A DNA stretch of 60,262 nucleotides, filler included, from Bipalium vagum (taxonomy: Eukaryota): assembly GCA_037834085.1 (NCBI GenBank). It is 3 parts of 3 records of this genome, joined end to end, with 100 filler letters (N's around TTAATTAATTAA, not from the genome) between each part and the next. Parts side by side here need not be neighbours in the genome. Positions count along the whole stretch, not along the records: positions 42,978 to 60,262 come from JBBMKC010072774.1; 2 more parts are not named here. One strand, given 5' to 3'. The notes below the pieces were generated by a model. It saw only the letters and a program-made list of their open reading frames with translations. It was not told the origin of the DNA and did not search any database. The position numbers were made by a program, and so were the translations under genes. Shown here one piece after another: positions 1 through 60,262 of the stretch. Numbering within the stretch: position 1 is the first letter of the stretch; each line of letters starts with the position of its first letter.

Positions 1-138
1 ATAAGCTTGTCACTCGTTGGGAGAAGTGTGTACAGTCTGGCGGATTCTATTTTGATAAATAAAACTTTGTTTAAGCTATCATGTTTTCCTTTAAAGTTAG
101 ATGTTAAAAACCGCCATTTATTTCTTTACAACCTAATA
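1..138 (+). mobile_element. mariner transposon 3' end (transposase C-terminus plus TIR), truncated by window start
   Basis: Translates KLVTRWEKCVQSGGFYFDK*, the canonical mariner C-terminus. It is followed by TIR-like ...ATTTATTTCTTTACAACCTAATA ending in TA. Confidence 0.85.
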
Positions 139-232
139 TTATATTATTATTATAGATGCAATACGATGAAATAAATACTATTGTTCCTCGGAAGACACGA
201 TATTTTTAATTACCTATGTAATTTAACCTGAC

Positions 233-427
233 TTAAATAGTGTAAGAACGTGGTTGTATTAGATGAGCAGGCAACGAACGGTCATATTGGTCTGTTGCGG
301 GATCCCAGTAACCGAAAGACCGCTGGTATTCAATATCCAAACCCGATGATGATGATAGATGAATAAACGAGAAACACGATGAAGATGGTGCCTGATGCAG
401 TTTTTCCTCGCAAGAGGTGGCTTTCAT
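233..427 (-). CDS. possible exon or short ORF, unknown product
   Basis: GC-rich island with a 64-aa ORF. No recognisable motif; strand and frame are uncertain. Confidence 0.2.
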   Translation of the reverse strand: MKATSCEEKLHQAPSSSCFSFIHLSSSSGLDIEYQRSFGYWDPATDQYDRSLPAHLIQPRSYTI

Positions 428-1073
428 ATATAAATTTTTGTTGTTGATTATATTAATATATAATAAATAATTTTTGACTCATTCTGATATTAAAGAAAGA
501 ATATATTTTTAAATAATTTCAACAAGGTAAGTTTTCAAAATCCTTCTTGATAAGAACCATATCAAATGTTTAATGGTTTTTATTTTTATTAATATTTTTA
601 TCAGTCACATTAATATTAAAAATATATAGATGACTACATATCATATAAATTTTGAAACTTGATTTTAATAATAATACTTCTAATAATAATAATGAGTTTA
701 TTTTTTCTTCGTTTTAATGATACTTGGTGTCTCTTCTTGCTATGAAGAATTAAACCAACTTCAACATTATTATTTATTATTAACTTTTTCATTTAATGTC
801 TTAAAAATAAATACTTACCCCATAATTAAAACATTCTTCATTATAATAATAATTTTTATTCACTTTGTATTTTGACTTTCATTCATATTTCTTTACGCTC
901 AAAGAATCATGATGTTCTTAAGTTAGATACCGTTAGAAGACAAAAAATTTAAATTAATTTATAAGAAAACTTTCTTATTTTAAAACATTATTTTAATCAC
1001 TTAAAATAATAAAATTAAAAATCATTTCTTTATTTTATTGATTATATGAGATATTCAATATTGAAGAATTTAG

Positions 1074-2288
1074 TTGATGCCACTTTACAGTCGACAACAT
1101 TATTTTTCTGATCACAGATCAATCAGATCAAACAAAGTACCAAATAAACAACCTTCAAACACTGAAGGAATAAATGATAATACGAAATTATTCAAACAAA
1201 ACCGAGGAAATTCTAATCAAAATAATACTTTATTTGGGGAACATAAAAAATTAAATAATCGGAATTATTTACCCGCTGATTCGTTTTGCAGGAGTCGCTG
1301 TAAATCAAATGATTATTTAATTTCAGGGGGCCATCAGAGAGATAATAAATATACAAGAAGAGACTTATATGACTTCAGTGATTCAGATCGAGACGATCGC
1401 AAACATTGCCACACGTTTAGGAAAAAATATTTACAAGGGGATTCTAGACAGTTTTCTTCTAATGACGATTTTGACATTTCAAACCGTTATGACATTGAAG
1501 TCACAAGATCTTCCGATTACTCTCAAAGACATCAATTTCGACAAGAAAAAAGTATGGGTCAAAGAAATTCATATAAAAATCCCAGTCACACAGACTATAA
1601 AAATAGTAGGTATAGAATGGATTCATCTAATGAAAGAAAAATAAATAATTTCCCTGAACGAAATCCATATTCGAAGTATTCTCCAACAGATGACCAATAT
1701 AATAGAAGCACAATAAGAGATAAAGATAACATTATTCGAAGAAATAGCTATCAAAGTTATTTAAATAATAACAAAAGTGATAAAATATCTAAACAAAATT
1801 ATAATAACTACAGGTCATTAGGTTCTCGATATGCTAACAACAATGACAATTACGCCAATAATGAAGATGGAACCCCTAATCACAAAGTATTGGCATTAAA
1901 ATCAACATATAGAAAAGATGAGAACATTCCTCATTCAGGAACCAGATTAGAAAGTAAACGAAAACAATTTAGCAAATTTTCTACAAGAAGATTGCACGAA
2001 TCTAGATTTCACGATATAAATAACGATAAAGATACGAAATACGGAAACTCGAGAACCACTAATAGATCAAACAAAGCTCTTCGATCAGAAGTAACTCAAT
2101 CTCCCAAAATTTCTGTAATCAGAAACAAATACCGAGATAAACATCCAGGACACGACAATAATTTGGACCAAAGAAAGGTTTCACAATTTCGAAAATCACG
2201 GATCTCCTCTTATAACCAAGAGAGTGATAATGACAGTTGTTTCTTCGAAAATTGTCATAATGCTAACAAGTACGTTACATACCTTTAA
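1074..2288 (+). CDS. large exon of an uncharacterised low-complexity N/R/S/D/K-rich, probably disordered protein
   Basis: 404 stop-free codons in about 70% AT sequence. There is an ATG at 1077 just after a possible TAG acceptor (1071-1073) and a good phase-2 donor AA|GTACGT at 2270. Confidence 0.7.
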   Translation: MMPLYSRQHYFSDHRSIRSNKVPNKQPSNTEGINDNTKLFKQNRGNSNQNNTLFGEHKKLNNRNYLPADSFCRSRCKSNDYLISGGHQRDNKYTRRDLYDFSDSDRDDRKHCHTFRKKYLQGDSRQFSSNDDFDISNRYDIEVTRSSDYSQRHQFRQEKSMGQRNSYKNPSHTDYKNSRYRMDSSNERKINNFPERNPYSKYSPTDDQYNRSTIRDKDNIIRRNSYQSYLNNNKSDKISKQNYNNYRSLGSRYANNNDNYANNEDGTPNHKVLALKSTYRKDENIPHSGTRLESKRKQFSKFSTRRLHESRFHDINNDKDTKYGNSRTTNRSNKALRSEVTQSPKISVIRNKYRDKHPGHDNNLDQRKVSQFRKSRISSYNQESDNDSCFFENCHNANKYVTYL

Positions 2289-2351
2289 GTGAAAATTATT
2301 ATATACATATGTATATGAAAAATAATGATTTTAAAAAGGATATTGTGATGT

Positions 2352-3556
2352 AATATATTATCACCTAAAAACCTTTTGCCATTTTATAAGTAAAAACAAA
2401 AGTTTTATAAATATAGCATATAAACTTTATTAAATCAAATATGTTCAATTTTGTTCGATAACCTTTCATCATTTATCTGGTAAATTCCAAATATTATCAT
2501 AAAAATCTGATAAAAAAACTAAAATGTACTTTTTACGGTTTTCCCTTGAAACCATTAAAATAATTCATATAGAAAGAATCACATGCTAGTCCGACAGTAA
2601 TAGGTCTGAACTATAAGATGTATGCATCAAAACTTCTCAACCAAGCTCTTTCAATTTCTGTTGAGTAATTAAAGATATTTGTGGTCGAACTTCTAATGGC
2701 ACTATGTTAGTAATGTTAGTTCTAATGTTTAGTAATTCAAGCCGGCTTTTCTTATTTTCTTGATTTCAAGTTGCAGACAATAGAATAAAGTATCAACTGT
2801 TTAATCAAGTTTCAGCAGCTCCTAAGGTCCGACTCTTTACAAATCCCAAAAAACAGAAGACATCATATTTTTTGAAGATAACCCTGGTCGAGCTTCAACC
2901 TTTTTTCAGTAAGACCTTTTCTCACATTATTATCATACGTGATCCACTTTCATATCCAGTTATCATTTTAAAAAAATGGTCGAAGTTCATTTTTTTTAAT
3001 AAAGATTCACTAAGAAAAACTTTACTGATTAAAATCTTTTCATGTAAATTATAGGACACAAAAATATCAAGCTTCTTCATTTGATAAAAAACATTTTGTT
3101 TATTTTCCATCTCTTTCCAATCTGATTGTTTCTTTGTTAACATTATATATTAAACCAAGTTCTTTACATGTTTGACTTGAACCTGTCTCTATTATTTTCT
3201 CAAATCAAAATTGTTCATGTTAACGGATCTTCTAGATTTTCATTACCAAAACGAAACTTTTCGAATCAAAAGCGAGCAGTTCGTTTTTTTACTGCACCTT
3301 CTCTAAATATCGAACAAAATTTTCGAATGGATTCTAAAGCGTAGGACTCAAGCTTCAATTCATACAGTAAGCAGAAACTAATGATTGAATTTCTATTTCC
3401 CACTAAAGACTTAATGATATTTTAAATATCAAATTACACGCTTGATTTAAAGTAATCTAATGAAACAAATTGGTCTTCTGAGGAATAAATAATAAACTAT
3501 TTAATGAAATGTCAATTTAATAAAATCGGCAATAAATTATTTGGACACCTTTATAT
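2352..3556 (-). mobile_element. decayed mariner transposon
   Basis: Ordered minus-strand motifs: RF(W)FEKFRFGNENLED (HTH), KMITGYE (ITGDE), ELG*EVLMHTSYSSDL (YSPDL) and KVIEQN C-terminus. Weak TIR pair at the ends. Confidence 0.85.
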
Positions 3557-3659
3557 ATAGTTTATTTATTATTATATATCTTCAATTTACAAATTTCTAA
3601 AAACAGAAATTTTGAAAATTAATGTAGGTGTTTATTTTTTTAATAAGTCGATGTTATGA

Positions 3660-3997
3660 AACCTAATTAGAGAAAATTCAAATTTTAATAATGATTTCCA
3701 TCGAAAGAGTGTAAATTGTTTTACTAATAGCTAAAGAGTCATAAGTCATATAGTCATGCAGAATTTTAAAGACTTGAAATGGACAGATATTTAAAAGAAA
3801 ACCCAAAGATACCAAGACCTGAAAGATATTATTCAAATGAGGTGTCAAAATGTTATGAAAGATTTTTATAATTGCTTCCATAAGTGTATTGGTCATTCTG
3901 TAGAAAAATAATACATTTTAATAAATAAATGTTACTATAAAAATGTATTACGGTTTTACATTTTAAAATCGGATACTTATTTTATACAGACCCTGTA
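3660..3997 (+). mobile_element. Tc1/mariner-superfamily (rosa/maT-like) 3' end with TIR
   Basis: KPKD..DLKDII C-terminal helix. The end ...GGATACTTATTTTATACAGACCCTGTA and about 100 bp of subterminal sequence recur inverted at 29743-29910. Confidence 0.6.
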
Positions 3998-4299
3998 AAA
4001 TAGATAAATTAAAATAATAAGTATAAATGATAAAATCTTAAAATATAATAAAACATCTGAATGTTTTTTATCTAAGATTTACAATTATATACCGAAGTCA
4101 TTCATTCACGTGACAATAATTCAAAATTTTTTTAATATATTATTTATAAATATAATTTTGAAACATATTAAACCAACAGATCTCTCAAGAGGTTTTTATA
4201 AAGAAAGAAATAATGGATATATGCGATAAATGAGCAAGATCTTTGTCAATATTTTTTCTAGTTAACAAAACCGAGATCTTTGATTGAAATACTTTGTTT

Positions 4300-4620
4300 A
4301 ATTGACAGACAGTAGATCCTATTTCGTTGTTTTTCAACATGCAAACTGGCATAAATAATGAATACTACAGGATTCATTGCAGTGGATTTTGCATAGCATT
4401 ATCCTTTTCTGTCCAGTTATAAAATGTTTATCAAACTGAATTGTGGAAGGTGATTCAATGTCCTGGGTTCTGTTATACTAAAAATGTCACCAGATTCCAG
4501 TGAGGTCTGAATAATGATGAGATTTCTTCACAAGTAGTAGAATAGGATAAAAAACTGTTCTTGTCATGGCACCATTGCAGTTGATTACCGATAACTGACA
4601 GATTTTTTGTGAAGCAAAAA
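4300..4620 (-). mobile_element. possible non-LTR retrotransposon AP-endonuclease N-terminal relic
   Basis: Frameshifted (I)NCNG ... LIIIQ..HW resembles the APE motifs NxNG and DIIxxQETH. Confidence 0.3.
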
Positions 4621-5399
4621 ACAGCTTCAAGATTCTGGTTTCCATTAATGTTTGTCGCAGTATTGGTAGTTTAGTAATTTACTTTGTATTTGTAAAGAAA
4701 CTGTGTTTAGTAAGATGTGTATGGTAGTGTAAAACTTCGGATTAAGTATAATGAAGGAAAATAATCAGGAAGGGGTTGGTTGATGAGGTGAACTTGAAAA
4801 TAATAAAACAATTCTATTAGATTCTTGACATTTTGATGGAGGTGCCAATCAATCTAACATTTCAATAGTTCAAGGATTTTCGGAAGATAATCCGAAAAGA
4901 TCTTCATATTTCACACGTTAGCTGGAGAGAATTATCACTTTAATTTATAAAAATACAAATTTCTTTCATATATGCACTGATAAACTTTTTCAATCTTAAA
5001 ATGTTCTTATTAAGTTGAAAATATTGTTCATTATTTGTTAAATTTGTTTTATATGGAATATATTAGTTTTAATTGAAAAAGAATCATTAGAAAAGGATTA
5101 ACATTTTAATTATTTAACCAATTAATTTAATATTCTACTGACAAAGTTTCTATCCTATTCCCAGCTCAATGCCATAAACAATTTAATTAAATTTATTAAT
5201 TCTTACAATACAATAATGAATTTTAATGGATTTAATTTCTTCTTACAGATCCATCCAGTAAACCTTTTTGAAAAGATAAAATTTTCTTGCTATTTATTAA
5301 CCTATAAAAATTTTAAATTAATGTTAACATATTTAAAATTTCATGATAGGAAATATTAATAAAATAAATAAATATTCCTTTAATTCATTTTTATATTAG

Positions 5400-5503
5400 G
5401 TCATTCTGAAAGTAATATGGATTTAGACAAAAAATTCAAACAGTTTTTAGAACTTTTATTTAACAAAATATTCTCCTCTCTGTTTCATTACTTTTCGCTA
5501 TCG
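5400..5503 (+). CDS. candidate internal exon
   Basis: tattag acceptor, open frame HSESNMDLDKKFKQFLELLFNKIFSSLFHYFSLS, and gtgagg donor. Confidence 0.25.
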
Positions 5504-5958
5504 GTGAGGTAGTTTAAAAACCTTTAACCTTTTTTTCACTTAAACTGATTTTATCAGATTTTTTATTCTTTTGGGGAGAAAAGTTTCGATATCTGTTTTA
5601 TTAAAATTCTTTAAAGATTATTTTCCTAATTATTGAATTCAAAGATTCATCTTCAGATTTCAGTTAATTATTCTAAATTCAATTAAATATATATATTATA
5701 AATATATATATATTTATTAAAAAAAAGTTTACTTAGATTAATGGTTTACTTATGAAGTTGTCATTGCGGCTAACATTCTCGCGAATAATTATGGAATGCT
5801 TGAAAAGAAAGATCGAAAATTAACAAGGAAAATAGAAAAAGAATTATTTATAAGAGATATGTTGATGTCTTCTAAATTTTCGAAAAGAAGAGACTTTGAT
5901 TTTTAAAACAAATAAAATTTAATATTGGTCTAAAAAATAAAAAGTTATCATTTTATAT

Positions 5959-5961
<3 letters not shown>

Positions 5962-6000
<39 letters not shown>

Positions 6001-6002
6001 TA

Positions 6003-6035
<33 letters not shown>
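5962..6035. repeat. (ATT)n microsatellite
   Basis: Interrupted ATT tandem array seen directly. Confidence 0.95.
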
Positions 6036-6049
6036 GTTAAAAAGAGAAA

Positions 6050-6992
6050 TGGATTAAGATATTAAAAACTCAGAAAAGAATAGATCTGTGTACAATCAAT
6101 TCAACGAAATTAAAATTAGCACTTCGACTATCAAAGTAGACTGAAGCAAGTTGGCTTATATGGACTTGTAGCTGCTCGTAAACCGTTATTAAGAACAGTT
6201 AACAAGATAAAAAGATTAAACTAAGCTAGAATACATGAGCAATGGTCAATTGAACAATGAAAAAAATGTGCTATGGACAGATGAATACAAATTCAAACTT
6301 TTTGGTTCGAAACGATGTGTTTTTGTTCGAAGATATTCGGGAAAAAGATATTCAGACGAATGTTTGGTGCCAACTATAAAACATGGAGGTGACTCTGTCA
6401 CTGTATGGAAATGCTTTGATGGAGAAAATGTTGGGTTTATACACATAATTGAAATAATGAGGAGAGAAATTTAAAAAGACATTTTGGAACGAAAAGTACA
6501 ATCCATATGTTTTATTCATGATAATGATCCTAAACATACCAAGAAAATTTGCAAACGCTATTTATAAGATCTTAAAGTCAAAAAATACTAGAAATAATGG
6601 AATGGCCGCCACAGTCACAAGATCTTAATCTGATCGAATTGTTATGGGAAGAACTTGACAGAAATGTGCGAGAAGAGCAGTCATCTTATTTAGAAAACCT
6701 TTGGCACATATTGCAAGTAAAATGGAATGCAATACCCCACGAAACATTGCGTAAATTAATTTCTCGTATGCCAAAGGTCTGTGCCACTGTCATAAATAAA
6801 AAGAAGGATATTTTGACGAATCAACAATTTAAATATAAGCCTATTGTGATTAAAAATTTGTAATAAAAAATGTTTAATATTTATTAATTTCTGTATACAC
6901 ATATATTTAGCACAAATTATATTTGAAATAGTTTACTTATTCAGCAATATAAAATAAATTGTACCTGCCTCAAGTTTTCTGTCAGAATTGTA
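6050..6992 (+). mobile_element. decayed Tc1 (DD34E) transposon, 5'-truncated
   Basis: Motifs ARKPLL, VLWTDEYKF, PTIKHGGDSVTVW, HDNDPKH, MEWPPQSQDLNLIE and LISRMPKVC. TIR-like end near 6965-6992. Confidence 0.9.
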
Positions 6993-7347
6993 TATAGGAA
7001 AGAAAATGATAGATTGCTATAAACTTCCAATAATAGTTTCTGGGAAGAGAAATATAGTTTGATTAAAAAATAATCTGTAGAGAATGGTAGATAACATCAT
7101 ACTATAAGCAAATAGATATGGAACAAGGTATTATTTAAGAAAGACATAAAAAGGATTACCAAAGCTACACTTAACAAATTTAGTAATGATAAGATATAGC
7201 AAAAATAATTCAAATATCAAAGAAATTAAAAATGTAGAATGTAAAAAAATATTAAGACACCATTTTCAAAAAGAATTAGAACTTTCAACAAATTAGTAGG
7301 TAAAGAAGATTTAAAAATAACATTAAGAGGCGAAGAATAAAATAAGA

Positions 7348-7348
7348 A

Positions 7349-7406
<58 letters not shown>
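7348..7406. repeat. (AAT)n microsatellite
   Basis: About 19 perfect AAT units. Confidence 0.95.
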
Positions 7407-7409
<3 letters not shown>

Positions 7410-9510
7410 CAGTTAAAGAAAATTTATGAATTATAATATGTATTACAGAAATATTAATTTTTTTAATATAACCAATTTTAAGAAAACAGGAAATCGATAT
7501 AAAAAACTGGGAAGCGTATAAATCAGTATAATATTATTGTTTTTCATTTTAATCAAAGATGATAATTTTAATCAATACTAATTTTGTATTTTAATTTAAT
7601 CTTTATTAAAAAACTAATTTCTTTAAATATATATGTTCATTAATTGAATTAAAAATATAAAATAATTATTTCTGTCTTTTGAATTATCTTTTGGTCATTA
7701 TTAATCAAAGAGAAATTTTTGACAGATCCAGTCAAAATAAAGCATTATTATAGTGATTATATTTTTCATTGTAATATTTGTAATAACACTGTATTTCTAA
7801 ATCATTGGGTTCATTTTTTATAATAATCAATGTTTAATAATATTTTCATTTTAAAATTTCATTTTTCCTTTATTCAATAATCGGACTGAGGTCGTCGTTG
7901 AAGATTTTAGAAAAAAGTCTTTCAATTAATAAGTAAAATTTATTTCATTGAAAACAAAAATAATAAAGCTTTTTTTATTTGTCTACACAGGTTTAACAAA
8001 ATCCCAATTTTGTTCTCAAAGTTATTTTAAAATTGTTGTTAGACGATTTAAACATGAAATATTGATATTTTTATCGATTAAAAATATTTCAAAATATTTC
8101 TTTCAATAGATAAATTAAAAATTCCAATTTCAAATAATAATATTATTATTATGGTGAACTAAATTTAATATTGAAATATTTTCGAAATATTTACAAATAT
8201 GAAGAATGTTAAGTATATTTTTATTTAAATAATAATTTTTTTACATATAGAAAAAATTAAATAATTTATAAGAAAAACAAAAAAAAAATAAATATATTTT
8301 ATTTCATTTTTGGTTTGTTTCATATTATATTATCATAAATCAATTTTACAAGGAAATATGCAGACATTAAATAATTAAATATTAGCTAACATTTCTTTGA
8401 ATAGAACCCAGTCAGAATAATGAAAAATTTCTAAAATTAATTGAAGTTATAATTTACAGAAAATTTAGCCATATTTCATCATAAAAAACATTAAAAATAA
8501 AAATAATGAAAATAGATGAAAATGAAAGAAAAATTTTCTATATTAACAAAACAAAATATTAAATTCTGATAAATTAAACAAACATTTGTAAATTTGTGGA
8601 TTAGTTAATACAGTAGAAAATATTAATTGAAACTATTATTGATTTATTGAGACAAAAGATTCTAATAATCTGTGAGTCACGGGTTTGAATATATCGATTG
8701 TTTTAGCTTGAAAAATTCAATTTAAATATAAAATTAAAATATTTTTTTAAGAAAAATATTTAAAATCTTAAATAACATCATTTTCATAAATGCAATATTG
8801 TTGTAGAGTGGAGTCTTTTGTTTATGAAAACTAAATGATTGTATGAATATTTATTATTATAATTTAAATAAAATTGAAAAATAAATATAATATAATAGAA
8901 AATCAAAAGAGAAATGCGTTTAAATATTTTTAATATATTCAAATAAATAAAATAATAATTATAATATCATTTTTTAATTAAAATAAATTAATTTGATTTT
9001 ATTATTTATATCATTCAAATATTACAATTTTTTTTGTTAAAAATTTATAAATCTAAATTTATTTTATACATTAATTTAAAATTAATTTAGATTTTAGAAA
9101 TATTATATTAAAAAATTTACGTTTAAAATAAATATGTTAGACAAAATTCTCATAATAATCACATTTCACAAGATCGCCCGCTATTATCAATTTTAATTAA
9201 ATTAAATTAAATTTCTTATTTATTTTCCACATAATGATTCATGTTCTTTTATTTGATTTGTATAAGTATTTTTATTAAAAAAAATAATATTTTTAAAATT
9301 TTATGTTTTAAATTATAATGCCTAAAAATCATTTTTATTAAAGATAAAAACAAATTTGTGAATGTTAAGAAATTTATTTATCCAATGTATACTTTTCAAA
9401 AGATAGCATTTCTTTTCAAGTTGTATTTAGTATACTCATTATCATAATTTATAAATGAATGATTTTTGAACAATTATTATTAATAATTAAATAAAAACCA
9501 TAAAATTCAG

Positions 9511-9763
9511 TGATAATACAGCACGAAGATGTGTAGAGTTAAGAAAATTGAACGATGATTACAAGACCTCTGCTTCGGATGATCATAGCTCCTCAAGTTT
9601 GGATCCCACCCAAGGAAATCCGGCTGAGAAGACAGATAAATCAATATTCTCACAAAAATTTAACTCAAATTATAAATCCTTAAATTCCGCAGCAAATAAA
9701 TCAAACAATCACATCCATCATCAAAACTACAAAAGGTTATCAAATTACAAAACTATCAGTTAA
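9511..9763 (+). CDS. candidate exon, S/N/K-rich, possibly a downstream exon of the 1074 gene
   Basis: aaattcag acceptor at 9510 opens a phase-2 frame DNTARRCVELRKLNDDYKTSAS... of 84 codons. Composition is similar to the 404-aa ORF. Confidence 0.45.
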
Positions 9764-10334
9764 GTTCAAAGATGTTTCGAAAAGGCTGTAGACGCAGACA
9801 AGGCAAAATGCTGATTAACAATTTCACAAATTTATTGGAATATATTTCTTTAAAATTATTTTTTCATATCAATGATTACATTCTTTTATTGTCAATAAAA
9901 ATTTCCATTTATTACATTAAATATGGTATGAATAATATAATAAAATTTGATTGTTGAAAGTATCACTATTTCTCAAATATAAACCGACAAAATTCAAGAC
10001 AAGTTTTTGATCAATTTTTAAAATATTTATTTTAAAAAGATACAGAAAAAGTTTATTAAAAGAAAATCTTCTTAAAGATTTAAAAATAGTTCTATTTGTG
10101 TCGAGACCCCCAACTTTTTAACGTAATCCGGAAAAGCGAAAAAATCTAAACAGAAGAAAAAGCAACAAAATCAACAATCAAGCATCATTGATTTGACAAA
10201 AGACTAATTCATTGTGATCAAAATACATTTTCGTTTTTATAACTCATAAACCCTTCTGGTCATAGTTATTTTGTTAAGTTACCTGAAGTCCCTAAATCGA
10301 TTTTCTTAACTCAAACATTTCATTCAACTTAACT

Positions 10335-11230
10335 TTTTTAGGAAGTTACCAAGAGAGAAAGTGTTTTATTTAAAAATATTATCCATGACAAGCAGCACAT
10401 TTCTGATAACGCAAAATAAGTCTATTTATTCAAATGGTGTATAAATCCGATCTTCTGGAATCGATAAACTCACAGAAGGCATTCTGAACCGCACTGTTGT
10501 TGTGGAAGATTTTTTCTGTATAAGGTAATAAAAAGAGAATAAGAAATGACAGATCGATCAATATACTGGAAGAGGAAAACTTTTAAATCCCAAATCGTTC
10601 AGCTTCTACAGAGATTGTTTTGCAAAGGTGTGAACGGGAATTTTCGTGAGAGATTATTAAAGGTTTTCTATTTCCATTTTTGGTGCATATCGTCCACTTC
10701 TTAAAAAATTCTTTCTTGATTTCAGAAACCGTAGTGAATCAGACTGACCGTGGACTACCAAACAGATTCCATAGTTTTTTTTATGCAATCTCGGCTTTGC
10801 GAACTGATGTTAAGTTTCGCCAATATGCAGCCACTATGATGTCCGCTGAGGGTTGTGGTATACATTCCATTTTTCATTGTAGGGCACAATTCAATGAATA
10901 AATGTGTGCTTGTAAGTACGCAACAAAAGCGCGGAACATATTTCATAGCGAAGAATTTTCAGAAAATCGTTTAATTCATAAGACACCAATTTACATAGTT
11001 TTGATACTTTCCCAAGATGGCTTAGAATTGTTGAATAACTATTCCCCAGGGTTTTGGCAAACTCCTTAACCATTGTACGAAGAACTGGTCTGACAAAGAC
11101 CTTTAGCTCATCATTCCCAAATGCCGAAGGATGTCAATGATCTGCATCACTTTTCGGGCCCTCATCGATACCTAAGTGTTTTGTACAAGTTTTGCACGGT
11201 CTGTTGTTTTGCTGTACCCTTAACTAGAGT
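10335..11230 (-). mobile_element. decayed mariner transposon
   Basis: EFAKTLGNSYSTILSHLGKVSKLCKLVSYEL (WVPHEL region), MKNG (DEKW region) and the C-terminal QKCAACHG.YF. Confidence 0.85.
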
Positions 11231-11429
11231 TTAGTAGTTATAGTTATAAAAATAATCTAAAGTTAAAATATTCTACAATATTTAAAATTTTGTAAAAATA
11301 CAGTATCAGGCCATTGAAATAAAACAAACAAAAAATATCGTTTTTAATCGCAAATTCAATCTAAAATGATTATTTTTACGTAATTCATTATTAAATACAA
11401 GAATAATGATTTATTAAATTGAAAACACT

Positions 11430-11705
11430 AAAAACATGTTATACATATCTATTGCACAAAAGAAATTAATATTTGGTCCATATTCCTTTATTTTTAAGAA
11501 GTAGCTGCATGCTTTTGAATTTATGGCTGTCTGTTGAACATTTTTGTTCTTATGTCACAAATACTTTATTTTCTCGATCATTTCAAATTTCTAGTCACTT
11601 TATATAGAGCGAGCTAATCTTTCAAAGCCTTCCAAACATTCTCTATCGGATTCATGTCAGGAGAATTACCGGGCCAGTCCAAAAGTGGTATTTTTTCTGC
11701 ATTGA
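11430..11705 (-). mobile_element. Tc1 transposase C-terminal fragment
   Basis: KIPLLDWPGNSPDMNPIENVWK followed by ...NKGIWTKY*. Confidence 0.85.
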
Positions 11706-13129
11706 TATATACCAAAAATACTTATTTAATAATTAATAATTAGATCTGATACTAATATTATTAGAATAATTCAATTCCTGACAATATGAAGTTTTACTCT
11801 TTCCCTGTTTGTTTATCGTGATTTCTTATTCAGAAACATTTTTATCTTCACTATCAAAATCTGACCAAATATATTTTTGAGGTTTTTTTTATAAATTAAA
11901 AATTCTAAATGTGTACAATAGAATGTCTCAGTAATTTCTTATCCTGGTATTAGTGTTTTTCATTTCAGTAAAACAAAATATCTCCAGACATAATACGAAT
12001 TGAAAGAAAGAAAGAAATAAGATATGGGTATACTAGACAATTATTTTCTCTACGATACAGACCTGACGAAAGGTCTTGTGATGATTTTTTTTTGTTATAC
12101 TAAAGTGAAACAAGTAAGAAATCTTTAAACGCAGAATTCTTTGATATGTCGAAAAACGACCAAATGCAGTTGACAGTTTCTCAATATGAAACCTACAGGA
12201 ATTCTTTTCAGCTCAACATCATAAGTTTTAAACAATTCAAGAAAAGATCAAATAGTTGATATGTAACAGACAGGATCAATTTTACTTTTTGAAAATATCG
12301 ATTTAAAGATACCTCAAGTCTCTGACATATAAAGGGCACGGAATCTGAATATTAGATGCAGCTTTTGCTCATAGATTATTCATTATAAATGAGTTAAATA
12401 ATAAAAATATTAAAATCAATTTGAAATATAAATAAATAATATATTACAAACGAGATTTGGTGATATGATTTAACTTTATTTTTCCTTAACATATTTCATT
12501 CACCATCTCATAAAGGATAATCTCCGCTCAGACATTATTTAAATCGCATATTTCAAAATATGGTAACGATTTTTTTAATAAAAATATTTTGTTTTCTTTT
12601 AATTTTTTTTATATTAAAAATATCAGTAACCAATTATTTATGAATATGATTTTCAAAGTTAATTATATACAGTGAAAAGAGAATTATAAAAACTGGAAAA
12701 TTTTCAACAATTTCGAATATTGTTTTTTTAGATTTATCTTCTAACCTTCAAAAATTGATTTAATTTATATTTTATATTAAAAAAAGTAAATAAATCAAAT
12801 AAAAATAGATTTTTTTAATTCATGTAATATAAAAATCTGTTTTATAAATTTTTTAATAACTTAAAATTTCAATTAAAAAAATAATTTATTTATTTATTAA
12901 GATTTAATTTTCAATAAATAATTAAACATCTTATTTTAAAAAATGGCAGACAATTATTATTGAATTTATTAAACAAACCAAAAAAATAGTCTCAATTCTT
13001 ATGACTAGAGGATTTAAATAAAATTTATTAATAATTTAAACAAAATGAATAAATTAGAATTGTTTTTTTCGTTTATTATTAAGTTTTTATTAAGTATTTG
13101 TTAAGTTTTTTCATATACATTTTTAGTGA

Positions 13130-14245
13130 AAATTAGTTGTTTTGTCGACTTAATCTCAAATTCTATAAATGGTCTTAGAAAGCTGGGCATATCACCTTTC
13201 ATTTTCATTGAGGCTTTATTTTACTAAATTATTTAGTGGGATAAAAATAATGAGAAAGATATAAAAAATTATTTCTTTTATTAATTAAAGGATAATCTAA
13301 ATCCGAACTATTATAATTTACACCAAGAAAGTAAAATAAAATGTAAAAAGCTAAGAAAAGTTAATGAAGAATTGAGAGTTTATTGTGGTAGAATTAGAGT
13401 TCGTACCAGATTATCAGAAGAAGGCTTTAAAAAGCACAAGCCAAAAAGAAAGCTAAGACTTACTGCTTCATATATCTTAAATAGGTAAGAATTTCATGAA
13501 AGGTATCAGATATGATCGACTGACCAATGTTCTAACATAATTTTCTATGATGAAAAAAGTTTAAAGTATTCGGAAACGATGGGGCCGTAAAGCTATGGAT
13601 AGCAGAAGATGATAAGAAAATGCAAGATTGTATAACACCAGCTGAAAAAGTTTCTGATAGCGTAATGTTTTTGGGCTGTTTAACCAGTAAAGATGTAGGA
13701 AGACTTCAAATTTGCGAGGGTACTATTAGTTCTGAGAGTTATATAAGTATATTTTTGAAGGATGTCTATTAAATTCAGCTGGAGATTATTTTTCTGGTGC
13801 TTATTTATATTATTTTAAATTTCAAGACGACAATGCATAATGTCATAAAACAGTTTAAAAATGATTGTCTAATAAGGATATTCCAACACTTCTGGTCTCC
13901 TAACAGCCCAGATCCGAACCCCATGGAAAATCTGTGGGGTTTAATGAGCAAAAAATTTAATTTAAAGACTTAAAAAAACAAAATGGAGGTAATTTCAGTC
14001 ATACTTAAAGTGTAGAATAGCGATTTACCTGCTAATTTATGCAAAAAATAATATTTTACATGCTCAATAGGCTAAGCCAACTTAAAGTAAAACAAGTACA
14101 GACAGACAAAATATTAAGCATTTGTTCCAGTTTGTGATTTTTTCCTAGTTTCTATCATGTTTTATGAATAAAAGTATGAATAAAAAGTAATACTGAAATA
14201 ATGCATTATAACAGTAGTGGTGCTTACATTTCCGGACTAACTGTA
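13130..14245 (+). mobile_element. decayed Tc1 (DD34E) transposon
   Basis: Ordered motifs IFYDEK, VMF.GC, FQDDNA, WSPNSPDPNPMENLWG. TIR-like end ...TCCGGACTAACTGTA. Confidence 0.85.
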
Positions 14246-15011
14246 TTTGAGAACTATAAAGATAATTATAGTAAAAGTAACAGTACTTATTCTTTTATCT
14301 ACTAATTATAATAAGGGATCAAAAAATTTATTTATTTGTTCAAATTCTTAATATTTTGTTTGCCATTCTTATTTGTTAACAATATTAAAAATGTTAAGTT
14401 AGCATATTTTCAGGAAAGTATTTGAACCTGATTGTTTAAATTAAAAGTAAGAAAAAGTAATAAATAAATAAATGAATATACACAATTGCATTATATTAAT
14501 AAAATAGCAAGTGATAAAAACAAGAAAATTTCTATTTAAAATGGACACTTCACACCTTACATGAAATGTAACAAACCTGGATTAGAATATATTAAAAATA
14601 TAATCAATAAATAATTATATATTCCCCAATTACTTTTCATTATTTTAAAAGAGGATAATGTCAATAGGAAATGTCCCCCCGGCTGTATACAAAAATAGAG
14701 ATTAAAATTCTTCTGGCCAACTTAGTTTCGATATAAGTGAAAGAATTAAAAGTAGAATATAGCTTAAGCAATCGATTTTTCTAAGCAATAAGCAAAAAGC
14801 TCGAAAGTGATTTGGCAAAAATTGCTTTTATTTATTTCATATCACTTCTTTAAATACAGTTTTGATAATGACTTTGAAATTTACTATTTGGAAAGCAAAA
14901 GATGCTTTCAGGAAAGAATATTTTGAAAAAAAATCAAAGTAATGAATATGTAGTCCGGTATAAATAAAAATTATAAGCATTGTAACATCTTATTAAAATA
15001 ATGATAATCAC

Positions 15012-15665
15012 TATTAGGTCATTCATAGTGAAATGTCGGATTTGCAAAATTAAAGTTTGACATTTGATATTTAAAATAATTTAAATCGAAAGTTTTTTGT
15101 TTTTGTTTTACTGCGTAAATAGGTATTTACTTTTTAAAGCACATATTTAAATATCTGATTATATTATAAATTGGCATTCTTAGAGCAACTTTTCTAAACA
15201 AAGAATATTTTATAAATTCGTGTGAGTTTTGAATACGAATTCCATTGTGGAACTAATGCATAGCAAACGGTTTGAAATATGAGTGATGTATTTGGAAGTA
15301 ATGTCGTCAATGAACAAATGTTGCAGCGATGGTTTCAGAAGATCCGTGCAGGAGATTTCTGTCTTCAAATATGCCTTGTGATTGACCTAAAACGAAAGTA
15401 AATCAAGCTTAACTGAAATTTGTAGTGGAGAACGAATCATCTCAAAGTACTCAGGAGTTAAGGTTCAATTTCTCCATCTTTACAATAATTGAATATTTAA
15501 AACAAATTAACATGGTTACCTCCAGAATTATACAAATATCAGAAAACAAATGGTCTTCAAGCTTGTCTTTCTTTGTTGCTACGACAGAAAGTGGAACCCT
15601 TTCATGTGTGACAAAAAATGAATTAGATTCAATGCCACAGGTTATCAACTCAATGGTTGGATTAT
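15012..15665 (+). mobile_element. mariner 5' half with TIR
   Basis: TATTAGGTC... TIR, then IRVSFEYEFHCGTNA...DVFGSNVVNEQMLQRWFQKIRAGDF and the TCDEK-like region. Confidence 0.8.
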
Positions 15666-15799
15666 TATTAATGATATAATAATACTTCATTGAAAATTTC
15701 TTTTGAAAAAATAAAATTTATATTATAAGTGATTCCAAAAATCATCTTTTCTAACACATTTATTTCAGAAATCGACAAAATTTTATGTCCAGTATTCAC

Positions 15800-16110
15800 C
15801 TCAAATATTTATCATGACAAAAATGATAATATTCATATCATCTCTCAATTGGCTCATCTCACGGTTAGCCCATATTCTGTTTACTCTTCCATTAACTGTT
15901 CTGGGATTAAATGTCATTCTTCTTTTAAATTCAAATTTCGGAATAAGGAGCCATCCATTACGTTCATGTCAGGAGAGTAAGGTGGTTGCAGGATACGGTT
16001 GATTGCATTTGCTCTAAGATCAAATTGATAAATTTTGCTATATGAGACAAGCGTTGTCCTGTATAATAGTGAGGTTTCCATGTTAACATTTGTCATTCAA
16101 ACAAGATATA
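15800..16110 (-). mobile_element. Tc1/mariner-superfamily transposase fragment (third catalytic D region)
   Basis: ILQPPYSPDMNVMDGSLFRNL. Confidence 0.6.
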
Positions 16111-17590
16111 ATGAAATTGTGGTTTTATAATATTTTGTTATTATTGAGCGATTATGTATGAAATATATTTTATATTGTATAAAAATATTCCTTTTCGGGA
16201 TTGTAAAGTGTTATAGTGACTGATGTTTTGAATTTGCTAAAGAGAATAACAAGTGAACCAAATTTGAAACAGATCAACTAAATGTGATAAGTTTTAAGAT
16301 ACCTTATTCAAAAAATATTTTCATTTGTGGATTTATCCTTTCCAGCAATAAAGAAGAAGAATAATAATAATAATAGAAGAATAGAAGGAATAGTTCTGCA
16401 ATTTTGAAAAAATTTCATCTCAAAGGAATCTTTAAGTTGGTAACTATAAATAAAATTTGAACTTCGAAGCTCTGTGGAAAAATTGCAGAATTATAAATCT
16501 ACATTTAGTCTTCTTAGAGATGAATTTATTGAATTATTCTACCATTCATTAAAAGTGAACATTTTGAGATTAATGTTTATTTAAGATGAATTAAGATTGA
16601 TTGAACGACTTTAATGATAATAATAATCTTATCACATTTCAAAGGATTTAAAACAGGGGTTGTGCTCATAAACATTGATTTATAAAAATGGTTTTATGAT
16701 TCCAAATCAATTTTTCTTAATATTATTCTTGATTTTAAAGTGAAAATAAATGCATCAAATTATATATTAGAGAGTTCTTGGGTTCCAACAACAAACATAC
16801 CATATTAGAATGAATATGATCTCGTTCAATATAGGTTGAAAAATATTTTGTTTATATTAACTGATGGAATTAATGAATTCAAATTCTTCAATCCTTATCA
16901 GATGAACCATTCAGTGTTTATAGTTCAAAATTTAAAATAAATAAATAATAAATCCTCATTGTTTTTTATATTAACCAGAAAATCATTGAACCGAATAATT
17001 TCATTATTATAATTAAATTTAAGAAAATCACTTTAAATAATAATAAAAACGAAATTGTTTTTTATTTATTTTATATTTATATTTCATTTTATAAAATGTT
17101 CTGTTATGCTCACCTTCAAGCTATATTTGAGATTTAAATTAAAATTCAAGTTTTTCTAATGATCTTTTTTGTCATTTTTATAATACAGAATAAGATTAAA
17201 TAGTCTATCTTTCTATACTATTTACGTTGATCTAGTGAAGCAAACAAATTATATAATTATACAAAGAGAATTTTCACACTTCCTTTATCATAAACATAAC
17301 AGAAATAATCTCATAATTTACTATTAAAATATTTTCTTATAAAATATAATCAAGAGACTTAAGATTTCTCAAGTATTCTCTAATTAAATGATTCTCTTAA
17401 TCTCAATTGGAAAATTAATAAAACTGAAATAAAATTGTGAGATAATTAATTTTATTTAATAGAAATTTAGCTATTTTTATTAAAAATCCATTAATAATAA
17501 TTGTTTTAATTAACAGAAGAAATATCTTATTAATATATAATGAAAATAATCTGTAATTTTGCTTGTCATCTAAAATTATTTATTTTCCAT

Positions 17591-18352
17591 TCAATAAATA
17601 TTGTTTATCTTGATCTGGATCAGCACATTTTCAATATGGTATATTTTCCAGTACGATTTGGCAATAGAAGGAAACTGAGAAGACCATTGCCTAATGACCA
17701 AGCTAATTAAACCAAGCATGCAAGCCCATTTAGAAGCAAACATCTGGTATTGTTTAATCATTAAAATCTGTTTCAAATGTACTAAATTTTATTTATTTGA
17801 AAATATTGATGAAATATTTTTGAAACAGATTTTAAGTATACATAAAAATATTAACATTAATTACTTAGTTGTGTTCTTTTCAGGTCTCACTTCATTAAAA
17901 CAAACAGGTGGAATTTAGTAAATTTTATTTTTGAAGTCCTTGTTGAATTTTTTATATGATTTTTTCGTACGAAAATTCACTTAACATTTAAAAATTTAAT
18001 CAATTTATTTTTAATTATAAAATAATTCATTTATTATTTTTATTATTTATTTTATTAATAATTATATTAATTAATTATAAATTACAGTATTTCTTTTTTT
18101 TCATTTTTTAAATTTTTATCGTTATATTTTTTTATTAATTAATATGAAAAAACTTCTTTCGTAAAATTCTTGAATCTAATTTCATAAACTTTAATACAAA
18201 GTAAAAATAAAAATAAAAATGTGTGAATTTTTACACTGACATTCTGAGCTTTGATATTATATAAAAGTTTCAGCCCATTTCTGACATAAAATGCAGCCAG
18301 GATTAATATTTTTCATATTGAGATAACAAGATTTTATTCCTGATAAAAATGC
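17591..18352 (-). CDS. candidate exons of an unidentified gene
   Basis: Two acceptor-led open frames: AFLSGIKSCYLNMKNINPGCILCQKWAETFII (from 18352) and MFASKWACMLGLISLVIRQWSSQFPSIAKSYWKIYHIEN (from about 17743). Confidence 0.25.
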
Positions 18353-18562
18353 CTGAAATTAGTTTTACACTTATTTAATTTAATAGTAATAATTAAGAAA
18401 ATGTCAATAGTAAAACGAAAGTTTGTCATGTAACATTTTTTCACAGCTTTCGGATCTAGGTATATACAGAGTGTAGTTTAACCTATAAAATATAAATAAA
18501 GTCTTATTTTTTGTCCTTTCAGTATTTATTTTGATATTAATAATTTCAAATAACTTTTTATT

Positions 18563-19720
18563 TATTAGGTTGCTCAAAAATTAATGACGATTTTTTTTAA
18601 CACTGAGCTTTGAATGCATATAATTTAATTAAAACAAAAAAATTAATAGAAATAAGGACTAATCAATTCAACAAGCGTTAGCCAACAAATCAAAGCTTAT
18701 TTATGTCCCTTCAGTAAAATTCTGGAGTTCCGGAGTCGATGAAATCGTTGAATGCTTTTCTTGGCATCATCATGAGTTCTGAAACATTTTTCCTTCAAAA
18801 AGAATTGCAAATGTTTAAAGAGATGCTAGTCAGTGAGTGAAAGATTTGGTGAGTATGATTAATGAAACAGGGTTTCGAAGCTAAATTTAATTACTGTAAG
18901 GTCGGTTATGTCACATGCAGTTGAGCATTATGGAGAAGAATCGGTTCTTTCCTATCGATATTAGCTGTTTTTGTTGGAGTTTCAAGTGCAACTCGACGAT
19001 TTCATAACAATATTTATCTGCCGTATGGAATCGCCCGCGTTTAAGACATTGTGATGATAGGAAATTGACTCCAGATCATCAAAAAATCACCATCACCTTC
19101 TTTTGATATAAATTTTGTCTTGGTCAATATTTTGTAGCTTGGTCATGGTTTAATTAACTACATAATTAACTTTTCATCACACGTCACAATGGGTCGAAAA
19201 ATGGATCATCATAGTTGCGCAAAATGAGCAAAAACGGAACTTCGAAATTATGGTTTTCTAGTTTTCTTTTAAATGATGAGAAACCCATTTGTTCATCTTT
19301 TGTGATTTATCAATTTCTTTTAAATGGTTTCAAGTTGCTCCAATGAAGACATTTATTTATCTGCAAGTTCTTAAATTGGTGTATGTGAATTTGCCTTCAC
19401 TAAAGCCTTCAATTTGTTATTTTCGATAATTTTCTTTTCATCTTCTTCATCTTCGAGCGTCCATCTTTAAATTTTTAAAACCAGAATTAAAGCATGAGTT
19501 TGTTTGTTATTCCTTCTCTGAATACACTGTTGATGTTACGACTGGCTTCCGCTCCTTTGTATCCCAGGTTAAGTTCTTAAAAAAATGCACACAATTCCTT
19601 TTTCTATAGCAAAGTCTATAATTATTAAACACTTTTTAAATTAAATAAAAATGTAAATGCACACAAATGTAGATTGAAACGTTCGCTTTGAAATGATATA
19701 CTACCCATAAAATAAAAAAC
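18563..19720 (-). mobile_element. near full-length decayed mariner transposon
   Basis: TATTAGGTTGCTCAAAAA TIR at 18563. Motifs IVTCDEK, LLHNAQ (HDNA), YSPNLSLTD and the C-terminal helix. Confidence 0.9.
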
Positions 19721-19809
19721 CCTATATATTTATTTTAGAAAAGAATTTCTAAGTCTAGTTTTTTTAGTCAATGTAATATTAATTATTATAGAAAATATTA
19801 ATCTTAATC

Positions 19810-20060
19810 CATTATGAGAGGATTCTCGTGAAAATTAGCAAAGTACAGCCACTGTACGAAACATTTGAAAGTCTATGCAATGCATTCAATGTTAACAAAG
19901 ATTATGCACTCGACTTACGAAAGAAATTTTTTGAAACAGGTACTCTGGACAGAAATAGGGATTCAGGAAGAAAGCATATAAAAGGATATGTTGACAGACG
20001 ACAAAGAGTTATATATATAATAATAAATGCTTTAAAACAAAAGCTAAACTGTTAAAATTA
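19810..20060 (+). mobile_element. Tc1-like transposase N-terminal HTH fragment
   Basis: CNAFNV...KKFFETGTLDRNRDSGRK resembles the KxxETGxx.R.RSGRP linker. Confidence 0.4.
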
Positions 20061-21289
20061 TGTCTAATAAATGGATATGACAAAAAAGTGACAATAATTT
20101 TTTTTTTAAAAAAACTAATATTTCGAATTTTCATCTATTTTTTAACTTTTCAGCCAGGGACCAAGCAGATCTTTTGACTCAGATATTCTTCTTACCTAAA
20201 GACTTTCTTAAACATCTGAGAATCGATATGTTATAAGAGAGACAAAAGCCGTTAATCTGAAACTTTATTATCATATCAGGAAATATTTTTAAGCATAATT
20301 TCTCGAAATACTGAAGATAAATATTCGACATTGAGATTGAAATATAGCAATAATTTGTGTTTATTATTCTCAAACTTAGAAATAAATTAAATATTTAATT
20401 ATTTGATTAATTTCCTTTTAGATGACAAAAGATTTGGCTAGAGACTATGGAAAACCATAAACTAAGTCATTAATTAACTTGTAAAATTTCTAGAAATATA
20501 TTAAACTTGTCATAGATATAATGCAAACTTTTTTATTTATTAGTTTTTCTGCAAATAAAACCTGATAAAATTGATTAATATTATTATAAATATTATAATA
20601 ACTCAAAATTCTTGCATAATTCCGGACTTTTAATAATATGAATAAAAATATTGATAAGGAAAAAAATATTTTTTGCAAGAGGTTTCAACTCTATGATTTT
20701 ATTTTGTTCGAAGATAATCAGGATTTCTAAAATAAATTAAATGACCCCATCATGGGATCTTAAAATCTTTTTTGATTTAATTTTATTATTATATTTTCAA
20801 TTCTTAAAAAATGATAATTTTAAAAAATTGTTTAAAATGCCTAATTTTTCTAATTTGAGCGTTTTATCAAGAAACAGAAAATGTACTTGTTAGCTGCGAT
20901 ATCAACAAAATCAGTCATAGTTGTAAAAATATATTTTTGAATGTCTTTTCAAAGCAATAATACTTAAACAAATTTGCCATTCTTAATAAATTAATATATA
21001 TGGTGTCATTAAAAAATTATTAAAATAAATATACAAAATTAAATTAAATAAATATTAAAATTAAATTTACAATTAATTAAAAATTTAAATTAGGCACAAT
21101 ATAAAATATAAAAAATTCTGAATATTTTTTTCGGGAACACCTTATGGTACAGCACGAAACCTGGAGTAACCTTGATGAAATTCCTCCTAATTTTCAATTT
21201 GTCATTTCCATATAGTTTTTGATGTTCCATACTTTATTTTGTATTTTTAACTAATATATTAAACAGCGTTAATGTTTTTATTGATATAT

Positions 21290-21970
21290 ATATAACAGCT
21301 TTCCAATTCCACAAAACTGAGAGCAAACCTCTTTGGAATGCAAAGCGTTTTTAGATTGCGTATTGCAGAAATTTTGGATAAACCCAAAACGATTCATTTT
21401 TCTCATTTCCTGTAATTAGAAATGAAATCATTAATGGACCCAAGTACCATAATGAAGTACCCAAATACGATCAGAGAGATAAATCTTTTCAACCAAATGA
21501 GTAATCGCAGATGTCTGAGCAAATTTTAATATTCCGATTTTCTCGAGTTGTTCTGCTTTGTCATTTCTGAATTAGGGCCGTCACATAATCACCACTGACA
21601 GTGTACAGCTGGTCATTTCAATTTTAGTCTTGAACAAAAAAATCATTTGATTCAAAAAAGTTGAAAACCACTTTGACATATGTGATCAGTCACAATATCC
21701 TGTGCATAAACAATGCAGATTTTCTTTTGTGTTCTGGTACCATTTTTACTTTTCAAAAATATAAAGCAATTACATGATGCTTATGCTCTAAATTGAAAAT
21801 TTTAAATTTTTTATTCTAAATAATTAAATTATCTATTAATTTAGTTGTTTCAAAATTTATACTTTAATATTAATTAAGGCACACAAAAATAATAATTTTT
21901 TAAATTCACTTCAAAATAATAAGTTGAATTTATGAACGAAAAGCCAAATAAACTTTGGCTCAACCCAATA
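21290..21970 (-). mobile_element. mariner 5' half
   Basis: TIR ...AATAAACTTTGGCTCAACCCAATA at 21946-21970, FLITGNEK, and a PKRFALS..WN (HPKK..L.VWW) region. Confidence 0.75.
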
Positions 21971-22148
21971 TTATAATAATGATAAAAATAAAATATTATA
22001 AATAAAATAAGAATAATTAGAATAATAATAAAAAAAGAAAAAAACAAATAATAAAAATAAGAAAAATTAAATTAATAATATACAAATTTAAAAAAAATAA
22101 AAAAAAAATAATAACAATAATAATAATAAAAAAAAATTAATAATAATA

Positions 22149-22248
22149 NNNNNNNNNNNNNNNNNNNNNNNNNNNNNNNNNNNNNNNNNNNNTTAATTAA
22201 TTAANNNNNNNNNNNNNNNNNNNNNNNNNNNNNNNNNNNNNNNNNNNN
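22149..22248. other. artificial contig linker (44 N + TTAATTAATTAA + 44 N)
   Basis: Exactly 100 bp with a central six-frame-stop 12-mer. An identical structure occurs at 42878. Confidence 0.95.
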
Positions 22249-22336
22249 TATTATTAGTATAACAATTATCTAAAAAAAGAAAAGAAAGAAAGATTAATAA
22301 AGAAGTAAGAATAAAATATATAAAATAAAAAAAAAA

Positions 22337-22368
<32 letters not shown>

Positions 22369-23469
22369 ATATATATTCAGTTGTGCAAATTATTGTTTTA
22401 CCTTGTTCAAGTGGAACACTTAATTTTAGAACATTCTACCTTTAGAACTATTAGAATATTTGTCGTGGGAAAATTTCTATTATTCACAAACTGTTCATCA
22501 ATCAATAAATTCTAATATTAAAATCAATTCTCATTTATTACATGAGAAAATTTCCCTTAAACATTTCTGTTATATTGTTTTCTATAGCAAACTTGATCTT
22601 TCCGATTTCTGTTATTATTTCTGTCGCTTGCAAAATTGCAGAATCTCACATATTTTGCCATTAATCTTTGGTGGAACAAATTATTATTTTATTGATATTG
22701 ACATAATCTGGAAATTATCTTTGAACATTCAACAGAAAACAAGCATAATTATATTTCATTCATTTTTCTGTTGAAAAGAATAAAATTTAAAATATTTTCC
22801 AATGTTCAAGCTCATCAATTATTGATGCAATTTGTAGAAATTTATCCCACAGATTCAGTGACCGTCAGACAAAACATACGTTAACCCATTCACCCATTCA
22901 CCCATTCCATATCGCTCCAATATGCAGGGGAAGCAGCGGAATAAACAATTTCCATTACATAATTAGAAACCACTTCTCTCAATAATAGACTTTGTGATTT
23001 GTATGTAGCCCATATGTTTGTCGAGCTTTAAGATAAACTAATCAAATTTTTACCACTTCCACTCACATTGTTTTATTTCTTTAGAAAATTTTTAGTTTTT
23101 AATTTTTTGCAAAAATTCACAATGTAGGGGTTCAGAAAATCTTGTAAAATTTCTACATTAAAAAAAAATAATTTTACTGAATTATTACAAGGGTAAATAA
23201 AAATTGTTTCATTAATTATTGAACGTTATCGTTTATTAATTTAACACTTTATTTATATAACGATTATTTTTGTTTTAATATATAAAAATTTAAGTTGCAT
23301 TTATACTGATTTTTGAAATAATGAAGATTCAAATAAAAGATATTTTTGCATTTTAAACAAACAAAAGATGAATTGTCTAGAAAAACAAATTAATTAAATG
23401 AAAAAAAAATTTAAATTTATTTTATATCACACAAGTTTAGAGTAAATTTTTGTTATAACTCATTTAGGT

Positions 23470-25330
23470 TTTTCTCCACGTTTCGACTGCTTTAGAGAAA
23501 CATTCTTCAGCATTCAAAATCTTATCGGCAACGACCTTTCATCCACAGCCAACTATCAACATGCTCCTTCATTATTAGACACAAATATTTATTTTAATGT
23601 GACCCAGTTTATGGCCCACTGCAGTTCCAAGAAAGATGATTTCTGAGTTTCAGTATGTCAACCAGTATAGTTTCAGTATAGTATACACAGACAATAAGAC
23701 AGTCTTAAAGATGCCTGTTAGCGTTCACAGAGGATAAACCCAAGCAGTTTCTACTTATTCCATTCGAAAATATTTAACAGAAAACTGAAACCTGTTCAAA
23801 AACAAAAATCATAACTAGAGAGCCAGGATGGAACATTTAATATTCATAAGATGAAATGATTTCATAAAAAATGATTGGCGAAAAAGGTTTTGTTGCAGAT
23901 TTTCAAATTGAGCTGTTTATATGGATGATACCAATTGGCCCACATTTGTAAAGACCTGATCATGAATGCAGAAAACATTCTGATCTCTAATTTTAAAAAT
24001 GGTAATGAAATTTTCAATATAATATTATATATTATAATAATATAATATATAAGAAAATATTATTGAATTTGTTTTCAATAACAACCGTTTATTACATTAT
24101 TTATAGGTCTTTCTTAAATAATGTATTAGAAAGTTAAATTTCATGTCGTTATTCGTTATTTGAATGTAAAGAACATGCTGCAAAGCATTGGAATCAGAAA
24201 ATTATGTAGTTGAGTCGACCTACATTTTTTTATACCAGATATACAAATAAAGCCTTTGAAAGCTTGCAAAAATATGTAGCCCTACTCCATGCTCTTTGAA
24301 GAATATAATAGGAGAGGATAAAATGCCATTTACTCTTTATGTTCCATACTTGAATGGGTTTAACCAGTTGAAAAGCCAACAAAAAAGATTCGGTCATATA
24401 CATCTCATCCAAAAATTTTATGCTTATCAACACTACCTTTTCTTGGACAAAAAACCTTATGAGGAGGTGGTGTGCTAAAGTTAGGTACACATTTTTACTC
24501 TCAAGAACAAATCTTCTTAATTTCAAAAGATATTAAATGTATCATTTGCTAAATAAAATCAAATGATTGTTGAAATGCTGTTCAGAAAGACGATATTGCA
24601 TTGACGGAAAAAGGCAATAATCACTTAGTGCGATATCTGACGAGTATTGTGAGTAAGGTAAAACTTCTCATCCAAGTTCTGATCTCGTATTCTTTAACAA
24701 AATCGAAATTTGAGGTCAAGCCTCTAGCCGATTAGAATAAAAAAAGAACATATATTTTATATCACACTTTCCGTTTTCCCCTTCTTCAAGCAAACATTCA
24801 TCAGCATTCAATATCATACAGGAACGTTTGAGCATACTTCTTCATCATTCAGCAGACACATTCATTTGGATCAGCTTATGGCTCACTGTTGTTCCAAGAA
24901 AGATGACTTTTTGGTTAATTTGGTTTTTGGTTTTCAGTGTTTGAATTCCGTTGAGTTTTGCGAAATCTGAATATCATCAAAAAATAAACTAATACTGTGC
25001 TGCTGAAAAGAAACGTCTATCCAATACCGATTGGTAAACAAGTAAAAAGAACCAGTCAAAAGTTGTTTGGAGGATTCATAATAGACCGTCTGCTGACCCA
25101 AAAGGTTTTCTTTTCGTTGAGAAAAGAACATAATACCCATTGATCATAAAGAAAAAATAAAAAATCTTGTGTTCAAATGTATTTCTTAGCATGGGATACT
25201 CAGACAATTAGGTACTCCTAATGAGAACTGTTCTCTTTGAATTTTATCAACAGCAACAACTGATTCATTATCTAAACTTAAAATATTTATCAAAAATCGA
25301 TACAAACTTACGATATGGCATTAAATAGTC
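23470..25330. mobile_element. cluster of decayed Penelope-like retroelement pieces in both orientations
   Basis: Plus strand: YMDDT (23918-23932) and TLYVPYLNG (about 24330). Minus strand: LSIP(Y)...SMGIMF (25240-25100). An approximately 180-bp direct repeat (23470-23655 and 24765-24940) ends in CTGANGA...GAAA. Confidence 0.6.
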
Positions 25331-26541
25331 TACGAATGGTAAATTTATTGACACTAATAAAATATAATGACAAAAAATAATCCCATTCTTTTGTTACATT
25401 CTGAACTAAATCTGTGCCAAATGTCAAAAAAATACAATTATTTAATCTGAATTAATATTTATTTGTTTTAATTATTTCAAATAACGGGAAAATTAAGGGT
25501 TGTATCATTAATATTATTTTTAATAATAATTATAATTATAATTTATAATATAATAATTATAAAATATATATTATAATATAATAAATTATAATATATATTA
25601 TCAGAGATTTTTATTATATTTGTGTTGTAAGCTTTTTAAGTGTTATCTCCGGCCTTCTAGCAATTAATTTATCTGAATTTATTTATCAATATTTTTGTAC
25701 TAAAAAATATTTATTTATAATTTTAATAAATTAAATATATTAATATTAAAAAAACTATTATAATATTAAAGATAGGATTTAAACAAATATTTAATTCTTT
25801 TTCTACAATTTCTTAACTTGAAAATTTCTTTTTCTGACTGTTCAGATTTTAAATGAATTTAATAATAAAATGAAAATTGTAAAAATAACAAAATTAATTC
25901 ATTTCTGATTGCATAAATAAAAAAACGCTTATAAAGGACGAAAAGCTTTGAATAATTAAGTATTTTTTTAAATAAATTAATTATTAATAAAAACAAAATT
26001 CACGTGTTTTTCCCCATGAATGATCTTTTCATATCTAAATTCCTGAGTATCGAGTTATATACTCTTTTATACGAGGAACAATGAAACAATATTACAAAAA
26101 TAATAAAATAAATATTAAACAATATTTATTTGCAGAAAATAAAGTATATATTAAAAATGTTAATTTATAATTTTGAAAAATAATACTAAATAATGATTGT
26201 CGATGTTATAATCGATATATTGGTAAACATAGGACTGTATTGATCTTTTATGAAATATAATATATTTTTGATAATTTAATTCTTTTTTTTTCTTGCAAAG
26301 ACGAAAGAGAGAAAAAATTAAAAAGCTTCAAGCAAAAATTCTGCGAAATTAATTAAACAAATTGTTAACAATTAATTTCCATTAGCTATTTTTATGGAGA
26401 AAATAAAGGCCTTGAGAAGGAAATTTTGACGAAATATATACTTATTTGCTATTAACAAAGAGAATGCTTTCCTCAAAATAAACAATTGTTTAATTTCCAT
26501 ATGAAATATATATGGATAGTTTTCATAATAAATAATAATAA

Positions 26542-27215
26542 TAATAATTATTATTATTATTAGACAATCTTTGAACGTTTGATGTAGACTGTTTTGTTTC
26601 GAAATACAGCTTTTATGAAATCAAGTGCATTATGAAGACGTTAAATTATTTTTATATAAATAACGACAAAGTCAATTATAAATCCATTGTAGAGTTTTCC
26701 ACATTAATTTTACAATAATTCAACATGAAATGGAAAATAGGGGAAATTATTTCCCATTTTTTCCACTGTATTTGAGAGCGACACGTTTTTCGCAACCTAA
26801 CATAAAAGGACATTGTTATTTATTTTTCAAATATATATGAAATTATTACGTCTTTTTCCATTTCTTCAATTTAATTTATAAATAATATTTCCCCTGCTTT
26901 TTATTGGATTGATAATAAATCGTTGATTCGTTGGAATTGTCTGAAACGAAATTCTTGAGGATGAATTCTGTGAAGCTGTAATCAGATGCATACGTTTTCT
27001 CTAAGTTTTTTCATTGTTTTTATTATTCAGATACTGATGGTGCATACAAACAAATTTGAAGATTTTCTGTTCAGTTGAAGCTACTGATTACTTGTAAGCA
27101 AATGAGTATATATTGTTTATGTTTGGATATGATTGTTATTATTGTCATAAGTCTAACAGTGAAATTGGTGACATTTTGAAAAGGATACAATCGAACAATC
27201 TCTGATCAGGTTAGA
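26542..27215 (-). mobile_element. heavily deleted L1/Tx1-like LINE relic
   Basis: In order: ICLYAP (APE), YASDY (SDH-like), RSQIQW (RSRxxW linker), ALDFIKA (LDFxKAFD of RT). Abuts an AAT/ATT array. Confidence 0.5.
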
Positions 27216-27226
27216 ATTATTAATAT

Positions 27227-27421
27227 NNNNNNNNNNNNNNNNNNNNNNNNNNNNNNNNNNNNNNNNNNNNNNNNNNNNNNNNNNNNNNNNNNNNNNNNNN
27301 NNNNNNNNNNNNNNNNNNNNNNNNNNNNNNNNNNNNNNNNNNNNNNNNNNNNNNNNNNNNNNNNNNNNNNNNNNNNNNNNNNNNNNNNNNNNNNNNNNNN
27401 NNNNNNNNNNNNNNNNNNNNN
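27227..27421. other. assembly gap (195 N)
   Basis: Run of N without a linker. Confidence 0.98.
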
Positions 27422-29019
27422 TTAAATATCAAATAATAAAAACACTTGAATTTATTTATGATACTTTTAATTTTTTATTTCACATCACTTGATATGATAG
27501 ATATATTATTTTGTACATTATATTAAATTATAATTAATAATTTTAATTAATAGTGAATGCTTATGAAAATGTGTTCTGTTTTGGAATATTAAAAATTAAT
27601 TTAAAAAAAGAAGAAGTTATTGTTTCTTCTAAGTTTTATGCATGAATATATTTTGTCCAGATATAATATTTTAAAAGGATAAATAAAAAAAATAATAAAG
27701 TGTGAAAACATGGTCTAAGTATGAAAATGAATAAATCTAACCATTATTAAGTAATAAAATATTTTCCAGAATTTCAATAAATTCGGTCAAAAAGTTTAAT
27801 AAAAATAATCAATTTTAAAAATTTTATCAATAAATTAATTTGAATTTCACTTAATTTTTTAATTAATTTTTTTAAAGATTTCTGTTTTATGATATTTATC
27901 TAATCTTATTGGCTGGTTAAGGAAAATCTGAAAAAATAAAATAAAGATAATATTTAAAAATTTTTTTAATAATAAAAATCGTATTTCTGTCTCGTATGCA
28001 TAACGAGAAATGCTAAATAATTTAATTTAATTTAATTTTTAATTTATCATAATATTTAAAATATAAAATAATGGTATATATATCTGTATAAATTTAAAAT
28101 AATAATAAAAAATATGTATAAATAATAGTTATTTACTGCTGGCATTATAAGATGTAATCTGATTTATTTAAGGGAAATGAAACTATGAAATGATGAAAGA
28201 TATATTGTCAGGATATAAATAAAATATATTATTTTTAATACAAGGAAATATTACTGACAATATAGATCACGATTACCGAAGCATTATGAATGAACACTGA
28301 TTTGGTTTTAGTGATATTAAAAAAATAAATGGACAGAGTCTGTGATTTCTGCTTCCAGACTGTTTGCCTGAAATTTTAGATTCAATTGAAAATAATATTA
28401 AAATGAAAATAATAAAATAGGAATTCTACATTGAAATATTCCAATGCTCAATAAAGCTTCAGTCGGCTTATTAATGTATGTTGACAACGAATTTAGAATA
28501 TTTACAAATATTATAGAGACAGAAAATAAAATCTGCGTGATTTATGAAAATTTAGCGAGAAATGAATTAAATTAAACCAATTTCCATTGAAATTCTGCAG
28601 AGGAGAAATTAAATTTTATAACTCCAATGTAAGAAAAAATATTTTATAAATTTATTTTATAAAAATATTCCTAAATATCCCAATGATTAAAACAACAAAT
28701 TCATAACGATAAATTGAAAATGTTTTTTTTAATTAAATGTCCTGTCAACCAGTGACAGTTACATTTTTGAAACGTTTCCAAAACATAATCAAACCGGATT
28801 TAAGAACCCATGATATTTGGCAAAAGAATATTTTGCATTTTCTATATATTATAAAAACATTGCAAGATCAATGTGTGTTTTGTACTAAAATGGAAAACTA
28901 TACATTTGATTATAATTACGTTAATATCTTAGCTGAAGGTCGAAATAAATTCAATTGTGCAGTTCAAAATTTTTCCCTTCAACGAATTTTGACTATTTTA
29001 TTTTACTTTACAAAAAACC

Positions 29020-29457
29020 TTTAGCTATATCTCTAACCACCAGAGAAGACTTTTATCCATTATAGCTTCAATAGCGCTAGAATTGATTTTTCTTGGGCGA
29101 CCGGTACGGGTTAAATAGTTTAAGTCGAAGTTTTCAACATTGAATTTTCGAAACCATTTCTGACACACACGGTCTGTTAGAGAATCCCCTCTTTTTATAC
29201 ACACCTGTGGCTGTTTTACCTTTACTAAAGTAATATATAAGCAAATGTGCTTAAAATAAATATATTCATCATCCATGTTTATAGTTTAATTTTTAGCTAA
29301 AATTGTGATTATTTAAACAAATCTTTGATAAAATGGTATGCCATGCAAGTAAATTAATATTAATATATCCAACGTTTGTTTAAAATTAGTTTTATACAGC
29401 AATAAGCAAATGTTTAATCTCAAAAAAAGCCGAATGGACTTATTTGCAACCGGTTAT
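29020..29457 (-). mobile_element. mariner 5' fragment
   Basis: DRVCQKWFRKFNVENFDLN..RTGRPRKINSSAIEAIMD and TIR-like GGACTTATTTGCAACCGGTTA. Confidence 0.8.
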
Positions 29458-29742
29458 AATGGAGAAAAGTTTAACAATAATAGGGCCATGCTCATGGGAT
29501 GCGTTTAGTTTATATTTCTAGTCAAAATAGATTTTTTATTAACCTTATATCTTATATTAAAAGATCTTGTCAGACGGAGTCACTATGTAAAACTTTTGAG
29601 GTTGGATATTTCTAAAAAATATTCAGTTCAACTTTTAAAAGATCAAAGTTTCATCTTACAAACCTTTCTATAACTTAGAAAATGTCTTCACGAATTAACG
29701 TATATAAAGAATATCTGACAGATTATGGTTTTTTAAAACATT

Positions 29743-30330
29743 TATACAGGGTGTTTATAAAATAAGTATTCAATTTTAAAATGTAATACCGAAAAAAAAA
29801 AATATATATATAATATATATAAAATATATATTTTTGTCAAAGTAACATTTCTTTTATTAAAATTTAATATTTTTTACAGGATGACCATTAACTTTCATAA
29901 ACTTATGTAAACAAGTCATTTATATATTTCTGGTGATTTCCTCCACTTGAATAATATCCTTCAGGTTTTGCACATATCTTTTTTTGTTTTTCTATAAACC
30001 TGTGTCTTCAGAAAAAATCATGTGGTGTTGCGATGTGGATTATTGATGATTTCTTTACTTAGACTTTGGCACATTGTAATTCTATCAGCATAGTTTTTAT
30101 GGATAATTTGAACTTTGTATGGATGAAGTTGAAGATATTATGTACAGATTTAAAACTGCATCCAATGTCCATAGCAGCAGTTCTTAGCGATGACTCAGGA
30201 GCTTCATAAAACTGATTAATTTCGCATATTTTCTAATCTTCAGTTTGTGATTCTCCAAAGATCACAAGTCATATTCATATGTTTGTGTCGTGGATAAAAG
30301 ACAATGCAGTTTGGTCGTGGCTCATATTTA
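29743..30330 (-). mobile_element. Tc1/mariner-superfamily relic, same family as 3660-3997
   Basis: TACAGGGTGTTTATAAAATAAGTATTCAATTTTAAAATGTAA matches the reverse complement of about 3955-3997. The subterminal and GHPV C-terminal region is shared. Confidence 0.6.
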
Positions 30331-31096
30331 TCTATCCATAAATAGATTTATTAAAATTAATAAAAACTGATTTGTATAAAAAATTATTCAAAAATAAAAT
30401 TGTCCTTAATTATTGGAAGAAATAAAAAGAATTATTCATAAAGTTTATTAAAGTAAAATTTGGCGAAAATCACTAAAAATGTATCAAACTTTTTTGTATG
30501 TATCAAAATAAATGTATCAAAAATAAATAAATATTTCTCATTTTATATTAAATTAATTTTAGCTAATAAAAATATGACACCAGTTTAATCTATCAAACTC
30601 ACAGTCGACTTTTTATGCAAAAGCAATTTTATCTTTACCCAATTTATAATGGTGGTGATTTTTGATAGCCAAACGTATAAATATATATTTAAGTCATTAT
30701 CAAAGGTTAGTGCACTTCGAGAAATGTTTTGATTTTTTAGTATTTTCTTCATTGGGCAGTACGGCAGAACATAATGATCAATACAGAATCTACTATTGAA
30801 ATAAGGGATTCATATGAAATAATAAATAACAGAGAGAGAGAAGAGAAATAATAAATAAAGAAATTAATAATAAAATTTTTTAAAAATATTTTGGTCCAAA
30901 AGGGTAACAAAATATTAAAAATTGTCTGACTTTAGAATATGGATAATCATTTATATTCTTTATATAAAAGTTTCAAAATATTTTAAAATGTTTGAATAAT
31001 CCCTACATAACATAAATTGATAAGTGTGATCAGTTTTCTACTGAGATATATGTTGTTAAAAAAATTATGCTTTTTAACATTCAACATTGAATGCAT

Positions 31097-31360
31097 ATAC
31101 AGGATGCATAAAGTATTTCAGGATATATTGATGTCTCAGAAAAAGCTTAAATACTAACAAGTAGTAACTTTACCGATAAAAAATGATACACGGATGAAAA
31201 TGTAATTAGGTTTTCTATACTTTTATTCTAAAAAACCAACATCAGCTTAGATCACTGCTTCCATACAAGATAGAAATGACCTGCACGTCTTAACTAGATG
31301 GTCCTGGTTTATATTGGACATCACTCTGCGTATGGAGGCTTTTGGGGAGATTTTTTTTTG
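31097..31360 (-). mobile_element. maT-like (DD37D-type) transposase 3' end
   Basis: KASIRRVMSNINQDHLVKTCRSFLSCMEAVI.ADVGF, with a TACAGGATG... terminus. Confidence 0.6.
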
Positions 31361-32224
31361 TATTAGATTATCTTAATAAAAACAAAACATAATTAATCGA
31401 AATAAGATCCACTCGGTTCAACACACTTTAGCCCATTAGATAGAAGTTTATTTATTTCTTAAAAAGATTTTCCCTAATAAATATATTGGTTCATTATTGT
31501 AATAATCAAAATAAATAAAATATGGCTATATAAAGATATATAAAGTTTTAATAAACGACTTTGAGTAAATAAGTTTCGCTAATGGTTTACTGAACCATGG
31601 TACTATTTCCAATGTTAAAAAATATTATCATATATTATGTCCATTTGTTTGAATGTTTATAAGTATCTTTCTGAAATATCTTTTAGAGGTCTACCCGAGT
31701 TATGAATTCATAATCTATTTTTGTTTCTTCATTCCTCAAATATTATATTTTCTCTGTTTAAGGCCTGTTTTAGTAACTTGGACTATTATTAAATTGTTAC
31801 CAAGAAATCTGCTTATTTTCCTTTATTCCGCAAGTATATGTAAAAGTCTACAAACTTTCATGACAATTGCTTTAGATTTGTAAGCCTTTCACGGGTTTTA
31901 TTGATTTCTCCTAGCAGGATGATATCAGTTGTTTTCTAAATGCATTTACTGCAGTATTTTAATATTTATTAATAAAAAATTTTATTTTTAATAACTACAA
32001 GTCAATTAATTTTCACTGTTCTATATCTTAACTCATATTTCTATTCATTATCTACACCCTTTTCTATTTCATCTTTATTCATTATGAAATTTTGCTTTTT
32101 ATGATTCGTTTTTAAGATAATTTTAATTGTCCATGAAATCATTAATTGGTATGTTTTATGGCTTATTAAAAATTTTTAAAAACAGATGAGATTAAGATGA
32201 ATAATTGCAATTTTAGATATATTT

Positions 32225-32440
32225 TTCTATATGAATTTAAACTTGGTCATATGGCTATACAATCGACCAAGAACATCAGATTAGCTTTTATATATAATGT
32301 TTGTAAAGTATGCACAATTCAACGAAAGGTTTAAAAGTTGAACGAGGACGAACTTTGGAAACGCAACTAAGGTTGTCAAAACTGAATATTTTAAATAATT
32401 AGAAGAACAAATTCTACGTCAAACAGTTTGAGAAATAATT
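32225..32440 (+). mobile_element. mariner N-terminal fragment
   Basis: YEFKLGHMAIQSTKNIRLA. Confidence 0.5.
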
Positions 32441-32879
32441 GTATTACAATAGAATTTTGTATGAGGTATCACAAACCAATTAACTTCTACTTTCCTTTAT
32501 CTTATTTCTTATCTCTATTCATATTCAACACAATGTTCTTTTTTACCTTTATCTTATGTAATATTTTAATTCTGTATTTCTCTTACTTCATATTTCTCTT
32601 TATTTATGTTCATTTTAAACATTATTTGTCATTAAAGAAAATAATAATCAAGTTAAATTCTGGTGTTAATCAAGTTACCTAAATGATATCTTAACCAAAT
32701 TAGATAATTATAAAGTATTTTACATGTAAGTTAATATGATTAAAAAATTAACCGAAAATTATTTTATTTAAATAAATAATACTATTAAATCTTCATAGTT
32801 TTGTATTAATGAGTCATGATCAACTGTATTTGTTTATATGTATCAATAAATATGAACTATAAATATTGTTTTAGAAAAT

Positions 32880-33365
32880 TGAAGTTGTAAATAAGTACCA
32901 ATAAAGCAGCTTTGTGGTAAATAAACCTTTTCTTTAACTCATAGGAAAGTACTTCTTAATCTCACAAATTTTTGTTAAAGAAGTATGATCATAACCCATT
33001 TATTAAAACATGTTGTCTAGACGGTTCAAAAAATTGTGAATTTGAGATGTGAGATTAAGAGAGTGTAACGGAAAGTAGCAAAAGTTCGAGAATTTTGAAC
33101 TGTTGAAACTATTAGAGGAAGATTCATACCAAACACAAGAGGAATTTGGCGCATCATTTAGAGTAACTCAACAAATCATTACAGTTTGTTTGAAATCAAT
33201 GGGAATGATGGAAAAAAGAAAGAAATTGGTTGCCCCATAATTTGACCTCTGGAGACATCAAAAGGCTACTTATAATGTATCAACCACTGCTTCAACGGCA
33301 AAATCGAAAGGGGTTTTTCATCGAATCATGATGTGTGATGAAAAAAGATTTCATTTAACAATCCA
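32880..33365 (+). mobile_element. Mos1-like (mauritiana-type) mariner N-terminal half
   Basis: KFENFELLKLLEEDSYQTQEEFGASFRVTQQII...LKSMGMMEK...LLQRQNRKG.FHRIMMCDEK. Confidence 0.9.
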
Positions 33366-34339
33366 ACAATTATTATTATTCATTTTGCTTTAAATATTTT
33401 TAATATCATTATGTGTATAAAAAATAATTAAAATATAAATAAATTAAAAAACATTAGGGAACAAAATTGAATATTTCACCAAATTTCAAATTATTCTAAT
33501 TTAAGAAATTATTTTTTAAATGGAAACTCATTTAGATTTATATCTGACTTTGTTGAGGATTATGGAAGATTTAATTTTAAACCACATTCTAATCTTTAAT
33601 AGGATTAATATAAGTTTCTTTAAAAATATCTAATAAAAGCCTTCGGGTCCCTAAATATCAAGTAAAGCTAATTAGGTTGTTATAATGATAATGATAATTA
33701 TAAATTTTATATAAATACTAAAAATTGGAGTTCAGCCTTCCAAGAATGAAGCTGATATAATGAGATTTTTTATGAGAAGTGTAGTTTTTTACAAATTTAA
33801 TAAAACACAATTATAATCGAAAATAATAATAAAGATAAAAAATAAAATATTTTAGGAGATATCTTTAATTATATTAAATGTTAATATATATTTGATGAAC
33901 TCACATCAGGAGAAAAATAATAAACAAATATATGAAAACTAATGTTTGTGTTATAAATAATTTTATATATAATGTTTGGAGTAGATATTGCATTATATAT
34001 TATATTTTCAGGAAAAATATTAAAGAATTAAATTTCCCAATAATAATAAAAATCGAATAATAATAATAATAATTTCAGTGAGACTAAAATGAATTGATTA
34101 AATTAAATAATTTTGAAAAAAAGTTTAATGTTTTTATAATTTAATTATAATTTCTAGTTTTCAATTATTAAAAAAAATTATTCAAATTAATAATTATGTT
34201 ATTTCATCAAATGATTTACTGTCTTAACAAATATTTTTTTCTGAATTAAAAAATTTCTTTTTATTTATTTTATTATTTCTATTTATTTACTTCATTGTAT
34301 TTTAATCATTAGAACATTAAGATATAAATATAAAGCTTG

Positions 34340-35258
34340 AACTTCAAAATATTTATTGTACTCACAAAAATATAAGCCACTTTTTCGAGTACTTGTTGGC
34401 AAAGTTGTGGTATTATTCCAGTCTCAATTACTTTGATGTTTCTCTGCAAAGAAAGAATTTCTTGATATCCTCCATTGAATAGAATCATTGTGTGTTAAGG
34501 TGATTTTGAGGCTATCCTATTATATATGGTAGTCCGAAGATGCTATATCTGATGATTAAGGTAAATGTTGCATTAATTCCCAATCGATGTTCCTCAGTTT
34601 GAGATTTGTCACCAAAGCAGAATGTATGTAGCTCAATGTAGTAGTAATACCACATTGAAGATAATATTCTTTCTGTTCATAAATTCTAATCATTTTTCAG
34701 TATCTTATCGTTCAATATTATCTCACCAGTTAAAAGGTAAAAATACTTTTTTATGGGTAACTTGTGTAGAACTTATACAAGTATTTTTTTGAAAATTTCA
34801 ATAAAAATTAGTAACGATTAATATCTTTCTGAAATCGAACATAAGATTTATGTGAATTTCCCAAAAATTTTCAGATTTCCAAATGTAAATGGTCGGATGA
34901 TTAAAGTCAGTCTTTTTAAAACATGTAAATACTGTTTTGTTAAAATGATAATAGCAAGGTTGAGACGAGGTCTTCACTTTTCACTTATCATATTTTGTTG
35001 CGCTGGCACTGAAATCTTGTTTCCAATAATGTCAAAGGAGTGTCCGAATTTAATTTTTTTCTATATTTATTAAAACTAAAAATATATAAGAACAAATATT
35101 ATTTTACATCAGTTCATTTACCTACTTACAGAATATTTAATGATTAATACCTTCAAAAGTGATAAATAACTAAATTAATTTAAATATTTTTTGATTATGT
35201 AATAAATATATTTGAAATAGTTAAACAAAAACGAAATTACTTTTGACTCAACCTAATA
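34340..35258 (-). mobile_element. decayed mariner transposon
   Basis: SSDIASSDY (YSPDIAPSDY) and TIR ...ATTACTTTTGACTCAACCTAATA. About 230 bp of the 5' region is shared with 47030-47243. Confidence 0.7.
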
Positions 35259-36769
35259 GCTATATTCATAAAAATTAAATTAAACTTAAAATAATATTAA
35301 TTTTATTTAATAAAAATAAATGTAACTTAAAAATTATAAAGTAGAACTTTCAAAAAACTATTAAATGAATTTTTTCTTATAATTTAATTTCTGAGTAAGT
35401 GTTTTAAATTTATATTTAAAAAAAATATGAGAATTAAAAGAAAAGTAGAGGTAACAATGTTGAGCTTTTAACTAGTATTAAGAAGATTTTAAACAGAAAT
35501 ATTATCGCCTTTAAAACATTATTCCGCCAGTAATGATATTTGGACAAATAATTAAATTTTTTTTTGAAATTTATTATTATTTTTATTATAAAATTTTTTT
35601 TCGCACTTTGTTGTTTTTAAACTATAAAACATTTCCATATAAAATAAATTACTTTCTTGAAAACGGATAAAATAGGAAATTATCAGCAAGAAAGTTACTC
35701 TGTACTTTAAGATATTTTTAGAAAATATTTTTGAATAGTAAATATTTCATTAAATTTTTATTTTATAAACATTAAATTTTATTACATTTGTAATACTTCC
35801 TTCACATCAATAAACCCCGAGAGATCATGAGCCATCCTAATAAAATTTTAAAAATATATCTGTGCCTAATTCATGACCTTTGACCTTTAGATCTGTTGCG
35901 ATCAACAATATTATGATATCACTTTCAACAGTGATCACGAAATGAATTTTATTTATTATTTTAAGTGAAGGAAAATTAGGGCAATAGTTGTTCCACCTGT
36001 TCACGTTGAATGTCATTTTTGGAATAGCTGCTTTCTTATTCCTACAGTCAGCTATGAAGGTTTTGTTGTGACGGCCGATCATTCTAATGACAACAAAACT
36101 CAAATTGATCCTTCAGTGGCATTGAAAATGACTTAATTAATATCTCCATTTCTTTTTCTTGTTATTCAATCGCTGTTTGAATACATTAAAAGAAACTTCT
36201 CTTCATCCACGTATCCGCTAGATTTCAACGGAAATAAGTTAAATCGCTCTGGCATTATATTAAAAAAATAAAATAATTAAAATATTATTTATTATTATAT
36301 TACAAAAAATTATTATTGGTGATAATGAAAATAAATCATTATTTTGTATTGGTTATTTAAGTGGAGGGTATCCATTATCCCAAGCTAACACTTAAACCAT
36401 ATATCAGTGTAATCATGATCAACGTAGAATAATTAAAGCATCACATTATTATTTCCTTCTGAACACTAATAGGCTCTGTTGAATAAAATAATATTTTTTC
36501 CTCTAATTACCACATAAAGCAGAAAAATAATAAAATATAAAATTTATTTCGAAAACAAAAATGGATAAATAAATAAAATAAAATATGTTACTATTGAGAA
36601 AATAGACAAAATTTATATTAAATTAAAAAAAAATAATAACATTTTTATTTTCTTTTTCCGCGTCTTCCTCAATTTTATCTTCTTCCTCATCATCATCATT
36701 ATATTATTATTATTATTTTAATAGAATTTGTAATAGCCATATTAACAATAAATTGTTGATTTGCTGAAT

Positions 36770-37145
36770 ATGCAATGTAAGCAAAGCAAATAAAATACAT
36801 TCTTTTGTGTAATGAACAATGAACTATTGTGATTAAATTCCAGAATACAGAATTAAGGGAATCAATTATTTTCTACAAAGCTAAAATTACTTTACCTCAA
36901 CCTTTATTTTCTAACTGCGAACAGCTAATCTGTATGCCCGTTATAGAGGTTTAAAGGTAACGTTTATTTTCCTTAAGGAAACTTGACGGGAATATTAAAT
37001 TCTTTAGACTTTTTTCAATGGTAGCGCTGTAAGACATACAAGTCTAGGAATAAACTTCGTATTAAAAAACATCTTTTGCTATTCATTTTCTAAATCCTTA
37101 CAAACCAATTTTTATAACGGTTATTACAAGACAATAAAATACTTA
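36770..37145 (+). CDS. candidate three-exon gene start, unidentified
   Basis: ATGCAAT|gtaagc ... CTAAC..cag|, then a 51-nt intron, giving MQSNLYARYRGLKTFFNGSAVRHTSLGINFVLKNIFCYSFSK... Other parses are possible. Confidence 0.25.
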
Positions 37146-37531
37146 GTCAATTAAAGTGAACATTATAAATTATTAAAAATAATTACATTATAATTTTTCA
37201 TAAAATATTTATTTTTTATTAAATAGAAAAATAATGCCCGATTATAATATAAATGATAAATAATAATTTTAAATTAAAATAATATTTTTATATTGAAATT
37301 TTTTTTCTCGATCATTTCAGTTTTATTTTTTGTTTTAATCTTTCAAATTTGATATAACGGTACAAGTGTGATTGCTTCATTAATCTGTCGAGATTAGCCG
37401 AAGTTATCATTTTAGCTTCAATTAAATACAGTGAATATATATTAAAAGAATATTTTTTTTGCATAATTTAAAAACAAATAATAGGAGATTCGAAAATATA
37501 AGTTATTCATTAAACCTATTCTGTGTGTTAG

Positions 37532-37633
37532 TTGAAAAGTTAATCGGAGAAACCTGGATTCGAACACATCACTTGCGCATGGACTGCTCTGACCGCTGAC
37601 CTATGTCCCCGACAAATCTCAATTTATCTCACA
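37532..37633 (-). mobile_element. tRNA(Ala)-like module, copy 1 (putative LTR 5' part)
   Basis: TGTGAGATAAATTGAGATTTGTC-GGGGACATAGGTCAGCGGTCAGAGCAGTCCATGCGCAAGTGATGTGTTCGAATCCAGGTTTCTCC-GATTAACTTTTCAA, with A and B boxes. Confidence 0.75.
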
Positions 37634-37732
37634 TTGTGTATATTGAGAATTTACTTAGTTAGGACTTAATTCCGAACAGCTTTTAATTTTTTTATGTAGA
37701 ATGTAAAATGTACAATATTAATTCAATGTATA

Positions 37733-38390
37733 TTTAGTGTCCCAAAAATGTACTGTTTTTTATATATCCACATTAAAGCTAAATAACTTTTAATAACAAT
37801 TAATAAACTATTGATTTATTGTATAAAATTTTACATAGCTTGATTAATAAAATAGTAATAAACTTTATAGATATTTGTTTTAGCGCTTAATTAAGATGAA
37901 TACGGATTATGAAATTATTGTAGTTATTGAAAAAGACATGCGCTCAGTAAGAGGAAAACAAGGCGCTGGTTTTTGAAATTCAGTTCGGTTGACACCAAGT
38001 GCACAAGATTCTGGAAGGTCTTTGGTTGTCAAAGACGATGGTCTACTGGATTGTTTAATTGAGATGTACCTCAATTAACTCGTGAATTATCAGCTCAAGT
38101 TGGTCATTAAAAAGCTACAATTCATCGACAAAGCTCCTCGAATGAACCCAAATCAACTGACAAATTCGTAAGTTGATCAATGCTGTCAAACCTGTAAAAG
38201 ATATTGGATAGCTCATTCTCAAAAGTACAGAACGATTTTTTTATCACAATTTTTATTGAATTTTTTGAATTAAAACGGTCATTTTTATGGGATACAATAA
38301 TATATACGTATATCACATGATAAATGGGACATAAAATCAATGTTCAATGGAAAAAAAATAATTCATGGGCGTTTTCTATTTTAATATAAT
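37733..38390 (+). mobile_element. internally deleted mariner relic
   Basis: RWF.KF..G.T..QDSGRSLVVKDDGLLDCLIE...TRELSAQVGH.KATIHR. Confidence 0.65.
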
Positions 38391-39458
38391 TTGCGCAATT
38401 AATTTTAGTTTTAGAATTTTAACGAACATTTCTAATAATTTTTGTTTCTCCTTAAATTATAATGTTATAATTATAATTATAATTGTTAATGTTTTTTGTT
38501 AAATTATAATGTTAATTTATATTGATAGTTTATATAAATATAAAATGTTCCTAAATTTTTATTTTGTTTTAAATGAATGAAATTAATTAAGCATATAATT
38601 AATCATTGATGTCGCTTCTAAAACATATAAGCATATTAAGTACACTATAATTATCTCGTCTAATTATATATGAGACATCATTTTTGTACTCAGTATTGTT
38701 AAAAATGATATTAAGAATGATTTTCTCTCAATTTCCATCCTACTTTAAAAAGATTTCATCAAGACTCTGAAATAATTACTCAGATAATTTTTATTTTTTC
38801 TTGCTTTTTTACGGCTTGCAAACTTTTCCAAGTGATATATTATAATAAAGAATTAGGTAAGATGATATTCGGTGATTGTTAATACCCTTAATATAATGGG
38901 TTTTCAGTGAAACTTTATTTTACTGTTATACTTGTCATATATTTAAGGACCTTAGTCTTGCGCTCACTTATAGAATCGATTTTATAGGCTTTTTTCAATT
39001 ATGAGTTAAGCTTAAAACTGGGATTAAGATCAAAATAAAAAATAATAAATCAAAAAAGACATTAAACATGAGGTATGTTTATTATCTTAGGACGTTTTGG
39101 TAAGCTTAAATCACATTATCACAAGTTCTGTATTTTTATATTGAAGGAGTTATATTATTAACCTAATTTCATAGTAATAGTTTGATGTCAAGAGACCACT
39201 TTGAGCACTACCCTATATACTCTATACCATAGGTGAATGCTTTAAAATTTAAAACTTAAAATAAAAATGTAAATAAAAGAATAATCTCTTAAATACAAAA
39301 TAAATAATTAAGCAGAAAAATATAAGTGGTTCTTTTTATGATGTTCAAGTAACGTAATCATAAAAACCTCAACAGATTTGAAATAAAAATATTAACAAAT
39401 TTTATTTTTTTAGGTAAAAGTCGGTACGGAATCCAATTAAAAGTTTTTCAGTCATATA

Positions 39459-40742
39459 TATGGTGGTGCATTTAAAACATGCAAAACTAAAACATCAAAA
39501 CTCTTGAAAAAAAATATTTTATTTTTATTTATTAAACATAGTCTTTAAAATATTGAGATTTATGCAGTATTTAGCTATTTGAATATAATATTGGTAAAAT
39601 GGTCTCCATTGAGATTTATTTTATTTCTGCATCTTGCCAAAAAGCAATTCATTACCGCTGTGAGCATTTCTTTTGGTATCTTGAGGATTGCATCTCTGAT
39701 AGCATCTTTTAAGTCTGTGATGTTTTGTGGTTTGGTTAGATAGACCTTGTCCTTGCAATAGCCCTGCAAAAAGAAATCCGGAGCTATCAAGTCTGGCGAT
39801 CTGGGTGGCCATCTGAAATCTGATCAGAGAAAATCGTCCTCAAGTATTCCATGTCGATCTTTTTGATGTGTGGTGTTGCTCCACCTTGTTGAAACCATGT
39901 CGAACGAATAGATATACGACACCGATGCAATTCTGGAACAAAAAACTGCTGTAACATCTCCAGATAACTCTCCCCAATGACATTTTCACTTTTACCTTGC
40001 ATTTCGAAGAAATAAGGACCAATGACACACTTGGACGATACTGCACACCATACAGTTACTCGACCTGGATGTAATTTCTTTTCGTGGATAATGCTTGGGT
40101 TTTTATCTGCCCAATAACGAAAATGTTGTTGTTTCACATTTCCGTTAAGATCACAATTTGCCTCATTAGACATGAAAAAACGGTTTAACGAGGCCCCATC
40201 CTCTTTCACCATACCAATCATCTTTTCGCAGAACTGAAGACGCAAACGGTAGTCAGTTTGCTCTAATTTACTCACTAATTGCATTTTGCATGGAAAAAAT
40301 GCAAATCATCATTTAAAATACCTTGAACACTTCGTCCGCTGATATTGAGTTAACAAGAGAGTCCGCGTGTTGATAATCTCGGATTTGTTTCAATTTCCGC
40401 GGCTACTGCAGTGATGCTTAAAACAGTTGGTATAGAAAAATTTCTATTTCTTGGCATAACATAAACATTATCCTCACGTTCGAAATGATTAATCACACGC
40501 CTAATGGTTGTTGTACTCGGTGTCTTCCATTTATATTCCCTTCTTAATGCTGTCGGACCAAAATAGGAAAATGGAATTCATAAAAAAATTTATTATTTTA
40601 ATTTTGATTTCTGGATCCATAATTATAATGATTTAAATTTCCACACTGTACTTATAACAAAATAAAACATTAAAACAAATATGCATGCATTGGAATGAAG
40701 TTATCAATCATTACTTTTGAAAGTTTTAAATGTGCCCCCCTA
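39459..40742 (-). mobile_element. full-length decayed rosa/DD41D-like Tc1/mariner-superfamily transposon with both TIRs
   Basis: TIR pair with 20/26 identity in TA context. ATG at 40620, stop at 39575. Motifs FFMSNEANCDLNGNVKQQHFRYW, LHPGRVTVWC, WFQQGGATPH and WPPRSPDLIAPDFFLQGYCKDKVY, with frameshifts. Confidence 0.9.
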
Positions 40743-41049
40743 TATATAATAATTATTATTATTATCAACGGGGATAGAATTTCTTTAAATAGTTTTTCAG
40801 CAATTTAATTAAATTAAAAATTAATAATAATATTTCTTTAATTAAGATATTAATTTAATAAAAATGAAAAATCCACTGATTTCTGCATTCCCTCTTCTGT
40901 TACTATTTATCTCATTTTTTCTTTTTATTATAAACTGTAAAGATTTACAAAATTACTCGGTATTACAGAAAATATTATATTTCTTTTCTCGCTTCACAAT
41001 TCGTAGTATGATAACATTACACTTGTTATTTTTTTGGAAATTCTGAATA

Positions 41050-41440
41050 ACGACCAGAATAATCAGACATGAGAAAGTTTTCTTCCAGCACGATAACACC
41101 CGGTCATATGTGCAAAGATTGTGAAGGCCACTTTTGAAAATCATGTTTTATATGTTTTACTTCATCCCATTGTTTGCCGGACATTGGTCCAAGTGACTAT
41201 CATTTTTGTCAATCGATGAAACATGGGCTTACGGCTTACGGAGCAGCACTTCAATTTTTAATGAAAAACTAGAAAAATGGCTTAATGAATGGATCGCTTT
41301 GAAAGATGAGTCAACAGTTGCCAGTCAGGTGGGAAAAAATAATAGCTAGCGATGTAAAATACTTAGTGTAAATGTACTTGTTTTTTCATAATAGTGTTTT
41401 TGTATTAGAGCTGACCGGGTTAATTCACATAATTGATATA
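41050..41440 (+). mobile_element. Mos1-like mariner C-terminal half
   Basis: RHEKVFFQHDNTRSYV...PDIGPSDYHF..SMKHGL..EQHF...WLNEWIALKDE...WEKIIASDVKY. Confidence 0.85.
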
Positions 41441-41559
41441 GATGGCTTTATCCTTCACATTGAAATGTATAAAAGATATTACCTTACACTAACTCCTGAA
41501 CTTGCAGACCTCTAATATCCCAACAAAAAGAATCAATAAAATAAAATGATATTCTTAAC

Positions 41560-42156
41560 TGAACTGATTATTTTCAATATTATTTCCTAATTATCCAGAG
41601 TTGAATACTGTTAAAGAATAATACATTCAGAGGTTTCATTTGACGAATTGTTTAAATGCAATTAAATTAATTGTATAATTTATAGCAATATTATTTTCAT
41701 TTTTTGCTTTCAGACTATGTAATCATAATAATTAAAATTGCTAATTAATAAATGTTTTCTAATTTAATTAGTTAATTAGAAATATCTTTCCATGTTAATG
41801 AACTTTCAACATTAGAAACTGAATGGAAATATCTCAATTAAAATTCACCTTTGATATTCTCAGTTCTTTTATGAGCAGACTCCATTTCAATGTCTTTCCT
41901 TTCTCTGAAACATATTTTGCTGAAATCCACATAAAACTGATTTTAACATTTTATGGCCATATTAAAGTTGGCTGACAGTGATTCAATTAATTTACTGCTA
42001 AGGAATATTGCTTCAATATTTTGTTTAATTTAAGTGATTTCAAACGGCGAAATTGATACAGAAATGTCATATTTCAATCGATTTACATTGCTTTAACTTA
42101 GAAGAAAACCATTTTTAGAGGAAATTTTAAAAGTTTTCAATATTTTCATTTTCAAT
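41560..42156 (-). pseudogene. gene-like exon chain with short introns, frame unresolved
   Basis: atttag acceptor at 42157, intron-like gtaaat...tcag (24 nt) and gtgaat...ttcag (30 nt), and coding-like stretches. The simplest frame contains TAA/TAG. Confidence 0.3.
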
Positions 42157-42877
42157 CTAAATAATTAAAATTAAAACATTTATAATAATGCATATTTTCT
42201 TATTATTTTATTATTTATTACAGTTATATATTACAGTTATTATTTATTTATTATTTTTTTATTTTTATTAAAAATTTTAAATATATTTTCAAATACATAA
42301 TTTTTTGTAGAATTTCTCGTTATATTATTTATTAATTTTAGTAATTAATTTATGGAATTAGAAGCAAATTTTAAGTGACAAGATTATTTATTATATAATT
42401 ATCCTGTTTATTCTTTATAATTTATTGCTTGAAATTCTGCTTTAGGCATTTTGAAATTTATCATATTTATTTAAAATAATTATTTTTTTTATTATATATC
42501 ACATATAATATTTATAATGATAGTTGAATTTTGATTCAAGTTTTGTATTTATCTGTTTTTTATCTGAAAATCTGGCTTTCGAAAATCAAAATAGATTCGA
42601 AATAATTTTATTTAATTTATTTATATTTTAATTTTGTCAACGAAGATATTTGTTATAGTTTTTTTTATGATGATACTTATATTTTGTCCAAAATAATATT
42701 AAAAAGTTAAGAAAAACTTTTTGTTTCAATATTTAAAATATTGGGTAGTTGCATTAATTCTCGCTGTTTGTTTTACGTAATCAGTTTGATTAATAATCTC
42801 GTGACAATTTAAATAAAATAGTAAAATTTATTATGTATTGACATTAACCTTTAAAATAAATTATTTAGCTTAAACAT

Positions 42878-42977
42878 NNNNNNNNNNNNNNNNNNNNNNN
42901 NNNNNNNNNNNNNNNNNNNNNTTAATTAATTAANNNNNNNNNNNNNNNNNNNNNNNNNNNNNNNNNNNNNNNNNNNN
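42878..42977. other. artificial contig linker (44 N + TTAATTAATTAA + 44 N)
   Basis: Same 100-bp structure as 22149-22248. Confidence 0.95.
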
Positions 42978-42999
42978 TCGCATAAAAATGATTATTTTT

Positions 43000-43330
43000 A
43001 GTATTTTATTGTTTTCTATAGGTGTTCCTAAACTTTCCGCGGGTATTGTATGTAACAATCAAAAAATTATTTAAAAAATCGCTTTCTCTGCGTTCAAGAC
43101 TGATTGCTTTATTGCTTGTTTCTCGAATAATTAACCACTTTGTTTCACCAGAGGCCCTGTCTTTCTGCACACGTTTCCTCCTTTCCCTTCCAATATTCTT
43201 GAAATAATGTCGGATGTAACTTTTATGTCTTTCGAGGTAATTTTTTTCCATTTGAAGGATTTAACAAATCTTTGAAGGTTTCAGAAATACCATTTTCCTT
43301 TTATGTCATCGTGTTACTTTTGAAATTTTC
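43000..43330 (-). mobile_element. possible Tc1-like transposase N-terminal relic
   Basis: Basic, frameshifted IISRIL...CRK.G.G pattern. No catalytic motif seen. Confidence 0.3.
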
Positions 43331-44359
43331 TAACATGTAAATGACAAACTATATTTATGTTTTTAAACATTTTATATACTTAATGTATATAACCTATCCA
43401 AAGGCTAATAATGTAATATTCTTCTAATTACTAATTATTTAAAATATTTAGTTTGAAATGGGTGTGAGAATAAATATGTATAAACAAAATATTTGAATAA
43501 TTTGATTTTATGAAACACATCAACCAAATTTAGGATAACAGCTGCTCATATCTTACATCATAAGAAACTAAAACCCATTTGAAAACTAAAACCCATTTTT
43601 TCACCTACATTTATAAACATTTTTTAAACATTTGTGTCACACTGTAATAAACCAGAATAGAATTAATATTATTGTTGTAAATATAAATATTATTTTATAT
43701 ATTATTAATATTAATACTATTTTTATAATTCTGAGAACAGGTAATTTTCTTGCACCAAAATATAATTAAAATATCAATATTACTTATGGCTGATTATTAG
43801 GCAATTTCCTACCTACAAATCGTCGCTGTTTAGCCTAATAAATCTGTTGCAATTGTTCGAGACTGGATCGAGCAATTATGGATGAAGTGGTTACCATTTA
43901 TTTGGTTACCACTTACAGATTGACTTAGTGATTCATTCAGCACATCACTTTCTCAGATGGAGAGGGTTGCTCGCTTTATTTATTTATTTTTCATTTACTT
44001 TTTATTAATAAAATTGTTTTGGTGAATAATTTAATTCATTTCGGTTTTTGGAAATTACGCTTTTAGAATGGACGTGCAGAATAGGGTGAAAAATTAGCTG
44101 ACATTAAAAGTTTTATTATTGATATAATCCTTAAATTAATTCTTAAATTGATAATTTTTGATTTTTTTAATGAAGAAAGAAATTTATTCGTATTTGAAAA
44201 TAGCTGATCAAATTTATTGTTTTAATTAAATCTTAATACATGCGATTTGTTTTAATTTTGAAATAATATTTCTTGATCTCACTTCTTAAAAATTATTGGA
44301 ATAATTAGATCAGCGCACAATTATATTATAAATGTAAGGAATTTCTATCTGATCCTCTA

Positions 44360-44850
44360 TACAGTATCGTATTATAGTGCATATTACTCGCGGGTTATCC
44401 ATGTTTTTTTATTTTAAATTATCATTCAAATGGTTAAAAAATGAGTTACATTATTATTAATAAAAAATTAAGTTGAAGTAAATAAACACTTTTATTCAGA
44501 ATAGTCTGTTGAAAATCCATCGAAATCCGAGTTCTCTTTACTGTCGTATTCCGGATTTTTCAATTGTCCATACTGCACTTCATTATTGGTAATTATGTAG
44601 GCATGTTTGAATCCATTAATTATAGTGTTTGAAGATATAGCATCCCAAGAATTAACTATCCAGTTGCAGACTGGGGCGTAGCTTGCTTTCGTTGGCATCC
44701 ATAAGCAGTAAAGGTAAGATTATCTCCACTCATCCATCTTTCCCATTCTCTTCTGATATTGGCTTTAAATGATCATTTAAAAGAAATATCAAGAGGCTGG
44801 AGAATACTTGTCATTCCGCCAGGAATTAATGCAATTTGGCATAATCTAAA
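44360..44850 (-). mobile_element. pogo/Tigger-like (DDE_1) transposon 3' part
   Basis: LIPGGMTSILQPLDISF..FKANIRREWERWM...SYAPVCNWIVNSWDAISSNTIINGFK plus an acidic tail DSDFDGF-like. Confidence 0.8.
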
Positions 44851-45050
44851 AATTTTAATTATAGTGCCGCTGTATATGATTTTCTACTTGTCATTTGTAT
44901 ATCAATATCTTTACATCAACGGATTTTATAAAAATATTCAAATATTGTGTAATAATGCGGCATCATATACAGGGTTTGTCATGTCATTTCATATATTCTC
45001 ACTCTCATTTCGTAATGTCATTTCGAAAAAGAATCAATATATCTGTTGGA

Positions 45051-45270
45051 TGAAAATTAATCTAAGATACCGGGATTCGAACCCGGGATCTTTCACAATC
45101 ACAGCTGAGCTACATCCCCTAATAATTTTCAATTTATCTCACATCCCCTCTTTTAAGGCTCACATCCAGACGCTTAACAGCCCTGAGTCTCTTACTTCCA
45201 TTTCCTTTACCTTTTCCTTTTCACTTTCGAGATCTCGTTCGTTGGTTAATTTCATTGTGTGTCACCATGT
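45051..45270 (-). mobile_element. tRNA-containing miniature LTR element (Helenus-like TRIM candidate), copy 2 with PBS-like motif and PPT
   Basis: Minus strand: ACA|TGGTGAC (45267-45261), a 124-bp internal region ending in PPT AAAAGAGGGGA (45154-45144), then TGTGAGATAAATTGAAAATTA-GGGGATGTAGCTCAG...GGGTTCGAATCCCGGTATC-GATTAATTTTCA. Confidence 0.65.
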
Positions 45271-45358
45271 TAATTTGCTCGAATTCCATATAAAACAAAA
45301 TAAATAAATTTTAGTTAATTATTTATTTTGTTTCATATGGAATTCGAGCAAATTAACA
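45268..45358. repeat. 91-bp near-perfect palindrome (hairpin)
   Basis: Arms TGTTAATTTGCTCGAATTCCATAT(A/G)AAACAAAATAAATAA, 40 bp with one mismatch, around a loop of about 11 nt. Confidence 0.95.
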
Positions 45359-45359
45359 A

Positions 45360-45700
45360 TATCGATCCATTGTTTTTTCACAAACACATTTCGTATTCTT
45401 TTTGCAATTTTTTTTAATTACTCTTTATGTAATACCACAGTCTTCATCAATCCAAGTTTTTATTACTTCAATACGAAACTGTTCCGTGGATCTTTTTCTT
45501 CCTCCACGATACAATTTCTGCTTAAATCCTCCTTCAGTTTCATAAACTCTTTTTATTGAACATGCTGTAGTGTTTTTTACACCAAGCATTGAAGAAGAAA
45601 AGTTTTTTGCTATATCCATTAATGTAAGACTCTATCATTATTTATTGGATAAATAGGAAATATACGTATTATTTAATTAGTAAAATGGTGAAATGAAATT
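45360..45700 (-). mobile_element. Tc1/IS630-like transposase N-terminal fragment
   Basis: SMLGVKNTTACSIKRVYETEG...RGGRKR...IKTWIDEDCGIT. Confidence 0.5.
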
Positions 45701-46671
45701 CTAATTGAAATCAAGAATAAATAAATATAAATATCTGAAAAATAATTAATCACACCTAAGTTGATATAATTATATTGGTTAATTTTTATAAATCACAATT
45801 TTTTAAAAATATTTATAAATTATTGCTAATTATTTTGTTTGGACCTTATCATTTTTCTAAATAAAAACAAATGATAATTAAAAATTAAAATTTAATTTTA
45901 CGAAAAAATTTTTTTATATTGAATTAAATATTCGTTTTGTCATTCTCCAATTTTTGGAAAAGTATCACACGGAAAATAGTCGCTAAAGCCAAAATATAAT
46001 ATTAAGAAATGGGGATGAAGTCTATCCCAATCGGAAAAATTGTAATAAGTATAAAGTTTTGTAATTATATATAAAACGTGAATAAAATGAGAACAGACCA
46101 ATGGTCCCTGGATTTTAATTGTGTAAAATTTTAATTTACTAAATACAATATCATCGACTTAATTCGTCAACCAGTTAAAGATAAAAAAGTTTTAAAAGTA
46201 AGGGTTCAAACAAGGGTTCACATTAGTATTATGGATCTTAAATAACCAATGTATTATAGTTCAATGTTGAGATCCTCATCCTTTGCCTTGTGCGTTTTTT
46301 TCACATAGATAAATCTCTTCAATTTTAAATGGAATGTGAAATAACCTCAATAAATATAAGCAACTTCAATGCTCTGTCACGCTATGGAATTGATTATTCT
46401 CATCATTTTCATATCAGATGCCAGAACTCAATTTCCCCGTAGCAGGCGAAAGTAATTACAACACAAAAGGTAAAAAAGAGCCTTAATACCTAAATCATAT
46501 TTTCCCTTTAAATTTAATTACATCTGTAAATTAAGAAATTGTAAAATGAAAAAGTTTACTAAGAACAAAAAACTTTTTGTAAATATGAAATAAATTTTGT
46601 TTTAATTATCACAAAATTATTAAATTAATCACAATGAAAAAAGGTTTTATTGACTAAAAAGAAAAAACTCA

Positions 46672-47243
46672 CCTGGATTTGGCGAATAAAACGATCTTCC
46701 TTGGGATTTTCAAGCAGTTTAATGCATACTTCAATACTTTCAATATTGCTTATTTTTCATCATGAAACACATTTCTGCAGTTTCTGTTGATCTTACTTAT
46801 AGCTTTCAAATATAGGACAAATTAAGTTCATCAGACAAACTTCTAGTGTTAATCGATTGATTATCTTCAATTGATTTGCACAGCTTTTCATAATTCATTT
46901 TGGCAGGTCTACCGGAACAAAGGTCTGTGTTAGTGATTAAATCAATTTTTTGAACTACATTTGCGCAACAATGATTGAACACAAAATATTCATCTTCTAC
47001 CTCATATATTTTCGCTGTACTTGTACTAAAATCCTGTTTCCAAAAATTTCAGAGGAGTGTCCAAACTTTTATATCAGTTATATATATTTATAATATTTTA
47101 TATCAGTTCATTTACTTAGTTATATAATATTTAATTATCTTCAAAATGATATATAACTAAATTAATTTAAATGTTTTTAACTATATAATAAATTGCTTTG
47201 AAATATTTAAACAAAAAGAAATTACTTATAGTTCACTGTAATA
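46672..47243 (-). mobile_element. mariner 5' half, same family as 34340-35258
   Basis: SGRPAKMNYEKLCKSIEDNQSINTRSLSDEL, a DEK motif, and the shared 5' UTR/TIR. Confidence 0.75.
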
Positions 47244-47989
47244 TTATATCTTAATTATTTTCTGATAATATAAATAAAATCTATCATTTTTATTCAATAT
47301 TACCTATCTGTTGGATAGTATTGAATGTGAACAAGTTCATTTTGCTGTTGAGTAGATTGAAAAAAGATGGACAATGTCAGAATTAAAAACTTTATAAAAT
47401 GAAAAGAAGACATTAATAAACGAGTAGCAATCGGCTACCAAATCTTGTATATTTATTTATGATAACAAGGATGTTTCTTTTATAATTCCAAAGACGCATG
47501 AAAATCTGGTACTCTTAATTCAAATTACTACAAGGTTGGAAGTTAAGCATTTCAAGTGTCGTAAACGTACTCGGTATGACAATAATCTTCTTAATTCATA
47601 ATTTCGTACACTTTTTCCGATCTGACATGGTCAGTAACACAGATTACATTTAATCTCTGATCTGGTTATCAGTTTATTTACTGGAAATATTTTATCACGA
47701 TGATGGACAAGGATGATTTCTTCAACGATTATGACCCCATTATTAAATGAGATGAAGACCAGTTATCTTGCACAAGAGCATGAAATTCTAATGAGAGAAA
47801 GCTTTGTTAATATTAGTGACATTTATTATTTTATAAATATTTTCTTTTTTTCAGCATTGTTAAATGAAAAAAATAAGTTATCGTGAGAGGAGAAAATTAA
47901 AAAAACTTTTTCGTGCATTTTAATCTTTTATTGAGGTGAATTTTTTTAATTAACTAATTAAAAACTAATAAAAAGCAATAGAAAAAGAT

Positions 47990-48521
47990 TCGCCAATTCT
48001 CCTAGCTTAATCACCAAAGCTGTGAAGAATTTATCTCACTTCTTTTTTTTTATTCTTAAAATTTTGTCAATCACTGAAATCGTTTTCCTCTCGAAATGTC
48101 AGAAATGTCATTCTTTTGATAATTAGCAAGCAAGGAAGGGCCAGTTTATTAAATTGGAATTTCGATGAGCAATTCGCAGCACTTAGTCAAGAATTCCATT
48201 CATTACCAAAGTCTCTGTGGCCATAATATTTTCCTTAATAATAATTGAAGGGAAGACAAATATCTATTTCAATAATTACAATCCTAGGGCTATCGCTGGA
48301 TAGTCTGAATGAATTTGGATAAAATGTGGAGAATTCCATATTGATAATGTAGTAATAAGAAAACCTCTTTATTGTAGAAATTTGTTATGTCTTACGGAAA
48401 CAGAAATTTATTTCCTTTTTGGATCATTCCCTGAAAAGTTACCACTCACAATCGATATGACATTTTTTCTACCGCAAGAGACGGCAGTCAAATCTTGGCA
48501 AAAATTATCATTTAGGATTAC
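47990..48521. pseudogene. GC-richer gene-like segment, strand and frame unresolved
   Basis: About 500 bp of coding-like composition with a strong minus-strand acceptor (tcatcttag) at 48522. Every frame has stops. Confidence 0.25.
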
Positions 48522-49512
48522 CTAAGATGAGAAATAAAGTTAATAATTAATATAAAAATAAACTTATCATGAGTTAAAATGTAATAAAATATTAGGGAGA
48601 AGAACTTTTTGTTTGATTTTTCACATTTAACTTATATTATATTATTAATAGTTCGTTTTTAAAACTTTAATATATTATACAGAAATTAATTGTATAAAAT
48701 AATAATTAATGTGATTAATTTGTAAAATGAATTAGAAATTGGAATTTTTTATATTTGAAATAATAAAATATTTTTATATTTATTAATTTATGATATATTT
48801 TACAACAAAATGTGAATATGTATACAAAGAATTGTTGAAATGTATCTTGAACTTAAGCTATCCTCAATTCAGGACGTTTTTGGATGTAGTTTTGCTCAGA
48901 CTGGGTTGAATAAAAAAGGACTAAACCTAAAAGTATTGTCGTTTTTGGTGAATTCAACCTTAACAATAATATGAATGATACGATTATACTTTTAATTGAT
49001 AAATTAATTAAGAAAATTGATTGAACTAAGATAAAGTTATAACCGTTGTAAAAGTGATAATATTTTTCATTTCAGTCCTTATAACTTTTTGAAATGAGAG
49101 TTGCTTTGGACTCATTGATAAAGATATAAAAAAATTAAAATCGAAATCCATTTTCAAAAGTAAATGTTTTCCAAATAAATGATTTGCAAGAAATTAAAAA
49201 AATACACATTGAACATTTACATTGGAAACCAACAACAATTAAAGATGAAAATAAAAATTTTCTTCATTATACAAAAAAGATATAATTATATAATAATATA
49301 TAAAAGATATATAAATAATTAAAAGGTAAATCTAAATAGAAAAAAATTTATATATGATTTTTATTAAATATTATTTTCAGTATTCCTTTTGAATAATTAG
49401 AAATCATCTTCAACTAAACTAACCATAAAACCGAAAATATTAATAAAAACTTTTATTTATATAATTTGTTTTTATACTTTTTATTTATTTATTAAAAAAT
49501 TGAAAAATTCAG

Positions 49513-50042
49513 GATAGAGAGCTGTTAAATGAAGTTTCGAATTGGAAACTTGCTAGTAAGGAATTTTACAAGTTGAGGAATTATTTTTAATTTTTTAAAA
49601 TAAAAACTATTTTAGTAAAATTACGAAAAATTAAATAAAATCAATAAATTGGAAGGAGAAATCAAAGATCTACAAGATAAAATGAATCTTTCGAAAGGTA
49701 AATTTGTTTTTATAAAACTGGAAATAAAAAATTATTTCAGAGAAAAGAAACTCCTTGAAACTGAAATTGCAGCAAGTGATATTTTAAATTTTACATAATT
49801 TAATAAACATGTTTTAGTTAATGTTGAATATGAATTACCGCGTGAACGCGCAACAATAAATAATGTGGTTCAAACAAATTTTTTAATAAAATGAGCTGGA
49901 CTCAACAAAAAATGAATTGGCTTCTTTACGAAAAGGTAATGAAAATTTACAAAACAAGATACAAAGATATTTTTTGGAGGTTTTATCACTAGGTTCGAAA
50001 GAGCTAGAGAAACTAAGAAAGCTTAAAAGACTAACTAACTAA
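49513..50042 (+). CDS. 3' exons of a coiled-coil protein gene (one apparent frameshift)
   Basis: GT-AG introns of 44, 43-45, 42 and 31 nt. Translation DRELLNEVSNWKLASKEFY..KLNKINKLEGEIKDLQDKMNLSKEKKLLETEIAAINVEYELPRERATINNLDSTKNELASLRKGNENLQNKIQ... is heptad-like. Confidence 0.5.
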
Positions 50043-52151
50043 GATTTTATTAAAAAATTTATATCTTATTTTTGAAAATTTATTAATAAAATTCGTTTTG
50101 CCTAAATTGTAATTATCGATTTTTTAAAAATTGTTTAAGGATTTTTAAAATTAGTACTTTTTAAATAAAATTTTTGCCATGGTATAGATTTAACCCAGTT
50201 AATATATTTGGTAATAAATAACTAAATGATATTTATAGTTATAGTAACTTTAAAATGAATTTAAAAATGGAAAAAAATATTATTTCTTATTAATCTTTTT
50301 GAAAATAGTGAAAAAGTTCTTTTTTGTTATAAAATGGGTTAAAAAGTTTTGAAAACGGAAAATGTTTTTGAAAAACAAAGGGTGTGGTGCTGCCATGTAT
50401 TACTTTTTATGGTACTAAACTAGAAGTTGACATAAAAACTCATGAAACCGCCTTATTCAAAATCTGTTAATGTATTATTAAAAATTAAACAATACAATAA
50501 CAGTAAGTCCAATAAATAATACTAATAAAACATTTTTAAAATAATTAAACATTTTTGAATCAAATAATCCGTAATTTTTTCTTCTTATCCATGTTCTTGT
50601 CGTAAATCCATGATGAACGGAAAATCATGAATTTTATGTTTGTGGTAGATTTCATGATTGCCTCAGATTGTAAAATATCTTAAAAGTGTCTGATTATCTT
50701 GCTGGCAATATAATATTGTCTTCATGTTATTGTTTAGGTCATTGTTGAATTTGAAAAATATATATATAACAAAATATTATTTAAACAAATCAAAAGTTAT
50801 TAAATTTTTTATATTTTACATGAAATTAACTGAAATATGATAATTACAAATAAATGGACCAAATGTAGAAGTTGGTCTGATTATAGAAGTAGTCAAAATC
50901 AGGTGACCCAAAATAGAAATTCGACTGTAATTAAGAAACGAACTCAGATCAGATTTTCTTTACTTAATATTGTCAGAAAACCTTTTAGATTTCGAATAAA
51001 AAACTTGATGTTGAATAATTATTCTTTGGATTAAAGTTTTGTGCATTGTGTAAACAAACTGACAATAGTTTAAGTCTTTTAGAAAAAATTGATATACTTT
51101 TAAATATGTGATTTTTGAGGAATTACGGTAGACGAATTACGTAAGTTCATCCCATATCAAAAATTGATAATGAAAGTGTAATTAATGCTGCACAAAAAAG
51201 TCATTCTGACATTGAATCTTTCTTTCATTGTTTTTTCAATGCATTTCCAACAATTACCAGCTTCATTTAGCGTACTCTGTCGATTTCATTTATTCTAGAA
51301 TACATTTTTTAATTTTTACAAGTAAAATTGTAATAATTAACAGTTGAAACTCAATTTTTATTAGTTTATCAAATTTAAATATATTTTAACAATAAATCAA
51401 ATTTTGATAGGAGTTGAACTTACTTAATTCGCCTTCTGTATAATAATTTATTTTAATATTTTTTGAATTGTTTGTTGATCCCTGTTTAACAATAGTTTAA
51501 TAAATATAGAGAAACGTATATATACATCCTGAGATAAGAGATATATGCAAAGGGTGGCCGATGTACCCATTATCCCACGGATAAATATATTGACAATCAT
51601 CGATGAAACCTGGAATGTTCACACTGCATTTACAGAAAGTTTGAATAAAATCAACAAAATAATTCCCGTGCATCCTTATGAATATTAATAAATATATGAA
51701 TTAAAAATGGTCTCATATCTCAATACAAACTGGGTCTGTCGATATTTGTTTTACTGTGATAAAATTGAGAATGAAGTTTTCCTCTCGATTTAATTTACAA
51801 GAATATCTGAGAACAACAATCAATCTTACAGTCAATATATACTCTACGCTTAAATCGAAATATTAAATAATTAATATTTATTATTAAAACAAAATCTCTT
51901 CATATATATAAATAATTTTTTATAAATTTTAAAATGTTTCAGAAATTTCAAAAAGATTAAGAGAGGGATTTTCAACAGACGTAGAAAAAATCAATTTATT
52001 TAAAATGAAAACTAAAATATTTTTTTCATTATTTAACTTTGAATATATAAATAAATATATATACATAAATCGATATTTGACTATCGTAAACAGACTTAAT
52101 ATTTATATTTGTATTGCATTACAATTATTACAAAAATAAGCAATAAAAGAA

Positions 52152-52152
<1 letters not shown>

Positions 52153-52219
<67 letters not shown>
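52153..52219. repeat. (AAT)n microsatellite
   Basis: About 22 perfect units; explains the poly-Ile ORF. Confidence 0.95.
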
Positions 52220-52223
<4 letters not shown>

Positions 52224-52679
52224 TTCATAAATTGAATTATTACTGTGTTGCAATTCAATTTGGCATTTGTATGTTAAGAATAGAGTTTTATTAAAATTGT
52301 ATGAAAATGAAATGAATAGCTCAAGCCAAAAGGTATTTTAAGTGATCCTCGAGCTTAATTAAAGTTGCAAAATTATTTTTCATGGATAATTCTAAAATTA
52401 AATAAAATCTCATTATTTCTGATTTAGATTGTTTAAAAGTGTGCTTTGTTTAAATGGTTTAAATGATTTTGCAATTAATGCAATATATTATATAAATTAA
52501 AATATAAATTAAAGTAATAATAAAAAAATAATATTCAAAGTTGATATTATAAATATATTTAATGAATTATTTTATTAATGTAAAATGTTCCAATATTTAT
52601 TATTAAGTTATACAGAAAGTTCTTGCCAATTCTTTCCTTATCTTAATTCCGAGAAAACATTAGATTTTTATTTTTTTAG

Positions 52680-53248
52680 GCTAACACACTCTCAGTGTGC
52701 AGAAAAGTGCCTGATTTTAAACAACGCAAAACCAATTATTTTAAAACCAAGTTAATGTTATATAAAAATGGGATTGGTGAAATTTTATATAAGCGCTTAA
52801 TTGTTTTAATAAGTTAATATAATCACATTTAGATGCTCAAAATTTAGTTTCGGATAATGCTGTCAATTAAAGAACAAGTTAAAAACAGTTTTATTAATAA
52901 AAATATTTATTTTTGAACAGTTTTATAGAACCTGTACATTATTCCATGATGAATTAGTGTAGAAGAAAAGTTACATAACCTTAGGCACTTGATGTTTTTC
53001 TGAGGACTTTGAAAAAGAAGCAATCCAAGAGGTTTAAAAGCATTATTGAACCAGATGAAGTTCATCTTTAAAAATCACAGGATACAGATTTATGAAAGAG
53101 TAAAAATCTTTCTCAAAATTTATACATTGTTTTATAAAGGGAAATATAATAATTATAAAGTACCTTCTTATATTTTATATTTTATTCATAGGATGGAGAT
53201 ATCAATTTAAAATTAAAAAAATATTATAATCGGACACCAAAGACATAA
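52680..53248 (+). pseudogene. five-exon chain with phase-0 introns and in-frame stops
   Basis: Introns of 56, 43, 23 and 92 nt; internal exons of 45, 111 and 45 nt. Stops at 52753, 52845, 52960 and 52990. Confidence 0.35.
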
Positions 53249-53637
53249 ATATATTGGTTACAGTTATCAAATTTATAACATTTTACTTTCTATATATAAT
53301 GTATAAATTTTAATACTGGTAAATAAAATATAAAATAAAGAAATGTATAATTTATAATAAAAAATAATTTTTTTTTATAACCAATGAAATTAAGGAAAAT
53401 CTTTAAAGAAAAAATAATAAATAAATTTAATTAAAGTTTCCTAATTAAAATTATTTCTACATCAACTCTTAATAATTATTAAATATAATTAGTTTAATAT
53501 AAATATTTCAGTGCTCAAATTTTATTATAGCTTGAAATATAATAATATATAAAATATTTAATTAATTTTGTAAATGAAGCTCTTTATTATTGATATAATA
53601 ATACCCAATTTACAATGTTAATTATTATATATGTAAT

Positions 53638-54101
53638 TTATATGATGGTAAATGAGGCATCCTCTTTCTTCTGGCGATAAATCTCTCTACGGTTGGTTAT
53701 TAAAACAAAGTTTTCGGATGATTGATATCTTTCGAAATAAAAACGGTTAAAGATTAATCTCCATGTCAAATTGGAACAGGTTTTGACATATGATGTAAAG
53801 CATCTGGCTTAATAAATCATTAAAATAAGAATTTCGAAAAGGAGAATGTTGTCAAAATGATATATTCCCAATAATGAAAGAACGATTTGATTTGATTTAT
53901 TCTTCAAAATGTATCTTATATAAATATTGGCAAAGAAAAATAAGAAAAAAAGAAAAAATACTCACACCAATTGTTTGTTCGGTTGGAAATTCGGAATGAA
54001 TTTGTTTTCGACATAGACATTTGAGCGGTTTAGTAATTTGATGCCGGGGTAGCTGATATTGTCGATCATATCACTTAGAGGAATGCGATTGAAATACAGG
54101 C
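53638..54101 (-). CDS. last two exons of an unidentified gene
   Basis: Exon 54101-53966 (LYFNRIPLSDMIDNISYPGIKLLNRSNVYVENKFIPNFQPNKQL) has a gtgagt donor and splices in phase 2 to 53803-53638 (CFTSYVKTCSNLTWRLIFNRFYFERYQ...FTII*). Confidence 0.45.
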
Positions 54102-54224
54102 CTAGAGGATTATTTATGTCACTTGTTGGAATGTAGGGCACAATTTAGTGTATTTACTCGACGATTTTAAACAAACAAACAAATAACAATAAGATAAATT
54201 TTAACATATTTTAATATATACAAG

Positions 54225-54660
54225 AATTTTTTGTTTATATGGACCTTATTTCTTTCCAGATGATAGGTTTACAGGAGCAGTATATCTGGAAATTCTTCAA
54301 AATTTCATGGAACATTACTACTTGCAGATGGTATTCTTGACTCAGTAGGATGGAGCACCTTTCCATTATGCAAAGACCGCTCGAGAGAGTTAAACAGAAC
54401 ATTTCTTAATCTCTGGATTAATTTAACACTCTTAGATTTTTATGCTTAAAGATTCACTAAGATTAAGATGTCCACTGGTAGGAGAATTAAAAATGTTGCT
54501 TAATTTAAAAATATAATTAGAGACGCAGTTCAGTAGATATCTCCACAAATGATAGAAAATGTGTTTCGTGAAGGCAAACGTAGTAGAGAAACTGGTGTAT
54601 GTAGAGAAACTGGTGGTCTAGCTATTAGATATTGAATTATTTGTATTATTTATTCCAAAT
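54225..54660 (+). mobile_element. rosa/DD41D-like transposase C-terminal relic
   Basis: GPYFF..TGAVYLEILQ...DGAPFHYAK..LNRTF..WI..LTLLDF. Confidence 0.7.
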
Positions 54661-54829
54661 AATGTTTATATAAATTAATCGAACTCATTTCTGATAATAA
54701 TAATAATCAAAATAAAACATATATATTATTACCAAAAATATAAAAATATAAAAATTACAAAGAAAAAGTGATCTATTTCAAGTTTTATATTTTATTTTAT
54801 CGAAATGACTTTTTATAATGACTTATAAT

Positions 54830-54945
54830 TGTGAGATAAATTGAAAATTAGTCGGGGGATGAAGCTCAGAAGTCAGAACAGTCCATGCGTATGTGAAAGG
54901 TCGAATAATTGGGTTTTAATCCCGTTATCTCCGATTAATTTTCAA
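54830..54945 (+). mobile_element. tRNA(Ala)-like module, copy 3
   Basis: TGTGAGATAAATTGAAAATTAGTC-GGGGGATGAAGCTCAGAAGTCAGAACAGTCCATGCGTATGTGAAAGG...GGGTTTTAATCCCGTTATCTCC-GATTAATTTTCAA. Confidence 0.75.
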
Positions 54946-55784
54946 AAATAATAATAATTTACAAAAATAAAATTCGAATAATGTGATAATAATATTATAT
55001 TATTTTTAAAAAAACCAAGGATACAATTTCGTTATTCTTTTAAATTGGTAAATAAAATTGTTTTGAATTTTAAGTTTCGAACAAAATATTTATTAAAAAA
55101 ATTTATGGATTCAAAATTTTGTGAAAAAATAAGAATAATTTCGATTCTTAATCGATTCTTAAATCATAAGTTAGTCTACGATCCGGTACCGATTAAAACA
55201 AAACTGATACAGTTTAAATAGGAAATAATTTATATTTTATAATAAATTAAAATTAATGTTAAATTTCTTCACATACCTCCATGAAATTTAATCATTCTCT
55301 CGGTTGTCACAATAAAAAATCTTTCATATTAATCAAGAGCAAGAGTATATCATTAAAATAATCTATTAATTCTATAAATTATGCGGGATATTTTAAAAAT
55401 AAATTGTGAATTTTAAATTACTATGATTGATTATTCTTCTTTTATCAATAAAATATGAACTATTTCTCTTGGTTCTTTGAAATTTTATGCTTTAAAGAAT
55501 TATGAAATTATTTCTTTATATCATACAAGTTTTAATTATTTTTCCGAAAACTTGATAAGTTTTTTTATGAAGAAAAAGTATGAATTGAATATCTACTTCT
55601 TCATAATAATAATAATGATAATAATAATAGTAATAATAATAATAATCAATAAACAAATAAATATATTAAAAACAAAATATTAAGTATTTTGACCTAAAGT
55701 TAAAACTATATATATAATTGGTTTGATATACTCTCATTTTCAATAAAAACGCACCACTTTTAGTAGTGGAAATAAATTTTCTTA

Positions 55785-55960
55785 TATTAGGTGTCTAATT
55801 AAGTTAAGCAAACCAAATGGTGGGATCAATTTGGTATCATATATGTGAGCTGCTACAACCGAACGAAACAATCACGGAGAATCGGTATCAAGATCAAGTG
55901 ATGCGTCTAAGCCAAGCATTAAGGGATAAACAGCCATATTATGCCGACATGACAATGTTA
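55785..55960 (+). mobile_element. Mos1-like mariner deletion derivative
   Basis: TATTAGGTGTCTAATTAAGTT TIR fused to WWDQFGII..ELLQPNETITENRYQDQVMRLSQALRDKQPYY. Confidence 0.8.
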
Positions 55961-56279
55961 TTATAATATTTATTATAATAGTTGAAAATCATATTTGTAA
56001 TGGGATAAATAATGTTTTATTTATATTAAACGAATATTACACTTATTTGTTAATAAGTGAAAAAAACTTTAAAAATATACTTATTTCACATTAAGAATGA
56101 AAAATTATAAAAATAGATTTTTAAATGAAAAAAATGGTTTCATGAACCAAAGAAAATTTGCTTATTTTTACCAAGTTTCATTCGTTATACAATTTCCTCT
56201 TCTTTAGTAAGATTTTTGTAAGTCTTTCTCTGAAAGTGTGACATAAATATCTTGTTTTATTTCCTGTGTTTTCGGAATT

Positions 56280-56760
56280 TATTTGGTCACCTGCTTGAAA
56301 TAATCTTTCCTCAAAATCATTTTCGTTTTTTGATTGATTATTTGAATAAATAATATCTAAAAAAATTCCAAATATTTTCCATTAAATTTTTATCAGACGA
56401 TTCTGATGGCCACTCCATTATTTCGAAATTATGCGTTTTAAAAAGAACCCTCACACTTCTTATCTACTTGAATGCTATAATTATTTTGTATCACATAGAT
56501 TTTCGTTTGAATATTTAAATTCATTATTGGCAAACAAAATGATTTGATTCACTGTTCAGAATTTTCAAAGTACTGATGTACTTGGGCATAAGAGTCCCCC
56601 AAAACTATCAATTCTTCACCTTAAAATTGTCGCTATACACTATTGAAATTCGTTCGGTTTGAACTATATGTAAACCTAATATAAGGTAATTGTTATGCAT
56701 TGTTATTAAACAACTTTTTTTATAATTATCGGTACCGTCCGTGAACACAGTACTTACATG
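56280..56760 (-). mobile_element. decayed Tc1/Tc3-like transposase
   Basis: VFTDG, V.G, QNN..H-like and FEIMEWPSESSDKNLMENIW motifs in order. Confidence 0.7.
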
Positions 56761-57059
56761 ATTGTCCCATTTAAAGCAAATTCTTAGTAATTAAAAGTTT
56801 ATATATTTAAAACCATTATATATATGAAAATTTTTACCTAATTAAAAAAAATTACCTAAAATATTAATTACAATATTATATATTAACTGTGGTATTATAA
56901 TATTACTAATTCATAATTCATTACAATATTAATAGCAAATTTAAAATAAGACGGGTTATTTCAGGAAGTTCTGTATGAAAAATATGTTCACCATTATTTT
57001 ATTTTAATGAATTATATTTAACTTATTGCACTTGTTTAATCAATCTAATTTAATCATAT

Positions 57060-57610
57060 ATTCAGATATTTGTACTCACATCATTTAAATAAATGTGTTA
57101 ATAATTCATGAATGATACAACGTTTTTATATTATATCTACCAATATGACTGGAATAAAAAACAAATTTTATCCAACTATCGGAAAGAGGAAGAAGAGATA
57201 ATTTTATGAAAGCTTCGTAAAAAATCATGCCATTATCTCACGAATATTTAATGCGAAAGGCTTCTAGCATCGTCAAAGTGGCATTGGACAATATCGAAGC
57301 ACCAATCAACGCGAAGATAGATAACTTCAACAGTTAGAGACAGTATTACAGATCCAAAATTTGGTATAAATTGAAAAATGAATCTTAGAAAAAAGTTCTC
57401 CCTCATCGTAACATTTAATAAATTAAAAAACCATTTTCAACAAATATGGAACGACATACCTGAAAGTAAAAAAATATTTTATTAGTAGTATGAAAAGATG
57501 ACTCGCTATTGACATCTCTAAATGTTTTCCACATAAATGTGTTTCTTTTATGTAATTTTACCAAATTTATTTGATACGTATTTCAGTTTTGACTTTTAGT
57601 GGTACTTCTT
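57060..57610 (+). mobile_element. possible internally deleted Tc1-like element
   Basis: RQSG..(GRP-like) linker and a C-terminal QQIWNDIPE...SMKR. Confidence 0.35.
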
Positions 57611-58699
57611 AATTAAAAATGAGTATACGTAAAATGTAACATTTAAAAAACCTAAAAGTATTAATAAAATCTCCCAACAAGACTGAGAAAGAATTTCATG
57701 ATATGAACAATATTTCTGATAGTTATTATTGATTAAATTCATTATTTTTATTTATTTCACATTTTAAAAAATATATAATAATCTTTTAATCAATATAATT
57801 TTTAAATCAATAAGATTTAAAAACAGATTATATTCTCCAAATAAAATGATAAGAATAATAAAAAAAAATAGCATATAAGATACAAAATTTTTATGATGGA
57901 TGATTTATTGGAAAAGGAATGTTCTTTTTTTAATTTCACATTAATAATTTGAAACCATTCATGAAATTGAAAAAGAAAGAGGATAAAGGCACCCATTCTG
58001 TCCATAAACTTAGTAAGGGTTTAATGAGATCTTGTAAAACATTAAAATTATGTTAAATTAGAAAGAATTTTTAAGGGTACTTAGCTTTAAGATAGGCGGT
58101 ATGAAAAGAAAGAGATTTTATTGATTTTTCAAAATTATCCAAAGCATTCTCAGACGAATCAATCTTTTTCCCAAACGGTCAAGTGAAGAAGTTCTATTCC
58201 TAGACGATCTACTTTCAGTTTTAATTCGTGACTTTGTTACTTTGTTCTGTTACTCCATACTTTTAGCTTAGTGAACAGTTTCGTAAAGTATCTCATTAAA
58301 ATCAAATTTGATTACCCATTCAAACAAATGTTAAACCCTTCGGTGCGATTCATGTATTTCTATGGGAATTTAATTTTAATAGTGAATTTTAATAATGGAT
58401 TTTTACACGTGGTCAAGATATTTTTTGTTGATTAAAACACTTAATTTACATTTTTCAATAAAATATTTATTAAATTCTTTCTGTTTCTTTTATTTATCTT
58501 TTAAATCATTTATTATATTTTAATTAATTTTTATACTATCCCAGCAAATCTCTGTACTGTTTATCTAAATTAATGGCTGTTTCATTAAGGACAACCAATT
58601 TTCTATATAAATAAATAAAACTTTATATTTAATTCATTTGTTTTAAATTTTCGTTTTAACATTTATCAATGTTTACCATTTTAAATATGCACCAATTTA

Positions 58700-59260
58700 C
58701 AAATAAACAAATTTATTTCCAAAGTAACCTTTCAATTGTGGAAACTTTATGAATATTAAAACCAAAACCATCCGACTAGAAGCCCAGGGGACTGTCTGGT
58801 GCAAAGTTTTGAGTCAACATATTCGCTTATGAATGTTACGACTCCAATAAGATAAAAAATGTGTGGTGTACAAAAAATAATGCAGGTGTTAGAATAAGCA
58901 TTAAAGCAAACTCAATGAATTAATTCAGCGGTGTTCTTAGGAATTTAGTGTATTCTAAACATTATTGTGGCGGATTTTGCAAGATGATCTAGGCATACAT
59001 CATTATAGGATAAACTGACTCAAGAAATAAAGCTGAATGATTGAGACGAAGGTTCTCAAAATGGACTTTCGAAAAGCTTGAAAATACCGTTGATTTTTTT
59101 TGAGTTATAAGGCTCATTCTTGGCTCAATATCTTTGTGAGTACGCAAAATTATAGGACCTGGTCAAACTTAGCTAAACACATGACTTCTCAGAGAAAAAG
59201 TGTTGCCAGCTTAGCAGGAAAATATCTGTCTCATTACTTAATTTACAGACCTTGTATGTC
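58700..59260 (+). mobile_element. rosa/DD41D-like transposase N-terminal relic
   Basis: ILQDDLG...TQEIK...AHSWLN..VSTQNYRTW (EAHFxLNGxVNxQNxRxW). Confidence 0.6.
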
Positions 59261-60262
59261 CTGCAAATTTTAAATAAGTTTTTTTAATAAAAATTTTACA
59301 TTCTACTGAGCATTGAACATACTGATTTCCTCATATTGTAGAAAAGTTCTAAATAGGGTAGCTTCTTCATGACAATAAATTAATAATTCCTCAAAATTTT
59401 TCGAACTTTAATCTATTAATTCTATAATTCAAAATATAAATAAATAAATGTAAATATAAAAATTCATTGACCAAAGGAAATCAATTAAAAAAATCAATCA
59501 ATAATAATAATAATATTAGTTTATTTTTTATTTACTTTGTAAAAATAATAATCCATAAATATAATTTTTCAATTTTCTTTTTATTATTTTTTTGACAAAT
59601 CATAAATTAATTATATCAATATAAAAGAAAATTCATCAATAACAAATTATCAATGAAACTGTTAGGAATTTTTGAAAAAAATCCCAGCTTCATGACTGAA
59701 CATGCTGCTGATATCAAGGCAAAATCGGCTACCAGTTTCGGTCGGGAGAAAATAGAACGAAAATTAATAGAAACAGTCATGAAAATATAAATTTTTATGT
59801 AGATCATTTCAAACAAAAAAAAATGGATTCGATTATGATTTAAAATTTTATATATATTTATATTATTTTAAATATTTTTGATGTTTATTAATTAATTTAT
59901 TATTTATTTAATAATAATAGTTTTATTTAATATAATTCGTATTGTTTTAAAAGGAGTTGCATTCTATTTAATTAATTGTCACATAAAATTTAGGGATTAA
60001 ATTAATTAATTTATTGCAATTTGTATCATTGATCAATTAAATACCGACCAGAATATTTCAAAATTATCTCTGTAGCTCATCGTGGTCGATGAAGGTTCTT
60101 TTTGATAGAAATTTGATCAATTTTTAAATCGTCGAAATAATAATAAAATAACCAAAAAAAATAAATTCTATTATTATTACTATATATTATTATTATCATT
60201 ATTCTAATAATAATAGTAATTATTATTATTATTTATTAATATTGTTATTTATTATTATTATT

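Follow-up and report, generated by a model that had tools for sequence, protein, structure and literature searches.

A hairpin and a tRNA-bearing LTR in a likely hybrid insertion of the flatworm Bipalium vagum

We describe a 315-bp stretch on the minus strand (45044-45358) of a 60,262-nucleotide window of the Bipalium vagum genome (assembly GCA_037834085.1; 'the window' below means this whole stretch of DNA) that is most likely a hybrid, in which a hairpin forms the 5′ end and a tRNA-bearing LTR the 3′ end. The family to which this LTR belongs is very probably a Helenus-like TRIM, Helenus being the group of tRNA-containing TRIMs ('TRIMp3') described by Kojima in 2024 (PMC10886601). The best reading of the whole unit, to which we give a probability of about one half, is that another small element and a Helenus family were combined before integration. 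An extension of Helenus such as the tRNA-LTR family was to be expected; what surprises is that the ends do not match.

The tRNA-bearing LTR and its family

The LTR starts with TGTGAGATAAATTGAAAATTA at 45143, directly behind the purine run AAAAGAGGGGA (45154-45144, minus strand). It contains a decayed tRNA-like unit at approximately 45119-45062, presumably of the alanine type, which lies within a short inverted repeat and is followed by TTTT at 45056-45053. An earlier note on this DNA, made from the sequence alone, had picked out this unit by its A-box-like motif TAGCTCAG and its B box GGTTCGAATCC. Both are present, and the tRNA-like module has two homologues in the window, with local scores of 54-74 that were reached by none of 500 shuffles. 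The same note had placed the limit of the element at 45051; alignment of the three copies moves the LTR end to 45044, where 47 contigs also leave.

All three LTR copies begin with TGTGA, 24-25 nt ahead of the tRNA-like unit, carry both A and B boxes, and share the short inverted repeat and the TTTT behind it. They are 100-117 bp long, two of them terminate in AACA, and the one at 45044-45143 has a 15-nt deletion after the A-box-like motif relative to the other two. A profile built from the three copies found no fourth in the window. Both extra copies lack the purine tract and the internal piece (37526-37633, 54830-54946). The flanks of the 37526-37633 copy match at four of five positions, as occurs by chance at 2570 of 59426 window positions, and the 54830-54946 copy runs into a TAA-type repeat, so that a possible ATAAT/ATAAT duplication there is ambiguous.

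Neither ARAGORN nor Rfam at its gathering score reported a tRNA gene in the window; the best Rfam tRNA score, that of the 54830 copy, was 14.3 bits (cut-off 29 bits), and no Rfam tRNA match was listed for the copies at 45044-45143 and 37526-37633. The features of a tRNA-derived SINE are likewise missing from these copies, in which the tRNA unit lies behind 24 nt of fixed sequence and two of the three end without a tail at CA, the third running into the TAA-type repeat. Metagenome scans with two LTR patterns gave no matches with either, and a scan of prokaryote genomes gave three, aligned only over profile positions 1 to 21-25 and regarded as chance.

Further copies were seen in the contigs of one public sequencing run, possibly from the source sample, which were aligned to 44920-45490 at 80% likeness, with 1126 contig records placed. 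Summed contig depth, which is no copy number and compares with approximately 20 for single-locus contigs, rises to as much as 146,658 on the B-box part of the LTR and is about 1,300-1,800 on the internal piece over 45160-45242. Among the six loose-end positions listed of 186, 78 contigs leave at 45143 (agreement 0.44) and 47 at 45044 (agreement 0.48), both with mixed flanks, and 47 further contigs leave at 45051, 7 nt before the CA of the LTR. At least four contigs from other loci, among the 8 of 1161 pieces listed, lead from the LTR across the purine tract and on into the internal piece. Because there are many solo copies and fewer with the internal piece, and because the ends are sharp and the flanks mixed, the repeat is better described as a Helenus-like LTR than as a SINE. 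The evidence thus supports an LTR of the Helenus kind, and a SINE or a tRNA gene fits poorly. The depth on the LTR itself differs about sevenfold between the B-box part (45060-45099) and the 5′ part (45120-45143), a difference that subfamilies, true tRNA genes or the divergence of the 45044-45143 copy may explain.

Structure and insertion of the 315-bp unit

Table 1. Features of the likely hybrid unit, its target and the related LTR copies in the window
Feature	Coordinates	Strand	Basis
5′ target-site duplication copy, GATAT, 5 bp	45359..45363	-	exact 5-mer match to 3′ copy
Near-perfect hairpin, 91 bp, in the position of a 5′ LTR	45268..45358	-	fold, repetitiveness, no LTR homology
PBS-like TGGTGAC	45261..45267	-	7-nt match to Trp PBS; candidate only
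Internal piece, 124 bp, non-coding	45144..45267	-	sequence, stops, contig depth
Polypurine tract adjoining 3′ LTR	45144..45154	-	sequence; other-locus contigs
3′ LTR, 100 bp, TGTGA...CCAACA	45044..45143	-	three-copy alignment, loose contig ends
A-box-like motif TAGCTCAG	45102..45112	-	sequence, alignment of LTR copies
B box GGTTCGAATCC	45073..45083	-	sequence; T-arm match in Rfam alignments
3′ target-site duplication copy, GATAT, 5 bp	45039..45043	-	sequence; 0-difference bridging contig
Target: N-terminal part of decayed Tc1/IS630-type (DDE_3) transposase gene	45362..45628	-	17 protein relatives, tblastn
Five codons (IDSFS) resuming the transposase in register	45024..45038	-	column score against relatives
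Second tRNA-LTR copy, solo, flanks CACAA / CACAG	37526..37633	-	self-comparison, three-copy alignment
Third tRNA-LTR copy, solo, decayed 3′ end	54830..54946	+	self-comparison, three-copy alignment

The features of the unit and of its surroundings are listed in Table 1. GATAT stands directly outside the TG of the hairpin and directly outside the CA of the LTR, and the same spacing gives an exact 5-mer match at 250 of 59140 window positions (0.4%). A 4-bp duplication is ruled out, as the 4-mers at the CA end differ. The left flank is part of a Tc1/IS630-type transposase that aligns from 45628 to 45362 by tblastn; in a full HMMER search this frame has 17 relatives at E<=0.001, eight of which carry Pfam HTH/DDE_3 domains, and a word-index protein search with the same frame gave 17 candidates, none at E<=0.001. 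In the left flank the transposase breaks off at KTMDRY, and the sequence to the right of the 3′ duplication reads IDSFS, where the relatives have, for example, LNNFS, ISSFL and INEFN. Scored against the 11 of 15 relatives that have residues in these columns, IDSFS is equalled by 74 of 119620 window 15-mers (0.06%), and register offsets of -2, -1, +1, +2 and +3 score -7.7 to 4.1 against 9.9. The frame is lost beyond these codons. With GATAT on both sides and the transposase frame resuming in register, we are confident that the unit was inserted in one event into an old Tc1/IS630 gene. A small repeat at 44960-45019, containing a 16-nt direct repeat, lies near the point where the frame is lost and has a summed depth of 170-370 against about 25-40 beside it.

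At the 5′ end, hairpin arms of 40 nt each (45268-45307 and 45319-45358) are 98% complementary and enclose a loop of 11 nt, with termini TGTTA...TAACA, a predicted fold with an MFE of -52.0, and two TTTT runs on the sense strand. Compared with the three tRNA-LTR copies the hairpin scores 14-15, values equalled by 197-464 of 500 shuffles, in keeping with the earlier note's remark that the 5′ end could not be matched to the 3′ LTR; there is no homology, and a fold-back of the tRNA-LTR is thereby ruled out as the source of the hairpin. The two ends do share short microhomology at their termini (TGT, AACA). No second hairpin copy was found in the window, where look-alikes at 5019-5059 and 15503-15519 are weak and represent AT-rich or chance matches. 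In the sequencing run the hairpin is repetitive, with summed depths of about 4,300-15,300 on the arms and 1,621 in the centre. At this locus it has no duplication of its own, being flanked by GATAT and TGGTG.

The junction TTAACA|TGGTGAC (45268/45267, minus strand) had been read in the earlier note as the border between a 5′ LTR and a PBS. The motif is there, and the CA of the hairpin abuts TGG as a 5′ LTR would, an arrangement found at 42 of 6174 CA sites in the window; the supposed LTR is not, since TTAACA ends the 91-bp hairpin, which the note had overlooked. Its wider proposal of a decayed TRIM rather than a SINE or tRNA gene holds for the nature of the LTR and fails for the decayed two-LTR copy, in whose place stands an intact and unrelated hairpin. 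Target-site duplications of 4-5 bp around TG...CA ends, which it had named as a mark of such elements, do flank the whole unit as the 5-bp GATAT; two matching LTRs, named likewise, are not found in the 45044-45358 copy.

The 124-bp internal stretch (45267-45144) ends with AAAAGAGGGGA and abuts TGTGAGATAAATTGAAAATTA, as the note had described. It is purine-rich, has no TTT on its sense strand, and has stops in all three sense frames; the peptide SKRLRAVKRLDV, which the note had also read there and likened to a gypsy pol C-terminus, is encoded within a 25-codon stretch after a stop. No TTT occurs in the 211 nt that begin with the primer site and reach the LTR's TTTT; 113 of 118052 window stretches are likewise free of it, and base composition accounts for this in part, 11.7% of 10000 same-composition shuffles being TTT-free as well. 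Of the 1915 TGT sites in the window a single one follows a run of 11 purines with at least five G, and together with the contigs from other loci in which the tract abuts the LTR this bears out the note's view that the border between tract and TG marks a 3′ LTR. The PBS-like TGGTGAC gives 7 contiguous nt and 8 of 9 matches to Apis tRNA-Trp and the tRNA-Trp PBS shown for Gypsy-32_NVi and Helenus-2_SyJa, two elements whose own match extends over 12 or more bases (Fig. S2 of PMC10886601). Judged from the sequence, tRNA-Trp is a possible primer, and a lead only. The internal piece recurs in other copies over approximately 45144-45245. In most of these, roughly the first 20 bases are unlike those of the present copy, and it may therefore be that the PBS-like segment goes with the hairpin rather than with the main tRNA-LTR family.

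Origin of the unit

The junctions of the unit and the joints seen among the contigs bear on how it arose. The junctions of the 3′ LTR with the right flank and of the hairpin with the primer site are each bridged by a contig with no differences and more than 31 letters on each side; for the other two junctions of the unit the short side is 23 and 27 letters among the contigs listed. Two contigs join 45208 back to 45051, from the internal piece to the end region of the tRNA-LTR, and one joins 45203 to 45116, from the internal piece into the tRNA-LTR. This suggests that canonical copies exist, in which a tRNA-LTR precedes the internal piece, the letters between the joints being unseen or shortened. 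One contig joins 45203 to 45274, from the internal piece to the hairpin, and another, which is short, AT-rich and doubtful, joins 45143 to 45304. The 16 joints listed include none from the hairpin to the purine tract and none from the primer site to the end of the tRNA-LTR, and the listed contigs do not display a complete two-LTR copy.

At the upstream end of the internal piece the depth, about 1,300 at 45242, is down to 106.9 at 45248-45256, most internal copies departing at approximately 45243-45247. The value of 106.9 is the sum of 20.3 from this locus and 86.6 from four other contigs that share a variant letter. Measured at six positions, the distances to the contig end all lead to 45294, which lies 27 letters into hairpin coordinates. 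From these summary numbers we infer at least one other locus with internal piece, primer site and hairpin, and there is a hint of up to four sister copies of the hairpin-headed unit. The flank depths of about 86 and about 125 are compatible with duplicates of the host region.

Under our preferred reading, of two small elements joined before integration, the Helenus-type family would be built of a tRNA-LTR, primer site, internal piece, purine tract and second tRNA-LTR. Its Pol III transcript would start from the A and B boxes in the 5′ LTR, stop at the TTTT in the 3′ LTR and be copied by a helper element supplying reverse transcriptase and integrase, with recombination leaving solo LTRs; the working model for Helenus has itself not been validated (section 4.1 of PMC10886601). 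The hairpin would be the terminal repeat of a second tiny element using the same helper, and the exact CA|TGG junction favours both its role as an LTR-like terminal repeat and an exchange near the primer site. In its normal course, template switching included, reverse transcription yields two LTRs that are identical (PMC6894440), so that the hybrid copy needs an extra step. Such an exchange might have fallen at the primer site or no more than about 20 bases from it, while the plus strand was being made or between cDNAs. The product would be a linear DNA with two different TG...CA ends, integrated in a single event with a 5-bp duplication by a borrowed LTR-retrotransposon integrase. Intermolecular plus-strand transfer is one possible route of exchange, and the literature searched contained no description of it in TRIMs. 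Normal copying would be closed to the hybrid, which has neither a Pol III promoter upstream nor a terminal repeat. In favour of this reading count the GATAT duplication and the resumed transposase frame, the bridged hairpin/primer-site junction and its CA|TGG, the TGTNR pattern given for Gypsy LTRs (PMC2836005), which both ends of the 315-bp unit match, the joints that suggest canonical members, the TTT-free 211 nt, and the chimeric TRIMs known from sugar beet (PMC13570524). Against it, the 16 joints show neither a symmetric parent with two hairpin LTRs nor a link from primer site to tRNA-LTR end, and most internal-piece depth leaves this copy before the primer site; a one-off hybrid in particular does not predict the four other contigs at 45248-45256, at least one of which apparently extends 27 letters past the primer site.

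These same contigs, with their ends converging on 45294 and no tRNA-LTR joint there, are what speaks for an asymmetric subfamily, in which a palindromic 5′ end and a tRNA-LTR 3′ end were copied and integrated as such at several loci. The contig joining 45203 to 45274 and the missing joint from hairpin to purine tract fit it too, and one may speculate that minus-strand synthesis starts from a co-packaged canonical Helenus RNA while the palindromic 5′ end replaces the terminal repeat. We nevertheless consider such a subfamily unlikely: the contigs may end in a third sequence, their continuation being deduced from summary numbers, the flank depths fit duplication of the host transposon or segment, and at most about five loci are indicated. 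The greater depth of the hairpin arms than of its centre, as of conserved arms around a variable middle, resembles a MITE, and raises the rather unlikely possibility that a Ginger-type MITE landed in a Helenus copy, exactly where LTR and primer site meet, and that a composite DNA transposon later moved from there. A Ginger transposase would in that case have mobilized hairpin, internal piece and 3′ LTR together, the CA end of the LTR serving as the second terminus, which we rate no higher. The inverted repeats of about 40 bp or more and the TGTNR ends looked for in a Ginger-type MITE are found in the hairpin. Ginger elements have TGTNR ends, TIRs of 40-270 bp and duplications of 4 or 5 bp; the hairpin is like Ginger1 and Ginger2-Tdd in its 40-bp inverted arms and terminal pattern, and duplications of 5 bp occur in Tdd, according to the relevant parts of PMC2836005 and PMC10045372. 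However, the insertion would have to fall exactly at CA|TGG; the hairpin here forms just one end of the duplicated unit, with a PBS-like motif behind it; and animal Ginger1 and Ginger2 duplications, as given in PMC2836005, are of 4 bp, at CCGG/CCGT or RTATAY targets.

Separate insertions followed by chromosomal deletion or gene conversion, with the 5-bp match a remnant of one parent or chance, could be imagined in a region that is a pile of decayed transposons, where both ends share TGT and AACA microhomology, and post-integration recombination is described as common in TRIMs (in the sections of PMC13570524 drawn on here). At least two precise events that kept both the duplication (0.4%) and the transposase register (0.06%) would be needed, and we think this origin improbable. 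That the unit contains a tRNA-derived SINE or tRNA pseudogene, its layout a coincidence or an assembly join across two repeats, is the least credible: most copies do lack the internal piece, the 54830 copy ends in a TAA-type repeat, the 47 contigs leaving at 45051 do so 7 nt before CA, and hairpins can mislead assemblers, but the TG start is fixed 24 nt before the tRNA unit, the CA end is sharp, purine tract and internal piece are attached at other loci, the duplication and the split transposase span the whole unit, and ARAGORN and Rfam detect no tRNA gene.

Relation to known elements and genomic setting

The tRNA-LTR family resembles Helenus, as described in the parts of PMC10886601 used here, in its tRNA-like A and B boxes within a short TG...CA LTR, its PBS-like start and purine tract, the TTTT after the tRNA unit (as in fungal sequences of Data S1), its many solo LTRs (Table S3), and its size, 315 bp here against 311-1263 bp. 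The short non-coding internal piece with stops in all sense frames is a further likeness. The differences are that the two ends of the 45044-45358 copy are unrelated, where Helenus has two matching LTRs, that the LTRs, of 100-117 bp, lie at the low end, that the PBS match is just 7 nt, and that the duplication is 5 bp, against 4 bp in all animal rows with a value in Table S1 (PMC10886601). Duplications of 5 bp occur in Helenus of fungi and a plant (PMC10886601), and the length here was assessed at three loci only, giving 5 bp, a match at four of five positions, and an ambiguous case. Its two unlike ends and 5-bp duplication mean that the 45044-45358 copy is not classifiable as a Helenus member, and the duplication points to a helper differing from that of the 4-bp animal families.

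Pol III-type gene fragments in the LTR are also known from Ajax and Cassandra, and Ajax is an animal element with 5-bp duplications; both differ in having 5S instead of a tRNA, and two matching LTRs (parts of PMC10886601). The chimeric TRIMs of sugar beet likewise join LTRs of different non-autonomous families by modular exchange, and differ as plant elements with additional LTRs from another family; the sections of PMC13570524 drawn on describe no two-ended element with a palindromic 5′ end. Among flatworms, the ta-TRIM of taeniid cestodes has a short PBS, a purine tract and many partial copies, and differs in its matching LTRs of 198 bp and its tRNA-Leu primer, with no tRNA-like unit in the LTR mentioned in the portions of PMC4558846 consulted. 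Flatworms are missing from the main text and Table 1 of the Helenus paper (PMC10886601), and neither a flatworm Helenus nor a TRIM with a hairpin in place of its 5′ LTR was found among the papers listed in searches of openly accessible literature.

The tRNA-LTR family would extend Helenus-type elements to a flatworm, and the locus at 45044-45358 reveals two parts absent from solo LTRs, the internal piece and the purine tract. A hybrid would be a cleanly bounded LTR-type insertion with two unrelated ends, not expected from standard reverse transcription, and one that LTR-finding programs needing two matching repeats would miss. Should it be an isolated case, it would be a curiosity and a sign that one helper serves two tiny families; recurrence of the layout at independent loci would require strand transfer to be explained anew.

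The window is AT-rich (GC 19-30% per 2 kb), has three open frames of 120 codons or more, and contains many decayed transposase fragments, most of which we take to be of Tc1/mariner type. None of 17 possible exon frames matched Pfam, and a Pfam search with seven window frames gave one match of note, to DDE_3 at 6576-6860 and below the cut-off. Decayed frames just downstream of the 315-bp unit, at 44492-44895 (minus), resemble a pogo-type transposase, for example in LQPLDIS and W..I..N.F; a Pfam search with 44495-44719 had no match. Decayed Tc1/mariner-like fragments lie at 39575-40577 (minus), 6220-6863 (plus), 46806-47048 and 34990-35242, and the last of these is 74% alike with 47006-47227. 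At 1074-2288 (plus) an open frame of 404 codons, of low complexity and with much R, S, N and D, has no Pfam match and is probably a large exon. Inverted repeats at 22138-22259 and 42878-42977 span runs of N and are not real palindromes as far as shown, and 45-nt inverted repeats at 51124-51440, which are 82% complementary and 227 nt apart, probably mark another MITE.
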